Part shown: in pieces, positions 1 to 64,000 of the stretch | Numbering within the stretch: position 1 is the first letter of the stretch | Layout of the letters: the number at the start of each line of letters is the position of its first letter | IMG/VR virus record: IMGVR_UViG_3300032268_001411 | Span: 11,594 to 75,593 of that record | DNA length: 64,000 nucleotides | From: a virus | Strand: one strand, 5' to 3' | Notes under the pieces: generated by a model | What the model was told of the DNA's origin: nothing | Databases searched by the model: none | Seen by the model: only the letters and a program-made list of their open reading frames with translations | Program-made: the position numbers and the translations under genes

Positions 1-1312
1 TAGCTCCGTATTTTTCTTTTATTAGTGCTTCAAATGGTAGGGGCTTACCAACATTTTCACTATTTTGAACAATTTGTTTACCTATTGCGATTTGAACATT
101 TTTATTTAGTTTTTCTCCTTCTTTTGACATATCAATCAATTCTTGAAGTAACTTTACTAAATTCGGCAAATTCACAGTTTTTGCTGCATTCAATATTTTC
201 CTCCAAGATGCTTTTGAATGAATCTCTGTCAATCTTATCACTTCCACATTCTCATAAATCGGGAGTGATTCGTTTTCAAAATAGAAACTCTCCTTTTTGG
301 ATAAATTTTTTGTATATACTGATTTTTGGGGAGAAGCAGATGTGTAATTATCATTCCGATCTTTAAAGGCAACAAATGTACTATCTTTACCTATTTGATT
401 CCCTTTGATATCATCTTTAGTTAACCATTTTTTATCCAGACCAGCAGATATAACATTGGTTGTTGAGATTGCTAAGGTAGGGAGTTTTTTACCATTTTTA
501 CTGGTATGAATGTATTCTTTACCAGGTTGGATATTATCTTTTTTTGTTTGGGTATCACCCTCTATCAAGACTCTTTTATTCTGAATTATAGCATTAATAG
601 ATATAAGTGATTTAAAAATTTGAGTTACTTGCCAGAAAAAATTAAGTTCAGGATTCTTCTTTAAATCACCACCACTCATCTTTGATGGGTCTATATTTGA
701 ACTTTCACCATCACCTCCCTCACTATCTCCTCCTTCACTATCTCCCTCTTCATCTTCCCCTCCTTCTTCCTCTTCACCCTCCTTTGGTTCAAATTCAACT
801 TCCTTTAGAGCATCTCTAAATGCAATCAATTTTTTTAGGAGCTCGTCCTTTTCTGGTAAATATTCTTCTTTGATTTGTTCGACAGATTTGATACAATCGT
901 TCAATAACCCATCTTCATCATCTTTACCATCTCCTATTAAAGTTGTACACTTTTCATTAGTGCTAGCGTCACTTGATACAACGTTGAAAACTTCTGTTAG
1001 AAGACTGATTACTTTTAATTTTTCAATTTTTCTCTTATTGTTTTCCCCCTCGATTACCAAATCACCAATTAATTGATTAAGTTCATTTTCCACTTGAGAT
1101 ACTACACTATTAATTCGTAAACTTTTTGCATAAATCTTAGACTTTCTAATAAAAGAGTTTATAAGCCTACCCAACAAAGATCCACCCCAAGTGATTTGAT
1201 TTTCTAACGTTTCTCTTACTAATTGAGAACCACTATAATATTCTTGTATATTAGAGCTTTCTAACTTTATTTCTTTGTTTAGAAAATCATTTCTATTTTT
1301 TAAATATCTCAT
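1..1312 (-). CDS. Large hypothetical protein, runs off the left edge; CTS-like leader and acidic EGGDS low-complexity tract
   Basis: Not in the ORF track. ATG at 1312 reads MRYLKNRNDFLNKEIKLES...TLENQITWGGSLLGRL; TAATATATA at 1336-1344 on the minus strand. Confidence 0.75.
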   Translation of the reverse strand, partial: MRYLKNRNDFLNKEIKLESSNIQEYYSGSQLVRETLENQITWGGSLLGRLINSFIRKSKIYAKSLRINSVVSQVENELNQLIGDLVIEGENNKRKIEKLKVISLLTEVFNVVSSDASTNEKCTTLIGDGKDDEDGLLNDCIKSVEQIKEEYLPEKDELLKKLIAFRDALKEVEFEPKEGEEEEGGEDEEGDSEGGDSEGGDGESSNIDPSKMSGGDLKKNPELNFFWQVTQIFKSLISINAIIQNKRVLIEGDTQTKKDNIQPGKEYIHTSKNGKKLPTLAISTTNVISAGLDKKWLTKDDIKGNQIGKDSTFVAFKDRNDNYTSASPQKSVYTKNLSKKESFYFENESLPIYENVEVIRLTEIHSKASWRKILNAAKTVNLPNLVKLLQELIDMSKEGEKLNKNVQIAIGKQIVQNSENVGKPLPFEALIKEKYGA

Positions 1313-1517
1313 TAATTTTTTGATTAAATTTTTAGTATATATTATTTTTGATTTCTTTAAAAAATAAAAATTTTGATTTAATTGAATAATTTCAGTTCAA
1401 ACACATATTTTTTATTTTTAATTTTGAATTCCGGTAAATTTTGAAAATTTTCTAATATTAGTTTTTTAATCCCAAATTATCTTGATATATAAGATTATAA
1501 TATTAAACTTTAGTGAT

Positions 1518-1802
1518 ATGAGATTCTCAGAGCTTATTTACAATGACGAAAAAATTTATAGTGACTATAAAATCAATAGAATCCTCGAGAAGGAAAAGAT
1601 GCAATGGTTAATCGATTCAGAAATCGAGTGTGCAAAAATCGAAATCAAAAACAAAACTCTGGTATGGCATGATGGTTACTTTTTCGGTGACTGGTATTAT
1701 GGTATTTTCAAGAGTGGAGAATTTCACGGCAATTTTGAAAATGGAATCTTAGAAGGCGGTAATTTTTATGGAAATTTTGTTAGTGGAATAAAATTGATTT
1801 AG
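1518..1802 (+). CDS. Hypothetical protein with short G-x-F repeats
   Basis: ORF; likely ATG at 1518; GEFHGNFENGILEGGNFYGNF. Confidence 0.6.
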   Translation: MRFSELIYNDEKIYSDYKINRILEKEKMQWLIDSEIECAKIEIKNKTLVWHDGYFFGDWYYGIFKSGEFHGNFENGILEGGNFYGNFVSGIKLI

Positions 1803-1825
1803 ATATAAAAAACAATTTTCATCCT

Positions 1826-2281
1826 ATGAAAAGGAAAAACCAGTTCAGAGAGAGTAGTATAAAGCTACAAAACAATCCAAAAGATTTTAAAATTACCAAA
1901 ATGAACTCTCAAGAAACTTTATTCGAATTTGGTGAAGTAATCACAAGTGATTTAGCCGAAGCAATTTCAATAATGCTAAGAGAACCTGATATGGCAAATG
2001 ATAAAATTTGGAAAAATATTATTACAGAAAATATTGAACAGGTAGAACCCAGAAGAGCTCTATATTGGTTGACTGGAGGTGACTTAGAATGGACAACACT
2101 CAAAAACTTCAATAAAAATTGGATAGAATGTGAGTGGGACTTTCAAGAAGAATTTGGATTCACTATCATAGAAATATTAAAAAAATCTAAAACTTATGAT
2201 GATGTAAGAAGAGGATTTACAAAAAAATTAAATTTACCAATTCTATACGAATTTGCACTAAGAAAAAACTTTGTAAGATAA
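1826..2281 (+). CDS. Hypothetical protein
   Basis: 151-aa ORF followed by a terminator hairpin. Confidence 0.7.
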   Translation: MKRKNQFRESSIKLQNNPKDFKITKMNSQETLFEFGEVITSDLAEAISIMLREPDMANDKIWKNIITENIEQVEPRRALYWLTGGDLEWTTLKNFNKNWIECEWDFQEEFGFTIIEILKKSKTYDDVRRGFTKKLNLPILYEFALRKNFVR

Positions 2282-2285
2282 AATT

Positions 2286-2316
2286 AAAACCCACCAAAAA
2301 ATATGGTGGGTTTTTT
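2286..2316 (+). terminator. Intrinsic terminator
   Basis: AAAACCCACCA-loop-TGGTGGGTTTTTT. Confidence 0.75.
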
Positions 2317-2324
2317 AATATATA
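2316..2324 (+). promoter_or_regulatory. Putative late promoter TAATATATA (one example of a recurrent motif)
   Basis: Same 9-mer upstream of many genes (+: 4397, 9232, 10003, 13068, 30561, 38603, 39649, 43368, 56474, 60765; -: 1336, 11038, 17302, 35912, 48723, 60017); resembles T4 TATAAATA. Confidence 0.65.
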
Positions 2325-2330
2325 GAAAAT

Positions 2331-3200
2331 ATGGAAGCACATTTTTTTGACATCGATACCCTAGTTAAAGTAGAAGGCAATGCATGGATTGTAGATAAAC
2401 GTAATCCGAAAGTACCAATTATGAAGATTTCCAAGTCTGATTTACATCTTTTGGAAAATGGTATTTATAAAAAACAAGGAAATAAAATAGAATTTAACGG
2501 TAGAACCTTTTGGTTACCAACCGATTTATATAATCAAATCAAAATTAAAGCTAAATTATTCAAAACAGATTTAGCTAATTTAGCAATCTCTTTACAGGAA
2601 TTTTATAATAAATCAGTTGTAGAAGAACTGAAATTTGAATTCAATTTAGAAACTTTATTGACTCTTAAAAATACACAACCTGAAATTTTCATAATCTGCT
2701 CAAAGCAAACTAAAAAAAACTACCAGGTAATTGTAGAAAAATTAAAGGAGGAACTATTAAAGAGCGGTATGAAAGTAAAATCTTTCTACTATATCAGTGA
2801 TACATTCTATAACATTGACGATGACACTATTAGATTCAAAAAATTGAGACTTTTTCTACAACATTTAGTGGGTTTCAAAACTTCTGGACAATCCTTCTCA
2901 ACAGAAGAAATTACACAATATAATAAACTATATTATTATGACGAACAGATTGACACACTTCAATTAGAAATGGAAGTAAATCCAATGCTTAATTTACTTT
3001 ATTCAAATACCAGAAATGGTATAAAGGATTTAATAAAGGAAAATATTAAAGAGCTAGAACCAGTAATAATAATTAATAAAATTAACGATAACATTTATAA
3101 TAGATTAGAAACCACAAAAGTTATTTTAGAACTATCAAGTTTTATTGAGAAATTTGAAGGTTACTCAATTACAAATAAAATTAAAAATAAATTGTTTTAG
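2331..3200 (+). CDS. HAD-like hypothetical protein
   Basis: N-terminal FFDIDTL (DxD) and a later YYDE motif. Confidence 0.5.
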   Translation: MEAHFFDIDTLVKVEGNAWIVDKRNPKVPIMKISKSDLHLLENGIYKKQGNKIEFNGRTFWLPTDLYNQIKIKAKLFKTDLANLAISLQEFYNKSVVEELKFEFNLETLLTLKNTQPEIFIICSKQTKKNYQVIVEKLKEELLKSGMKVKSFYYISDTFYNIDDDTIRFKKLRLFLQHLVGFKTSGQSFSTEEITQYNKLYYYDEQIDTLQLEMEVNPMLNLLYSNTRNGIKDLIKENIKELEPVIIINKINDNIYNRLETTKVILELSSFIEKFEGYSITNKIKNKLF

Positions 3201-3814
3201 TCCTTATTCTTCAAATAGGTATCGATCATATTATTAAGACTACGACTATCAAAAATTTGACCATCCTTTTTATCTTCAGTTTCCTCAGTTTGAGTATTTT
3301 TGACTTCGTTTGATTCCGCTATCTCATTCATACCAAAATCTCTTCTCATATCTTTATAGAATTTTTCTAAATCAGTTCTTTGATTTTGTGAGAATTTAAT
3401 ATTTTCACGAATTTGTGATATCGATTGATTTACTACTTCGTGCATTCTCGCAGAACTATCACCATTATCTACCTGTCTTAACTGAGTTAAAAAGTTTTTA
3501 CGAGTCATTTTTTGTAAGAATATTGTGTCAGCATAAACTTGCGCATCCTCTTTCATCTTATTCTGTATGTAAGGATGTTTTATTACACCCGGGTTATCAC
3601 CCAGATATAAATCCACTAGAGACTCCAAAACTTCACCCGCTTGTGTTTTAGAATCCTCAATATCAGCATCATAATCATAGATTTGAATCTCACCTAAATC
3701 AGGTAAATCCTCTCTTTTAGCTAAATATTTAGATACATCCAAGTCTTTATTTTCTTCCTGAATTCTGTTAAACTCAGATTGTAAGTCGTTTATTTTCTCT
3801 TCCTTTTTATTCAT
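3197..3814 (-). CDS. Hypothetical helical protein, divergent from the terminase
   Basis: ORF; likely ATG at 3814 (MNKKEEKIND). Confidence 0.65.
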   Translation of the reverse strand: MNKKEEKINDLQSEFNRIQEENKDLDVSKYLAKREDLPDLGEIQIYDYDADIEDSKTQAGEVLESLVDLYLGDNPGVIKHPYIQNKMKEDAQVYADTIFLQKMTRKNFLTQLRQVDNGDSSARMHEVVNQSISQIRENIKFSQNQRTDLEKFYKDMRRDFGMNEIAESNEVKNTQTEETEDKKDGQIFDSRSLNNMIDTYLKNKD

Positions 3815-3866
3815 ATCTGTAAGAAAATTGAAATTTCTTATATATATCAAAAAAATAAGGTTTTAT

Positions 3867-4391
3867 ATGGCAAAAGTTGCTCAAAAACAAGAAGAAGAAA
3901 GAAAAATAATTTTTGATACTCAATTAGTCGAAGAAGTGACTAATAAGATTAACGATGGTGTGATTGTTAAAAGATTTCAAAATCCATGGTTTCAAAATGA
4001 AATCGGGGTTAGAAGATCAGGTATAACATTTAGATTAAGCGAAGATGAAATTCAAGAGTATATAAAATGTAAATTAGATATTAAATATTTTGCTGAAAAA
4101 TATTGTAGAGTCAAAACCGAAGATGGATCTGTTAGTAATATAAAACTAAGAGACTACCAAAAAGGAATATTAGATTTATATACAAAAAACAGATTTTCAA
4201 TACTATGCGCAAGCCGGCAAGTGGGTAAATGCTTTAATTTCAACACTTTGTGTAAAATGGAAGATGGTAAATTAGAAAGAATTGGTAAAATATATTATGA
4301 TTTATTGAGAAAAGAAAGAAAATTAACGATTCTCGAAAAAATTAAAATATTTTTGTACAATTCCCTTTTCTCATTAGGCAGGAAGCCATAA
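3867..4391 (+). CDS. terL: Terminase large subunit N-terminal fragment fused to a short N-intein (Cys1 at 4230)
   Basis: EYIKCKLDIKYFAEKYC...LRDYQK...ASRQVGK is gp17-like; Walker A is interrupted by CFNFNTL (intein block A). Confidence 0.9.
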   Translation: MAKVAQKQEEERKIIFDTQLVEEVTNKINDGVIVKRFQNPWFQNEIGVRRSGITFRLSEDEIQEYIKCKLDIKYFAEKYCRVKTEDGSVSNIKLRDYQKGILDLYTKNRFSILCASRQVGKCFNFNTLCKMEDGKLERIGKIYYDLLRKERKLTILEKIKIFLYNSLFSLGRKP

Positions 4392-4419
4392 AATTTTAAT
4401 ATATAAAAATAAAATTTTT

Positions 4420-5436
4420 ATGGAAAAAATTCTAATTGAAGATAATGATGATTTGGTGACTTGTAGAATTTGTGGTGGTCGACATAAAAGATTGTACGGT
4501 AAACATTTTACTGTTAATCACAAAATCACTTCTAAACAGTATAAAGAAATGTTTCCTGGTGCTCCAATTATGTGTAAAAATGATATGAAAAAAACTACTT
4601 TGAATTCAGGTAAGCACATGAAAGAGGATAGATACAAACAAATGTTCCGTGAGAAGGTATTGGGTGAGAAAAATCCAAATCATAGAAGCAGAACAACAGA
4701 ACAGGAAAGAAAGTCGAGAAGTCCATTTTCAAAACAGTTTATTGGATATTTTGATATTGAGAATAAAGAGGATCACATTAGTAAATTTGTTAAAGAAAGT
4801 TTAAAAGATAGAATAACTTCAACACAAAAAGAATATTACATCAAGAAGGGTTTTAGTGAGGAAGATGCAACTAAGCTATTATCCGATAGACAAAAAACAT
4901 TCAGTCTCGAAAAGTGTATTGAAAAGTATGGTGAGGAACAAGGTCATAAAAGATGGTCAGAAAGACAAAGTAAATGGCAAAAAAATCTATTGGAAAATGG
5001 AAATTTAAAATGTGGATACTCGAGTATAAGTCAAGAATTATTTTATGAAATAATTACCTATTATAAAAATAAATCTGATTTAATGGAAGTTTACTTTGCT
5101 ACCAAGAATAAAGAATATTTTATCAATACATCTGATTCTTTTTTTTCTTATGATTTCGTTGACATAAATAGGAAGAAGATTATAGAATATAATGGTGATA
5201 ATTATCATGCAAATCCGAATAGATTTTCTGAGAATGATTATCCACACCCGTTTAATAAAAAACTTGGTTTTTCCTCCAAAGAAATTTGGAACAGAGATAA
5301 TCAAAAAAAATTGGTTGCTGAATCGAAGGGTTTTGAAATTTTGGTGATTTGGGATAGTGAATTTAAAAAAAATAAAAGTGAAATAATACACAAATGCTTA
5401 CATTTCTTGGAAATAGAGACTATTGAAAATATTTGA
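4420..5436 (+). CDS. Free-standing putative homing endonuclease (Zn finger plus Vsr/DUF559-like nuclease)
   Basis: CRICG..H...H; YDFVD..KKIIEYNGDNYH...VIWDSE; lies between the split-intein halves. Confidence 0.75.
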   Translation: MEKILIEDNDDLVTCRICGGRHKRLYGKHFTVNHKITSKQYKEMFPGAPIMCKNDMKKTTLNSGKHMKEDRYKQMFREKVLGEKNPNHRSRTTEQERKSRSPFSKQFIGYFDIENKEDHISKFVKESLKDRITSTQKEYYIKKGFSEEDATKLLSDRQKTFSLEKCIEKYGEEQGHKRWSERQSKWQKNLLENGNLKCGYSSISQELFYEIITYYKNKSDLMEVYFATKNKEYFINTSDSFFSYDFVDINRKKIIEYNGDNYHANPNRFSENDYPHPFNKKLGFSSKEIWNRDNQKKLVAESKGFEILVIWDSEFKKNKSEIIHKCLHFLEIETIENI

Positions 5437-5514
5437 AATTAAGCAATATTTAATGAAAATGAATACTTCCTTTATAAAAGAGATAAGTAATTTAAAAAAA
5501 ATAATCTACTCACA

Positions 5515-7758
5515 GTGAAAGAATTTATAAGACGTATATTAATAAAATTTATTTACTTTCTGATTGAAATCATAGAAAAAATTGAGTTTAGAGAGAGAGA
5601 TTTGGACGAAGAAGATGTTTCGAAAAAAATTCTAAATACAATATCCAATTTGAATTTTAAGGTCCTGTCTGATAGTGGATTTGTGGATTGTACTGATATT
5701 CATATTACGCAACCTTATAGAGTTTATTTTGTTAGTCTTGAGAATGGTTATTTTTTAGAGGCAGCGGATAATCATATTTTATTTGACAAAGATTTTGAAG
5801 AAATTTTTGTCAAAGATTTGAAAATAGGCGATTTTGTTCATACCGATTGTGGGTTGATAGCTGTTAAGACTGTGAAGAGGATGAATAGAAAACAATCCAT
5901 GTTTGACCTGAGTATCGATCATCCGGAACACAGATTTTTCACAAATGGTATATTGAGTCACAATACAATCAATGCTGCCATTACTATGTTACACTTCATT
6001 ACATTCAATAATGATAAGAATATTATGATTGTAGCGAATATCAGGGGTACTACAATTGAAATTATTGATAAAATAAAAAATATTTATGTTCAATTACCAT
6101 TTTTTCTAAAATCCGGTATTAAAAATTGGAATCAACAATCTATCATTTTTGAAAATGGATGTCGAATAAAATCTTCAGCAAGAAGTAAAACTCCAGCAAT
6201 CGGTTTTACCATTGACTTTCTTTACCTTGATGAATTTGCACATATTCCATCTAATATTATTGAGCCTTATTATACTGCTGCCTTTCCAACCGTATCTGCA
6301 ATTGAAAATTCAAAGATTATTATCACTTCAACACCAAATGGAATGAATTTATTCTATAAGTTATTGACTAATGCTGAGAGACCTGAGGGTGATCCTTTGA
6401 AGAATAACTATAAGGCAATGAGGGTTTATTGGTACCAAGTCCCGGGTAGATTTGTTACATATTTTAGATTAAATAATCATAGACTTTATGAAAACGGATT
6501 GACAAAAGAAGAAGTTTTTAATCAAGTTATTGAAGAATTTTCTGAAATTACCAAGGTTGAAATGAAATTCATACCAGATTTAACAAAGGATGTTATTTAC
6601 ATTTATAATAATGAAAATTGCTCGGATATAGATGTTAAAAAATTTATTGTCCGAAAAGAAGATAGAGAAATTTCTATACATTCTATAGCTGAAGTTACGA
6701 CTTGGAAAGAAGAAGCTATTAAAGATATTGGTGGTGAGGATGCTTTCAATCAAGAATATGGATTAAGATTTATAAACGCTACAAGATCTTTACTTAATGA
6801 GAATATTATAGAACATCTATTAAATAATAAAAAACCTTTTATTTATAGGGACATTGAGGAGTTAGATAAAAAGTTAAAATTCTCTTATGGTGATTTGAAA
6901 TGGATTGATGACGAGGATGTCTTTTTACCTGAACAAAGAAAATCTGTAAAGGGTACAATCTCTATCGATATTTCTGAAGGGTTAGGTCAAGATTATTCGA
7001 TAATTAATATTTTCAAAATTAGGGAAAAATCAGATGATGTTATTGAATCACAGAAATTTAAGTATACACATTTAGCAGACTTTTTCTGCTTAGAACAAAT
7101 TGGAATTTATAGATGTAATTACGCTTCTGTTAAACAATTAGCAGAGATTTTTTATCTTTTAGCTTTTGAATACTTTGATTATGAGAATTTCAAAGTTGTT
7201 TTAGAATTAAATAATTATGGTAATGAATTCTTAGCACATTTACCTCACGTCTTTGAAGGAAAAAATAATTATGGTTCTAGTATATTTTTTAGGTATAAAC
7301 ATCGAGCAGATTCACCTGAAGAAAAAGTTGGATTAAAAGTTGGTGAGAATAAAAATATGTTAGTAAAGGATTATCAAGAAGCAATGGAAAAGAAAAATTT
7401 CATTGTTACCAATGAAGATAATATTCGAGAAATTACGACTTTTGTTAAACATATCACTTCTGCTGGTAATATTAGATATGCTGCAGATATAGGGCACGAT
7501 GATACAGTTATGTCTTTAGTAAATGCTGCTTCAGTATTTTCAAAGTTTGATTTTAGAGAAATGGTAGACGATTACGCAAACTCTATTGTAAGTAAAGAGA
7601 AGTTAACCTACTGGAATCAAATTTTAAAACAAGTTGAATACACTGAGATCACTGATTATCAGAGTATATTGGATGTGAATAGAAAAAGAAGAATGGCAGA
7701 ACAACTTAGAAATATGAATACTAAGATTCTTGGAAACAATAATTATGGTAGGTGGTAG
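5515..7758 (+). CDS. terL: Long C-intein (5515-5964) fused to the terminase large subunit C-terminal part
   Basis: EAADNHIL (block B), MFDLSI..HRFFTNGILSHN/T; then YLDEFAH (Walker B), ITSTPNG, DISEGLGQDYS, HDDTVM. Confidence 0.92.
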   Translation: MKEFIRRILIKFIYFLIEIIEKIEFRERDLDEEDVSKKILNTISNLNFKVLSDSGFVDCTDIHITQPYRVYFVSLENGYFLEAADNHILFDKDFEEIFVKDLKIGDFVHTDCGLIAVKTVKRMNRKQSMFDLSIDHPEHRFFTNGILSHNTINAAITMLHFITFNNDKNIMIVANIRGTTIEIIDKIKNIYVQLPFFLKSGIKNWNQQSIIFENGCRIKSSARSKTPAIGFTIDFLYLDEFAHIPSNIIEPYYTAAFPTVSAIENSKIIITSTPNGMNLFYKLLTNAERPEGDPLKNNYKAMRVYWYQVPGRFVTYFRLNNHRLYENGLTKEEVFNQVIEEFSEITKVEMKFIPDLTKDVIYIYNNENCSDIDVKKFIVRKEDREISIHSIAEVTTWKEEAIKDIGGEDAFNQEYGLRFINATRSLLNENIIEHLLNNKKPFIYRDIEELDKKLKFSYGDLKWIDDEDVFLPEQRKSVKGTISIDISEGLGQDYSIINIFKIREKSDDVIESQKFKYTHLADFFCLEQIGIYRCNYASVKQLAEIFYLLAFEYFDYENFKVVLELNNYGNEFLAHLPHVFEGKNNYGSSIFFRYKHRADSPEEKVGLKVGENKNMLVKDYQEAMEKKNFIVTNEDNIREITTFVKHITSAGNIRYAADIGHDDTVMSLVNAASVFSKFDFREMVDDYANSIVSKEKLTYWNQILKQVEYTEITDYQSILDVNRKRRMAEQLRNMNTKILGNNNYGRW

Positions 7759-7872
7759 CACTTCAACAACTTTATGGAAGTATAAAGGCATGAATCTACC
7801 TTCTTTTTGTTGACACAATGTGCTGATTCATGCCTTTATTTGAAAAGTATTCTATTATTACTCAAGATTTTT

Positions 7873-8154
7873 TTAAGCTAATTCCATAGTCACTGTCAAT
7901 CCAGCACTTTTAAGTAAATTATACATTTTTTTGATTGTTTCTTGATCACCTCTTTTCACATCACATTTTCCAGTATAATGCACTAGAATAGCACATTGAT
8001 TTGCTTGTTCTACTTCGTGTTTGCAATATTTAACAAGACATTCAATGACAAACTCAAAGGTATTAAAGTCATCGTTGTGAAGCATTAAAATGTAGGGTTT
8101 AGATAAAATTTCGTCTAATTTTTCTTCTGTTTTTGATCTTGTAATTGTACTCAT
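7873..8154 (-). CDS. clpS: ClpS-like Clp protease adaptor
   Basis: LHNDDFNTFEFVIECL...QCAILVHYTGKCDVKRG. Confidence 0.9.
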   Translation of the reverse strand: MSTITRSKTEEKLDEILSKPYILMLHNDDFNTFEFVIECLVKYCKHEVEQANQCAILVHYTGKCDVKRGDQETIKKMYNLLKSAGLTVTMELA

Positions 8155-8255
8155 AGTTTTATTTTTATTTATTATGTATATATTTTTTTAAAGAAGTTTA
8201 AAATTTGAATATATAGAAACAAAATTACACATTAATTTTTAAAAAACAAATTTTT

Positions 8256-8675
8256 ATGAAAATAGATTTAAAATTAATAATTATTATACTTCTTTCTCTA
8301 CTTTCAGTTTTCTTTTTTTTCTTATACATCAATTCTAATGATGATATTTTAGCAGCAGAAAATAGAAGATTAATGAAAGAAGTAAAATTGATCGAAAAAC
8401 AGAGAGATTCTTTGGCAAAAGAACGCAATTATCTAAGAGTTGAATTTGACAAAATTGAAAACCAAATCAAAGAAAGAGATAATAAAATTTCTGCTTTAGG
8501 TCAGAGGCTAATAGATTCGAAAAAAGAATTGGATTCAGTTAAAAACCAATTGAAAGATTTTTTAGATCAAATGGATAAAATAAATAAGGAAATAGAAAGA
8601 ATTAAAAAATTTCCACCAAAAAGAGAGGGAGAAGACTTGATTAATTCTTTAACAAAAAAAATGGAAGAAAAATGA
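8256..8675 (+). CDS. Membrane-anchored coiled-coil protein (possibly i-spanin-like)
   Basis: N-terminal TM helix followed by a heptad-rich region. Confidence 0.45.
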   Translation: MKIDLKLIIIILLSLLSVFFFFLYINSNDDILAAENRRLMKEVKLIEKQRDSLAKERNYLRVEFDKIENQIKERDNKISALGQRLIDSKKELDSVKNQLKDFLDQMDKINKEIERIKKFPPKREGEDLINSLTKKMEEK

Positions 8676-9214
8676 AATATTTATTAGCTATACTTTTCTC
8701 TATCTCTATTGGAGGGACATTATTTTCACAAAGAAGTTTAGAAATTGACACTATACCGGAAAAAATAGAACAATACCCGGCATGGTTCATACACAAAGGT
8801 GATACGGTTGGCTTAATTTTCACTGTAGAACAGGTTCAAAAGATAGATTCGGATATGGAACTACTTTCTTGGCTTGAAAAAAAAGGATTTACCTGCGACT
8901 CCACAATATCTGTTTATATCAAGGTTATTGATGAGTATAAAAAACAGGTAACAATTTTTGAGACAACTATTTCTGAGCTAAAAAATCAAATATCAGACAA
9001 GAATAGTCAAATCAACAATCTGAAAAAGACGGTTCAAAATTGGGAGAACGATTTTAAATTAGCCGAGGAAGAGATTTTAAAACTCAAAAGTGTAATCACG
9101 AATTCTAATATAAGAATACTGAATCTAAAAACACAAAGAAATTTATCTATTGGTGGTGGAGTTTTAGTTGCTACTGCAGCTACATTAATTACATATTTTA
9201 TATTAATTAAGTAA
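8672..9214 (+). CDS. Signal-peptide, coiled-coil, C-terminal TM protein (possible lysis accessory)
   Basis: Hydrophobic N- and C-termini; ATGA overlap with the upstream gene; no lipobox Cys. Confidence 0.45.
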   Translation: MKYLLAILFSISIGGTLFSQRSLEIDTIPEKIEQYPAWFIHKGDTVGLIFTVEQVQKIDSDMELLSWLEKKGFTCDSTISVYIKVIDEYKKQVTIFETTISELKNQISDKNSQINNLKKTVQNWENDFKLAEEEILKLKSVITNSNIRILNLKTQRNLSIGGGVLVATAATLITYFILIK

Positions 9215-9266
9215 TTTTGAGTTTTAGAATATAATATATAGTATATAAAAATAAAAATTTTAGAAA

Positions 9267-9932
9267 ATGAAACACATTAGAAATTTCGAAGGTTATAAAA
9301 ACAAAAGAAGAAGAGACGATATTATTAAAGAATCTGTTCTACAAGTTAATGATATTTACAAAGTTAGAACTATGATTGATATTCCTCAATCACTTATTAA
9401 CTCTTATGTTAAAAAAGTAAAAGAAACATCTGGAAAAAATTTACGTCAATATTTTGGTGATGTGGATATCGCTGAAGAAATTGTAAAATTCATTGCTATG
9501 ACTCAGCTTGATTCAGAAAAGATACCCGCTAACGCACTATTAGGCGGACAATCTCAGGCACAATCACAATCTCAAGTACAAGTACAAACATCACAAACTC
9601 AGGGTCAAGCACAAACACAGACACAGGAAGAGGATGATTTCGAAGATGTACAATCTCAAGGACAAGGTCAAGGACAGGGTCAAGGACAAGGTCAAGGACA
9701 GGGTCAAGGACAAGGTCAAGGACAAGGTCAAGGACAGGGTCAAGGACAAGGTCAAGGACAAGGTCAAGGACAGGGTCAAGGACAGGGTCAAGGACAGGGT
9801 CAAGGACAGGGTCAAGGACAGGGTCAAGGACAGGGTCAAGGACAGGGTCAAGGACAAGGTCAAGGACAGGGTCAAGGACAAGGTCAAGGACAAGCACAAT
9901 CACAGGAACTTCCAGAGGAAGAAGAAGATTAG
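9267..9932 (+). CDS. Hypothetical late protein with (GQ)39 tract
   Basis: Leader MKHIRNFEGY; upstream TAATATATA; GQ repeat and acidic tail. Confidence 0.8.
   Translation: MKHIRNFEGYKNKRRRDDIIKESVLQVNDIYKVRTMIDIPQSLINSYVKKVKETSGKNLRQYFGDVDIAEEIVKFIAMTQLDSEKIPANALLGGQSQAQSQSQVQVQTSQTQGQAQTQTQEEDDFEDVQSQGQGQGQGQGQGQGQGQGQGQGQGQGQGQGQGQGQGQGQGQGQGQGQGQGQGQGQGQGQGQGQGQGQGQGQGQGQGQGQAQSQELPEEEED
9660..9893 (+). repeat. Tandem 12-bp repeat GGACA(A/G)GGTCAA encoding 39 Gly-Gln dipeptides
   Basis: Directly visible. Confidence 0.95.
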
Positions 9933-9952
9933 TAAAAAAAATTATAACATAT

Positions 9953-9984
9953 AAAAAAACACCGAATTTTCTCGGTGTTTTTTT
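9953..9984 (+). terminator. Intrinsic terminator
   Basis: AAAAAAACACCGA-loop-TCGGTGTTTTTTT. Confidence 0.75.
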
Positions 9985-10016
9985 ATTTTCAATATATTAA
10001 ATTAATATATAGACAT

Positions 10017-10634
10017 ATGAAATACCTAAGTCAATATAAAGATTTTGATAACGAGTCTATATTACTAATAATAGATGTTCAAAAAAGTTTTAGTGAATTC
10101 TTCACAGATAATTACGTAAAGCAATTAAAAGAATATTGTAGGGATTTTGACAAAGTTTATCAGGTTTATGATAACCATGTAGAGGGTAAAAATCCAGATA
10201 AAGATTATCTTTATAAAAAAAATCCCCCTTCTCCAGTAAATGGTGATATATATAAGTTCCCAAAACAAGTCGATATTATTGAAAAAAGATATCGATATGA
10301 TGTCGAGATAGATTTTTTCAAAAAAGAATTAAGTTCCTCTATGTATAAGGAGATTAAATCTCGTGAAGAAAAAAACGATATAAAAGTTGGTGAATTTTTT
10401 GAAACCAAGAATGGTACGATATTGGTTTTTATAAACAATAATCATAATTGGTTTGAATGTCCAGTTAAACTTTTTAACTTACTTCAAGAATGGAAAGGAA
10501 AACAAGTTGTTATTGTTGGTGGTGCTGATAGAGAATGCCTTACAGATGTTGAGGTTACAGCAAAATCTTTAGGAGTAAAAGTTAGAAGAAACGATAACTA
10601 CATCTATTCTGCTCAACATTGTCCTATTAAGTAA
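10017..10634 (+). CDS. Isochorismatase/nicotinamidase-like cysteine hydrolase with CTS-like leader
   Basis: LLIIDVQKSF, D-x-H, VGGADRECL; likely start MKYLSQYKDFDNES. Confidence 0.65.
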   Translation: MKYLSQYKDFDNESILLIIDVQKSFSEFFTDNYVKQLKEYCRDFDKVYQVYDNHVEGKNPDKDYLYKKNPPSPVNGDIYKFPKQVDIIEKRYRYDVEIDFFKKELSSSMYKEIKSREEKNDIKVGEFFETKNGTILVFINNNHNWFECPVKLFNLLQEWKGKQVVIVGGADRECLTDVEVTAKSLGVKVRRNDNYIYSAQHCPIK

Positions 10635-11013
10635 GTCTACCAAACTGAGAATAAACATCTACATCAGCAAATTTTAGATTGACAAACATAATATCTTGAA
10701 ATCGCTCAGGATCCTGCACAAAAACAACATTTAAATTATAATTTATTTGAAAAAGTTCTGGGATGTATTGTTGAATTTGTTCGTTTATTTTTTCTTTAAC
10801 AAATTCAGCAGATACTTTTGTTTGATATAGTAAATCTAAGAGGTTGGCGCCAAAGTTTGGATCACCAAGAACTTCGCCTTGGTTTGTAAAAAGCATTACC
10901 TCGTATTTTTGTATTATTACATTGATTAACTCACTCTCATTTATTTCACCAATTGTATACCTTGGATGTCCTCTATATAGTATATAAAAATCTGTAAAAT
11001 CGAAAGCTGCCAT
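10627..11013 (-). CDS. Baseplate wedge subunit, gp25-like
   Basis: LFTNQGEVLGDPNFGANLLDLLY...IQQYIPE. Confidence 0.8.
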   Translation of the reverse strand: MAAFDFTDFYILYRGHPRYTIGEINESELINVIIQKYEVMLFTNQGEVLGDPNFGANLLDLLYQTKVSAEFVKEKINEQIQQYIPELFQINYNLNVVFVQDPERFQDIMFVNLKFADVDVYSQFGRLT

Positions 11014-11059
11014 TTTAGGAAAATAAATAATTTAGTCTATATATTAAATTACTATCCTA

Positions 11060-12037
11060 TTAGATAAATAATTCTCTAATTTTTCCGATAAGTGAAATCG
11101 ATAGCACAGTTGGGTCTAAACAAGTAGATAACATATTACCATAATTTGTTACTATATGTGTAACTTCGAATAATCTTTCGATTTTTACTTTTCTATTTTC
11201 TATACAATCTTCTACTAGTGGTTTACCCAAAAGAAAAAATATTTCATCGATTTTTTCAGCACCTAAATTATTTACAAAATGGTAAATATCCTCAAAAGTC
11301 TTAGAATTTGTGAAAATCAAATCATATAGATCATTTTTCGTTTTTAAATTTATCGTATTGCTAGTCTCTAATAATTTACCAGTTAATCTGAAGTTATCTA
11401 ATTCAACTAGAATCGATCTAAAATCTGGAAATTTCTTATTAACTATCTTTACTACTTCTTCTTTATTAATTTCAATTGACTCTTTCGGTGCAATTTCCTT
11501 TATAATTTTTTTAGCTATTTCAGTTTTTAAATATTTTTCCTCTTCTAAGTTTTGACAATCGAAATTGACTTCAACTAATCTTGAGCGAATTCCTTGAGAA
11601 ACCTTGTTTATATGATTTGTAGTGAAAATAAATCTGACATTTTTTGACGAATATTCTTCAATGTAGGCTTTGAGAGCATCTTGATATTGAATGGAAGTTC
11701 TTTCGAACTCATCTAAGAAGACATATTTTATACTGTCTACATTAATTTGTTCTGTCAAATCAAACCCCATATAAACCTTGGAACAAAAATCATCAATTTT
11801 TGAACGCAAAGTATCTATTGAGGTGTAAAAAGAAGAGTTTATTTCGATATGTGGACAATTTTTTAAATATTTACCAATCAAAATTCTAGCCAGTGTAGTT
11901 TTTCCCGTACCAAAATGTCCATAAAGAATAACGTTTTGATTCAAACCTGATTTGAACACATCTTTTATTCTGGGTAATAAAATTATGTCATCTAAATTCT
12001 TTGGGCGCCATCTCTCTGATAGTAAAAGTTGTTTCAT
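11060..12037 (-). CDS. Sliding clamp loader ATPase subunit (gp44/RFC-like)
   Basis: ERWRPKNLDD, GHFGTGKTT, FLDEFE, IRSR, FPDFR. Confidence 0.9.
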   Translation of the reverse strand: MKQLLLSERWRPKNLDDIILLPRIKDVFKSGLNQNVILYGHFGTGKTTLARILIGKYLKNCPHIEINSSFYTSIDTLRSKIDDFCSKVYMGFDLTEQINVDSIKYVFLDEFERTSIQYQDALKAYIEEYSSKNVRFIFTTNHINKVSQGIRSRLVEVNFDCQNLEEEKYLKTEIAKKIIKEIAPKESIEINKEEVVKIVNKKFPDFRSILVELDNFRLTGKLLETSNTINLKTKNDLYDLIFTNSKTFEDIYHFVNNLGAEKIDEIFFLLGKPLVEDCIENRKVKIERLFEVTHIVTNYGNMLSTCLDPTVLSISLIGKIRELFI

Positions 12038-12134
12038 GATAATTTTTTAGTTTATAATTAAATTATTGAAGGAAGTTCTTGAATAATTATATATACAAAA
12101 AGATTAAAAAATCTAAATTATTTTAAAAAAATTT

Positions 12135-13064
12135 ATGATAGGAGAAAAATTTAATTACCAAGATACCTTTTTTAGAGATTTAACTCTCTGCGTTTTAGAC
12201 ACTTTAGAGGGCGAAATTAGATGGGTGAATAGATTTTCTTCAGGTGATAGAGAAGTTAATGTTCCTTTTTATTATTCACTAACCGGTGACGAAAGATTTT
12301 TAATGGACTCTTTCAATGACGACATAGTGAATAGCAACAGATTTGTTGATGTTAACACAGATCAGATACCAAGAGCTCACTTAACTATGACCGGATTCGA
12401 CATTCGTTCCGATGAATTTTCTAATCCAAATGTTTGGTTAAGAATGGTTGTAGAAAATAACGACGAAATTAGAAGAGTTTTAGCCAAGATTAGAGCAGTT
12501 CCAGTAACAGTAAAATATGATATGTCAATATTACTCTCTTCTGAGATTGATATCTTCAAATGTAATCAAGCTATAATGGATACACTTTGGTTATATAGGT
12601 TTATGTATTTCGAATATAATTTCATGAATATTGATGCTGTTATGTTGATACCTGATGGGTCACAAGTAGAAATACAAAGAGAAAAAAGTCTAACATCTGA
12701 TAACACTTTGAAGATAACTCTAAGCTTTGAAGTTCAAACTTACTATCCTGCTTTTAGAAAACCAAATTTGAGAGATTTACAATCTGGTCAATTTTTTGGT
12801 AACTACCCTTGGTCAAATGTAAATTCTTCTTTATCAAATAGATATAATGATAATGGAACACCAGGAACTAATGGTCCCAGTTCAACAGTGACAGGTCCGA
12901 ATGGACAGCCACTAAGTAGTACATCAAATAATGATGGTAGAACAGACCTTATATTTTCACCTAAACGAACAAGATGGTATTTAAATTTACTTGAAGTTAC
13001 CGGGAGAGGTACTGCAAGAGAAACTAACGAAAATAATGATAATGATATAAATTCACAAAATTGA
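12135..13064 (+). CDS. Tail sheath stabilizer/terminator protein, gp15-like
   Basis: VNVPFYY...ERF, IPRAHLTMTG, VPVTVKYDMSI, LSFEVQTYYP. Confidence 0.65.
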   Translation: MIGEKFNYQDTFFRDLTLCVLDTLEGEIRWVNRFSSGDREVNVPFYYSLTGDERFLMDSFNDDIVNSNRFVDVNTDQIPRAHLTMTGFDIRSDEFSNPNVWLRMVVENNDEIRRVLAKIRAVPVTVKYDMSILLSSEIDIFKCNQAIMDTLWLYRFMYFEYNFMNIDAVMLIPDGSQVEIQREKSLTSDNTLKITLSFEVQTYYPAFRKPNLRDLQSGQFFGNYPWSNVNSSLSNRYNDNGTPGTNGPSSTVTGPNGQPLSSTSNNDGRTDLIFSPKRTRWYLNLLEVTGRGTARETNENNDNDINSQN

Positions 13065-13151
13065 ATTTAATATATAGTAATAATAAATACAAAAAGTGAA
13101 AAAAATGACTTTTTGTATATAATATATACATTAAAAATAATGATAGTTAAT

Positions 13152-14435
13152 ATGAAGAATCTCAAATTAGAGTTATTCAACTTTAGAAAAGGTTTATCGG
13201 TAGATCAAGAAGATATATCTGTTATTTTAGAAAGTCACTTACATGCTTGTAAAGATTACTCTGAAAAAACAATTATCGATTCACTTAATGAAAAGTTGAA
13301 AATTTATACTTTTGATAGAAGTATCAAGAAATTTTTAGAAAGTTTGAATAATGATGTATCAGAATATCAACTTATATATGAGCTAAAACATCTTTATAAT
13401 GTTTTAAATTCTAAAAATCAAGGTGAGGTTCTCAGACAACCAATCAATGTACTTTTACAAACAATAAATCTTGAATCAGATCAAGATAAAATGTCTAAAA
13501 TCTTGAATGAACTTGCGGTTTATGATTGGGTACCTGAAATCAAACTTTTTGTTTATAACTTAACAAAGTCACCACAACAAAAACAGAATCTACTCTCTGG
13601 TGGTAAAGCAGAAGCAGTTTACACAATTGTTGAAAGAGTAGAAAATGGTTATCTTTGTCATATCAAAGATTCTTGGTTCCTTTTAGCTGACAATACAATC
13701 GAAAAAACTTTATTAGAAGCACACGTACCAGATGATCAAAAACTCAGAACACTAAGAACTTTAGAAACTGCTATGAAGTTTGCTTCTATTAACGAAGATA
13801 GAGTTAATTTCAGAATTTCAGAAAATTTAACTATCGGACTTTCAGTAAATAAAAAAGGAGTTCTCTTCATCAATGATGACGAGATGAACAAAGAAACTAC
13901 ATTAGAAAGCCTTTTCGCTTCCCCAATTATTCCTATCGTTAACAAGAATTTTTATCCTGTTCTACTTGAAACATCAAACAATTTAAATAAAATCGTAGAA
14001 CTAGACGTAGTAAAAAGAGTATCAAATTTAATCAATCCTTTCTTAGAAGCATTTGCATTTAATTATAAGAATAATTGTTATATGTATAGATGTGATTCAA
14101 GATATGGAAACAGCTTCTATAAATATGAGTCGGCGATACAATTGGTGAATGAAGCTAAAAATGAATTGAATTATGACCTTACTTATTTTTATGAAAATAA
14201 ATTATCAAAAGAAGTAGTAACTAAAAGAAAATTAGAAGACAAAGAAAGAGAAATAACTATTAAATTAGAAGATGTAAATTTCAACATCGAAAAAGTAGAA
14301 TCGTCAATTAAATATATCGGTGAATCAAAAGCTTTATCAGTTGCTTTAGATAATCTTAAAAAGAGAAAGAAACATTTAGACAGTGAGATTATGGCAATCA
14401 AAGAATTACAATATAAAGAAAGAACAAGACATTAA
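13152..14435 (+). CDS. Hypothetical late protein with C-terminal coiled coil
   Basis: Long ORF behind TAATATATA motifs. Confidence 0.7.
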   Translation: MKNLKLELFNFRKGLSVDQEDISVILESHLHACKDYSEKTIIDSLNEKLKIYTFDRSIKKFLESLNNDVSEYQLIYELKHLYNVLNSKNQGEVLRQPINVLLQTINLESDQDKMSKILNELAVYDWVPEIKLFVYNLTKSPQQKQNLLSGGKAEAVYTIVERVENGYLCHIKDSWFLLADNTIEKTLLEAHVPDDQKLRTLRTLETAMKFASINEDRVNFRISENLTIGLSVNKKGVLFINDDEMNKETTLESLFASPIIPIVNKNFYPVLLETSNNLNKIVELDVVKRVSNLINPFLEAFAFNYKNNCYMYRCDSRYGNSFYKYESAIQLVNEAKNELNYDLTYFYENKLSKEVVTKRKLEDKEREITIKLEDVNFNIEKVESSIKYIGESKALSVALDNLKKRKKHLDSEIMAIKELQYKERTRH

Positions 14436-14438
14436 AAT

Positions 14439-14470
14439 AAAAGTCCTCAACTTAAGTTGAGGACTTTTTT
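14439..14470. terminator. Bidirectional intrinsic terminator
   Basis: AAAAGTCCTCAACT-AGTTGAGGACTTTT between convergent genes. Confidence 0.8.
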
Positions 14471-15108
14471 ATAAATCCAATTTTTCTAAATTTCTTTCCC
14501 TAATTAGAAGTTTAAACTCAGAAATTAAATTATTTTTACTTGATGCTGCACCTATAGTTCTGAAATTCTCACCATCAAAAGTAACAAAGTATTTGATAGC
14601 TCTGAAGAAACCGAATTTAATAATATTTCTCTCGAATGGAATAACACAATCATCTATATTAATTTCTTCAATTGAAATAATTCTATCAGTATCTATATGA
14701 ACTACTTTGTCTTTATATTGTAATAATAATCTATCATATAGAATTGAACAATATTCATAAATCAGAGCTACTACTGAATGATGTGATTTATTTGATGCAA
14801 ATCTTCCATATAATGAATTTATCTGAGTTCTTCTAATATCATACTCAGACTTATTAGTTTCTTTCAATCGCTCTCTATCCTCAAGAAAATATTTAATTAT
14901 ACTATATTCATCTTCTACATCGATTAGACCTTCTTCATGTAATAAACAAATAATTCTTGGATATAATAAAGAAAAATCTAATTGATGTAAATTTTCTAAT
15001 AATTTGTCTTGATGCTCAGAATTTATCCATTTATATCCACCAATGTAATAATGACCTTCTTTCAGAAAGTTCTGATAATCTTTCTCTTATTTCATTAGTT
15101 ATTCTCAT
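14469..15108 (-). pseudogene. Miniature PolB palm/fingers-like gene with an apparent frameshift near 15060
   Basis: One frame holds IGGY..LDFSLLYP (motif A), RTQINSLYG (B) and IDTD (C); the candidate ATG at 15108 is one base out of frame. Confidence 0.6.
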
Positions 15109-15466
15109 TGAAAACCTCAATTTTAGTATTTACTTCAATTAATTCCGACCAAGTTCCTTTATAAGTTGTTGCTTTTACTGGTCTATTATCTATCCAATGA
15201 TAGACTTGTCCGTCTTTACATCTTGGTTTATCCATAACTAAGCCATGATATTTGAACCCCTTTTCTGATAGCCATTTCTCAGTAACTTCTCTATCTTTTG
15301 ATTCACGAGCGGTAAAAAAAGTAATAACATTACCCTCATCATACCACTTATTCAATATAAGTCTACTTTCTTCAAAGTGATTTGCTGTTGCATATAAATG
15401 ACTATCTTCATTTCTTATATCGTCACAAATCGTACCATCACAATCAATCAAAAATATTTTATTCAT
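15095..15466 (-). CDS. Small HAD-family phosphatase
   Basis: IDCDGTI, FTAR, MDKP, WIDN. Confidence 0.8.
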   Translation of the reverse strand: MNKIFLIDCDGTICDDIRNEDSHLYATANHFEESRLILNKWYDEGNVITFFTARESKDREVTEKWLSEKGFKYHGLVMDKPRCKDGQVYHWIDNRPVKATTYKGTWSELIEVNTKIEVFNENN

Positions 15467-15507
15467 TAATTTATTTTTTCAATTATATAATTTAGATTGA
15501 ATCAGGT

Positions 15508-17295
15508 TTATCTTTTGAATACCCATTTTTCTTGACCACAAGAATAAACTCTGTAATAACCAATCTCTTGTAAAATTTGCGATTCTGATTTATTTTTATC
15601 ATATCCCATTTTAATCAATCTTTTCTTATTAAAATTGAATCTATGTTTTCTTATACCATCAACTATCCAAAAATAATTAGGTTTAGAAAGACTCACTTTT
15701 TTGAAACCCAATTTCTGATATAAGTTACCACTGAATAATGATATGTCAGAATAAGAAATTATCTCATTCACTTCATAGTTTTTAAGAAAGTGTGAAAATA
15801 ATTTAGAGGCAGCACCAATTACATTATAATTTATCCTATTGCAAAATCTAATTAGCTCATATTCCCTTTTAGAGTTTGTAAACCTCCAACCAAATGTCAT
15901 TAGACTAACTAATTCATTATTAAAGTATAACCCAAGTTTAAGTTGAGAAGGACTTGAGCCTTGTATATGATTACTATTTAGAAATTGTGAAGAATCATTA
16001 GAATCTACTAACTTTATCTCACATTTCCTAGCATAAATTTTATTATCTAGGAGATTTAATTTGTTTAAGATTATTGATTTAGTTATATCCCTTTTATATT
16101 TCCAATCGTCTTCCCAAATATGCAGAAGATGTATATCTTTTTCTTTACATTTAAATGTCTTATCTCTATGATAATATTTATCTAAATAAATTTCTGAGTG
16201 CCAATAAACACCATTCATTTCAATAGCCAATTTATAATCAGGTAAATAAATGTCTAATTCTTTACCTTCTAAAATACTCCTATCTTTTTTATTGTAGCTT
16301 AAATTCAATGAATTTAAAAAATCTTGTATCTCTAATTCCATATTTGAGTGTCCAAGGTTAATGTCTAAACATTTTGTACATATACAAATTTTCAAATTGT
16401 GTCTTGAATATAGTAAATCTCTATTAATTTTGAAATTACGGCTACACTCTTTATGGAATATTTCAAAATTTGAGTTCCGATAATCAATAATCTCAAAACC
16501 TTCACCTATCAAGTTTTCATATCTTAACTTGGTAAGATTCTCTCTATTATTTCTTAGTTTATTCTTAAATTCTTCTGTTTTTGAATAGTGTTCTACACCC
16601 CAATTTTCGATAGAAGTTTCCTTGACTTTCTCTCTATATTCTAATGACTGAGAGTAATTATCTACACCCCATCTACTTTGAGATATTTCTTTGATTTTAG
16701 ATTTGAATTCTGTTGTTTGTGAATATCTTTTCACACCATAGTTATCCAAAAAAGACTTAGTAGTCTTTTCTTTTATGTCTATATTTTGTTGTGGATACTC
16801 TACACCAAACTTTTCTAAATTTGATTTTTTAATTTTTTCTTTGTGTGTTGTAGATTTGAAAGTATTATCTACACCGAAGTTTTTTAGACATGTATTCTTA
16901 TATTTCTCTTTGAATTCTTCAGTTTTTGAAAAATGATCGACACCATAGGTATCCAACAGACTATTTTTAAGTTTATCTTTTATTTCTTCTGATTGCATTG
17001 GGTTTTCAACACCCCATTTTTCTAAACAGGTTTCCTTACGTTTGATATTATTACATTTGTTACAAAAGTATTTTTCTTTTAAACCCTCTGTATATTCATA
17101 GTAGAATCTGAATTCATTGCTCTTTTCCACACCGCAATTATCACATATTGATGTGATAATTGTGGTAGATCCGGGCATTAAATCTTCAATTTTTACCTGT
17201 ATTGGTTTTTTGAATTGTATATCATATCCCTTTCTTTTGAAATGTTCAAAATTAGTCCTATGACCCCTAATTTCTATATAGATTTCTTTTATCAT
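15508..17295 (-). CDS. Hef-like putative homing endonuclease (KxGV repeats, Vsr-like nuclease, GNAT-like C-terminus)
   Basis: KWGVEN/YGVDH repeats; ELDIYLP..AIEMNGVYWH...IWEDDW; YELIRFC..GAASKLF..GNLYQKLGF. Confidence 0.75.
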   Translation of the reverse strand: MIKEIYIEIRGHRTNFEHFKRKGYDIQFKKPIQVKIEDLMPGSTTIITSICDNCGVEKSNEFRFYYEYTEGLKEKYFCNKCNNIKRKETCLEKWGVENPMQSEEIKDKLKNSLLDTYGVDHFSKTEEFKEKYKNTCLKNFGVDNTFKSTTHKEKIKKSNLEKFGVEYPQQNIDIKEKTTKSFLDNYGVKRYSQTTEFKSKIKEISQSRWGVDNYSQSLEYREKVKETSIENWGVEHYSKTEEFKNKLRNNRENLTKLRYENLIGEGFEIIDYRNSNFEIFHKECSRNFKINRDLLYSRHNLKICICTKCLDINLGHSNMELEIQDFLNSLNLSYNKKDRSILEGKELDIYLPDYKLAIEMNGVYWHSEIYLDKYYHRDKTFKCKEKDIHLLHIWEDDWKYKRDITKSIILNKLNLLDNKIYARKCEIKLVDSNDSSQFLNSNHIQGSSPSQLKLGLYFNNELVSLMTFGWRFTNSKREYELIRFCNRINYNVIGAASKLFSHFLKNYEVNEIISYSDISLFSGNLYQKLGFKKVSLSKPNYFWIVDGIRKHRFNFNKKRLIKMGYDKNKSESQILQEIGYYRVYSCGQEKWVFKR

Positions 17296-17334
17296 ATAAT
17301 CTATATATTAGAATTTCAAACGAAGTTTTGCCAA

Positions 17335-17700
17335 TTAAATAGAATGTAAACCCTGTCCATCATTCGAACTCTCAATAGAAATAAGGCGAATAAGATGTTC
17401 AGCATCGCCTTTTTTCTTATATAAGTCGTTGTAACCCTTTGCTAATCCCCTCTTGAATATCTCTGTGAAGTAAGCGAAAGCGTTGTCAGATTTTTCTTCA
17501 TTAAAGTTGTACCAGCTTGAGAACATATGTAAGAGACCGGTTTGATAGCAATCCATTCTATCATCGTTATTATAGTATCTCATTTTCTTGATTGTTCTTT
17601 TGGCTAAAATTTCAAGCATCAATTTTGATTTATTGGTAAGTTTACCTTGAGCTTTACTGATTATTATTTCGACATATAAGTCTTTATTATGTAAGTAGAT
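17335..17700 (-). CDS. Late-transcription sigma factor, gp55-like; probable non-ATG start
   Basis: IYLHNKDLY...DDRMDC...YNFNEEKSDNAFAYFTEIFKR; the frame extends to ATC at 17700 with no in-frame ATG. Confidence 0.8.
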   Translation of the reverse strand: MYLHNKDLYVEIIISKAQGKLTNKSKLMLEILAKRTIKKMRYYNNDDRMDCYQTGLLHMFSSWYNFNEEKSDNAFAYFTEIFKRGLAKGYNDLYKKKGDAEHLIRLISIESSNDGQGLHSI

Positions 17701-17873
17701 AAGGTTAAAATTATTTTTTATAGGAAAATTTAAATCCTTTTTCTTTCATGTTATATCGTACATTTTTTATTTGTTTATCTTTGTTTTAAAAATTTATATA
17801 TTTGTAAAAATATCTTTTTAAGATTACAACCTTTCGTTGATTTATAAATATTACTTTTACTAAATTTAAATAT

Positions 17874-18191
17874 ATGAAAAAAGTTTTTGCACAAATTTGG
17901 GAAGAATCTGAACTAGGGCAGGGCACAAAAGAAGATGGGATATCACTACATTTAACATTCGATAATGCTAAAAATTACATTAAATCTGTTTACAAAGATA
18001 GAGATTCTGTAGAAGTACCCAATTCATACGAAAGAGTTGTTGGTGAAATAATTGAAATCAAGATTTCGAATTCACTATACAAAGAATTAAATAAAACTAA
18101 ATTGGGAATTAGGATTCCACAGCATTCCTTAACGAATCTTAAAAATTTGGGAGAGATAAAATTTATTTATGATGACAATCTTTACTACTAG
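17874..18191 (+). CDS. Hypothetical protein
   Basis: 105-aa ORF; WEESE.G.G...DG.SLH. Confidence 0.7.
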   Translation: MKKVFAQIWEESELGQGTKEDGISLHLTFDNAKNYIKSVYKDRDSVEVPNSYERVVGEIIEIKISNSLYKELNKTKLGIRIPQHSLTNLKNLGEIKFIYDDNLYY

Positions 18192-18534
18192 TCTTTTTAA
18201 TCTATTAATCCTACTTTTTATTTGGGTTGAAATATTTGGATTCCTTAATAGGGGTAGAGTTTATAGAAAATTTGATTTTCAAGAAATTGAAAATTATAAT
18301 CCAAAACTCTACCTGTTTTTTTACGCTTCAAAAATTACATATTTAATTTTTATACTAATAGGGTTCTTCACAAACTATTACATCTATTCTATTATACTTT
18401 TCTCTTTAGGATTTTTCAGATATTTTGCCATTAGGACAAAAAAGAATATCCTTATAAATCTTTATGATTTTTTGAATCCATTTATCAGTAGTATAATACT
18501 GATTATTATTTTGTGCCAAGAATTTTTTCGGTAA
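18169..18534 (+). CDS. Hypothetical membrane protein
   Basis: Several hydrophobic segments. Confidence 0.65.
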   Translation: MMTIFTTSLFNLLILLFIWVEIFGFLNRGRVYRKFDFQEIENYNPKLYLFFYASKITYLIFILIGFFTNYYIYSIILFSLGFFRYFAIRTKKNILINLYDFLNPFISSIILIIILCQEFFR

Positions 18535-19015
18535 TTATTATAAACTCAAATCCCTTTCTTTGGCAATAGTCAATCATATAACTCCATTTACTTAAATTTT
18601 TGTTATACATTTTCAGTGCATATTCAAAGTTCTTCAACTGTTTAGCACTTGGATTCGGTTTTAATACTGGCTCAACTGTTTCTGAGTATGGCTTTACCTC
18701 AGCTACAACTTTTGAGATAGATCCATCCTCTCTTTTTAATTCATAATAAAAATCTGGATAGTATGTGTGATCAGTTGTTTTATATTCTTGTGATTCTGAA
18801 ACCCATTCAGTTTTAGAGTAGGGTATTTTAAGATGTTCCGCTGCCCAATTTATAATCTTAGAATTGTTATCTAAGTAAATCATCATTTTCTGTTCCAAAC
18901 CAGAACGATAATATAGACCACCTTGAGAATTTAGTTTTATTACTTTATCTTTATTTACTGGTGTAAATAAACCCTGGTGGTACCTGTTTGATTGTTTCGG
19001 AGCGCTATTCAACAT
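18506..19015 (-). CDS. Head completion nuclease, gp4-like
   Basis: YRSGLE..YLDNN..WAAE.LKIPY..YYPDF..EVKP..K..ITE. Confidence 0.85.
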   Translation of the reverse strand: MLNSAPKQSNRYHQGLFTPVNKDKVIKLNSQGGLYYRSGLEQKMMIYLDNNSKIINWAAEHLKIPYSKTEWVSESQEYKTTDHTYYPDFYYELKREDGSISKVVAEVKPYSETVEPVLKPNPSAKQLKNFEYALKMYNKNLSKWSYMIDYCQRKGFEFIIITEKILGTK

Positions 19016-19061
19016 ATTTCAGTATCTATTTTTAAATATATATCTAAAAAATAGGTTTCGA

Positions 19062-19751
19062 ATGGGAGAATTATTAGAAAGATCAAAACTTGGTGAATTG
19101 GTATATGGTGCTGGACTATTGGAAAACTACAAAAATAATTCACTATATTTTTTTAGCAAGTTCAAGGAGTCCGATAAATTTGTGACTAGTATCAATCCGA
19201 AGAATATTCAACCAGGCGGGTTTTATTTCTTTCATTACAAGGATGACTCGAATTGGATGAAGTACTCACCATTATTTGTAATTGATTTTAAGAAATTTAG
19301 CAATATACTTCTGGTATATGCCATAAATCTAAACTTCTTACCAATTGAGCTAAGATTTACTATATTTGATAAATTCATAACCGAAGACGATTTAGATAAA
19401 GATAGACTTCTTGATGTTGATTTTGACGGTGTTTATAAGGAACTAAGAAGTTTGGGATTTGAATACGCAATAGTGGAGTACAATTTTGCACAAATCAAAC
19501 TCTGTCATAAAATAAATATGGAACTTAGTCCAAGATTCCTATACTCCGGACATCCAATCAATAAATATGATCCAAAAAAACTATATTCAATTTGGCAAGC
19601 TAAACTCGAACACAGGACTGAGAGAGATAGCGAGATGTCCACATTGCTTGTCAATGATTTTCTAAAAATGAAAGACGAAGCCTATCAGGAGTTATCAGCA
19701 CTCAAAGGACACGTAGAAAGATTGAGAAGATCAATTAGTAAATATGGATAA
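19062..19751 (+). CDS. DNA end protector protein, gp2-like
   Basis: PGGFYFFHY...PLFV...AINLNFLP.ELR; adjacent to gp4. Confidence 0.65.
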   Translation: MGELLERSKLGELVYGAGLLENYKNNSLYFFSKFKESDKFVTSINPKNIQPGGFYFFHYKDDSNWMKYSPLFVIDFKKFSNILLVYAINLNFLPIELRFTIFDKFITEDDLDKDRLLDVDFDGVYKELRSLGFEYAIVEYNFAQIKLCHKINMELSPRFLYSGHPINKYDPKKLYSIWQAKLEHRTERDSEMSTLLVNDFLKMKDEAYQELSALKGHVERLRRSISKYG

Positions 19752-19803
19752 AAATAGTGAAAAATATAGAAATGGGACAGGTATATTTTATATATAGTCA
19801 AGT

Positions 19804-19959
19804 ATGAAAGCTAAAGAAGTTTTAGAAAAATATAAAATTACCAGAAGAACCCTTACAAATTGGGTTAAAAGAGGTGTAATTAAAGTCGAGAAAACACCAT
19901 CTGGTAGATATATCTACTTTGATGGAGTAGATAATATTGGAAAAATTGAATCAGAATAA
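19804..19959 (+). CDS. 51-aa MerR/IS607-type helix-turn-helix protein
   Basis: Not in the ORF track; MKAKEVLEKYKITRRTLTNWVKRGVIKVEKTPSGRYIY; stops 3 nt before the portal ATG. Confidence 0.75.
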   Translation: MKAKEVLEKYKITRRTLTNWVKRGVIKVEKTPSGRYIYFDGVDNIGKIESE

Positions 19960-19962
19960 AAT

Positions 19963-21714
19963 ATGGCAGGAAGTTATAACCCACTAAATAATAGAAGTGA
20001 GATTGGATATGTATCCTCAGCAGTAGAAAACAAGGGATTGTTTAATAGGCTTCTTAGAAGTCTATCGAATTTTGGGATGAAATATGATGATATGTTGATG
20101 CGTAATACAGTCGGGGTCGGGATAAATGAGGATCCTTATTCGCAAAAGGGCAATTCAATGCTGGATTTTTTCTCACAACGCGCAGTTGCTTCAGTTTTGA
20201 ATAGAAAATCAATACCTTACTTAGATAGATCCTATGCAGACAAGAGAAGAATTCTTAGAGAATACTCTATAAAAGATGAGTTAAGAGATTTTGTTTCGAG
20301 AATATCGGATGAATCTATTATTTATAGCGAAGGTGATTTTTGCTCAGTCAAGCCACTATCAAATGATTACTCACAAGATATTCGTGATAAATATTCAGAA
20401 TATTTTGAGATAATTTATAATCGTTATGGATTTGGAGATAATATTACTGCTTGGAATATGATGAAAGATTTTCTCATTGATGGATATGTGGCGATTGAAA
20501 TAGTTTGGGATGATAAAAAGAAAAATATAATTGGTTTTAATAGATTAAGACCAGAAACTTTAGTGCCTGGGGGTGAACCAGCTATCGGTACAATTTGGAT
20601 ACAATATCCAGAAGATCCACAATTGAGAAGAATTTTCTTAGACTCTCAAATAGTATTCATTTCATATTCTACTCAAAATGATTATTCCGAGACATCATAT
20701 CTTGAGGGATTGATAAAGCCTTATAATCAATTAAAGATTATGGAGCAAACAAGAATAATGTTTAATATTGTAAATGCATCAGTTTATCAGAAGTTCACTG
20801 TGCCCATTAAAGGTTTACCAAGACAGAGAGCTGAAGAACAGGTTGCTCAATTGATTGCTGATTATTCTGAAGAAATCGAATGGGATGACACACTTGGAAC
20901 AGTTACTGTCAATGGTAGAAAACATCTACCCTATAATAAACAAATATGGTTTCCAGAAGGTGATGCTGGTACACCAAATATGACACTAGAATCACCTCAG
21001 GGTCATAATTTAAATGAAAATGATATGTTGACTTGGTTCTTCAACATCTTAAAAAGAGCATCAAAAATACCAATGCAAAGATTTGATAAAGACGGATCTA
21101 CAGGCGGTGGAACCGTTTTTGACGATGCCGCTTCTATGACAAGAGATGAGGTCACATTTGCAAATTTTGTAAATCGTTTAAGAGCTAACTACAAAGAATT
21201 AATAGTTAAACCCCTTAAACTTCAGATGTTGATGGAATTCCCTGAGTTAAGAGAGGATGAAATATTTCTTAACCAAGTTGATGTTTTATTTTATTCACAT
21301 CAGTTATTCGAAGAATGGAAAAAAACAGGTATTATGGAAAAAAGAGCTGGTATACTAAGTACACTTTTAGGTATTCAAACCGCAGATGGGCAACCATATT
21401 TTCACATTGATTACCTTATCGATAAAATTATGAAATTAACACCAGAAGAGAAAGAAGAAAACCAATCTTATTGGCTTAAATCTAAGGCAGGAGGTGGATC
21501 GGCTGAGGGTGCAGAAGGTGGTGATATGGGAGCAGAAGGTGGTGATATGGGTGGTGGCGATATGGGTGCTGGTGATATGGGTGCTGAATCTGGAGCAGCA
21601 CAAGGCGGTGCACAAGCCGGTGGAGCTCAGGCAGGGGCTCAGGCAGGCGGAGCACAGGCAGGTGGTGCTCAAGCAGGTGGTGAATCCGGTGGTGGGGGAG
21701 AATTTGAATTTTAA
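19963..21714 (+). CDS. Portal protein, gp20-like, with Gly-rich tail
   Basis: FLIDG, SYLEGLIKPYNQLKIME, LPRQRAE, WFP, TRDEVTFANFVNRLR. Confidence 0.9.
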   Translation: MAGSYNPLNNRSEIGYVSSAVENKGLFNRLLRSLSNFGMKYDDMLMRNTVGVGINEDPYSQKGNSMLDFFSQRAVASVLNRKSIPYLDRSYADKRRILREYSIKDELRDFVSRISDESIIYSEGDFCSVKPLSNDYSQDIRDKYSEYFEIIYNRYGFGDNITAWNMMKDFLIDGYVAIEIVWDDKKKNIIGFNRLRPETLVPGGEPAIGTIWIQYPEDPQLRRIFLDSQIVFISYSTQNDYSETSYLEGLIKPYNQLKIMEQTRIMFNIVNASVYQKFTVPIKGLPRQRAEEQVAQLIADYSEEIEWDDTLGTVTVNGRKHLPYNKQIWFPEGDAGTPNMTLESPQGHNLNENDMLTWFFNILKRASKIPMQRFDKDGSTGGGTVFDDAASMTRDEVTFANFVNRLRANYKELIVKPLKLQMLMEFPELREDEIFLNQVDVLFYSHQLFEEWKKTGIMEKRAGILSTLLGIQTADGQPYFHIDYLIDKIMKLTPEEKEENQSYWLKSKAGGGSAEGAEGGDMGAEGGDMGGGDMGAGDMGAESGAAQGGAQAGGAQAGAQAGGAQAGGAQAGGESGGGGEFEF

Positions 21715-21735
21715 TCAAAATAAAAAAGGGAAAAA

Positions 21736-22146
21736 TTAATTTTTTTCCCTTTTTCTTTTTTCTATTATTTCCTTTGATTTTGAAGGGTTATCAACACCCC
21801 ACTTTTCAATCATGGTTTCTTTTATTTTATTTTTTATTTTTTTACTTTGTATTGGATATTCAACTCCATGATTTTCTACCAAAGTTTCTTTTCTTTTCTT
21901 CTCGGAACATTTTCTACAAAAGTAATCACCCCAACGATTTCCATATTTGACATAGTTTTTGAAAATAACTTCTTTAACTACACCACATTTATCACATTTA
22001 CAATTTATTTTATAATGACTACCCGAAGTTAATAATTCTATTGGTATAACTAAATTTTCACCAAGAGTTACATCGTAACCAAGTTCTTCATAATATCCGA
22101 AATTTGATTCGGTTATTTTTACCAATATTTCTCTCGTTAGTATCAT
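21736..22146 (-). CDS. Endonuclease-associated Zn-finger/KxGV-repeat protein lacking the nuclease domain
   Basis: CKCDKCG, FCRKCS, HGVEYP, KWGVDNP; resembles the N-terminus of 15508-17295. Confidence 0.65.
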   Translation of the reverse strand: MILTREILVKITESNFGYYEELGYDVTLGENLVIPIELLTSGSHYKINCKCDKCGVVKEVIFKNYVKYGNRWGDYFCRKCSEKKRKETLVENHGVEYPIQSKKIKNKIKETMIEKWGVDNPSKSKEIIEKRKREKN

Positions 22147-22622
22147 TTTTTTAATGAGTAGTGATAGGATTCTGTCCCACTTATAAACTTTACATTTAGA
22201 TCTATATCAAATGTAATGATTTTTTCTTCTGAGTTATATATGGGAACAAGCTCTAGCTCTAACTCATCCTTTTTCAAATTTTGTAGTGGTCTCCCAATTG
22301 CAGTATTCAATATTTTTATACCTGCCCAAAATTCACCATCCTCAAAAGATATTTCAGTTATAACGTGAGAAGCATAATATTGACTTATATCATTTCTTGT
22401 ACCAGAACCTTGATAAGTTGAACCATAACGTGTATTATCTATTGAAATCGAACCGAGTCTTTGAAATTTATCTTCACCACTTACATTTTCTTCTAAAGAA
22501 AAAATTTCATTTATAAACTCATCTCTCCTTAACATTATAGCAACTTCATTAGAATAATTTCTAATGAATTCCCACATATCTGATTCGAAATTTTCTCCGG
22601 TTTGTCTAATTTTTATTTTCAT
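22143..22622 (-). CDS. Degenerate prohead-protease paralog, catalytic motifs absent
   Basis: ASHVIT..GIKILNTAIGR..KIITFDI matches ASHIIR..EIKLLNTYWGK..KLFTYDI of 24406-26586. Confidence 0.6.
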   Translation of the reverse strand: MKIKIRQTGENFESDMWEFIRNYSNEVAIMLRRDEFINEIFSLEENVSGEDKFQRLGSISIDNTRYGSTYQGSGTRNDISQYYASHVITEISFEDGEFWAGIKILNTAIGRPLQNLKKDELELELVPIYNSEEKIITFDIDLNVKFISGTESYHYSLKK

Positions 22623-22623
22623 T

Positions 22624-24252
22624 TTATAAATTTAATTCCCACTTAATTTTACCACAGTCCCAAATTTTTGGTATCTCTAATTTCGATTCTGATATTCCAG
22701 TTACAGATTTCTTAAAATTAGATTTGTGTACTCTCCTTTCACCTACTACATATTTATAATCCGGTTCACTTTCACTCACTTTCTCAAAATTTAACTTCTG
22801 ATATAAATTTCCTCTACTCCAATCTTTGTCTGCATAACTAATTATTCGTTTTGGTTTCAAATTATCTAAAAAAAATTTCAAAAGTTTAGAAGCCCCACCA
22901 ATTATATTATGTTCCAATTTATTACAAAATCTATTCAGATTCCACTCGTACTGAGACATTTTCTTACGACCTTCCCATTTATCAAATGTCATCAAAGAAA
23001 CTAATTCTTCATTGTAAAATAAACCTAATTTGATATTTGAATTAACATGACCTTGAATGTGATTATTATTCAAAAATTCTCTAACTAATGTAATATCCTT
23101 TATTTCAACAACCTTACACTTTCTAGCGAATATTTTTTTGTTGATTCCAATCAAACTTTTTATTTGACTTTTGATAATTTCACCCTTTTGTTTCCAATCA
23201 TCCTCCCAAATATGAATCAATCTTATTCCATTTTTTTCAAAAAAATTTGATTTATTAAGATGAAAACTTTTATCTTTATATCTATCTGAATGCCAATAAA
23301 TACCATTCATTTCGAACCCTAATTTTAATTCTGGTAAATAAATGTCTATTTCTGCCCTATCTATTTTAAAATTTTGAATTATTTCACCATTGTAAATTGA
23401 TTTGATATAATTAAAGAGTTTGATTTCTTGTCCAGATTGATTCTTACCTATTGGGTTACAAACGGTACATATTTCAGTGTTAGTTTCTCTTCTTTTATAG
23501 AAGAGAACTCTATTAATCGAATATTTTGAATTGCAACTATTGCAAAAAATATTATAAAATTCATTTTCTATTGATATCAATTTATCAATTTTTTCAAAGG
23601 ATTTTTTTGATAGTGTATTTTTTAATGAGGTTTTTATTTTATCAATTACAAATTCATTTTTTGACGGTGCTTCACTCCCCCATTTTTCTATATTTTTTTT
23701 GATACTTTTTTCTTTGAAATAAACTGATTGAAATAAATAATCACATCCATATTTTACTCTATTGGAGTTAATTTGATTTTTTTTGAAATCATCTGACCTG
23801 AATATATAATCTACACCATTATTTCTTATTGATGTTTTAACCTTTTTAATCTCAATTGAATTTAATTGTGACACATTTTCAACACCCCATTTTATTTTAT
23901 TAGTTTCAATTCTTTTTCTATTTACTTCTTCTTTATCTAATTTAGAAAAACTCTCTTTTATTTTTTCTTTTACTTTTTCTGACTGTGAAATAAATTCAAC
24001 GCCAAACTTTTCTAAATTAGTCTTTTTAGTTTTTTCTTTGGTAGATTCTAACTGAAAAACATTTTCGACTCCATACTTCTCTAAGTTATTCTTTTTTAGT
24101 TTACATTTTCTACATAAATATTCACCATCTATATATCCATAAGAAGTATAGAGTTTGAACTCTAAGCTCTTTTCTATCTCACAAATATCACACTTCACCT
24201 CAATTTCTTTTTTACTCCACTTTCCTAAACCACCTATATCACTTAGAATCAT
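22624..24252 (-). CDS. Hef-like putative homing endonuclease
   Basis: KYGVEN repeats; EIDIYLP..FEMNGIYWH..IWEDDW; GNAT-like tail. Confidence 0.75.
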   Translation of the reverse strand: MILSDIGGLGKWSKKEIEVKCDICEIEKSLEFKLYTSYGYIDGEYLCRKCKLKKNNLEKYGVENVFQLESTKEKTKKTNLEKFGVEFISQSEKVKEKIKESFSKLDKEEVNRKRIETNKIKWGVENVSQLNSIEIKKVKTSIRNNGVDYIFRSDDFKKNQINSNRVKYGCDYLFQSVYFKEKSIKKNIEKWGSEAPSKNEFVIDKIKTSLKNTLSKKSFEKIDKLISIENEFYNIFCNSCNSKYSINRVLFYKRRETNTEICTVCNPIGKNQSGQEIKLFNYIKSIYNGEIIQNFKIDRAEIDIYLPELKLGFEMNGIYWHSDRYKDKSFHLNKSNFFEKNGIRLIHIWEDDWKQKGEIIKSQIKSLIGINKKIFARKCKVVEIKDITLVREFLNNNHIQGHVNSNIKLGLFYNEELVSLMTFDKWEGRKKMSQYEWNLNRFCNKLEHNIIGGASKLLKFFLDNLKPKRIISYADKDWSRGNLYQKLNFEKVSESEPDYKYVVGERRVHKSNFKKSVTGISESKLEIPKIWDCGKIKWELNL

Positions 24253-24405
24253 AAGACTGAATTATTTTTATCAAATTAACCATACACTATATATAAAAAT
24301 AAATCATTTGTTTCATTGGTATTTTATTTATCCATAAAAAATCCACCTTTATTTTTTTTCGGTTTTTTACATTATATATACAAATATAAAAATAATTATG
24401 CCTTA

Positions 24406-26586
24406 ATGAAACCAATATTAATTGTTGAAAACAACGCAAATCCCTTAAAGGAAAACGTTAGAATTTCAGGTGGTAAGAAAGATTATGTTTTGGGTGGTAT
24501 TTTCACTGAATTTGATGTAAAAAATCGAAATGAGAGAATTTATACTGCTTCAAAATTTCTTCCATGCCTAAATGAATTGAATGAACGTATTCAGACTATG
24601 GGTGTGGTTTATGGTGAATTCGATCATCCCGACGTCTTCGACACATCACTATCACGTGCTTCTCACATTATTAGAGGAGCAAAATACATCAAAGAATCTA
24701 ACCGTGTTGAAGGTGAGATTAAATTATTGAATACTTACTGGGGTAAAGAAGCCAAATCACTAGTTGATGATGGTTGTCCAGTATTTGTATCTTCAAGAGC
24801 TGCTGGTGTAACGGAATCAGATGGAACAGTAACACTTAAGAAGTTATTTACCTATGATATTGTTGCTGATCCTGGATTTGGATCTGCTAGAATGAAATCT
24901 ATTAATGAATCCTTTGGATTTTCTAATAAATCTAACTTTAGGATATATGAAATGTCCGACGAGTCTAAAATCAATGATCTTTTCAATATGAATAACAAAG
25001 ACTATGTTACTAAGCAACAGTTGTCTGACTATTCTAAGTATTTAGTGAATGAAATCGCTTCTACGAAGAAAGCTGCACAATCAGCTCTAAAGACTGGTAA
25101 CTTAAATCCAAGAAAATTAGAGCAATTACTTGAGTACTATGAAGAACTCAATAAAACTAATTCTCAAATGGTCAAATATCTTGACTACCTAGCAGAAAAA
25201 GTACAAGTAGTTGTAAATGAAAACAAATCACTTAAGACTACAACTAAAAAACTAATTTCTCACAACGACTATTTAGCTGAGAACCTCGAAAAGGCTATTA
25301 ATTATTCTGAATATGTTGCTGAAAATGTAGATAAGAATATTTCTTACACTAAATATTTGGCTGAAAACCTTGATAAGAATATTTCTTACTCTGAATATGT
25401 AGCTGAGAATGTTGATAAAAACATTGAATATTCTAACTACTTGGCAGAAAATCTTGACAAGAACATTGCTTACTCTGAATACGTAGCTGAAAACTTAGAT
25501 AAGAACATTGCTTACTCTGAATATATTGCAGAAAATCTCGACAAAAACATTGCTTACTCTGAGTATATCGCAGAAAACTTGGATAAGAACATTGCTTACT
25601 CTGAGTACATCGCAGAAAATCTTGACAAGAACATTGCTTACTCTGAATATATTGCAGAAAACTTAGATTCATCAATTGCTTACTCTGAATACTTGGCTGA
25701 GCATGTTGAAGGTAACATTGCTTACTCTGAATACATCGCTGAGCACCTTGATGATAACATCGCTTATTCTGAATACCTAGCTGAGAACTTGGATAAAACA
25801 GTTTCTTATGCTGGAATGATTACTGAAAAAATGAATAGAGGTGGTAGACTATTTGAGAGTAACGCTTATGGTAGCGATATGATGCCAACTTTATCTGAAG
25901 TAGGTTTCGAGGAAATCGAAGATGAAAAATACGAAGAGGAAGAAGAGGGTGATGATGATACATATATGATGATGCAACATCCTAAGAAATCTATGTATAT
26001 GGGAATGGAAAATTCTATGGACATGGAAGCTGAAGAAAGCGAAGAAGACAAAGAAGCCTATGTAGGCGAATCTGATACTGAACTATCAAAACAAATAGAT
26101 AAACTTATTGAAGAAGCTAGAAAACGTAAAGTTTCTGAAACAAATGATTTAAATTTTTTGAAGTTTTTGAATAAGTCTCAAGTGAATAGTTATTATAACT
26201 TAACAAATGAGGAACAAGAACAAGTAAAGCTTTACATAAACGAAAGAAGTTATTTTACTGGTAAAGAAGTTCTAAATTTAATTCAAGAGTCTCTTTCAGT
26301 AAAGAACGAATCACTAGAAGAAAAAATGATTAGATTGATGCCTGATAACGTTAAGACAGTTTGGTCAGAATTGAGTGATTCAAGTAAAAAATCAATCCTT
26401 TCACAAGCAAGACTCTACCCAGATTTAACAAATGAGAGCAAAATTGAGAATTTCTGGATGACAAGAAGTTTGCTTAAAAAACAAACACCTACTAAGAAAT
26501 TAGTAAGCCATACTTCCCTAATTCAAGAAGATAAATTATCTGATAATGAAATGAAAGGAATTTTGGAAAGATTTAAAAATCTCTAA
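24406..26586 (+). CDS. Prohead protease (gp21-like) fused to a scaffold/core domain
   Basis: KNRNERIY, YGEFDHP, VSSRA, YDIVADP; long helical repeat and acidic C-terminal region; lies between portal and capsid genes. Confidence 0.9.
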   Translation: MKPILIVENNANPLKENVRISGGKKDYVLGGIFTEFDVKNRNERIYTASKFLPCLNELNERIQTMGVVYGEFDHPDVFDTSLSRASHIIRGAKYIKESNRVEGEIKLLNTYWGKEAKSLVDDGCPVFVSSRAAGVTESDGTVTLKKLFTYDIVADPGFGSARMKSINESFGFSNKSNFRIYEMSDESKINDLFNMNNKDYVTKQQLSDYSKYLVNEIASTKKAAQSALKTGNLNPRKLEQLLEYYEELNKTNSQMVKYLDYLAEKVQVVVNENKSLKTTTKKLISHNDYLAENLEKAINYSEYVAENVDKNISYTKYLAENLDKNISYSEYVAENVDKNIEYSNYLAENLDKNIAYSEYVAENLDKNIAYSEYIAENLDKNIAYSEYIAENLDKNIAYSEYIAENLDKNIAYSEYIAENLDSSIAYSEYLAEHVEGNIAYSEYIAEHLDDNIAYSEYLAENLDKTVSYAGMITEKMNRGGRLFESNAYGSDMMPTLSEVGFEEIEDEKYEEEEEGDDDTYMMMQHPKKSMYMGMENSMDMEAEESEEDKEAYVGESDTELSKQIDKLIEEARKRKVSETNDLNFLKFLNKSQVNSYYNLTNEEQEQVKLYINERSYFTGKEVLNLIQESLSVKNESLEEKMIRLMPDNVKTVWSELSDSSKKSILSQARLYPDLTNESKIENFWMTRSLLKKQTPTKKLVSHTSLIQEDKLSDNEMKGILERFKNL
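25270..25815 (+). repeat. 13 tandem 42-bp repeats encoding Y(I/L/V)AENLDKNIAYSE
   Basis: Directly visible in DNA and protein. Confidence 0.95.
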
Positions 26587-26664
26587 TCTATAAAAAATCC
26601 ACGTTTAAAATTTATTAAATTTTTGGGGTTATATATAGATAAAATAAAAAAAAACAAATTAATT

Positions 26665-28431
26665 ATGTCACACATTAGAATAGACAAACAAAAAGCACTT
26701 AAAAAATGGGCTCCTGTATTGGAGAACATGGGTGTTGTAAGCGAAGACAGACTTGACTGGATGTCTGAGTATGCTGAATTCCACACAATCAACGAAAACG
26801 CATACGTAAATGCAGCTAATGCTGGTATGGGTGCTGTAAGTTCACCACAACCATCTCTTTATGCTGGTTCAAACAACTACGCTGGTGGTAGTATCGCTGC
26901 TGGTAATGCATTAAATAACTTTGGTAATATTGGATCTGGTGATTTGGGTCAAAACCTACTTCCAGTAGCAATGAAGATCGCAGCTCAAACAATTGGTTTG
27001 GATCTAGTATCTGTAAAACCATCTCCGGGTCCGAAATTAGACCTTCTTTATATTGACTTCCAATATGATGATGTTGATACAAATCAAGGCCGTCCATTAG
27101 TTTTTAAAGTTAACTCTGGTGTTAATAACACTGCAGTAAATGCCGCTATTAGAGCGTTGAGTGGATATAGCACTAACATTTTAGAATCAGTTGGTGGTAT
27201 TCAATCAGCATTGAGTTCAGGTTCTCCTTACCATGTTTATGTTTCTTTAAATGCAACTGGAAATAGTGGACTCGGTGCTATCGGTGTAGTTCAACTTTCA
27301 ACTACTACAGGTTTGTCTGATAAAGAGGGTATTGCTGAATTTCTTGGTTTCTCTCGTATTGACGGTTATCCAATCTTCAGAGCGTTCAGACAAGCAAATG
27401 CTGTTGGAAATATGACACTAACTTCGCCATACGCTGCACCTTATCAATACGAACCAAGTCTTAACACTTTCAATCCAACTGGATCAATTGCTGGTCAAAT
27501 TAACTTGATTGCTGGTGTAACAGTTTCAGCTGTTGTTGAATTAGTATCAGCTTTAGAAGATCAACTTCCAGCTTTCTCTACTAACTTCACAGACAACTCT
27601 CAGAATGGTAGATATCCAATGAGCCGTTCTGAAGATGATTTAACTTACGCTGGTGTAATCGGACCAAAGATTTCTTCGAAATCAATTGCTGTTGGTACTA
27701 TCGAAGTTTCTTCAGTATTGAGAAGAACTGAAATCGAAGACATTAAAGCTAACACAGGTATGGACATCGTTCAAAAAATGGAATCTATCCTTGTAAACGA
27801 ATTGTCTCAGACAATCTCTAAACAAATCGTAGGTAAAGTATTTGAAATGGGTGATTTGAACAGAAATACTGCTCCACTTGGTGGAACTGGTTCTGGTGTT
27901 ATTGCAAATCAAACAGTTTTCGACTTAGATACTATTTACGCAGTAACTGGACCTGGTGGTGAAACTACTCACGCAGTACAACGTAAACTTATCACTAAGA
28001 TGGTTCACGCTTCTAACTATATCGCAACTGAAGGTCGTGTAGGTCCTGCTCAGTACGCTGTAACAAACGGAGCTTTGGCTGCATCACTTATGGACATCGC
28101 TGGTTACACTGTTAACCCAGTTAAATCTAAAATCAACGGTTCAGGTCAACTTTACCCTGTTGGACAGATTGGTGATATCCAAGTATATGTAGACCCATAT
28201 ATGAAGTATAACGATAACAGAATCGTTTTAGGTAGAAAGAACAATCCTGATCAACCAGGTATTATCTTCGTACCTTACTTGATGGCTCAGTCAATCAGCC
28301 TTATTTCTGAAGCTACATTCGCACCAAGAATGTTGTTAAGAAGCCGTTATGCAGTCGCGGAAGTTGGTTGGTTCCCACAAAAACAGTATATGACTATTAA
28401 AGTGCAAGATGCTAATGGTTTCCTTAACTAA
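26665..28431 (+). CDS. Major capsid protein, gp23-like
   Basis: KKWAPVLE, AAQTIGLDLVSVKP, VYVDPY, IFVPY, PRMLLRSRYA; strong codon bias. Confidence 0.92.
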   Translation: MSHIRIDKQKALKKWAPVLENMGVVSEDRLDWMSEYAEFHTINENAYVNAANAGMGAVSSPQPSLYAGSNNYAGGSIAAGNALNNFGNIGSGDLGQNLLPVAMKIAAQTIGLDLVSVKPSPGPKLDLLYIDFQYDDVDTNQGRPLVFKVNSGVNNTAVNAAIRALSGYSTNILESVGGIQSALSSGSPYHVYVSLNATGNSGLGAIGVVQLSTTTGLSDKEGIAEFLGFSRIDGYPIFRAFRQANAVGNMTLTSPYAAPYQYEPSLNTFNPTGSIAGQINLIAGVTVSAVVELVSALEDQLPAFSTNFTDNSQNGRYPMSRSEDDLTYAGVIGPKISSKSIAVGTIEVSSVLRRTEIEDIKANTGMDIVQKMESILVNELSQTISKQIVGKVFEMGDLNRNTAPLGGTGSGVIANQTVFDLDTIYAVTGPGGETTHAVQRKLITKMVHASNYIATEGRVGPAQYAVTNGALAASLMDIAGYTVNPVKSKINGSGQLYPVGQIGDIQVYVDPYMKYNDNRIVLGRKNNPDQPGIIFVPYLMAQSISLISEATFAPRMLLRSRYAVAEVGWFPQKQYMTIKVQDANGFLN

Positions 28432-28452
28432 TCAGTTATATCCTATTCATAT

Positions 28453-28484
28453 AAAAGAGAGAACTTCGGTTCTCTCTTTTTTTT
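28453..28484 (+). terminator. Intrinsic terminator after the capsid gene
   Basis: AAAAGAGAGAAC-TTCG-GTTCTCTCTTTTTT. Confidence 0.9.
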
Positions 28485-28529
28485 TATTCAAAGGAGCAAA
28501 CATTACTTTGACATATAAATATAATATAA

Positions 28530-30506
28530 ATGAATAAGTTAGAAATAATTGACAAAATCTTACAAGATGAAGGAAACCGATTAAGAGAATCATATTTCAT
28601 CAAAAATAGTCCCCATATTCTGGATGAAATATTGCAATATTGCACTAATATTACTCACATACCTTTCAAACAGAAAATTTGGCACTGGGTGAATGATAAT
28701 CCAAATGAATACCTTTGTAAATGTGGTAACACAACAACTTTCAATAGAAACTGGAAAGATGGTTATAGAAAATATTGTTCGGCTAAATGCTCAGCAACTG
28801 ACACTTCTACAAAAGAAAAACGTAAAAACACAAATGTTCAAAAATATGGGGTTGATAATGTTGCTAAAGCAGATAGCATTAAAAATAAACAAATGGAAAC
28901 TAATTTAGATAGATATGGTACTAAATCATCTGCTCAAAACGAAGAAGTTAAAAAGAAATATAAAAATACTATTAAGAAGAAATATGGAACTGAATATTAT
29001 TTTCAATCAGATGATTTTAAATTGAAATCAATGGATTCCAATTTAGAAAAGTATGGAACTCATTTTACCAAAACAGAAGAATATAAAGAAAAAACTAAGA
29101 AAACTAATTTAGAAAAATTTAATAATGAGTGGTACACACAAACAGAAGAGTATAAAGAGAGATATAAAAAAACTTCTTTAGAAAAATGGGGTGTTGAAAG
29201 CTTTCTACAATCAGAAGAACTTAGAAACATTTTAAAAAATAATAAGCCCGAAATAATAGAGAAAATTAAAAAAACATCACTACATAAATGGGGTGTTGAA
29301 TGGTATAACAAAACCGATGATTTTAGGAATAAAATAAAGGAAAAGTGGGAAAGTGGTGTCTATTCGAATATAAAATCAAAATCGATAATTACAAATAATC
29401 TTTTATATGGATTTGATTGGTTTACTCAAACAGAAGAATGGAGGAATTATTTAAAGTCTGATGAATTTAGGAATAAAATAAAATACTCACTTATTGAAAA
29501 ATCTAGCGAACATTATAAAAATATAGGATATGTTCTATTGGATATTGAAAATGACTTTGTTACATTAAAGGGTAACTGTGGACACACATTCAAAATAAAA
29601 ATCTACAATGCGAGTAGAAGGAACATCAATGGATTAATTGTATGTACAGAATGTAATCCAATTAATATAAGCCAATCTGGTTCTGAAATAAACCTCGTGA
29701 GTTGGCTAAATCAACATATAGAATTAGAAACAAAAAACAGAAGTCAAATTTCACCACTTGAGCTAGATATATACATTTCTTCTAAAAGTGTTGCAATTGA
29801 ATATAATGGACTATATTGGCATTCAGAACTTTACAAAAACAAGAAATATCATTTAGAAAAACTTCTAAGATGTAATGAAGTCGGTATAGACTTAATTCAA
29901 GTTTGGGAAGATGATTGGTTAGAAAGACAAGAAATAGTTAAGTCTATAATCCTCTCTAGACTTGGATTGATTCAAAATAAAATTGGTGCGAGAAAGTGCC
30001 ATATCGAATTTATCCAGGATAGAAATTTAGTGAATAATTTTTTTGATAACAATCATATACAAGGAAAGACTAATTATAAGTTTGCTGTTGGGTTGTTTTA
30101 TAATGAAGAATTAGTTTCTTGTATGTTATTCAATAAACCAAAAAAGGATTTTGAATTAGTAAGATTCGCTAATAAAATAAATTTAACTGTGAGTGGGGCA
30201 GCATCAAGACTATTTAAATATTTCAACGATAATCAAGATGTTTCTGAGATAGTTTCATTTGCCGATAGGGCAACTTTTAATGGTAATTTATATAGGGAAT
30301 TAGGTTTTGAATTTGTCCATAGGACGGAACCAAATTTTTGGTGGATAGTAGACGGCAGAAGAAAACATAGATTTACTTATAATAAACAGAAATTAATAAA
30401 GGCTGGTGGTGATCCGAATAAAACTGAAGTCCAAATAATGAATGAAATGGGATATCAAAGAATATTTGGATGTGGACAAGATAAATATGTTTATAAAAAA
30501 CACTAA
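28530..30506 (+). CDS. Hef-like putative homing endonuclease
   Basis: CKCG..YCSAKC, KYGV repeats, ELDIYI..AIEYNGLYWH..VWEDDW, GNAT-like tail. Confidence 0.75.
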   Translation: MNKLEIIDKILQDEGNRLRESYFIKNSPHILDEILQYCTNITHIPFKQKIWHWVNDNPNEYLCKCGNTTTFNRNWKDGYRKYCSAKCSATDTSTKEKRKNTNVQKYGVDNVAKADSIKNKQMETNLDRYGTKSSAQNEEVKKKYKNTIKKKYGTEYYFQSDDFKLKSMDSNLEKYGTHFTKTEEYKEKTKKTNLEKFNNEWYTQTEEYKERYKKTSLEKWGVESFLQSEELRNILKNNKPEIIEKIKKTSLHKWGVEWYNKTDDFRNKIKEKWESGVYSNIKSKSIITNNLLYGFDWFTQTEEWRNYLKSDEFRNKIKYSLIEKSSEHYKNIGYVLLDIENDFVTLKGNCGHTFKIKIYNASRRNINGLIVCTECNPINISQSGSEINLVSWLNQHIELETKNRSQISPLELDIYISSKSVAIEYNGLYWHSELYKNKKYHLEKLLRCNEVGIDLIQVWEDDWLERQEIVKSIILSRLGLIQNKIGARKCHIEFIQDRNLVNNFFDNNHIQGKTNYKFAVGLFYNEELVSCMLFNKPKKDFELVRFANKINLTVSGAASRLFKYFNDNQDVSEIVSFADRATFNGNLYRELGFEFVHRTEPNFWWIVDGRRKHRFTYNKQKLIKAGGDPNKTEVQIMNEMGYQRIFGCGQDKYVYKKH

Positions 30507-30591
30507 AAGTCTTCTTTTTATTAATAATTTACTTTATTGAATTTTTTTCTTTTTTTTCTTTAATATATACTATTAAAAATAATTTAAAACT

Positions 30592-31269
30592 ATGTCAAAA
30601 CCCTATTTCAAAATCAATTCTGCTACTTATTCGAGTTCTCTTCTAACTATTAATTATACTTTTTGGAGAAACAGAGGTAGTGTTCTAGGTGGATCCGACT
30701 TAACAGTAACAGGTATTTCATCTACTTCTTCATTATCTTTCTATGAACCAGATATTTACAACTTGGGAGGTAAAACAAAATCTATTCAAGTAGTAAACCT
30801 ACAAGGTGGTTCAGGTACTACATATGTCGATCCAGCTGCAATTGTATGGACATTCAGTGGTACGCCATCTACAACTACCAATGCTAAGCTTACAATAGAT
30901 AATACAATCTTAGGTTCTACCCAATTGTCTTCAGTAACAGCATCTAATAGTAATTTAGCGACGTTCTTAAGCTCAATTGCTAGTTCTATCGTTGGTAATA
31001 GCTCTGGGGTTTCTGCTGTTTCAACTTCAACAACCTTAACAGTTAGTGTACCAAATACCGGTAATAAATACAATAATAAAGCCTTAACGATTAATTTGAC
31101 TCAAGGTAGTGGTGGTTCAACAATTGTTGGTACATCAAATCAAGGCTTGACTAATTCTGGCACGTTCTCAGGTGGTGTTACTAATTTCAGTATTGGATTA
31201 TCTACCTTTAGAGGTGGATACGATCAAGAATATACTGTTTCTTCTTCAACATTCTCACTTATCCCATAA
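30592..31269 (+). CDS. Ser/Thr/Gly-rich putative virion protein
   Basis: Composition, beta-rich pattern, late promoter at 30561. Confidence 0.55.
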   Translation: MSKPYFKINSATYSSSLLTINYTFWRNRGSVLGGSDLTVTGISSTSSLSFYEPDIYNLGGKTKSIQVVNLQGGSGTTYVDPAAIVWTFSGTPSTTTNAKLTIDNTILGSTQLSSVTASNSNLATFLSSIASSIVGNSSGVSAVSTSTTLTVSVPNTGNKYNNKALTINLTQGSGGSTIVGTSNQGLTNSGTFSGGVTNFSIGLSTFRGGYDQEYTVSSSTFSLIP

Positions 31270-31276
31270 GAAACTA

Positions 31277-31310
31277 AAAACCTCTTCTTAATTTGGGAAG
31301 AGGTTTTTTT
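31277..31310. terminator. Bidirectional intrinsic terminator
   Basis: AAAACCTCTTC-loop-GAAGAGGTTTTTT. Confidence 0.75.
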
Positions 31311-31350
31311 AATTTAGTTAGAGAGTTCCAGTTTTATTGAAGGTGCTGAT

Positions 31351-32415
31351 TTAATTTGATAACTCACCTTTTATAGCTGGTCCAGATTTATACCCAAGTA
31401 ATTTTATATCATCATATTCAATATCAAAAATAGATTTTTTACTAATTTGTATAGTTGGTAGTTTAAATGTAGGTAAATTAATTTGAAGCTTTGCTTGTTC
31501 TATGTGATTTAAATATATATGCGCATCACCAATAGTAACTATCAATTCATCGGGTATCATATTAACTTCGTCAGATAATAAGTGAAGTAATAGACCATAT
31601 GAGGAAATATTAAAAGGACACCCTAAAAAAACATCGTTTGATCTGATATTGATTTTCAAACTTAATTTTCTTTTTGGAAAATTCAATTCATCTAATTTTT
31701 CCCACGTCATATCATCTCCAAATGAAATATGTTTACCTAAACTATGGCACCATTCTTCAACTCTTTCCACTTCTGTCATTTCATAAGTATAACATTGAAA
31801 GAAGTTATGACACGGCCTCAACGCCATGCTTTTCAGATCAGCCACATTCCAGGCAGATACAATTAAGCCTCTATCATCTGGATTTGTCCTTAGGTCGTTG
31901 ATTAGGTTTGCGATTTGGTCTATTTTTTTAAACTCCATGTAAGTATCGGACTCCATTGATGTATCTTTTCTATTAGATTTCCAACTTCTCCATTGCTGCC
32001 CATACACCGGGCCGAGTTCACCCCACTTATGAGCAAATGCACCATTTGATTGTATTAAAGCAATAAACTCTTCTTTGGTGAAAGGTATTCCATTATCTAA
32101 TCCCGCTGTCTCATTTGGATTTTTACTATGTTCTTTCAAGTACCTTTGATAAGCATCGCCATCCCAGATATGCACACTCCTATCAACTAAATATTTAATA
32201 TTTGTTTCTCCTCTTAAAAACCAAATAAGTTCATGAATTACACCTTTGAAAAAGACTTTTTTTGAAGTTAAAATTGGGAATCCTTCCTGCATATTGAATC
32301 TCATTGTATAGTCGAATACTGAAATGGTGCCTGTACCAGTTCTATCTTTTTTAACTCCACCCTTTGTAAGAATATGTTGAATCAATTCTTTATATTGTTT
32401 ATCTACTGAATTCAT
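31351..32415 (-). CDS. thyA: Thymidylate synthase
   Basis: DRTGTGT, ELIWFLRG, LGPVYGQQWR, ALRPCH, RSNDVFLGCPFN, DAHIYLNH. Confidence 0.95.
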   Translation of the reverse strand: MNSVDKQYKELIQHILTKGGVKKDRTGTGTISVFDYTMRFNMQEGFPILTSKKVFFKGVIHELIWFLRGETNIKYLVDRSVHIWDGDAYQRYLKEHSKNPNETAGLDNGIPFTKEEFIALIQSNGAFAHKWGELGPVYGQQWRSWKSNRKDTSMESDTYMEFKKIDQIANLINDLRTNPDDRGLIVSAWNVADLKSMALRPCHNFFQCYTYEMTEVERVEEWCHSLGKHISFGDDMTWEKLDELNFPKRKLSLKINIRSNDVFLGCPFNISSYGLLLHLLSDEVNMIPDELIVTIGDAHIYLNHIEQAKLQINLPTFKLPTIQISKKSIFDIEYDDIKLLGYKSGPAIKGELSN

Positions 32416-32427
32416 ATAAAAACTTTT

Positions 32428-33240
32428 TTATATTTTATTCGCTTTCTTGGGTTTGTTTATTGAGTAAGGACATTCTTTTTCCCATTTTAGATTGAACCAG
32501 AATGTCCTACCTAGTTTATCCTTACAGGATAAACCTTTTTGATAATAAACCCAACTATCAAATTTTTCTGAATTCGTGTCAATTGGATTGTGCCACGTCA
32601 TTAGTTGACCCCCGTTGAATGAATATGCTGTCTCTGGGACACTTTTACATAAATCTAATATCTGAGGGTGGTTTTGAATTGCTACTCTCCCAGATAGAAA
32701 AGGATTGATATCAGCGTAGTATAGTATGGTACTTCTGATATAGTTACCCACGCCATTAAAGTATTCTTGATTTAAGAGAACTTCACAGATTGGTTTATCA
32801 AATAACTTTTTATCTAAATTATCTATGATATTTTGTTTAAATTTGTCAAAGTCTAAGGTTGGGTCTGCTCCTCTTTTTGTTCCTTTGAAAGGTCCACCTA
32901 CAGAATATTTCGGACCCATCCATCCACCGTATAAAATTAAGGAGTGTCCAGTTTCATCATCGAATCTAAGTCGAATATATTTTGTTAAATCCCAATCTTT
33001 TGTAGTGACATATTTCCAATTACCCATCATTCCCATAAATACGTGTATAGGGAATTTAGAATCTATATCTAAGATTAAGTCTTTTCCATAAGAACGAGCT
33101 TTAATAGTGACATTTTCTAATTGTGTTTGGAATGGTATTGGTATATTTCCCCTTTGCACGTGAAAGGCTCTAATAAATTTATTTTTTGAATTTAGATTTA
33201 TAAAATCTGCGGATATTTTATATTCAGCAATTTCTGGCAT
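32428..33240 (-). CDS. Fpg/Nei-family DNA glycosylase, NEIL1-like
   Basis: Start MPE; YGK; PICEVLLNQEYFNGVGNY; DKLGRTFWF in place of a Cys4 finger. Confidence 0.85.
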   Translation of the reverse strand: MPEIAEYKISADFINLNSKNKFIRAFHVQRGNIPIPFQTQLENVTIKARSYGKDLILDIDSKFPIHVFMGMMGNWKYVTTKDWDLTKYIRLRFDDETGHSLILYGGWMGPKYSVGGPFKGTKRGADPTLDFDKFKQNIIDNLDKKLFDKPICEVLLNQEYFNGVGNYIRSTILYYADINPFLSGRVAIQNHPQILDLCKSVPETAYSFNGGQLMTWHNPIDTNSEKFDSWVYYQKGLSCKDKLGRTFWFNLKWEKECPYSINKPKKANKI

Positions 33241-33298
33241 AAAAATTTTGATTAAAGATTGATTTTCTAAATATATACAATAAAATAAAAAAGAAGTT

Positions 33299-33490
33299 AT
33301 GAAACAAGAAGGAGATTTAATTAAAAGCACTACAAATATTTCCAAAGAAGAACTTAATCTTCTAAGAGAAAAATTTGTAGTAGAGTATTCTAAAAAGAAA
33401 GGTTGGGATAAAAATAACCTATCAACAAATCAAATGATGGAGATTGTTGAACAAAAGCAATACCGGAATCCTGGTATTATCCTAAGTTAA
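33299..33490 (+). CDS. Small hypothetical protein
   Basis: 63-aa ORF behind an AATATATA motif. Confidence 0.6.
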   Translation: MKQEGDLIKSTTNISKEELNLLREKFVVEYSKKKGWDKNNLSTNQMMEIVEQKQYRNPGIILS

Positions 33491-34443
33491 AGTTCATCAA
33501 TATAAATTTTGAGTTCATCTCTTGAACCAATGTATATGTTCCGACCTTCACCTAAATCACAATAACAATCTTGACCATCCCATTCGATTTCAAATGGGTT
33601 ATAATCACAAGAGCTCTTTATGAAATTGTGAATTAAGACTTTTTCAGACTCAATTTTATCATCAGGGAAATCTTCGAGTTCTAAATCAAAGTCTAAATCT
33701 ATATCCAAATCTTCAAAATCCTCAGGTGTATTTCTAATAATTGGTAATGATTCCCAATCAACTTTTACACATGCTTTACAAAGTTTAACAAGATATTGAA
33801 TATCTTGTTTTTCATTTGTAGTGTGTTCACCATAATAACCTACTGAGATATTAGTACACTCATTTACAATATCTATAAATTGAGCAGAATCTGTTAAAAC
33901 ACCAGTATCATCTGGTACTAATTGCAAAGTCTCATCCGCCTTACTAAATTCCTCTGAGAGTGCAAGTGCAAATTGATTAGAACAACATCTTCCCATCCAT
34001 TGTTCGGTGATAATTGAATGTGTACCCCTTCTATCAAATGAAACTACTTTAGTGATCATCTTTTCTCTAAAATCACTGGACAAGGCACGGCTTCCGATAC
34101 ATCCTACTTCTTCACCTTTGAAGAAATAATAAAGCCCTGGTACTTTTTGATTTATCATATAGAGTAGTACAGTCATTCCGGCTTTATCGTCTGCTCCTAA
34201 AATAGTTGTACCATCTGATTGGATATAATTATCTTTAAAAGTATGTTTGATATTGACGAATTCTCTTGAGGCTGTATCTAAGTGACAAGTAAACATGGTT
34301 GAATACCCTTCACCGATGCTTATGAAGTAGTTACCAAATTTGTCCTTTTTACATCCGTTTGGTAGAAATCTTTCTAAGAGGTGTTCCATACCGTAGGGAA
34401 TGGTTGTTTTGGTTAGTTGTAAAAACTTTTTCTTAATTCTCAT
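33487..34443 (-). CDS. M28/M20-like metallopeptidase
   Basis: CHLDT, LGADDKAG, GEEVG, FDRRG, NISVGYYGEH. Confidence 0.85.
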   Translation of the reverse strand: MRIKKKFLQLTKTTIPYGMEHLLERFLPNGCKKDKFGNYFISIGEGYSTMFTCHLDTASREFVNIKHTFKDNYIQSDGTTILGADDKAGMTVLLYMINQKVPGLYYFFKGEEVGCIGSRALSSDFREKMITKVVSFDRRGTHSIITEQWMGRCCSNQFALALSEEFSKADETLQLVPDDTGVLTDSAQFIDIVNECTNISVGYYGEHTTNEKQDIQYLVKLCKACVKVDWESLPIIRNTPEDFEDLDIDLDFDLELEDFPDDKIESEKVLIHNFIKSSCDYNPFEIEWDGQDCYCDLGEGRNIYIGSRDELKIYIDEL

Positions 34444-34548
34444 TTAACATTATTTAAAATATGTCTGCAAATATATTAATTATTTTCTATTTGTCCTAAT
34501 TTTCAAACAAAAAAATTAAAATAAACTATAATAAAAAAAATCTTTTTA

Positions 34549-35301
34549 ATGAACAATACTCATGTACCAAAATTCACCTATGTCATACCTTTCAGATATA
34601 GAGCTGATAGAATTATTCCACTAAGAAGAGTTGTCGATTTAATAAACGGATTTCAAGGTTCTGAAATCATGATTATTGAACAAGATAAACACTCTAAAAT
34701 CTCACACTTAAATTTAAAAGCTAAACATATTTTCATCGAAAGTGATTTACCTTTCAATAAGTCTTGGGCTTACAATGTTGCTCTTAAAAGAGTTATTTCT
34801 CCAGTAATTATTTTTGCTGATGCTGACTTTATTATGAATCCAAATGAGCTTATAGAATCTTTAAAGGCTTTAGAGGATTGTGATTGTGTTATACCTACTT
34901 CTAATATTGTAAATTTAACACCGGCTGAAAGTGCTGGTGACTTGAATCAAATATTTTCTATCAAGAAACCTGGTTATAAATCTGCCCTTACAAATGGCGC
35001 AGTTTTATTTAAAAAGGAAGCTATTCAAAAAATTGGTGGTTGGAATGAGGATTTTATAGGAATAAGTCAAGAGAATCAATTCCAGGACATAAAAATAAAA
35101 GCTTTATTGAACTTTAAGGAACTCCATTATACGGGTTATCATTTGTTTCACAGACAAGATCCACCTGATTCTACATTTTTTCAGCGTAATAATCAAATAA
35201 TGGATACTTATAGAAATGCTACATCTGATATTTTAAATCAACATATTTCTCAAACTGTTTATAAGATGGGATTTAAGAATAAATTTTCCGGTTTATATTA
35301 A
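34549..35301 (+). CDS. Glycosyltransferase (GT2/GT7-like)
   Basis: VIPFR, FNKSWAYN, FADAD, IGGWNEDFIG. Confidence 0.8.
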   Translation: MNNTHVPKFTYVIPFRYRADRIIPLRRVVDLINGFQGSEIMIIEQDKHSKISHLNLKAKHIFIESDLPFNKSWAYNVALKRVISPVIIFADADFIMNPNELIESLKALEDCDCVIPTSNIVNLTPAESAGDLNQIFSIKKPGYKSALTNGAVLFKKEAIQKIGGWNEDFIGISQENQFQDIKIKALLNFKELHYTGYHLFHRQDPPDSTFFQRNNQIMDTYRNATSDILNQHISQTVYKMGFKNKFSGLY

Positions 35302-35334
35302 TCAAAAAAGGATATATTTCAAAAATATATCCTT

Positions 35335-35907
35335 TTATTTTGTTTCTACTCTAAGTTTTTCATACTTCATTAATAACTTGTAGAGTTTATCCCATTCTAT
35401 TTCAATATTACCAACTTCCTTTTTAACCCAATTGTTGTTATTATAGTATTCGACTACCATTCCCTTTCTGAGTTCTTCTTTTTTCTTTGGAAAATAGTAT
35501 TTCTTATTTTCTAAAAAAGTAAATGACATACCATTATAAAGATAAGTTCTATCTTTCATTTCTGAATCATATAGCACTAAACTTAGATTCTTTTCAGAAC
35601 CATCAGACATAATTTTATTTACAAAATCATAATCACGATATTTAACTATTACAGATTCTTGCTCGAATTTGTCCATAAGATAAATAGCATCAAATCTTAG
35701 ATTATCATTAGTATCTTCTGTGAAGGCTAGAAATGCCTTTTCATGCCTATTTTTGTAATATCCTTGTACTTGTAAGATAGTATAGTCTTTTGAGTAAAGA
35801 ATACTGCAAATTCTTTCACAATTGACATCATTCTCTAATTTTGAGTTATAGGATTTTTCTGGAGAGATGAGTATATAGCTTAATTTCTTATCTAATAGAT
35901 TTAACAT
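35335..35907 (-). CDS. Hypothetical protein
   Basis: 190-aa ORF; late promoter at 35912. Confidence 0.7.
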   Translation of the reverse strand: MLNLLDKKLSYILISPEKSYNSKLENDVNCERICSILYSKDYTILQVQGYYKNRHEKAFLAFTEDTNDNLRFDAIYLMDKFEQESVIVKYRDYDFVNKIMSDGSEKNLSLVLYDSEMKDRTYLYNGMSFTFLENKKYYFPKKKEELRKGMVVEYYNNNNWVKKEVGNIEIEWDKLYKLLMKYEKLRVETK

Positions 35908-35939
35908 AGCTTATATATTAAATAAGTCAAGTATAAAAA

Positions 35940-37187
35940 TCAAAAATTAAATTCTTCTTTAATTTTTTGATTAAAAATTTGTTCTATTTTCAATTTATGT
36001 TTTTTCGCACAGATTATACTATCGTGTACAGTAATCAATTTTACTTCTGGATAGATATCCATTACTTCCTTAATAATTTTATTAAAGATTAAATTTGATT
36101 CCAAGTGTTGTAGCTTGTGCGCTAAGATTTTATAGTTTTTATTTTTGGTTTTAAAGTCTTTAATAAAATCATAAATTGTTGGAAAAAATTTAGAGAATAA
36201 TTTGGTTGACTTCGAATTATTATTTTTGCCAAAAAGTACTTTATAGATATGTTCTTTTATAACCCCCTTTTCCTTAATCTCGGAATTATCAATAAAGAAG
36301 TCGTAGAAAAGTCCATTTATTGTAAGATATCTAAATAGATTCAATTCTGATAGGGATATTCTATTATCATCTACACTATTTATAATTAGGTTAAGAAAAA
36401 GTGGCTGACTATTTTTAATGTCAAATTCGATAGTCTCATCCCCTTCTATTTTTAGACAATTTTTTCTGATAAATGATTTAAGAATAGTAAAATTGGTATG
36501 AAATCTACCAAAGTCATCAAAATGATAAAAGAGTTGATTCACATTAATACATTCAACACTATATTTATTTCTATTGTAGATATCGACATCTTGTAAAGTA
36601 GAATCTAAAAAGAAAATTGATTTTTCATATTCGATTTCCACTGAATACAAATCATTAATTAATTTGATTTTAACTTCTGGTAAAATTTTATTACTAAGAT
36701 TCTTCTCTACTTCTATTTCAGATATAGAATTTTTGTGTTTTTTTAATAAAACTTTATCATAGTTTCTATAACGATTGATTTTACCACCAATTATATCATC
36801 ACTCAATTTATAAATTCTGGAGTTTTTTCCTTGTAGATAATTTTGAACTAAAATTAAATGGTTTACATTTACCAAATAGTCAATATAGTAGTTATATAAG
36901 TATCCATATTTATCTTTTAGTACAATTGAAGATAAATTAAACAGATTTTCTTTTTTGAAATAGTATTTTAGGATTAAGGTGTGTACTAAATCTATGATGT
37001 AGGCGGATTTTAGCTTCTTTTCTTTCCATTCAAAAAATTCCGAATTGGATAAACTGGATAATGATTGTGGTAAAAATTGAACACTGAATTTCTTTTCAGT
37101 TTTTTTGATTTCGAATTTTACCTTAGGTTTATATTCTATGACTTCACACATATCAATTATAAATTGATATGTGTGAAGTGTTTTCAC
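35940..37187 (-). CDS. Family-A polymerase-like palm protein
   Basis: DFGRFHT, EFDIKNSQP, KVLFG, LQHLES, TVHDSI. Confidence 0.6.
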   Translation of the reverse strand: MKTLHTYQFIIDMCEVIEYKPKVKFEIKKTEKKFSVQFLPQSLSSLSNSEFFEWKEKKLKSAYIIDLVHTLILKYYFKKENLFNLSSIVLKDKYGYLYNYYIDYLVNVNHLILVQNYLQGKNSRIYKLSDDIIGGKINRYRNYDKVLLKKHKNSISEIEVEKNLSNKILPEVKIKLINDLYSVEIEYEKSIFFLDSTLQDVDIYNRNKYSVECINVNQLFYHFDDFGRFHTNFTILKSFIRKNCLKIEGDETIEFDIKNSQPLFLNLIINSVDDNRISLSELNLFRYLTINGLFYDFFIDNSEIKEKGVIKEHIYKVLFGKNNNSKSTKLFSKFFPTIYDFIKDFKTKNKNYKILAHKLQHLESNLIFNKIIKEVMDIYPEVKLITVHDSIICAKKHKLKIEQIFNQKIKEEFNF

Positions 37188-37238
37188 CTTTCAAAAGTTT
37201 AGTTAATATTTTATTAAAATTAAAAAAACTGGAATTTT

Positions 37239-38567
37239 TTAAATTCCAGCTTTCATATCTTTACCTTTATCCGGTACTCCACCTAACTTACCTTTTTTCT
37301 TTTTAGTTTCTTCACCTTCCTTTTCAATTTCATTGTAAACATCTGGATATACCTGTTCGGCACCATCAACGTCATATTTTACGTCAAACCATTTTGAAAA
37401 ATCAACTAAACCTGTTCTCATTAATTCCGTTTCACCTTTTCTTTTATAGAACTCATCTATTTTAGATTGAATTTTATCAACAAAGGTATTGAAAATTACT
37501 AAAGTTGCATCAGTAAATAAACCAACTGGTTTTTTCCTTTTTTTATTGAATGAACCTAAAATCACTTTGAAAATATATTCGAACTTTTTATTTTCACTAA
37601 TGATTTCTTTAGTCATTTTATTTGGAATTAGTTCTGTGTTGATTCTGAATTTATCTTTATCGAAAAATTGAGGTACAACAAAGTCAAAATTCATAAGGTC
37701 TTCTTTAACTTCAGTTAAATAGATGTTAAAAATTTTACATATTAGGTAGATATAAATTTCTTCTCTTTTAGAACCTTTCAATTTAATCTCATTCATGTTT
37801 ATCGACCCACAGAAGTTTAAAAAATTAATTAAGATTAAACTATAGATTTCAACGAAATCGGTTGAATTTGATTCTGAAAATCTAGTATATAGTGGATTCA
37901 ATATTTCGAATGATACATCTAATCCATCAACATTAATTACAATTTTCTCAAGGTTCTTTTGAAAATCATCATTCATTAAAAATGAATTTTTGATTTGAGG
38001 ATTCAGTAATTTATAGAAGAAGTAGGCAAACGATTTTTCACCGAACACATATTCCAAATCCCCCTCACTTGTATTTAAGAAGTATTTGATAGCTTCTTTT
38101 GAGTGACTATTTAATGTGCCTTTAAAGATATAAGGAATTACATCTACTTCAAATAGTCTTGAATATTCGTCTAATTCTTCTGGTGTATAGTTAAATTTGC
38201 CGTTTTTGCAAATAGAAGTAAGTACGAGATTATTTTTTGGTATTCTGTTGTATTCAATGTTGGCTGGCTGTGGATCTGGAAAAAATTCAAAACAAAACCA
38301 CCATTTTTTATCCATTAGACCCTTTACTCGGTCGCTAAAACTAAGAAAATAGTTTATAGCTTTATTATAGTAATTTTGTAGAGTTAGATCTATTAGATTG
38401 AGTGGATCGTTAGAAATAGATTTGGCTTTTATTTGAAATTCTTGACCATTCCAGTTAACGAATATTTTAGAACCTTGTATGTCTTCGAATACGGTGATTT
38501 CTGAATTAAGAATTTTATCGATTAATTCGTCATCTTTAATTTGATTTAAAGTTATTAATTTACCCAT
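37239..38567 (-). CDS. Hypothetical protein, possibly a degenerate RNA-ligase-like fold
   Basis: FEDIQGSKI in place of EKxDG; FEFF; VIPYIFKG. Confidence 0.4.
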   Translation of the reverse strand: MGKLITLNQIKDDELIDKILNSEITVFEDIQGSKIFVNWNGQEFQIKAKSISNDPLNLIDLTLQNYYNKAINYFLSFSDRVKGLMDKKWWFCFEFFPDPQPANIEYNRIPKNNLVLTSICKNGKFNYTPEELDEYSRLFEVDVIPYIFKGTLNSHSKEAIKYFLNTSEGDLEYVFGEKSFAYFFYKLLNPQIKNSFLMNDDFQKNLEKIVINVDGLDVSFEILNPLYTRFSESNSTDFVEIYSLILINFLNFCGSINMNEIKLKGSKREEIYIYLICKIFNIYLTEVKEDLMNFDFVVPQFFDKDKFRINTELIPNKMTKEIISENKKFEYIFKVILGSFNKKRKKPVGLFTDATLVIFNTFVDKIQSKIDEFYKRKGETELMRTGLVDFSKWFDVKYDVDGAEQVYPDVYNEIEKEGEETKKKKGKLGGVPDKGKDMKAGI

Positions 38568-38632
38568 ATAGATTAATTTTTTGTTTTTAATTTTCTATTA
38601 TTTAATATATATAAAAAAAAGTAAGTTTAATT

Positions 38633-39265
38633 TTGAAATACTTAAAAAAATATGGACTATTTGAATCTAATACAGAGATTGATTCAATTTGCCAAAAATA
38701 TGGTATACAAAACTACACTATTAATGGAGATGGAACGGTTGATGTTGATGGAGATGTTGATCTGTATAATAGAGGATTAACTAAACTTCCACTAAAATTT
38801 GGAAAGGTAAGTGGTAATTTTTATTGTTCTTATAATAAATTTACTACATTAGAGGGTTGTCCAAGGGAAGTAGTTGGTGATTTTTATTGTCACAGGAATC
38901 AATTAACTACATTAGAGGGTTGTCCAAAGGAAGTAGGTGGTAGTTTTGATTGTTCCCATAATCAATTAACTACATTAGAGGGTTGTCCAGGGGAAGTAGG
39001 TGGGTATTTTGATTGTGTAAATAATCAATTAACTATTATTAAAGGGGAATTGGAGTTTGTTAATATCAAAGTACCTCCCAATATTGAAAATAATCCTATA
39101 CAAGAAGTTTATCAATTATTTCCCACTTTCAAATCATTTCAATATAGTCTAGATTATAATTACTTTAGATCTCCAAATCAAATTGTTAAACATAGATTTG
39201 AGGAAGCTTGCCAAGAAGCAGGTATAAAAATCCCGAAAAAAATAAAAGGATACCAATACATATGA
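38633..39265 (+). CDS. 22-aa LRR-like repeat protein with CTS-like leader
   Basis: TTG start; NQLTTLEGCPxEVGGxFxC repeats. Confidence 0.8.
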   Translation: MKYLKKYGLFESNTEIDSICQKYGIQNYTINGDGTVDVDGDVDLYNRGLTKLPLKFGKVSGNFYCSYNKFTTLEGCPREVVGDFYCHRNQLTTLEGCPKEVGGSFDCSHNQLTTLEGCPGEVGGYFDCVNNQLTIIKGELEFVNIKVPPNIENNPIQEVYQLFPTFKSFQYSLDYNYFRSPNQIVKHRFEEACQEAGIKIPKKIKGYQYI

Positions 39266-39651
39266 AATACTTAAAAAAATATGGACTATTTGAATCAAAC
39301 AAGCCAAACTACCAAACGCTTCAAATAGGAGATTTTAAAGCTTATCGTGGAAGAGACGCCTCAGCAAATGAATATGTTACATTTCAATTAGCTGATGAAA
39401 ATGACTTATGGTTTCACGCAAAAGGAGTACCAGGTAGTCACTTAGTTATTAAAGTAGATGATAAATTAGTCACACCGGAAATAATTCAAAGTGCATCAGA
39501 AATCGTTGCTAAAAATTCTAAAACAAAAGAAAAAGAAGTTCAAGTAGTGTATTGCCAAAAGAAATTCGTGACTAAAGTTCAAGGAACTAATTTAGGACAA
39601 GTTAATGTTGATAAAATCAATGCTTATGAAATAACCGTTTCAATAAATTAA
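39262..39651 (+). CDS. Stand-alone NFACT-R (DUF814) RNA-binding domain protein with CTS-like leader
   Basis: GRDASANEYVT..DLWFHAKGVPGSHLVI; ATG at 39262. Confidence 0.85.
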   Translation: MKYLKKYGLFESNKPNYQTLQIGDFKAYRGRDASANEYVTFQLADENDLWFHAKGVPGSHLVIKVDDKLVTPEIIQSASEIVAKNSKTKEKEVQVVYCQKKFVTKVQGTNLGQVNVDKINAYEITVSIN

Positions 39652-39680
39652 TATATACAAATAAATATTATCTAAATCTA

Positions 39681-41066
39681 ATGGGATTTTGGAAAGACCA
39701 ACAACAAAAACAATTCGAAGGAGGTAGAGTCATAAAATTTACTGATGATTTTTGGCAAATGCTCGATAGAATTGCCATCGGCGCTCGAGGCAAAGGACAC
39801 GAAAAATTAATTTGGGATATATCAGGATTAGACTCAAATTCAACTATAAAAAACCCCATGGGAGTTGAACAAGTAGATATGTCAGATAACCAGTGGCACT
39901 TCGACCTAATAGTAAATGGTAAAAAAACAAAAATAAAAGTCTCTCAATTTATTAGAAACTTCTTCGGCGATGAATTCGATAGAAACGAAATCTATGACTT
40001 CACTCTTGAATACAACAAAATCATAGACAACCTAACAGAGTCTGATACATCTAATAGAATTACACCAAGACAATTTAAGTTTGAACCACTCAATGTAAGA
40101 GATACCTTTATTTCCCTTGTCACAGAAACCTATCCAATGGGTCACGAAGATGAACTACTACCATATATTACACCAGGACTTAAAAGAGATAAATTCGGTA
40201 ACTATTATTATATAATTGGTGATAGTGATACAGCTTTTACTTGCCACTTAGATACAGCATCAAGAAATAAAACTAATGTCAATTTAGTTTCACACCAAAA
40301 AGATGGACAAGATTTTATTATAACTGATAAAACATCCATTTTAGGGGCAGATGATAAGGCTGGTGTTACAATCCTAATGTATATGATTGCTAAAAAAATA
40401 CCAGGTGTTTATTGGTTTTTCTATGGTGAAGAAAGAGGTGGTCAGGGTTCGGCTAAAGTAGCAAATAACTTTGAAAACTATAAATTTATGAAAGGTATCA
40501 AAAAAATGATATCCTTTGATAGAAGAAATTACTACTCAGTAATCACTCAGCAAATGAATTTACAATGTTGCTCAAATGAATTTGCTGATAATCTTTGTAA
40601 AGAACTAAATAAAAGTGGATTAAAATTAAACTTAGATCCAACCGGTGTATTTACTGATTCAGCTAATTTTATTGATTTAATTCCTGAATGTACTAATGTA
40701 TCTGTGGGTTATTTTAACGAACATACACACGATGAAATGCAAAACATAACTTACTTAGAGAAATTATGTAAAGCTTGTGTAAATGTAAATTGGAAAGGAT
40801 TGAAATCTTATAGAAAGATTGGTTTAGATGATGATGTATTCTTAAAATATAGTAGACTAATTAAAGTCTTAAAAAGAAATACTTTTTATAATAGTGATAG
40901 TACCAAGGGTTCTGCTGGAAAACTCTTGATACAATTAGAGATTGTTGATTCAGATCCAGATCACCTTTATCAGGATTTGGTAGACCTACAAAAAATATTT
41001 GCAACACACAGATTGGATCCAGATATTACATTTGATGAACAATTTATAAAAATTGAATTAAGTTAA
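39681..41066 (+). CDS. M28/M20-like metallopeptidase with extra N-terminal domain
   Basis: CHLDT, LGADDKAG, GEERG, FDRR, NVSVGYFNEH. Confidence 0.85.
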   Translation: MGFWKDQQQKQFEGGRVIKFTDDFWQMLDRIAIGARGKGHEKLIWDISGLDSNSTIKNPMGVEQVDMSDNQWHFDLIVNGKKTKIKVSQFIRNFFGDEFDRNEIYDFTLEYNKIIDNLTESDTSNRITPRQFKFEPLNVRDTFISLVTETYPMGHEDELLPYITPGLKRDKFGNYYYIIGDSDTAFTCHLDTASRNKTNVNLVSHQKDGQDFIITDKTSILGADDKAGVTILMYMIAKKIPGVYWFFYGEERGGQGSAKVANNFENYKFMKGIKKMISFDRRNYYSVITQQMNLQCCSNEFADNLCKELNKSGLKLNLDPTGVFTDSANFIDLIPECTNVSVGYFNEHTHDEMQNITYLEKLCKACVNVNWKGLKSYRKIGLDDDVFLKYSRLIKVLKRNTFYNSDSTKGSAGKLLIQLEIVDSDPDHLYQDLVDLQKIFATHRLDPDITFDEQFIKIELS

Positions 41067-41068
41067 AA

Positions 41069-41725
41069 ATGAGACTAAAGAAATATTTAGAATTAATTAA
41101 GGAATCTAAAAGTATAGATGGTTCAATTTTACAAAAATTACAAATCTATCTTACTGATTCAATCGGAAGTAGCGTTCGTTCATTAGGACTAACTGCTACT
41201 GATATGCAACAAATCTGTACTGATTTAGATATTGAAACTGTAGAAGAGTTTTTAGAATTTTATCCATTCCCGAATCAAAGAATTAGGGGATACGTAGAAG
41301 AGTTTTTCTCTGGTAAAGGGGAAGAATTATTCTACGGACAAGATGAAGAAGACTATTATAGTTTCGATGATGATGATGATGACGATGATGACGATGATGA
41401 GGAATATGTAGAAGAGGATGAAGAGGATTTGGGTGGGGTGGCAGCATTAGCACACAGGATGTTAGAAGAAAGTGGTCTTGAGAATTTTTATGTTTCGAAT
41501 AAGGGTAATAATATTTCGATTCAATTTGTCTTAAACAAAAAGGAGAAGTTCTCTAAACTAACAAAGATACTCGGACTTATAAAGAAATTAGGTTCTGATA
41601 TTCTAATCCAATATGATTCTGAAATGGATTTATGGGAAACAAAAAGAGAAGATCCACTTTTAACTTTTGATTTCTATTATAATAAGGACACAAAAGGAAA
41701 ATTTAAAGAAGATTTGCCTTTTTAG
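41069..41725 (+). CDS. Acidic hypothetical protein with CTS-like leader
   Basis: MRLKKYLELIKES; poly-Asp tract. Confidence 0.7.
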   Translation: MRLKKYLELIKESKSIDGSILQKLQIYLTDSIGSSVRSLGLTATDMQQICTDLDIETVEEFLEFYPFPNQRIRGYVEEFFSGKGEELFYGQDEEDYYSFDDDDDDDDDDDEEYVEEDEEDLGGVAALAHRMLEESGLENFYVSNKGNNISIQFVLNKKEKFSKLTKILGLIKKLGSDILIQYDSEMDLWETKREDPLLTFDFYYNKDTKGKFKEDLPF

Positions 41726-41774
41726 ACTAAACTTTACCTTTTAAAAATTATATATAGTTTAATAATTCTAAAAT

Positions 41775-42125
41775 GTGGGTGAAATTGGCAATCGATTCGC
41801 GAGGTGGAGTTAGTTCTGCAAACATCGGTGGATATTATCCGATTAACAAATAGATATCAAAACGCTTTAAACGGCAACACAAACGAAGTAGGAAGCAAAG
41901 AAGATTTAGTATTTGCCCTACGCAACAACATCCTTACGGTCAACGAGGTAGCTGCTTAAGCTGAACAGTTCCAAACAGTCCAGACACTGAAAAGTCTCGT
42001 TGAAAGTCAGAATAAAACGTTAAACTTAACTGAATATTTTGTCCATTTAGAAAAATTGACTAAGTTTGTAAATGAAGAATTAAAAACAATCGAAGAAGAC
42101 CAGGGTTCAAATCCCTGCACCTACA
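41775..42125 (+). ncRNA. ssrA: tmRNA
   Basis: Acceptor stem GTGGGTG/CACCTAC with G3-U70 and discriminator A; T arm CAGGG-TTCAAAT-CCCTG; tag ORF 41873-41959 ends GCT GCT TAA; 351 nt. Confidence 0.9.
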
Positions 42126-42130
42126 CAATC

Positions 42131-42159
42131 AAAAGTCTCAAATAAATTTGAGACTTTTT
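42131..42159 (+). terminator. Intrinsic terminator after tmRNA
   Basis: AAAAGTCTCAAA-loop-TTTGAGACTTTT. Confidence 0.8.
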
Positions 42160-42181
42160 CCTCTTAAAAAGTTAAACAATA

Positions 42182-43141
42182 ATGAAATATATTATTAAAT
42201 GGGAAAACTTCAATGAGTCCAAGGGTATATCAGATTCTTGTGAAAAAATATTAAATACAATATGGAGTGACATAGAAATCAATATTAATAATTCGAATTC
42301 ATTTTATTCACATTTCAATATAGATGAGTCAGATTTTAAGTGCAAAAATATTAGCTTAAATTTTACAATAGTCGAGGGGAATGAAAATTTATGTAACGCA
42401 CAAACTATACTAAATGATTCAAAAATAGAAAACGGTTATTTAACTAATTTGGAAATAAAAGTCAGTATTCTTTATAAAGAAATTGATGATGAATTTTTGT
42501 ATTATATAAAATCAGTTTTATTTCATGAGCTATTACACATATTTCAACATTATAATATTTTACTTGGTAATAAATTTAGACCAGAATCGTTTTCTATTGG
42601 CAGTGTAATACCACAACTAAGGAATATCGTAAAAACAAAATTTGGTGAGTATATCTTGGATATTTTATACTATTCCCTAACACACGAGTTATCCGCTCAA
42701 ATTCATCAATACTATTTATACAGAATAAATAATAGAGAATATAAAAGAATTTTTGATATAAGAAAACTTCTTGATAGATTTAAGATTAGCAATATTTCTC
42801 CAGATGAAGAAAATGATGTAAAATTTATAAAAAAACATATCATTGGATCTATTAAACATTTTACTAAAAATTCAAATTATTTGAAAGATAGCAATAAATC
42901 AATTTGGAGTGAAGATGATTTAAATAAATTTTTATTGAAATTCAAAAACTTATTGGACTTTAAAGTAAAATGGATAGACAAGAAAATGAAACTTATTGAT
43001 GATAAGATTAATCAAAGTAGAATTATAAAATATGATGAGAACATTACATTACCACAAGATTGGAACTTTTATGATATTTACAATGTTTATGATTTTATAA
43101 AAGAAAATCTCAACGACGCAAAAAATAAAGATTTTGTCTAA
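42182..43141 (+). CDS. Putative zincin metalloprotease with CTS-like leader
   Basis: FHELLH plus a downstream Glu (HELSAQ); MKYIIKWENFNES. Confidence 0.6.
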   Translation: MKYIIKWENFNESKGISDSCEKILNTIWSDIEININNSNSFYSHFNIDESDFKCKNISLNFTIVEGNENLCNAQTILNDSKIENGYLTNLEIKVSILYKEIDDEFLYYIKSVLFHELLHIFQHYNILLGNKFRPESFSIGSVIPQLRNIVKTKFGEYILDILYYSLTHELSAQIHQYYLYRINNREYKRIFDIRKLLDRFKISNISPDEENDVKFIKKHIIGSIKHFTKNSNYLKDSNKSIWSEDDLNKFLLKFKNLLDFKVKWIDKKMKLIDDKINQSRIIKYDENITLPQDWNFYDIYNVYDFIKENLNDAKNKDFV

Positions 43142-43164
43142 ATAATAAAATAAAAATAATAAAT

Positions 43165-43320
43165 ATGAAAGAATTACTTTTACACCCAGTTACATCTATT
43201 ATCATCAAAACTTTGGCAGTTTTATGGATAGTCTACAATTTCACTTTTATGAGCGTGATTACCCTACTAATACTAATCTGTGCTTATGATGCAATTAGTG
43301 ATTTCTATAAAGAAAATTAG
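43165..43320 (+). CDS. 51-aa membrane protein
   Basis: Not in the ORF track; MKELLLHPVTSIIIKTLAVLWIVYNFTFMSVITLLILICAYDAISDFYKEN. Confidence 0.55.
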   Translation: MKELLLHPVTSIIIKTLAVLWIVYNFTFMSVITLLILICAYDAISDFYKEN

Positions 43321-43394
43321 TAGAATTATCCCAAAATCAAAAGTTTCAAATTTATTTGAGACTTTTTTAATATATAGAAATAAAAACGTCTTCA

Positions 43395-44063
43395 ATGAGA
43401 ATATTAAAATATTTCGAGAATTTTTTGAATCAAAGTCACGAGGAAAAAGCTTATACAAAAATGTTTTCATTTCGTCAAGGTGAAGGTGGTTGTATAAATT
43501 GTAATACAAATTCCATCAGTATAATACAAAAAGAAACAAATATATTATATGATTTCAAGAAGTATATAAATTTTGAGGGTAATATATTCAATTCAAAAGT
43601 TCGTAATATATCAACTATAAGCATAACTTCTCAAAAAACTAAAAATGATTTAGCTAAATTAGGAATAGTTTCAAACAAAACAAAAATAGTTAAATATCCG
43701 GATATACCTGAAAATCTACAAAATCACTTTATGAGAGGAGTTTTTGATGGTGATGGATGTATTTCACTAAGATGTGATAAAAGAGATGGTAATCAAAGAG
43801 GACAAGTAAATATATGTTCTGGTAGTTATGATTTCATCAAAGAATATTACGACAAATTAGTCAAATTTTGTAGTCTTTCCGGAAAAAATAAAATCAGAAA
43901 TCCAAAAGGAACTTACTATGTTGTAGATTGGGGAGGATTTTCAGATGTAGAGAATATCTATGAATTTTTTTATAAAGACGCTACAGTCTATTTGAGCAGA
44001 AAAAAAGAAACTTTTGAGAAAGTAATCTCTATAACAAAAGAAAAAATTAAATATAGAAAATAA
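43395..44063 (+). CDS. LAGLIDADG homing endonuclease, first motif degenerate, CTS-like leader
   Basis: HFMRGVFDGDGCI; YLSRKK. Confidence 0.8.
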   Translation: MRILKYFENFLNQSHEEKAYTKMFSFRQGEGGCINCNTNSISIIQKETNILYDFKKYINFEGNIFNSKVRNISTISITSQKTKNDLAKLGIVSNKTKIVKYPDIPENLQNHFMRGVFDGDGCISLRCDKRDGNQRGQVNICSGSYDFIKEYYDKLVKFCSLSGKNKIRNPKGTYYVVDWGGFSDVENIYEFFYKDATVYLSRKKETFEKVISITKEKIKYRK

Positions 44064-44064
44064 T

Positions 44065-45015
44065 ATGTGTGCTGCGATGGTTTCTTATTTTGGAGGCAAG
44101 AGTTCCTCTGTATTCCTTGATTTTATTAATAAAAAGATTCCAAAGACAGGTATCAAAACCTACCTAGAGCCCTTTGCTGGAAGTTACGCTACGTACCTCG
44201 ATGATGATACTCTTAACTTCGAAAAAGTCATTTATAATGACAAAAACAGACATCAAGTTAATCTTTATAGATGTTGTGCTGAGCCAGAAAAATTCTTACC
44301 GGTTTTAGAAAAACTAAAACAAACACTCTTACACACAACTGAAACTGATCCACTTAAAAAATGGGATTTCTATAAAGCACTTTACAGAAAGTATGTAGAT
44401 AATGATTTCTTAGATAATAATGATTTTGAGATTGGTGACTTTAAGAGAGCCGCTATCTATGCTTTCCTTATTACATCAAGCTTCTCTAGTGTGTTCCCCA
44501 AAAATGCAGGCTTCAGTGGTTATAAAAAAGATAAAGATAGACTCAAATTAGAAGTACTTATCGATAAATTGAAGAAGAATAAATATACACAGAAGCTACA
44601 ATCTATCACAGAGTTCAATAATATTGATTTTCAAGAATTAATTCTTAAATATGATAGTCCAGAAACCTACATTTACCTTGATCCCCCGTACTGTCGCTTC
44701 GATGAAGAAAAAGGAGATGATGATGCGAAAAGATTATCTTGGTATGGTGCAGCTGATGACTCTGTCTTTGGTATAGCTTCGCACAGAAGACTTTTAGAAT
44801 TGATTAAAGGCATAGAAAGTAGATGGTCACTATCATACTATTACTTCCCTCTCTTAGAAGAATTATTACCAAAAGATAAATATTTCTGGTTTGAAAAAGA
44901 AGTTAATAGAAGTTCTGCAAATGGTGGAAACAATCACGAATCAAAAGGTAAAGCAGCCAAAGGCACCGAACTCTTAATTCTTAACTATAATCTAGAAACA
45001 GGTGAAAAGGTATGA
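44065..45015 (+). CDS. DNA adenine methyltransferase (Dam/D12 class)
   Basis: YFGGKS, EPFAGS, YND, YLDPPY, ELLILNY. Confidence 0.88.
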   Translation: MCAAMVSYFGGKSSSVFLDFINKKIPKTGIKTYLEPFAGSYATYLDDDTLNFEKVIYNDKNRHQVNLYRCCAEPEKFLPVLEKLKQTLLHTTETDPLKKWDFYKALYRKYVDNDFLDNNDFEIGDFKRAAIYAFLITSSFSSVFPKNAGFSGYKKDKDRLKLEVLIDKLKKNKYTQKLQSITEFNNIDFQELILKYDSPETYIYLDPPYCRFDEEKGDDDAKRLSWYGAADDSVFGIASHRRLLELIKGIESRWSLSYYYFPLLEELLPKDKYFWFEKEVNRSSANGGNNHESKGKAAKGTELLILNYNLETGEKV

Positions 45016-45713
45016 AAGTAAAAGATTTGAAGGGTGAGATTAAGATAGACTCAGATTTTTCAAGAATACTTAAAAGAGATGATAGGATTAATCTCTATAA
45101 ACCTATTGATTTTAGGTTAAGTTATACAAAGGAATACTTCTCACTTGTAGATGATAATTATATAGATAATAATCTAATTTCCGCTGTTAAAAATGAAATC
45201 GAACAAAAAATTGATGAATCTTTACTTCTTAAATATGAGAATTTTAGTGAAGAACATTTAGATGTCAGTGATTTAACTTATGAATATACTATTATTAGAT
45301 TAAGAGATTTTTTGAGTGAATGTAATACTGATTTTATGGTTGCTGATTATAAAATTGCCACTCATTTCTTTTCTTCTGATTTTTTTGTTCCATCAAAACC
45401 GACTACTGGTATTTCAAGATCTATTTTTCATTATGGTACACTTTACGATAAAATAGATTACTTTATTAATCATTCTATTGGTGATAATAATAACATAATC
45501 TTATGTGGTAAGAGAGGGAGTTTTTCTTATAATTTTTATTTGGAGTGGGTTCGTGTTGTTGAAGATGAATTGAATATTAATTTAGATGTTAGATATTATT
45601 TACAAACTAATATAAATGAGAGTGACTTCTTTAGACTCCACTTCCATATTGATAAAGATACTATTCCGAAATCATTTACTAGAGATAAAACTATTGATAA
45701 TCTACTAAATTAA
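45012..45713 (+). CDS. Degenerate major-capsid-like paralog
   Basis: Motif-level match to the gp23 C-terminal region of this window (see findings). Confidence 0.45.
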   Translation: MKVKDLKGEIKIDSDFSRILKRDDRINLYKPIDFRLSYTKEYFSLVDDNYIDNNLISAVKNEIEQKIDESLLLKYENFSEEHLDVSDLTYEYTIIRLRDFLSECNTDFMVADYKIATHFFSSDFFVPSKPTTGISRSIFHYGTLYDKIDYFINHSIGDNNNIILCGKRGSFSYNFYLEWVRVVEDELNINLDVRYYLQTNINESDFFRLHFHIDKDTIPKSFTRDKTIDNLLN

Positions 45714-45784
45714 AAAAGAGTTGAAAATTCAACTCTTTTTATTTTTTACATATCTCCCCAATTTGGAATTGGTGCCCAAGTATC

Positions 45785-45895
45785 TTATTCTTCATCTGTC
45801 CAATCATCGTCATATTGTAATGGTGTCAATCCTAAAAAATCAGCGATATAATCACAATCTGCATCTTGTAGGTAATCGTGTTTTAACTTTTTCAT
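45785..45895 (-). CDS. 36-aa acidic peptide
   Basis: MKKLKHDYLQDADCDYIADFLGLTPLQYDDDWTDEE; followed by the hairpin at 45713-45740. Confidence 0.45.
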   Translation of the reverse strand: MKKLKHDYLQDADCDYIADFLGLTPLQYDDDWTDEE

Positions 45896-45966
45896 ATTCT
45901 ATTTTTTTTTTTGTGATTTTCACTATAAAGATATATATTTATTTTTAAAAATCAAATTTATTTTTT

Positions 45967-47625
45967 TTAACCACATTCTGGACAACTAACCTCACCATGT
46001 CCATAACAGTAATCACACTGTAAAGCACCATTCCCCTCACATTCACCACAATCTATACATCCTTCACCAGAACAATCCTCACATTTGAATGTACCTTCAC
46101 CTGAACAATCTTCACATTTGATAGTTCCTTCACTATCACATTCTCCACACTCTAATTTTCCTTTACCTTCACAACTGGAACACTCTTCCCCTTCTTCCCC
46201 TTCACCACTTCCTTCACAATCAATACACTCTATATCTCCGTGACCAGAACAAGATTCACATTCTATCGTTCCGTCACCTGAACATTCACCACATTCAAAA
46301 CTACCATCGCCATCACAATTACTGCACTCTACTGTACCATTACCACCACAATAATCACACTCAACTTCACAGTTACCACCACATTCAGGACACTCAACTT
46401 CATTACCACCACAATAATCACACTCACTACCTGCATATCCTCCACCAGTATCTGTAAGTTCCAAAGCATCACCATATTTTTTAGTAGAAAGAGTTCCATC
46501 ATTAACAGAATAATATTTAAGTGTATCTACATATGGATAATAATCATAATGCTTTGCTTTTATCTCGACAACTATGGATCCGAAGTCAACTTCTTTACCC
46601 TCTGGACTTATCATTTCAGAAGTTGACCAATGATCGTTATTGACTTTTCTATACCAGCCGTTTGCTTTTGCATATTGTCTAAAAAGTTCAAAGTCAGAAT
46701 CTTCATGGACATAAGTTCTATCCATATAGATAATACCTTCTTTAGGTTCACTTAAAGTCCAAACTAACGCTCTACCTCTAATTTTTTTACCATCTTCTGT
46801 TTTTAAGATTAATAGGCTACAAACATCTGGATTTTGAATATAAATCTGAAAGTATCTTTGACAATTATCATATCTCATACAAGAAGTAGAAAGTGTGCCT
46901 TTTGTCGTTCCTAATTGATAGTTATCCACGTGATACCAATATTTAATTTTATCACCTTTCACCAATTCAAAATGTCTAAAAACATCATTCTTTTGTTCAA
47001 TCGCAGATCTATATTTAGAAACAAAATCTTCAATCACTGTATCCGAAAAGTTTTGTTTAGCCGCACTCAATATAGCTCTAATTCCTCTACCAACACGAAT
47101 TGGTTGACGATTCATCAAGAAGGGTAAATTTGATATTTCTTCGTATCTAACCTTAGTTTCGTTGATTACAGTTGTACCACCGGGAAATTTAATTTTCAAG
47201 TAAATGGTACCACTGCTTGGTGATACAATTCTTTTTAGGACTTCCCCCTTTTCATCAATTTGTGGTTTATAAGCTTTCTCACCAACTGGTTCATACTCAA
47301 GAAGTTCAAATAGTTCAGAATTGGCTTCTGAGTGAGTTGGAATACCACCTCCACCCATATAATAGACAACTTTTTGAGCGTTTTCTGGCTTTAATATTTG
47401 TTGAGCCTTTTTATCGGTGATAAAAGAAATTTCTTCTTTGTTTTTTGTAATATCGATGTAATTATTAGTTAGGGTTAAATCATCACCTTTAGATTCGATA
47501 TCGATTAAGGCTGTTGCTACTGGAGATTCAATTCCCCTAAGAATATTCTTGAAATCATCAGAATAAACTAAAACTGATTCTAAAAGTAGTGATTCAAGTA
47601 AAAAATCTTTGTATCTATTAATCAT
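45967..47625 (-). CDS. Phage protein of the SCMRY/RALVW/DRxY family with 14 C-terminal CxxC zinc motifs
   Basis: MINRYKDFLLES leader; TSCMRY, GRALVW, YMDRTY, YPYVDT; DnaJ-type CxxCxGxG repeats. Confidence 0.75.
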   Translation of the reverse strand: MINRYKDFLLESLLLESVLVYSDDFKNILRGIESPVATALIDIESKGDDLTLTNNYIDITKNKEEISFITDKKAQQILKPENAQKVVYYMGGGGIPTHSEANSELFELLEYEPVGEKAYKPQIDEKGEVLKRIVSPSSGTIYLKIKFPGGTTVINETKVRYEEISNLPFLMNRQPIRVGRGIRAILSAAKQNFSDTVIEDFVSKYRSAIEQKNDVFRHFELVKGDKIKYWYHVDNYQLGTTKGTLSTSCMRYDNCQRYFQIYIQNPDVCSLLILKTEDGKKIRGRALVWTLSEPKEGIIYMDRTYVHEDSDFELFRQYAKANGWYRKVNNDHWSTSEMISPEGKEVDFGSIVVEIKAKHYDYYPYVDTLKYYSVNDGTLSTKKYGDALELTDTGGGYAGSECDYCGGNEVECPECGGNCEVECDYCGGNGTVECSNCDGDGSFECGECSGDGTIECESCSGHGDIECIDCEGSGEGEEGEECSSCEGKGKLECGECDSEGTIKCEDCSGEGTFKCEDCSGEGCIDCGECEGNGALQCDYCYGHGEVSCPECG

Positions 47626-47637
47626 ATTTAATTTTTT

Positions 47638-48696
47638 TTAATTTGCTTCTGTATATAACCAATCATATACTTGTTGAACATTCTCAAGTGCTGCTGCCAC
47701 GTGATCTTCTGCCCAATCGTGTCCATTATTCAATAATTTATCTACTTCTTCTTCATCCATATCAAGTATATCTTCACAGAATCTAACCATATTCTCCAGG
47801 TTAGCAAAAAACATATAGTTATTATGTTTTTTTGATTCCTTAACTTTTTCTTCATAATCAGATTTATTCGTTAAGAAGTTATAAACGTGAGAAAGTGATT
47901 CTTTAGCTGTAGAAATATGTGTTTCAGCCCAATTGTGCCCATTAGAAAGTAAATCATCTACTTCATCTAAATCACAATCTAAGATTGCCTCTGCATATCT
48001 GTGAATTGTTTCAATGTTTCCGAAAAACATATAAGAAGAAGATCCTTCGTGAGAATACTCTTCTTCATCATCACACCCACAGTCGTCATCATCACATCCA
48101 CAATCGTCCTCATCTTCTTCATAATCACCACCATCTAACATATCCATAATTGTTTCCATTTCATCTTCCATCTCACCACATTCACAATCATCACAACAAT
48201 GGCAATCGGACTCACCTGTGCAATCATCACAACAACCACATCCCTGATAATCATCCTTCTCCTGTGGAGATGAACTATCATTTAGATTACGATTGGTTTG
48301 AGGAACTTGTGGATCGTTTACCAAAAATGAAACGAATGATTCAAAATTTTTAAGCTTTGTTGGCTCTACAACATCAGTATTGTTTTTGAAGAAATGATTT
48401 GGATTAATGGCATCATCTACTACTTTGAGTGGTACCCCTTTATCTTGGGGAAAATCTTGTTGAATTTGTTTTTTTCTACCCCTTGTTTCATCTTCTGTTG
48501 AAGAGTCGTATTTGTGAGATACTTTATTATATTTTGATTTAAATTTATGTGGTAAATCATAGTTTGGTTCATCGATATAAGAACGTTCAATTTCTCCTAA
48601 TTCATCTTTTTCCGCCCTTTCTTTGTTTACAAAATCTTTGAAATGTTGAATTCGAGAATAGGGTGTTTGATAGTTATTTGTGTTATCTTTTCTCAC
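47638..48696 (-). CDS. Acidic Cys-rich protein with a duplicated ~55-aa C-terminal domain
   Basis: CGCCDDC clusters; YMFFxN...NGHxWAExH occurs twice. Confidence 0.7.
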   Translation of the reverse strand: MRKDNTNNYQTPYSRIQHFKDFVNKERAEKDELGEIERSYIDEPNYDLPHKFKSKYNKVSHKYDSSTEDETRGRKKQIQQDFPQDKGVPLKVVDDAINPNHFFKNNTDVVEPTKLKNFESFVSFLVNDPQVPQTNRNLNDSSSPQEKDDYQGCGCCDDCTGESDCHCCDDCECGEMEDEMETIMDMLDGGDYEEDEDDCGCDDDDCGCDDEEEYSHEGSSSYMFFGNIETIHRYAEAILDCDLDEVDDLLSNGHNWAETHISTAKESLSHVYNFLTNKSDYEEKVKESKKHNNYMFFANLENMVRFCEDILDMDEEEVDKLLNNGHDWAEDHVAAALENVQQVYDWLYTEAN

Positions 48697-48736
48697 TTTT
48701 TTAAGTTAATTTTTTGATTATTTATATATTAAAATA

Positions 48737-49426
48737 TTATTTTAGCTTTTCGTCCAAAATTTTAGCAATGTTACTTCCTATCATAAAGTGGATATTTTGT
48801 AGTGTATCGGATTCTATTGTTTGATAATCATCTAAAAATCTAAATTGAAATTTATAGGTATCAAAATCATCTTTTTCTTTGCCTTCCCTTTTAGATATTG
48901 AGAGGAAAATCCTATAATTATTATTGATATTGATTTCAAAATCAAATGTAATTTTATCACAAGGTACAGTTTTGAATTTGGGATTGTAAAGTACTTCAAA
49001 TATAGAATAGTCGGTAATTTTTGCCCTTTTCATATAATAGTTTAAGAACATTGCTGGTGCTTCGATAAAATCTGATAAGATTTGAATATCTTGTCCGAAG
49101 TCATTTGATTCTATAATATCTCCTACTTTATTTTTTAGTTCTACCACATTCCTAAATTCAACTTTTCGATAAACACAATTAATATCATAAAGATAAATAA
49201 ATGAATTATCAATTAAATTTATTTTATCTAAATCAGTTTTGAATACAAATTTTGTATGTATGATTAAGGTATCAACAGTTGATAAATTATGTACAGATAT
49301 GACTAATTTATAGAACTCTTTATTGTCTGATAATTCATAAACTGATTCTACAGAAGATACTTTACCTTCTTCTTCTTCAAAGATTTCTTTGAAAGCGCTT
49401 TCTATTTCAGATATTTTTGTTTTCAT
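48737..49426 (-). CDS. Hypothetical protein
   Basis: 229-aa ORF. Confidence 0.7.
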   Translation of the reverse strand: MKTKISEIESAFKEIFEEEEGKVSSVESVYELSDNKEFYKLVISVHNLSTVDTLIIHTKFVFKTDLDKINLIDNSFIYLYDINCVYRKVEFRNVVELKNKVGDIIESNDFGQDIQILSDFIEAPAMFLNYYMKRAKITDYSIFEVLYNPKFKTVPCDKITFDFEININNNYRIFLSISKREGKEKDDFDTYKFQFRFLDDYQTIESDTLQNIHFMIGSNIAKILDEKLK

Positions 49427-49442
49427 TTTGTTTTCTTTTTTT

Positions 49443-50321
49443 TTAAATGTATTGATATCCTTTTATTTTTTCTGGTACAGTAATACCTGCTTCCCCACAA
49501 GCTTCTTCAAATCTATGTTTGACTATTTGATTTGGAGCTCTAAAGTAATTGTAGTCTAAACTATATTGAAATGATTTAAAATTGGGAAATAATTTATAGA
49601 CATTATGTATAGGGTTATCTTCTATATCAAAATTTCTCCCAATTTTAACAAATTCTAATTCATCATTTATAATAGTTAATTGATTATTTGAACAATAAAA
49701 ATCACCACCTACTCCTTTAGGACAACCCTCTAATGTAGTTAATTTATTGTTATAACACCAAAAACTATCAACTACTTCCTTAGGGCAACCCTCTAATGTA
49801 GTTAATTTATTGTTATGACACCAAAAATTACCACCTACTTCCCCCGGGCAGCCCTCCAATGTAGTTAATTTATTATTATGACAATTAAAATTACCACCTA
49901 CTTTCCCCGGACATCCCTCTAATGTAGTTAATTTATTGTTATCGCAATTAAAATTACCACCCACTTTCCCCGGGCATCCCTCTAATGTAGTTAATTTATT
50001 ATTATGACAATGAAAACTACCACCTACTTCCCCTGGACACCCCTCTAATGTAGTTAATTTATTATTGTGACAATAAAAATTACCACCTACTTCCTTAGGA
50101 CACATATTTAAATTATCTAAGTTATTGTATTCGCAAAAAAAGCTACCCGTAACTCTACCAAATTTTAGAGGAAGTTTAGATAGGTTTTTTTCGGATACTC
50201 TAACATTCCCATCAACATCAACCGTTCCATCTTCATTTATAGTATAATTTTGTATACCATATTTTTTGCAAATAGAGTCAATATCTTCAACTGATTCATT
50301 AAACTTTTTTAAGTATTTCAT
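49443..50321 (-). CDS. 22-aa LRR-like repeat protein with CTS-like leader (paralog of 38633)
   Basis: NNKLTTLEGCPxxVGGNFxC repeats; same N- and C-caps as 38633. Confidence 0.85.
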   Translation of the reverse strand: MKYLKKFNESVEDIDSICKKYGIQNYTINEDGTVDVDGNVRVSEKNLSKLPLKFGRVTGSFFCEYNNLDNLNMCPKEVGGNFYCHNNKLTTLEGCPGEVGGSFHCHNNKLTTLEGCPGKVGGNFNCDNNKLTTLEGCPGKVGGNFNCHNNKLTTLEGCPGEVGGNFWCHNNKLTTLEGCPKEVVDSFWCYNNKLTTLEGCPKGVGGDFYCSNNQLTIINDELEFVKIGRNFDIEDNPIHNVYKLFPNFKSFQYSLDYNYFRAPNQIVKHRFEEACGEAGITVPEKIKGYQYI

Positions 50322-51310
50322 ATGTATTCGTAACCCCTTATTTTTTGTGGGAATACTTTCCTTTTTTTCTTAATATTAGGATTGTCACTATAATATTCTT
50401 CCCATAACACTTCATATACTTCTTGAAATCTACTTCTGAATATTTTATTACCCCCAGCAAAATAATTCCATTCCATACTTTTTCGGAAATTTTCAAAGCC
50501 TGGCGCTAAAGTTCTATAGATTTCATATATAGGATTATCCTTGAAATTGAATTCAGCAACTCCGGTTCTTGTTTTTGTTCCAACACGAATACGACTGAAA
50601 TTTTGACCTACCAATGTAATCAGATTATTATTACAATATAAACCAACTCCGATTTCTTTAGGACAATAATCGATTGATGTCAATTGATTAAATGAACAAT
50701 CAAAAGTACCAGCAACTACATCCGGGCAACCTTTGAGCGATGCTAATTTGTTGTGTTTACAACTAAAATCCCCACCTATTACTTTAGGACATCCTTCAAG
50801 TGATGTTATTTTGTTATAGGAAAAAAGTAATGATTTACCAATTTCTGGTAAATGTTCCAGTGATGTCAATTGATTGTAGGAACATACAAAATTACCATCA
50901 ATCTTTTTTGGTGCACCTTTTAATGATGTTAGGTTACTGTGTGCACAAACAAAATCACCAGTAACTTCATCTGGACAATTTTCCAATGTTGAAAGTGGGT
51001 TGCTATAGAACAAAAAATCACCATTAACTTTACCAAGTTTTATAGGTAATTTTTCCATTGGTTTTACTATGATAACATCACCATCAACATCGATAAATCC
51101 ATTTTCATTAATTGTGTAATTTTTAATCTCCAATTGTTCACAAACGAATCCTTTAACTTTATTTTCAATTTCTGGATGTCCAGACGCTATTAATAAAGCT
51201 AAATCTATATCGTCCATATTTCCAGTTGAAATTAACTTCTTTAGATTTTCAATCTCTTCAGGATTTAAATTTTCCTTAATATAATTTTTATATTTTTTCA
51301 AATATTTCAT
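50318..51310 (-). CDS. Divergent 22-aa LRR-like repeat protein
   Basis: NxLTSLxGCPxxIxGxFxC repeats. Confidence 0.8.
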   Translation of the reverse strand: MKYLKKYKNYIKENLNPEEIENLKKLISTGNMDDIDLALLIASGHPEIENKVKGFVCEQLEIKNYTINENGFIDVDGDVIIVKPMEKLPIKLGKVNGDFLFYSNPLSTLENCPDEVTGDFVCAHSNLTSLKGAPKKIDGNFVCSYNQLTSLEHLPEIGKSLLFSYNKITSLEGCPKVIGGDFSCKHNKLASLKGCPDVVAGTFDCSFNQLTSIDYCPKEIGVGLYCNNNLITLVGQNFSRIRVGTKTRTGVAEFNFKDNPIYEIYRTLAPGFENFRKSMEWNYFAGGNKIFRSRFQEVYEVLWEEYYSDNPNIKKKRKVFPQKIRGYEYI

Positions 51311-51313
51311 ATT

Positions 51314-52066
51314 TTATTTATACCTCCTATCATAAGCTAATCTTCTAGCTTTAATTATTCTTTCTATATATCCATTCCTTCTTAACAATTTGAAAACCAA
51401 ATTCTCAACCGAGAATTCACCATCTTTTTGAAGTCCAGCCTTTCTCGAATCTTTAATCTTCTTCCAAAGTTTTTTTATCTTCTCAGCCACATCTTCTAAA
51501 TCACCACTGGACTCAATATCCTCTTCAATATCTTTAACTCCTGACATAAATTTTTCTGCCTTACTACGAATTAATTCTTCATCCGGCACAAAATCTGCCC
51601 TAGTTGGTTTTACTACCCATTCATCATTCATTAGAGAATAAACACCAGTAGATATTCTATCGTGACCTAAATCTTCACAAAATAGTTCAACTTCAAAACC
51701 TAAGATTCTAATATCGTGTTGAAGTTTCCATACCTTCTCTTTAGCATCTAAATACTTTTGTACTAATTCCCTATTATCATCTACTTTAGAAAAATCAAAG
51801 ATTAAATGAACATCGAAATCAGAATAATCACTCCAATTATAATTGGCTAGGGAACCCGTAAAAACAACATCCCTTAATTCTACATCACCCAATTCTAAAT
51901 AATCAAAATAATCGTTTGCTAATTGAAGTAAATTTTCTTTGATACTCTCATCTAATTCAAAATTATCCCAAATTTTAGGATTTAATTCATCTTTTAAGTG
52001 AAATGATTTGATTGGTGCAAATTGTGCCTGGGCAAAATTCTGAAATTCTAAAATCTTTCTGAACAT
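51314..52066 (-). CDS. Pol-beta superfamily nucleotidyltransferase
   Basis: TGSLANYNWSDYSDFDVH; VELF. Confidence 0.8.
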   Translation of the reverse strand: MFRKILEFQNFAQAQFAPIKSFHLKDELNPKIWDNFELDESIKENLLQLANDYFDYLELGDVELRDVVFTGSLANYNWSDYSDFDVHLIFDFSKVDDNRELVQKYLDAKEKVWKLQHDIRILGFEVELFCEDLGHDRISTGVYSLMNDEWVVKPTRADFVPDEELIRSKAEKFMSGVKDIEEDIESSGDLEDVAEKIKKLWKKIKDSRKAGLQKDGEFSVENLVFKLLRRNGYIERIIKARRLAYDRRYK

Positions 52067-52127
52067 GATATTTTAGTAATCTTATTTTAATATATATATA
52101 TATTAAACTAAGACATACAATTTTTAT

Positions 52128-54167
52128 ATGATTAAATCTTATTACCAATTTATAATAGAATCCGTGCTATTTACCTCAAATCAATTCAAAGATATCTTGA
52201 AGTCTATTGATGATGTAATCGCAAAAGACTTTCTCGAACTAATCGACCAGGATATAAAAACTACTTTTAATGCACTTAATGTCACTGATAAGAATGACAC
52301 TATATCTTTTATTCCTGATAACCAATTTCAAAATAAAATCAAATCATCTAATTTAGAAAATTTATTAAAAGATGATAAAAATAAAACATCTGTAGGTCGC
52401 CTTATACAAAAGATTCTTAAAGATAATGGTAAAGACTATAATTCAAACCAAGTCACCGCTTTCACCGATAAGTTCAAGGCTGCCTGGACTAAATATAATA
52501 CAAAAGAAGAAAAAGAACCAATCAGAGTAGTAGAAGCAAAAGATATTAGAAATTGGTACTTAGAAGATACCTATAATACAAAAACTAACAGTGGTGTAGG
52601 AACTCTTGGAAAATCTTGTATGAGATATGGTCAATGTCAAGAATATCTTGATATTTATGTAGAGAATCCCGATGTTTGTAAAATGATAATAATGACTGAG
52701 TGGGAAGTAGGTGTTGAGGTTCTTAAATCAAGAGCATTACTTTGGAAAACTGAAGAAGAAGGCTGGTACCTTGATAGAATTTATTATACCGATGCTTCAG
52801 AAAGAATATTGATTCATGATTTTGCTAAGAAAAATTTTAATATCAAATATTCTTATGATTTTTCTTCCTCTCCAAGATTATCAGTTAAATTGGTACCTAA
52901 TAAGGAATATGATTACTATCCATACATGGATTCTTTTCCATATTATTATTCCTTAGATGGGATTCTTTATAATTGGGAAGCAAAAGTCGCTGAAAAGAAA
53001 TATCTATATAACATTCAAAATACAGATGGTTCAGCAGAACCACAAAATCTAGTTTGGTGTCGACTTGATGATAACTATTATTCTGAAGATGAAGTAATTT
53101 ATTCCGCATATCATGACTGCGATATACCTATTGATAATTCAGTTTATTCTTACTACCTTAAATCAGAAATTTATGAACCAAATTCTGTTTATTCTAAAAC
53201 TTTAGGTGACTATATTCCAGAAAATGATGCAGAAGAAGTAAACATTGATTTGGATGGCACAATTGATTATTTTCCACATGGGAATAAATATATAGTAGAT
53301 GAATATGAAACCGGTGATTGGTATCTTAAAAAACTACTAGTGCAAATTGGTAGAGATTATTACTTAGAACAAAATGTTAGAAAAATTTATCAAGTATCTC
53401 AAAAATCAAAAGCGGACTATCTTAGAATCTTTAATTTAGATAGTGATACCTCTTTAGATGCCTGTGTTTGTTCACCAGCTGTTAAAGAATTTTGGAATTT
53501 AGAAGTTGAAGAAGAAGGCGTAATTTTTCCATACTATAGATATTTACAAGATATTTACAAACTTGTAATTGTAGATGTGTTGAAAAAAAGTATACAATCG
53601 AAAAAGTCCGAATCAGATGAAGAAATCTATCAAGAAGTCCTATTCGAATTAGATGATGCAACTTACAAATTAAAAAGAAGTGGTTCAACTTTCGATCACT
53701 TAAATTGGGCCCATAGCATTGGCGGTGAAAGTGGATTTTATAATCTATTTATAAAAACTATTACAGAAAGGGGAGGAACAATAGAAGCTTCACTTGATGC
53801 TGCAGTTTTTGATAGACCTGGACTTGTGATTCCGAACTTAGCTCAATTATTACCAGTAGTAGAAGAAATAATTACTAAACACCTTCCTGAATTTTGTAGA
53901 GCAACACAAAATATGAGGACCGACAATCCGATTTTTGATAGTTCTAAAATGCCAAATGTAGTAAAACTTATTGAAACTAAATTACCACAAGCTAAACTGG
54001 AAGCTGTCTTTATAATAACAAAATCAACTATTTTCAAATCAATAAGACTAGCATATGTGGCTAATTTATTTGGAAGACCTGGGTATTTTGCATCTGATGA
54101 AGCTGAAAGCTTTATGTATTTTATGGCTAATCCCAACAAATTCGATAAATTAAAATATAACCCTTAA
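52128..54167 (+). CDS. Second SCMRY/RALLW/DRIY family protein with CTS-like leader
   Basis: MIKSYYQFIIES; KSCMRY, SRALLW, YLDRIY, YPYMDS. Confidence 0.75.
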   Translation: MIKSYYQFIIESVLFTSNQFKDILKSIDDVIAKDFLELIDQDIKTTFNALNVTDKNDTISFIPDNQFQNKIKSSNLENLLKDDKNKTSVGRLIQKILKDNGKDYNSNQVTAFTDKFKAAWTKYNTKEEKEPIRVVEAKDIRNWYLEDTYNTKTNSGVGTLGKSCMRYGQCQEYLDIYVENPDVCKMIIMTEWEVGVEVLKSRALLWKTEEEGWYLDRIYYTDASERILIHDFAKKNFNIKYSYDFSSSPRLSVKLVPNKEYDYYPYMDSFPYYYSLDGILYNWEAKVAEKKYLYNIQNTDGSAEPQNLVWCRLDDNYYSEDEVIYSAYHDCDIPIDNSVYSYYLKSEIYEPNSVYSKTLGDYIPENDAEEVNIDLDGTIDYFPHGNKYIVDEYETGDWYLKKLLVQIGRDYYLEQNVRKIYQVSQKSKADYLRIFNLDSDTSLDACVCSPAVKEFWNLEVEEEGVIFPYYRYLQDIYKLVIVDVLKKSIQSKKSESDEEIYQEVLFELDDATYKLKRSGSTFDHLNWAHSIGGESGFYNLFIKTITERGGTIEASLDAAVFDRPGLVIPNLAQLLPVVEEIITKHLPEFCRATQNMRTDNPIFDSSKMPNVVKLIETKLPQAKLEAVFIITKSTIFKSIRLAYVANLFGRPGYFASDEAESFMYFMANPNKFDKLKYNP

Positions 54168-54178
54168 AAAATTATACT

Positions 54179-54703
54179 ATGTTAGATACAAATAATGTTT
54201 TTCCAGATAGAAAAGATTTAGTCAAAAGAAGAAGCTATCGAGACAATATCATCGAATCAGCTAAATCAATAGATGTTGAGAAAATTGATTACACCAATAT
54301 TGACTTTAATCCACAAAATCAAATAATCGAACAACAAAAAGTCTACTTCTGGATTAGAATTTATCTAAAAGATGAGATGGATATAGAACCAAATACCGAT
54401 ATCACTCTGACTTATACACCAGAAAATGAATCTTTACAAACAAAATTCATTTGTTATGCTAAAAAAGGTCATGAAAAAGACAAACAACAAGATGTTGTTA
54501 ACTACAATCCAGAAGACGATAAAAGAATCCTTTGTCTTATGGTAGATGCCGATAGAATTGATAAACATTCAGATGATATTCCTTTTATAAGAACACTATT
54601 TAAAATAAGTAGGTGGTACCAACCACAAATTCTAAGACTCTCTGAAATCAAAATCACAGATTCAAATGAAAGAGACTTTGAATTTTATGATATAGACTTC
54701 TAA
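54179..54703 (+). CDS. Hypothetical protein
   Basis: 174-aa ORF. Confidence 0.7.
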   Translation: MLDTNNVFPDRKDLVKRRSYRDNIIESAKSIDVEKIDYTNIDFNPQNQIIEQQKVYFWIRIYLKDEMDIEPNTDITLTYTPENESLQTKFICYAKKGHEKDKQQDVVNYNPEDDKRILCLMVDADRIDKHSDDIPFIRTLFKISRWYQPQILRLSEIKITDSNERDFEFYDIDF

Positions 54704-54738
54704 ATTTTAATCCTCCTCACAAAGGGGGATTTTTATTT

Positions 54739-54766
54739 AAACCTTACATAAATTTCTTATTATAAT
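54739..54766 (+). promoter_or_regulatory. Putative pre-replicative promoter AAAC-N17/18-TATAA (example)
   Basis: Same spacing before the helicase (61988), GT (34505), endonuclease (28498), HAD (15509 -), gp55 (17776 -) and clamp loader (GAAC, 12078 -). Confidence 0.5.
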
Positions 54767-54785
54767 TCTAAATGTTAAATAATTC

Positions 54786-56453
54786 ATGTTAGTCGATACA
54801 CAATATCTCAATAATACCAAAAAGTTAGTCGTCAGCTATGTAGATAAATCTGGCGAAATCAAACTAAAATATTTTCCTTGGGAAAATCCACAGAAATATG
54901 CAGTTTGTGATGATGAGGATAAAGATAAACATCCTACCTATAAGTCTTGGGATGGAAAATCAGTTAAATTTGAACCCGTTACAACACCAGATAGATATAC
55001 AATCTATGAATTTTTAGATGCACTACCAGAAAAAGAAAAAGAGGAAATTTTTGAATACAATCTTCCTAAAATTTTCTTCATAGACATTGAAACCCAAATA
55101 ATCGACGGGTTTCCGACCGCAGAAAACGCTGATACTCAAGTACTTTCGATTTCAATAGTCTACGAAGACAAAATTATTCTTTTAGGTCTTCGAGAATTAA
55201 CAGAAGATGCACAAAGTAGAATCATTACCAATGCTAATACCTATTTCAAAAAATTCGGTACAGAATATAAATTAAAATACATTAAATACGAAGATGAATT
55301 CGATATGATGTATAACTTCTTTTATAAGATGATACCGAAAATGCCAATCTTAACAGGTTGGAACTTCATTAACTATGACTGGGTATATCTTGTAAATAGA
55401 GCCAGAAAATTGAAAAAGTATATTAACGGCAAAGAATATATTATAGACCCTGCAGTTTCTTCTCTAACAAAAAGACTTAATAAAGTTTGGATGTCAACTG
55501 AAGAAATGCCTGCACATAGAATGATATTTGACTATATGCAACTCTATGAAATCTGTGATACTTCTATTAAAGTAAAAGAATCATCATCACTTGATTTTGT
55601 TGCTAGTAAATTAGTTGGTGTTGAGAAAATTAAATACGTAAACTCTATTTATAAATTGTTACAAGATTCTACTATCGCTGGTTATAATTTTAGCGAAGGA
55701 GATATTTGTAGAACTGATAAAGATATGCTTTATATGTATAGTGGTACAAGGAGAGTAGACTTTACAAAAGAAGAGTTTTCAAAATATAAAAATCTATTTA
55801 GAGAGATAAATGTTTCTAATCTTCAAAAGTTATATGAAGAAGATTTTGAAATTTATATGTATTATAACGCAGTTGACTCTGTGCTTGTAAAGAAAATTCA
55901 CGAAGCCAGAAACTATATCTCAATCATTTATGCGATATCTTCGCTAGCACAAATTAAAATTGTAGATGTAATTTCACAGATGAATAATGCGCTTGGTTCC
56001 CTAGCAATTACAGAAGGTGTTCTTAGAAACAGATTTAGAAGCCAAGAGAATATAGTTCTTTTTAGAAGTGGTAAAGAAGGTGGTGAAAATGAGGGAATTG
56101 CCGGTGGTTGGGTAAAGGATCCAGTACCAGGAATGAATAGGTGGTGTGTGACGTATGATTTTTCGAGCATGTATCCAACTTCGCAAAAACAGTGGTTCAT
56201 TGCTCCAGAGAATTTTATTGGTGTACAGGATAAAAATAGACCTGAATTCTGTGATAACGGTGTTAAAATAGATAAATCTAATCATGTTGTTTGTATAAAT
56301 GGTGTAGTTTTTAGGAAAAAAAATTCTCCAACAATTCAAATGCTAACTGATGTATTCAATGATAGAAAAAGAAATAAAAAGATAATGTTACAAAAGAAAG
56401 AAGAGTTGAAAAAAGTTATGGATGAAATTAAGAAATTAGAAAGTGAATTATGA
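54786..56453 (+). CDS. Family B DNA polymerase, N-terminal half (exonuclease plus motif A; gp43A-like)
   Basis: FIDIET, GWNFINYD, SLDFVA, YNAVD, AGGWV, YDFSSMYP; ends before motifs B and C. Confidence 0.88.
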   Translation: MLVDTQYLNNTKKLVVSYVDKSGEIKLKYFPWENPQKYAVCDDEDKDKHPTYKSWDGKSVKFEPVTTPDRYTIYEFLDALPEKEKEEIFEYNLPKIFFIDIETQIIDGFPTAENADTQVLSISIVYEDKIILLGLRELTEDAQSRIITNANTYFKKFGTEYKLKYIKYEDEFDMMYNFFYKMIPKMPILTGWNFINYDWVYLVNRARKLKKYINGKEYIIDPAVSSLTKRLNKVWMSTEEMPAHRMIFDYMQLYEICDTSIKVKESSSLDFVASKLVGVEKIKYVNSIYKLLQDSTIAGYNFSEGDICRTDKDMLYMYSGTRRVDFTKEEFSKYKNLFREINVSNLQKLYEEDFEIYMYYNAVDSVLVKKIHEARNYISIIYAISSLAQIKIVDVISQMNNALGSLAITEGVLRNRFRSQENIVLFRSGKEGGENEGIAGGWVKDPVPGMNRWCVTYDFSSMYPTSQKQWFIAPENFIGVQDKNRPEFCDNGVKIDKSNHVVCINGVVFRKKNSPTIQMLTDVFNDRKRNKKIMLQKKEELKKVMDEIKKLESEL

Positions 56454-56496
56454 TATAGGGACTCAAAGTAATTTAATATATAAATAAAAAATTAAA

Positions 56497-57504
56497 ATGA
56501 ATAATTGTTATTATGTATATTCAATTTTAGATCCAGGAAATGCTGGTGAGTTTATTTATGATAATCTGAAATTTGATTTTGAACCGTTTTATATTGGTAG
56601 AGGCAAAAAAGATAGACTTTTTTTCACAAAACTTCTTGAAAGAAGTTCCGGATATAAGAAAAACAAACTAATTAATCTAAAAAAATATGGATTAGAACCA
56701 ATAGTACAAGTTTTATTTGAGAATTTAACATTTGAAGAATCGGTAGATAAAGAAATCGAATTAATTAAAAAAATAGGAAGAAAAAATCTAAACTTGGGTC
56801 CACTTACAAATCTTACAGATGGTGGTGAGGGTAGATTGAATGGTAAAAACTCACCAGAATCAAATGAAAAAATGAAAAATTCTCTTTTAGAATATCACAA
56901 AAAACTGGAAGAAAGAGGCATCAAAATCATAAGAACCGAAGAAACAAAAATAAAACTCAGAGAAATAAATAGGGGCGAAAAAAATCCCTTTTTTGGAAAA
57001 AAACACACAGATAAAGTTAAACAAGAACAATCTGATAGAGTTTCTGGATTAAAACATCCTAGATACGGTAAAAAACATTCTGAAGAATCTTTAAGAAAAA
57101 TTAAAGAATCACGAAATGCCGCTGTTGATCAAGAAAAGATGAATGAAGTGTCTCGTTTAAGAAATAACAAGGCTATTTTACAATTTACATTAGACGGTGA
57201 GTTAATACAGGAGTTTGAATCTATAAAAGTGGCATCTCAAGTTACAGGTTTATCTGAATCCTTGATTGGAAAGACTTGTAGAGGCGTAGTAAAGAATCCA
57301 AGAAAATTCATCTTCAAGTTTAAAGATGAAGAATCTAAAGTTTTAAGTAATTCTTATCTGATTAAAGAAGGTGACACTTTTGGTGAATGGAAATTAATTA
57401 AAAGAAATAAAGTTACGGTAGTAGTTGAAACTGAATTAGGTGAATTAATCACACTCAAAAAGAAGGAGTATCCACAATTTTGGGATAAAAAAATGATTGA
57501 ATAA
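56497..57504 (+). CDS. GIY-YIG homing endonuclease with NUMOD3/NUMOD1 motifs
   Basis: YYVY..FYIGRG..R, NLTDGGEG, NPFFGKKHT, EFESIKVAS. Confidence 0.85.
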   Translation: MNNCYYVYSILDPGNAGEFIYDNLKFDFEPFYIGRGKKDRLFFTKLLERSSGYKKNKLINLKKYGLEPIVQVLFENLTFEESVDKEIELIKKIGRKNLNLGPLTNLTDGGEGRLNGKNSPESNEKMKNSLLEYHKKLEERGIKIIRTEETKIKLREINRGEKNPFFGKKHTDKVKQEQSDRVSGLKHPRYGKKHSEESLRKIKESRNAAVDQEKMNEVSRLRNNKAILQFTLDGELIQEFESIKVASQVTGLSESLIGKTCRGVVKNPRKFIFKFKDEESKVLSNSYLIKEGDTFGEWKLIKRNKVTVVVETELGELITLKKKEYPQFWDKKMIE

Positions 57505-57658
57505 AAAAAGAGGTCTAAATAGATCCTCTTTTGTTACTTGATTAGATTTTTATTTACAATAGATTTGAATTTTTTGAATTTGTCATCATAATCGTCTTCA
57601 TTATTTGTTTGTTCAATATAATTGAAGTAAGATAGTTTGATTTAGTCAAACTCTTTTT

Positions 57659-58156
57659 TTACGGAAATTGTTCAAGTTCGAATTTTCTAATATTCAGTTC
57701 ATTTTTTACAAATTCCTCTATACCCACTAAGTCATCACAGATAAAATAGAATGGATTTCTGTATATACTTTCTTTGCCATCAGGAATGATAGAATATAAA
57801 ATTAAATAGAAATTTTCTGTGATTTCCGTAACATATAAGTAGTTATTTTGCAATCCATAAAAATCATGTGATTTGTATAAATCGACTTCATAGAAATAAA
57901 AATCCGGATATACATCGAAATTTCTTATAGAGTCTTCATATAAATATTGTTGTATATAATCGACACTATCACCTAATTTTGGATTCGTTATTTCTTTTTT
58001 TGTATTATTTGCCAAAATTTGATATATCTCCTCAAGTTTCTCTTGTGTAGGTTTGATTATTTCTCTTCTGCATAATTCTCTAAATTCAAGATAGATTATC
58101 TCTTTATATAAATCAAAGTCGAAATTGAATGCTTCGAATGTTTTAATCCATTTCAT
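57659..58156 (-). CDS. Hypothetical protein with CTS-like leader
   Basis: MKWIKTFEAF. Confidence 0.7.
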   Translation of the reverse strand: MKWIKTFEAFNFDFDLYKEIIYLEFRELCRREIIKPTQEKLEEIYQILANNTKKEITNPKLGDSVDYIQQYLYEDSIRNFDVYPDFYFYEVDLYKSHDFYGLQNNYLYVTEITENFYLILYSIIPDGKESIYRNPFYFICDDLVGIEEFVKNELNIRKFELEQFP

Positions 58157-58160
58157 ATTT

Positions 58161-58820
58161 TTAACTTACTTTTATTCCTTCAAATTCTACATCGGGTAAT
58201 TGACTTTTTACTATTTTAACTACTTTATTTACCCATTTACTTCTATCATCGTAGAACTTTGCCTTTTTGAATCCACTTTCTTTCAAAATCTTTACAATTG
58301 TTTCACCTTTCCACTCAGGAATTTTTTCAATTTTTTGATGGGGATAACAATATAATCCAAAGTTTGGAGATTCTAATCCAAACTTTTTTAATGCATCTTC
58401 TACTATCCACTTATTCTTTTCGAATCTACCGGTTACAATTGCCCTATTTTCTACTGAATTATAGAAATTAGCCAATTCTTTTTTAGCTGTTGGTGACGAC
58501 AAATCTGAATCATAAAATCTATTTGGTGCAACAAGGTAAACTCTATCACCTTTTCTAACCCAATTACCCCTTACTTCAATTTCTGATAGAGGGTCATCTA
58601 CATATATTCTACCGTTTTCAATTTTCAAGTCTGATTTTGATTTGTCTATCCAAGAAAGTGATTTATCTATCAATTCTTCTATTGTAATTGATTCAGTTAA
58701 GTATTTTATTGCAATATCCTCAAATCCTGGCGTTTCAACAAGCGTGTCGTCTAGATCGAAAATATATAATGTTTCATCATCTATTTTGTTGAATTCCTCA
58801 AATAATTTTATCCATTTCAT
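58161..58820 (-). CDS. HAD-family phosphatase with CTS-like leader
   Basis: MKWIKLFEEF; FDLDDTL, VTGR, K, FYDD. Confidence 0.8.
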   Translation of the reverse strand: MKWIKLFEEFNKIDDETLYIFDLDDTLVETPGFEDIAIKYLTESITIEELIDKSLSWIDKSKSDLKIENGRIYVDDPLSEIEVRGNWVRKGDRVYLVAPNRFYDSDLSSPTAKKELANFYNSVENRAIVTGRFEKNKWIVEDALKKFGLESPNFGLYCYPHQKIEKIPEWKGETIVKILKESGFKKAKFYDDRSKWVNKVVKIVKSQLPDVEFEGIKVS

Positions 58821-58902
58821 AGAGTATATATAAAATTTTACTTGGTATTTTTTGAAGGGTAGACTAATAATGTTAATATATACTCTAAAACATATACGAT
58901 AG

Positions 58903-59898
58903 ATGAATAAAAATTTTAGTAGAGATGAAAAAATTATTGAAATGTACAACGAAGGTAAAACCTATAGAGAGATTTCTCAATACTTCGGCTTTGAATTTAA
59001 TACACCAATGATATTGACTGCATTGAAAAGAAACAATATTAAGACTGGACAAGGTCGATACCCTAGTAGAAGTAAAGGTGTTAAAAATGTCGATTTAACA
59101 TTTTTCGAAAAGATAGACACTAAGGAAAAAGCTTACGCTTTAGGATTAATTTATTCCGATGGTAGCATAGATAAAGATGGATATGGATTTTCGTTTGTCT
59201 CTAAAGATATTGAACAGATTTCTTTATTCAAGAATCTGTTGAAATCAGAGCATAAAATATGTGAAATAAAATCATTCGATAAAAGGACTAGTAAAATCTA
59301 CACAAGATTTACAATACATATTTGCTCAAAAAAAATTACAAAAAATCTTCTGTGCATCGGATTGAGAAACAATAAATCTTTCGAATGTAATTTTCCAGAA
59401 ATCGATAAAAAATACATCTGGCATTTTATAAGAGGTCTTTTTGATGGTGATGGTTGTATATACACTGATGGTAAGGAGGGAAAGTTGTCTTTTACACAAA
59501 TACTTTCAGGTAGTCTATATACTGAGATAAAAAAGTTTTTTATAGAGTCAGGTTTGAAGAATAATAAAGACCAAATAAAAAATTCTAAGGACGGAAAAAA
59601 TGTGTACTCTATAAAACATTCATCGTATAAAGATTTGAAATTTTTGTATGATAATTTATATGAAGATTCGAAGGATTTGAGATTAGAAAGAAAATATGAA
59701 GTTTTTTCGACTCTCAAAGAGTTCAAATTAGGTGATTATAAAAGAAAAAAAAGGAGAATCAAATGCTTCGACAAAAATAATAATTTTGTACACGAGTATG
59801 ATTCTATAGATGATTTGGTCGGATTTACAAAAAGTAAAATATACAAATCAATATCTAAATCATCTTATCACAAAGGTTTCAGATTTGAATATGCGTAA
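58903..59898 (+). CDS. Double-motif LAGLIDADG homing endonuclease
   Basis: AYALGLIYSDGSI; FIRGLFDGDGCI. Confidence 0.88.
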   Translation: MNKNFSRDEKIIEMYNEGKTYREISQYFGFEFNTPMILTALKRNNIKTGQGRYPSRSKGVKNVDLTFFEKIDTKEKAYALGLIYSDGSIDKDGYGFSFVSKDIEQISLFKNLLKSEHKICEIKSFDKRTSKIYTRFTIHICSKKITKNLLCIGLRNNKSFECNFPEIDKKYIWHFIRGLFDGDGCIYTDGKEGKLSFTQILSGSLYTEIKKFFIESGLKNNKDQIKNSKDGKNVYSIKHSSYKDLKFLYDNLYEDSKDLRLERKYEVFSTLKEFKLGDYKRKKRRIKCFDKNNNFVHEYDSIDDLVGFTKSKIYKSISKSSYHKGFRFEYA

Positions 59899-60011
59899 TT
59901 TCTATTGAGTATATTTTTATATAAACTAACCATAATCTTGTCAAAAAAGTAGAGTGTATCTGAATTTGATTCGGTTGGAATAAAATCTTCGAATAGTTTT
60001 AAGTATTTCAT
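59868..60011 (-). pseudogene. Short leader-bearing ORF, possibly truncated by the endonuclease gene
   Basis: Late promoter at 60017; MKYLKLFEDF...; 47 aa, overlapping the 3' end of the LAGLIDADG gene. Confidence 0.45.
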
Positions 60012-60063
60012 AAAAATATATATTAAAAAAATAATATATATAATCAATAAAAAAAAATAATTT

Positions 60064-60732
60064 ATGATTAGGAAGTTTAATGATTTCAAGGTAAATGAGT
60101 TGAATACGTCCACATATTTATCTGCTGCGAATAAGTTTAAAAAATTGGGACATGAAAAAAGAGCATCGGAGTTAAGTTTTTGGGCACACAATAAGGATTC
60201 TTATAAATTTGGTACTTTCAGTATCAAAGCTGATGTTTGGAATGGCAAGTATGGAAATTTTATTGCACCTATTAGTGATAGAGAGATATATAATAAGGAG
60301 AAAAATAAATATAAAATTAAGCAAGAAGGACCCATTGATGTTTATATAAATTTTGATTCAAATAAAGATTTTTATTATGATGATCCAGAATTTGATGCTA
60401 TTTGCATATCTGTTTATGGAACATCAAAAGAGCATGACATTACTGATTCATTATTCACTATTGTATTAAAGGTAAAGCATGAGGATGATGGAGGATTTGT
60501 ATTGACTGGAGAAACTTTTATTGATCCAACAATTTCAAGTCAACACGAAGGAAAAATATTGTTTGATGACAGGGGTTCTGTAAACAGATTCAAAAGAAAT
60601 TTCTTAAATGAAAATTTTCCTAAATATGTAGATGGATTAAGAGAAATATTTTTAGAGTTATCAACACATGAAGAATATCAAAAAATGGTAAAATTACTAA
60701 GTGAAATTTCAGTAAACCAACTTTATAATTAA
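60064..60732 (+). CDS. Hypothetical protein with CTS-like leader
   Basis: MIRKFNDFKVNE. Confidence 0.7.
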   Translation: MIRKFNDFKVNELNTSTYLSAANKFKKLGHEKRASELSFWAHNKDSYKFGTFSIKADVWNGKYGNFIAPISDREIYNKEKNKYKIKQEGPIDVYINFDSNKDFYYDDPEFDAICISVYGTSKEHDITDSLFTIVLKVKHEDDGGFVLTGETFIDPTISSQHEGKILFDDRGSVNRFKRNFLNENFPKYVDGLREIFLELSTHEEYQKMVKLLSEISVNQLYN

Positions 60733-60790
60733 ATAGAAAAACAGTCTTATATTCAAGACTGTTTTAATATATAAAAGAAAATAAAATTTA

Positions 60791-61978
60791 ATGAGTGCAA
60801 TACAGGGTCCAAGATTAGTAACAAATGATTTAGTCTTTTATGTTGATGCTGGAAATACAAAAGGTTATGATGGATTTGAAAATTTAGTTACTAACAGCGA
60901 GACATTCAATCTTTGGCCTATAAACAACGGTAGTGCAATTACTATTTCTGTTAATGCTGAAACAGCTCCGAATGGAACCCTAACAGCAGACACTTTTGCA
61001 CAAAGTGCGGCTTTGAGTGCAACCAGATACTTAGCATCAAACTTATCTGTATCATATACTGGACAAACATACACTATTAGTTGTTGGGTTAAAAAAGTCA
61101 GTGGTACTGATCTTGGTGGACAACTTTATTTTCAGTTTATTGGTGATCCTACTAGAAATAGTTTAATTAATGCTACAAGTGACTGGCAAAGATTTAGTTG
61201 GACCCAAACTTTACCTATCAGTGGAGGTGCTATTATAGGATTCCAATCTACTTGGGATATAAACGGTGCTGCAAATAATAATGTTTATGCCCTTTGGGGA
61301 TTTCAAGTAGAACTTAGCCAGACTATGGGTGAGTATTATCCAACAACAACTACAACTAAATTAAGAGGCAATCCTCTCTATGATATAAGTAAGAATGATT
61401 ATACTGGTAGTTTAATTAATTCTCCGATTTTTAATACCGGAAATAGAGGAAACATTACACTTGATGGTGTTAATGAGTATGTTAACTTTGGTGATGTTCT
61501 AAGTTTTGGTACGAGTAGTGTAACTTTAGGTGCTTGGATTAAGACTACAGCTAGCCAAGATTATGCCACAATAATTGGAAAACCTTTTTTCGGTGGAAAA
61601 ATTGGTAGATACAGTCTACACACTAAGTCCAATGGAAAATTAGGGATCATTACACATCCCTCTACAGGTACGGTCGAAACAGAAACAGCAGAAAATTTAA
61701 TCAATACTGGAAATTGGACATTTGTGGTTGGTGTGATTGACAGAAATTTAGGTAATTTATTATATATTAACGCTGAGTTAGAAAGTCAAATAGCTAGTGT
61801 TTCAACTGGTGAAAATTGGTCTACGACTGATGATTTTACTATTGGATATTATAATGGAAATGGTTCTGGGTATTTTAACGGTTCAGTAGCCCTGGCGTTT
61901 GTTTATTATAGAGCATTAACAGGGGAAGAGATATTGCAAAACTATAACAGAATGAAATCGAGATTCGGGATAAGTTAA
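60791..61978 (+). CDS. LamG/concanavalin-A-like virion fibre protein with an inserted carbohydrate-binding-like domain
   Basis: LVFYVDAG, ETAPNGTLTAD, WGFQVE, LDGVNEYV, YYRALTGEEILQNYN. Confidence 0.75.
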   Translation: MSAIQGPRLVTNDLVFYVDAGNTKGYDGFENLVTNSETFNLWPINNGSAITISVNAETAPNGTLTADTFAQSAALSATRYLASNLSVSYTGQTYTISCWVKKVSGTDLGGQLYFQFIGDPTRNSLINATSDWQRFSWTQTLPISGGAIIGFQSTWDINGAANNNVYALWGFQVELSQTMGEYYPTTTTTKLRGNPLYDISKNDYTGSLINSPIFNTGNRGNITLDGVNEYVNFGDVLSFGTSSVTLGAWIKTTASQDYATIIGKPFFGGKIGRYSLHTKSNGKLGIITHPSTGTVETETAENLINTGNWTFVVGVIDRNLGNLLYINAELESQIASVSTGENWSTTDDFTIGYYNGNGSGYFNGSVALAFVYYRALTGEEILQNYNRMKSRFGIS

Positions 61979-62018
61979 TTATTTTTTAAACCATGTCAAT
62001 TTATAGAATATAAATTGT

Positions 62019-62852
62019 ATGTCATTAAGAAGCGATATCAATAAATACACACCCAGAAAAGAGCAAACTGACGCTCTCGAATTCGTTAAAAAAACCTATA
62101 GTGAAAATGCTAAAATAAAGTTTTTTCTCTTAGATTTACCTGTTGGTGTTGGTAAATCACACTTAGCTATGATGCTAGCAGATTGGTATTCAAGAGCCAA
62201 TAATGGGACTAAAATCGATATTATTACTGCTGGAAAAATCCTACAAGATCAATATGACATCAGTTATGAATCTATCAATAACCTAAAGGGTAAAGAGAAC
62301 TATGATTGTAATCAATATGCCTGTTCTTGTGCTAACGGTAAAGAATTCAATAGATTAAATAAAACTAGTTGTGATTCTTGTCCTTATGATGGTGCTAGAA
62401 ATGGATACATTTCCGGTAAAGTTAGCTTAACAAATTTTCATCTTTACTTAACTTATGCTCTTTATAATCAAAATATAGTAGAGGGAAGAGAGTCTACTAT
62501 GTTGATAGTTGACGAGTGTTTACATCCTGATACGGAAATCACCTTACATGATTTTTCTAAGAAAAGAATATCTGATGTAAACATTGGTGATTTGGTTTGG
62601 ACAATAAATGAGAGTAATGGAGAATTAGAAATTAAAGAAGTTGAATTTGTCTATAAAAATTTAAACAAAGGTCAACAAATGTATGAACTTGAAATGGACA
62701 ATGGTGATATAATTCAAATAACTGGAAATCACAAAGTAAAATTAAAAAGCGGAATATGGAAAAAGGTTGAAGACTTATCTATAGAGGATGAAATTATAGA
62801 TATATACTATAAAACCGAATGCCATGAAATTGACAACAATGGAAAAAGATAG
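62019..62852 (+). CDS. DinG/Rad3-like helicase N-terminal fragment fused to an N-intein (Cys1 at 62517)
   Basis: PVGVGKS, LQDQY, KGKENYDC, CPY, LIVDE then CLHPDTEI...ITGNHKV. Confidence 0.9.
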   Translation: MSLRSDINKYTPRKEQTDALEFVKKTYSENAKIKFFLLDLPVGVGKSHLAMMLADWYSRANNGTKIDIITAGKILQDQYDISYESINNLKGKENYDCNQYACSCANGKEFNRLNKTSCDSCPYDGARNGYISGKVSLTNFHLYLTYALYNQNIVEGRESTMLIVDECLHPDTEITLHDFSKKRISDVNIGDLVWTINESNGELEIKEVEFVYKNLNKGQQMYELEMDNGDIIQITGNHKVKLKSGIWKKVEDLSIEDEIIDIYYKTECHEIDNNGKR

Positions 62853-63681
62853 TATCTATGATTTGATGTATATTAATAGGAAAAAATATTTGTTTTATAA
62901 TAATAAAAAATTAATTGAGAATTTTTTCCAATTGAATAAAATAGAATTGGATATCGAATTTGAAAGTTTTTCTGAAATTTTTGAATATTTAACAGAACAT
63001 TGGGATAAAAAATGTAAAAATGAAGAGTGTGAAAATATCAGAAAATTAGTAGCATTATTACCAAAGAGAAGTGATTATCATAATGTAAAGAGAATACATG
63101 GGATATTCAAGTATTGTGGAAAATCTTGTAATTATCAATCGATATCAAAGAGGCAGATGGGTGATAAAAATACATCTCATAGAATGAGTAAAGAAACATT
63201 GGAGAATATGAAGTTGAAAAATTCGATTCTTATGAAAGAAAAAATTAAAAATGGTGAATTTATACCAAATGTGACAAATTCTTGGGCTAAATCTAGATGT
63301 GATTTGAAATTTTATAGAGATGGTATATTAGTTGAAATTAAACTCAGATCAACTTGGGATGCTTATTTCCAACTCTATAACAAAAAATTTCTATATGAGA
63401 AAGTAGTTATACCATATAAATACAAAGATGTTGAAAAAAACTATATAGTTGATTTTGTTGACTTGGAGAATAAAATTTTATACGAGATAAAGCCAAATTC
63501 AACCTATAATGACCCAAAAAACATATCCAAATTTGAAAGTGCAAAAAAATGGTGTGTTAATAATGGATATGAATATAAAATAATAACAGACGAATGGTTC
63601 AAAGAAAATTATGATGAATCGTTAGTTTTTGGACAACCATCTGAAGAAAAAATATTAAGAAATTTAAAACAATTCAAATGA
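62824..63681 (+). CDS. Free-standing PD-(D/E)XK endonuclease (TnsA-N-like)
   Basis: RSTWD, YIVDFVD, YEIKP, K..A..WC; lies between the intein halves. Confidence 0.75.
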   Translation: MKLTTMEKDSIYDLMYINRKKYLFYNNKKLIENFFQLNKIELDIEFESFSEIFEYLTEHWDKKCKNEECENIRKLVALLPKRSDYHNVKRIHGIFKYCGKSCNYQSISKRQMGDKNTSHRMSKETLENMKLKNSILMKEKIKNGEFIPNVTNSWAKSRCDLKFYRDGILVEIKLRSTWDAYFQLYNKKFLYEKVVIPYKYKDVEKNYIVDFVDLENKILYEIKPNSTYNDPKNISKFESAKKWCVNNGYEYKIITDEWFKENYDESLVFGQPSEEKILRNLKQFK

Positions 63682-64000
63682 AGATTAAAAGTATAAAAAA
63701 AATAGACTATAAAGATGATGTTTACAATTTGAGAATAAAAGACAACCACAACTATTTTGCTAATAATCATTGTGTAAGTAATTGTCATGAACTAGATTCT
63801 GTAATGAGTGATTTTATTTCAATAAAAATTACCGAGAATGTAGTAAAGAAATTGAAATTCACTAACGAGGCAAAAGTCTTGAAAGCCTTAAAGTCAGTAT
63901 CTTCTATTTCTGAGTATGTCAAGTTTTTAGAGTTTATGAAAGTAGAATTAGCTGTGACTGTTGCATCTTTAGATAGTTCGATGCAAGGTGATAGAAGTGC
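63678..64000 (+). CDS. 35-aa C-intein fused to the helicase C-terminal part, runs off the right edge
   Basis: Not in the ORF track; MKIKSIKKIDYKDDVYNLRIKDNHNYFANNHCVSN/CHELDSVMSDF. Confidence 0.9.
   Translation, partial: MKIKSIKKIDYKDDVYNLRIKDNHNYFANNHCVSNCHELDSVMSDFISIKITENVVKKLKFTNEAKVLKALKSVSSISEYVKFLEFMKVELAVTVASLDSSMQGDRS

Follow-up and report, generated by a model that had tools for sequence, protein, structure and literature searches.

How does a huge phage obtain an intact packaging ATPase from a gene that is broken inside its Walker A motif, and what are the extra helices that flank the break? The locus lies in a stretch of 64,000 nucleotides (the window; positions 11,594 to 75,593 of the virus record IMGVR_UViG_3300032268_001411), whose nearest records are uncultured phages of 634-735 kb. 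A sequence-only reading had proposed a fractured gene for the terminase large subunit (TerL), an atypically split intein in its Walker A motif and a clasp of amphipathic helices added to the free ends. Open reading frames, profile halves and intein blocks agree on the fractured gene and the split intein. The helices turned out differently. The features of the locus, all on the + strand, are as follows.

3867-4391: N-half of TerL (N-extein plus IntN), 174 aa, from ATG 3867
3867-4229: TerL N-extein, 121 aa, with the Walker A end ...SRQVGK (phrog_5989 match)
4230-4391: IntN, 53 aa plus stop, Cys1 first, block A only
4281-4316: helix A of IntN, following the block A strands (by homology to the AF2 model)
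4329-4367: N-arm helix (mapped from the AF2 model of a contiguous relative)
to 4388: IntN tail, 7 aa after the N arm (by homology)
4397-4405: TAATATATA, candidate promoter or regulatory element (by recurrence in the window)
4420-5436: predicted free-standing homing-type endonuclease, 338 aa (Pfam, AF2, Foldseek)
5515-7758: C-half of TerL (IntC plus C-extein), from GTG 5515
5515-5964: IntC, 150 aa, ending ...SHN, with blocks B, F and G
5515-5616: IntC head, made up of 9 extra residues, the C arm and an acidic linker
5542-5586: C-arm helix (mapped from the AF2 model of a contiguous relative)
5587-5616: acidic linker, FRERDLDEED (by homology)
5617-5964: HINT core of IntC, with block B (ADNH), block F and block G (...SHN) (Pfam, PDB)
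5965-7758: TerL C-extein, 596 aa plus stop, opening with Thr+1, which completes GKT (Pfam Terminase_6N)

The interrupted terminase gene

TerL is encoded by two adjacent ORFs on the same strand, whose products are collinear with the uninterrupted homologue found in 40 alleles. The upstream ORF ends in IntN, the downstream ORF opens with IntC, and a free-standing endonuclease gene lies between them. The longest ORF of the N-half opens at TTG 3828, homologues begin at ATG 3867 (MAK...), and the stop codon occupies 4389-4391. Met starts of homologues align at GTG 5515 of the C-half, and the Thr+1 codon occupies 5965-5967. The N-extein, which has more than 239 homologues, matches the terminase large subunit profile phrog_5989 (E 1.1e-18); the N-half covers positions 93-170 and the C-half positions 159-291, adjoining parts of one TerL profile. 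The C-extein matches Pfam Terminase_6N (E 4.8e-14) and shows 66-67% identity to the TerL proteins of two uncultured phages, LR756502 and LR745206 (634-642 kb). Intein-less relatives (P0058 and P0100 among them; 40 loci) read straight through the proposed junction as ...GK/TINAAI..., which bears out the restoration of GKT that had been proposed for it.

In independent lake and freshwater runs, contigs span both junctions with 94-100% identity, and the split layout is therefore no assembly artefact. A possible endonuclease-less joint (4415 to 5535, 1119 nt skipped) appeared in one run and was discarded, as its shorter side comprised only 21 letters. The 75.6-kb record, at about 16% completeness, contains only one TerL, and a second, intact copy may lie outside it. 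Dependence of packaging on trans-splicing is plausible.

The intein carries the residues of a class 1 intein: C1, ADNH, MFD...H, SHN and T+1. All 105 aligned inteins, a set chosen by the terminal [S/N]HN pattern, share Cys1, the His of block B, the Asp of block F and the final His-Asn, and Thr+1 is invariant in 23 inteins. As the sequence-only reading had it, the 53-residue IntN holds block A alone and the 150-residue IntC holds the rest, which places the break between blocks A and B as in atypically split inteins. IntC residues 113-150 match Pfam Intein_splicing. The best PDB sequence match is CatC (6DSL_B, E 1.7e-4), over IntC residues 42-149 only, followed by VidaL (E 1.9e-3) and gp41-1. 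Kinship to characterized atypically split TerL inteins is thus evident in CatC and VidaL, and the same search contained armless C-halves. Judged by its sequence, the element combines a fractured TerL gene with a class 1 intein that is atypically split and of the Cat/AceL/GOS-TerL type.

The TerL halves might act unspliced, with the intein fragments and helices keeping them together non-covalently. The NrdA protein of an Aeromonas phage, which is split by a mobile endonuclease, works in this way (PMC3045599), and in principle a clasp of sufficient strength might keep the halves joined. We nevertheless consider this very improbable: every relative keeps all the splicing residues without change, the intein-less alleles are otherwise collinear, and the break lies inside the P-loop, where an unspliced insert of 200 residues would very likely be disruptive. 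Removal of the interruption from the RNA as a group I or II intron, with the extra codons left untranslated, is scarcely conceivable, although the Vsr-like endonuclease family also occurs in group I introns, for example I-Bth0305I (PMC3239194). An Rfam intron search gave no match and no group I intron even at E<=10, the flanks code for intein blocks and arms that are conserved and under purifying selection, and in short-gap relatives the halves lie 18-104 nt apart or overlap. Trans-splicing of a split intein remains our preferred reading of the interruption.

Helical arms at the break

The two fragments, 53 and 150 aa, are longer than those of a minimal split intein made of the HINT fold only (IntN 25-37 aa, IntC ~104-122 aa), and the excess corresponds to the arms of a helical hairpin. 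Amphipathic extensions had been claimed at both free ends. With the window sequence treated as an α-helix, the hydrophobic moment is significant on the C side (p=0.035) and falls short on the N side (p=0.33), and the claim holds for the C side.

Both arms are conserved in more than 100 relatives, split and unsplit, and across sequences that are 45-70% identical; the extensions are accordingly no peculiarity of the phage at hand, contrary to the earlier supposition. The IntN tail motif R-x-L-T-x-L-E-K-x-K...Y is near-invariant among relatives. The IntC head is kept in all C-halves sampled, with I17, E21, D34, K37, K38 and I39 invariant, and is absent from CatC, whose match starts at residue 42. 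Pooled over 14 pairs, dN/dS is 0.21 in the arms, 0.13 in the core and 0.20 in the block A piece. Synonymous sites of the arms are nearly saturated (pS 0.54) and pN is low (0.18), which indicates that selection acts on the protein rather than on the DNA. These values also bear on the notion that the endonuclease recognizes the arm DNA or homes to it, or that signals of its cassette lie there, and that the arm peptides have no role. The insertion spot of the cassette is constant and homing sites are typically conserved sequence, as this notion would have it; protein-level selection and the confident AF2 prediction of the arms as helices make it improbable.

At least 20 natural unsplit inteins hold both arms in one chain with a short turn between them, among them five contiguous inteins of 192-201 aa (L131, L205, L212, L247 and L264). 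A search of 1.84 billion protein representatives yielded at least 18 clusters whose match spans the hairpin without a break. A word-index search for longer fused proteins with IntN and its tail returned none, a false negative, as locus scans and the representative search found some.

We modelled the hairpin on the contiguous relative L131, whose IntC is 48-52% identical to that of the window. N-fragment-only rows were omitted from the alignment, as MAFFT placed them onto the C part, and its N part comprises ~22 contiguous sequences. The AF2 model (mean pLDDT 93.3, pTM 0.88; arms pLDDT 91-96) shows a two-helix hairpin, residues 45-57 and 62-76, with a 4-residue turn. The remainder of the L131 model is a standard HINT fold, assigned for this relative only, with VidaL (6vgv; Z 19.1, rmsd 1.8, 140 residues aligned) and NpuDnaB (Z 17.5) as matches; the top structural matches cover 121-157 of the 210 model residues. 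On this model the two extensions are the arms of one helical hairpin that unsplit relatives keep intact, rather than an appendage to free ends.

The model further suggests that the N arm and C arm most likely pair in trans, clasping the TerL halves. In a covariation analysis (MI/APC), Y49-L58 ranks third among all pairs. Arm-by-arm pairs above the 95th percentile number 20 of 323 against ~16 expected, which is no overall enrichment, and the few strong pairs sit near the turn, where junction columns are alignment-sensitive. Between the N arm and helix A, six pairs fall in the top 100 against 0.86 expected.

This last result, together with the presence and conservation of the hairpin in unsplit inteins, where a clasp is needless, could point to a main role elsewhere: the hairpin might bind DNA or protein as a subdomain, much as the splicing domain of PI-SceI contains an inserted region for DNA recognition, or it might regulate splicing or make contact with the endonuclease, with any clasp incidental. 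We regard such a role as unlikely to be the principal one. The arms of a covalent hairpin pack together anyway, which makes trans pairing the simplest expectation; armless atypically split relatives exist, so that the insert is dispensable for splicing itself; and no DNA-binding motif was detected in the arms. Of the clasp as originally proposed, real, conserved and most likely paired extensions stand, and its being added and unique does not.

The endonuclease cassette at the hairpin tip

The gene between the halves, as had been read from the ORFs, encodes a putative endonuclease, and of 109 unique loci 69 have a homologue in the same place. Its predicted product comprises an N-terminal Ros/MucR-type zinc finger, a helical middle and a C-terminal Vsr-like (DUF559-type) nuclease. 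Among 35 family members, Pfam identified ROS_MUCR in 26, DUF559 in 20 and MTES_1575 in 17. The best DUF559 match in the family has E 3.5e-7, and the window copy, at E 0.033, is short of the cut-off. The family profile matches 3hrl with E 0.0035 and 3r3p with E 0.13. The AF2 model (pLDDT 82.9) resembles 3r3p (Foldseek probability 0.96, TMt 0.62, E 0.14) and Vsr 1cw0 (probability 0.97, TMt 0.60), and Foldseek gave no match for it at E<=0.001. D245, E256, G259 and H263 are invariant among family members. Such a protein may be an active endonuclease with a target of its own.

The gene had also been credited with a promoter of its own. The motif TAATATATA lies 15 nt upstream of its ATG and recurs upstream of other ORFs, for example at 2331 and 9267. 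The window holds 23 copies against 4.0 expected, a number that none of 100 shuffles reached, and scans for sigma-70 promoters and terminators remained at background. The recurrent upstream motif is thus confirmed, and it is a candidate phage promoter or regulatory element.

The insertion point of the cassette coincides precisely with the tip of the hairpin. The sister loci L264 (contiguous) and L215 (split, with endonuclease) share 88% and 78% DNA identity on the flanks, and L215 carries a 1143-nt insertion in place of 5 nt at the tip. Besides the 69 loci that are split by a full endonuclease, 16 have a short gap or endonuclease remnants, 17 hold other inserts and seven are contiguous. At three split loci (L104, L245 and L253) the halves are in the same frame. 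In the tree, a branch with SH-aLRT 94 separates the hairpin inteins from the armless ones. Split, decayed-nuclease and contiguous states alternate across the tree; branches with strong support require at least four changes between contiguous and split, and the number may be as high as 11.

Proposed mechanism and relation to known systems

The explanation that we consider probable joins these observations: a hairpin-bearing TerL intein, split by a cassette at the tip, whose arms re-pair so that trans-splicing restores GKT. The Walker A motif (GK/T) of a freshwater huge-phage TerL gene is interrupted by a class 1 intein of the Cat/AceL/GOS-TerL lineage, in a clade with an insert of ~50 residues between blocks A and B that is predicted to fold as two antiparallel helices. 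The endonuclease cassette at the tip brings a stop codon for the upstream part and a start codon for the downstream part. One product would then comprise the N-extein and IntN (block A strands, helix A and N arm), and the other IntC (C arm, acidic linker and blocks B, F and G) and the C-extein. After translation the N arm would re-pair with the C arm, as within unsplit relatives, and dock the short block A piece onto IntC to complete the HINT fold; Cys1, the terminal Asn and Thr+1 would trans-splice the halves into intact TerL. With gain and loss of the cassette at the tip, alleles that are split, decaying or contiguous would persist side by side within the phage group.

More tentatively, the hairpin may be a built-in two-helix zipper that lets a short-N-fragment intein work in two pieces. 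The endonuclease may home into the tip of contiguous inteins and thereby parasitize the intein, not TerL, and it may split them repeatedly, with re-fusion after its decay. If so, nature would provide contiguous and split forms that match each other, and the engineering of split inteins would gain an orthogonal affinity module that is portable.

For protein labelling, atypically split inteins whose N fragment is short are much valued, yet they tend to bind weakly. A natural helical clasp, with dozens of natural sequence variants and matched unsplit forms, would show nature's answer to fragment association and could supply an orthogonal docking module; the usefulness of the Thr+1 intein itself as a tool is speculative. 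For phage biology, many huge freshwater phages would encode their essential packaging ATPase in two genes, and one site would display the full life cycle of a nested selfish element: intein, endonuclease invasion, decay and re-fusion. Terminase trees and gene calls in huge phages go wrong where such split loci are unrecognized.

This kind of split is itself already known; what differs here is the conserved helical hairpin arms at the break. Dassa, London, Stoddard, Schueler-Furman and Pietrokovski described fractured genes in 2009, including a gp17-like terminase locus from Lake Gatun (PMC2677866). These likewise consist of adjacent ORFs with split-intein parts and a free-standing Vsr-like or GIY-YIG endonuclease between them, in the position that the window endonuclease occupies. 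Here, IntN has 53 aa and IntC 150 aa, a conserved helix pair flanks the break, and the same intein also occurs in nature as contiguous alleles and as alleles with a decayed endonuclease. The text of that paper makes no mention of an extension, helix or coiled coil (those words occur 0 or 1 time). Literature searches gave no report of natural split inteins with a helical or coiled-coil element, nor of huge-phage terminases with split inteins, and inteins go unmentioned in Al-Shayeb 2020.

Among AceL-TerL, GOS-TerL, Cat (6DSL) and VidaL (6VGV), CatC is the closest by PDB sequence and VidaL by the structure of the L131 model. Atypically split inteins have an IntN of 25-37 aa and an IntC of ~104 aa (PMC11766414); compared with the AceL, GOS and Cat inteins, the window IntC has ~41 extra N-terminal residues and IntN ~27 extra C-terminal ones. 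The +1 residue is Thr in the window and, as a review reports, Cys in GOS-TerL, and Cys1/Thr+1 inteins are already common (PMC11766414). The endonuclease may be akin to the I-Bth0305I/Vsr-like 'EDxHD' family (PMC3239194), by its predicted Vsr-like C-terminal fold and the motif D...E-x-x-G-x-x-x-H. It differs in its N-terminal DNA-binding part, a Ros/MucR-type zinc finger, and the window copy is a weak match (DUF559 E 0.033; Foldseek E 0.14).

The TerL mini-intein of the Klebsiella phages Magnus and May (Taipeivirus, MN045230) occupies the same insertion site (...RQSGK/C...SHN/T) and shows 37% identity to the window IntC plus extein. It is unsplit, 159 aa long and without an endonuclease gene, and has a 24-residue loop where the window has 27+46 residues. 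In engineered split inteins with coiled coils or other affinity modules, an auxiliary helical pair joins low-affinity fragments. The module described here occurs naturally and is part of the intein itself, at the break; unsplit relatives have it too, as a covalent hairpin.

Layout of the terminase locus

The large terminase (TerL) locus of the window runs from 3867 to 7758 and consists of three open reading frames (ORFs), all on one strand. The gene is divided into an N-half and a C-half, which carry the intein parts IntN and IntC, respectively.

3867-4391 (+): TerL N-half, ATG at 3867, TAA stop at 4389; product of 174 aa, with 121 aa of TerL ending in ...SRQVGK and 53 aa beginning with Cys (IntN)
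4420-5436 (+): endonuclease ORF, 338 aa, with TAATATATA upstream at 4397-4405
5515-7758 (+): TerL C-half, GTG start at 5515; 150 intein residues ending in ...SHN (IntC), then Thr and 595 TerL residues

The longest frame for the N-half would start at TTG 3828; this start was rejected because more than 200 homologues begin at ATG 3867 (MAK...) instead. The GTG start at 5515 is matched in position by the ATG starts of homologues in the alignment. In a single terminase profile, phrog_5989, the N-half covers positions 93-170 and the C-half positions 159-291, i.e. adjoining parts, and the C-half extein matches Pfam Terminase_6N (E 4.8e-14). Contigs of independent lake and freshwater runs bridge both the N-half/endonuclease and the endonuclease/C-half junctions at 94-100% identity, which excludes an assembly artefact as the origin of the split arrangement. 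No intron family matched the TerL locus, even at E≤10.

IntN contains block A only, while block B (ADNH), block F and block G (SHN) are all located on IntC. Cys1, the block B His, the block F Asp and the terminal His-Asn are invariant in 105 aligned relatives, a set in which the terminal His-Asn is partly enforced by how the sequences were cut; in an unbiased set (n=23), H149, N150 and T151 are likewise invariant. The uninterrupted TerL of 40 related loci reads ...GK|T... at the intein position, exactly the junction predicted by the sequence-only reading. We infer that the two TerL halves are joined by trans-splicing, on which packaging would depend.

The source IMG/VR record (75.6 kb) is judged to be ~16% complete and contains a single TerL, the one described here. 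Among named records, uncultured phages of 634-735 kb are the nearest; these are the Mahaphage-type genomes reported by Al-Shayeb et al. 2020 (PMC7162821), a study in which inteins are not mentioned. Immediately after TerL, and encoded on the other strand, is a ClpS-like Clp protease adaptor (7873-8154 (-); Pfam ClpS, E 8e-18). The protein encoded at 9267-9932 (+) contains a long perfect Gly-Gln dipeptide repeat of ~40 GQ units, flanked by acidic and Q/S/T-rich stretches. The motif TAATATATA occurs in 23 copies in the window versus 4 expected (e.g. at 2316, 4397, 9232, 10003 and 13068), several of them 15-35 nt upstream of ORF starts; it is a candidate promoter motif of the phage. The TerL N-half is preceded by a related but inexact TTATATATAT, the C-half by none.

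The helical segments at the break

The 27 residues of IntN past block A and the first ~40 residues of IntC are kept in relatives that are 45-70% identical overall. Near-invariant positions in the IntN tail are R151, L153, E157, K160 and Y164 (numbering of the 174-aa N-half); the IntC head has the consensus ...LIExIEKxEYRxxxLDExDISKKIL..., with I17, E21, D34, K37, K38 and I39 invariant. A codon comparison of 14 pairs gave dN/dS values of 0.21 for these arms, 0.13 for the HINT core and 0.20 for the block A piece, with synonymous sites near saturation, indicating that selection acts on the arm peptides and not on the DNA. The amphipathicity of the N arm in the window was not significant.

Both segments are also present in natural unsplit inteins of 192-201 aa, found in scans with the intein as query, where they lie in one chain with a short turn between them (loci L131, L205/L286, L212, L247-L250 and L264). 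When 1.84 billion representatives were searched exhaustively, at least 18 clusters matched the whole region in one stretch. The search also returned many C-halves that include the head, and a distinct class of armless, Cat-like C-halves that starts just past it.

The AlphaFold2 (AF2) model of the unsplit L131 intein, calculated from an eye-checked alignment of 87 rows, has a mean pLDDT of 93.3 (91-96 in the arms) and a pTM of 0.88. The block A strands are followed by a helix (model residues 29-40), the N arm helix (45-57), a four-residue turn, the C arm helix (62-76), a ten-residue acidic coil and the beta-rich HINT core. The model closely resembles known inteins, including VidaL (Z 19.1, rmsd 1.8, 140 residues aligned) and NpuDnaB (Z 17.5). 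Its top structural matches align only 121-157 of its 210 residues, 194 of which belong to the intein, leaving the helical hairpin as an insert. Mapped by alignment from this model, which leaves the window with 7+9 extra residues at the free ends, the helices are placed as follows.

4281-4316 (+): helix A
4329-4367 (+): N arm
5542-5586 (+): C arm

The sequence-only reading had described the extensions as unusual to this locus and as an added clasp holding the halves together. They are neither unusual nor added: more than 100 relatives across the clade have them, and its unsplit inteins carry both too. The underlying idea that the helices associate is well founded, since together they make up a single hairpin, modelled with confidence, in the relatives that are not split, and the break is at its tip. 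By extension from this model, the N and C arms probably pair in trans in the split form of the window. Covariation analysis of the two arms returned a few strong pairs close to the turn, without enrichment overall.

Insertions at the hairpin tip

L264 (contiguous) and L215 (split, with an endonuclease) are sister loci, and support for their clade is strong. Between the two, the DNA is 88% and 78% identical to either side of an insertion of 1143 nt, which takes the place of 5 nt precisely at the turn. The contiguous protein reads ...YRKS-TLKNIIL... and the split one ...YRKL(stop) / MRNILKNIIL....

A full homologous endonuclease separates the halves in 69 of 109 unique loci; 16 have short gaps (18-284 nt), overlaps (up to 47 nt) or endonuclease remnants (L121, L139, L246 and L274), 17 have other inserts and 7 are contiguous. 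The 18-nt gap of L245 contains just two stop codons. Some related loci (L014:7523-9337, L027:1798-3579) have a different, 1.8-kb insert between the TerL halves in place of the Vsr-like endonuclease. When this insert is read on the TerL strand, the pattern ...LSTPH... recurs, suggesting that the other strand carries a gene with repeats. In L007 the C-half lies on the opposite strand (12894-10705), ~3.2-5.4 kb from the N-half, showing that the halves need not adjoin or share orientation.

In a tree built on the HINT core alone, leaving out the arms, one branch (SH-aLRT 94) separates hairpin-bearing from armless inteins. Strongly supported branches force at least 4 changes between contiguous and split states, and there may be up to 11. 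The 14 short-gap forms on the tree require 14 changes and are thus scattered singly. The first hairpin intein may have been either split or unsplit, since the tree does not place a root inside the hairpin clade.

The endonuclease of the window matches Pfam ROS_MUCR (E 0.0015) and DUF559 (E 0.033), both sub-threshold. Among 35 homologues from the same position, ROS_MUCR is matched by 26, DUF559 by 20 and MTES_1575 by 17 (best E 3.5e-7). The family profile matches a DUF559 structure (3hrl, E 0.0035), I-Bth0305I (3r3p, E 0.13) and Vsr (E 0.99), and the family has the invariant residues D245, E256, G259 and H263. The AF2 model (pLDDT 82.9; 89-97 across most of the C-terminal domain) gave no match at E≤0.001 in a structure search; its matches include 3r3p (prob 0.96, TMt 0.62), Vsr (1cw0; prob 0.97, TMt 0.60) and the Ros zinc finger (2jsp). 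We read the ORF as a predicted homing-type endonuclease of the Vsr-like kind that carries a Ros-type zinc finger. Its gene runs 8 or 25 nt past the start of the C-half in most relatives; the window has a 78-nt spacer instead.

Comparison with known inteins and fractured genes

A second fractured gene is found at 62019-64000. A helicase-like ORF ends in ...LIVDE|C and an IntN of ~110 aa that includes block B, an overlapping PD-(D/E)xK-like ORF of 285 aa (62824-63681) lies between the halves, and the next ORF opens with an IntC of ~35 aa ending in ...VSN|CHELD. Unlike the TerL intein, this one has the canonical split site. The absence of a significant tblastn match between its nuclease and the TerL endonuclease indicates that the two are unrelated. 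Some TerL relatives (P0145, P0155, P0207-P0215) have C-halves of ~1106 aa, ~360 aa longer, with extra Hint/LAGLIDADG Pfam domains, and probably contain another intein, a contiguous one, at a later point in TerL.

The combination of a fractured TerL, an atypical split and a Vsr-like endonuclease is already known. The literature searched, which lay outside the primary GOS-TerL and Cat papers, had no account of a helical hairpin where the intein is split, or of a natural series of contiguous and split inteins. The intein of the window is atypically split and belongs to the AceL/GOS/Cat-TerL lineage; the gene that holds it fits the "fractured gene" definition of Dassa et al. 2009 (PMC2677866), who already noted one terminase locus with an unusual break point. 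By sequence, the closest relative of the intein with a solved structure is CatC, a consensus atypical intein (6DSL_B, E 1.7e-4; match limited to IntC residues 42-149), and VidaL and gp41-1 come next. At the same GK|T site, Klebsiella phage Magnus has a contiguous TerL intein, with a loop of only 24 residues where the window has 27+46.
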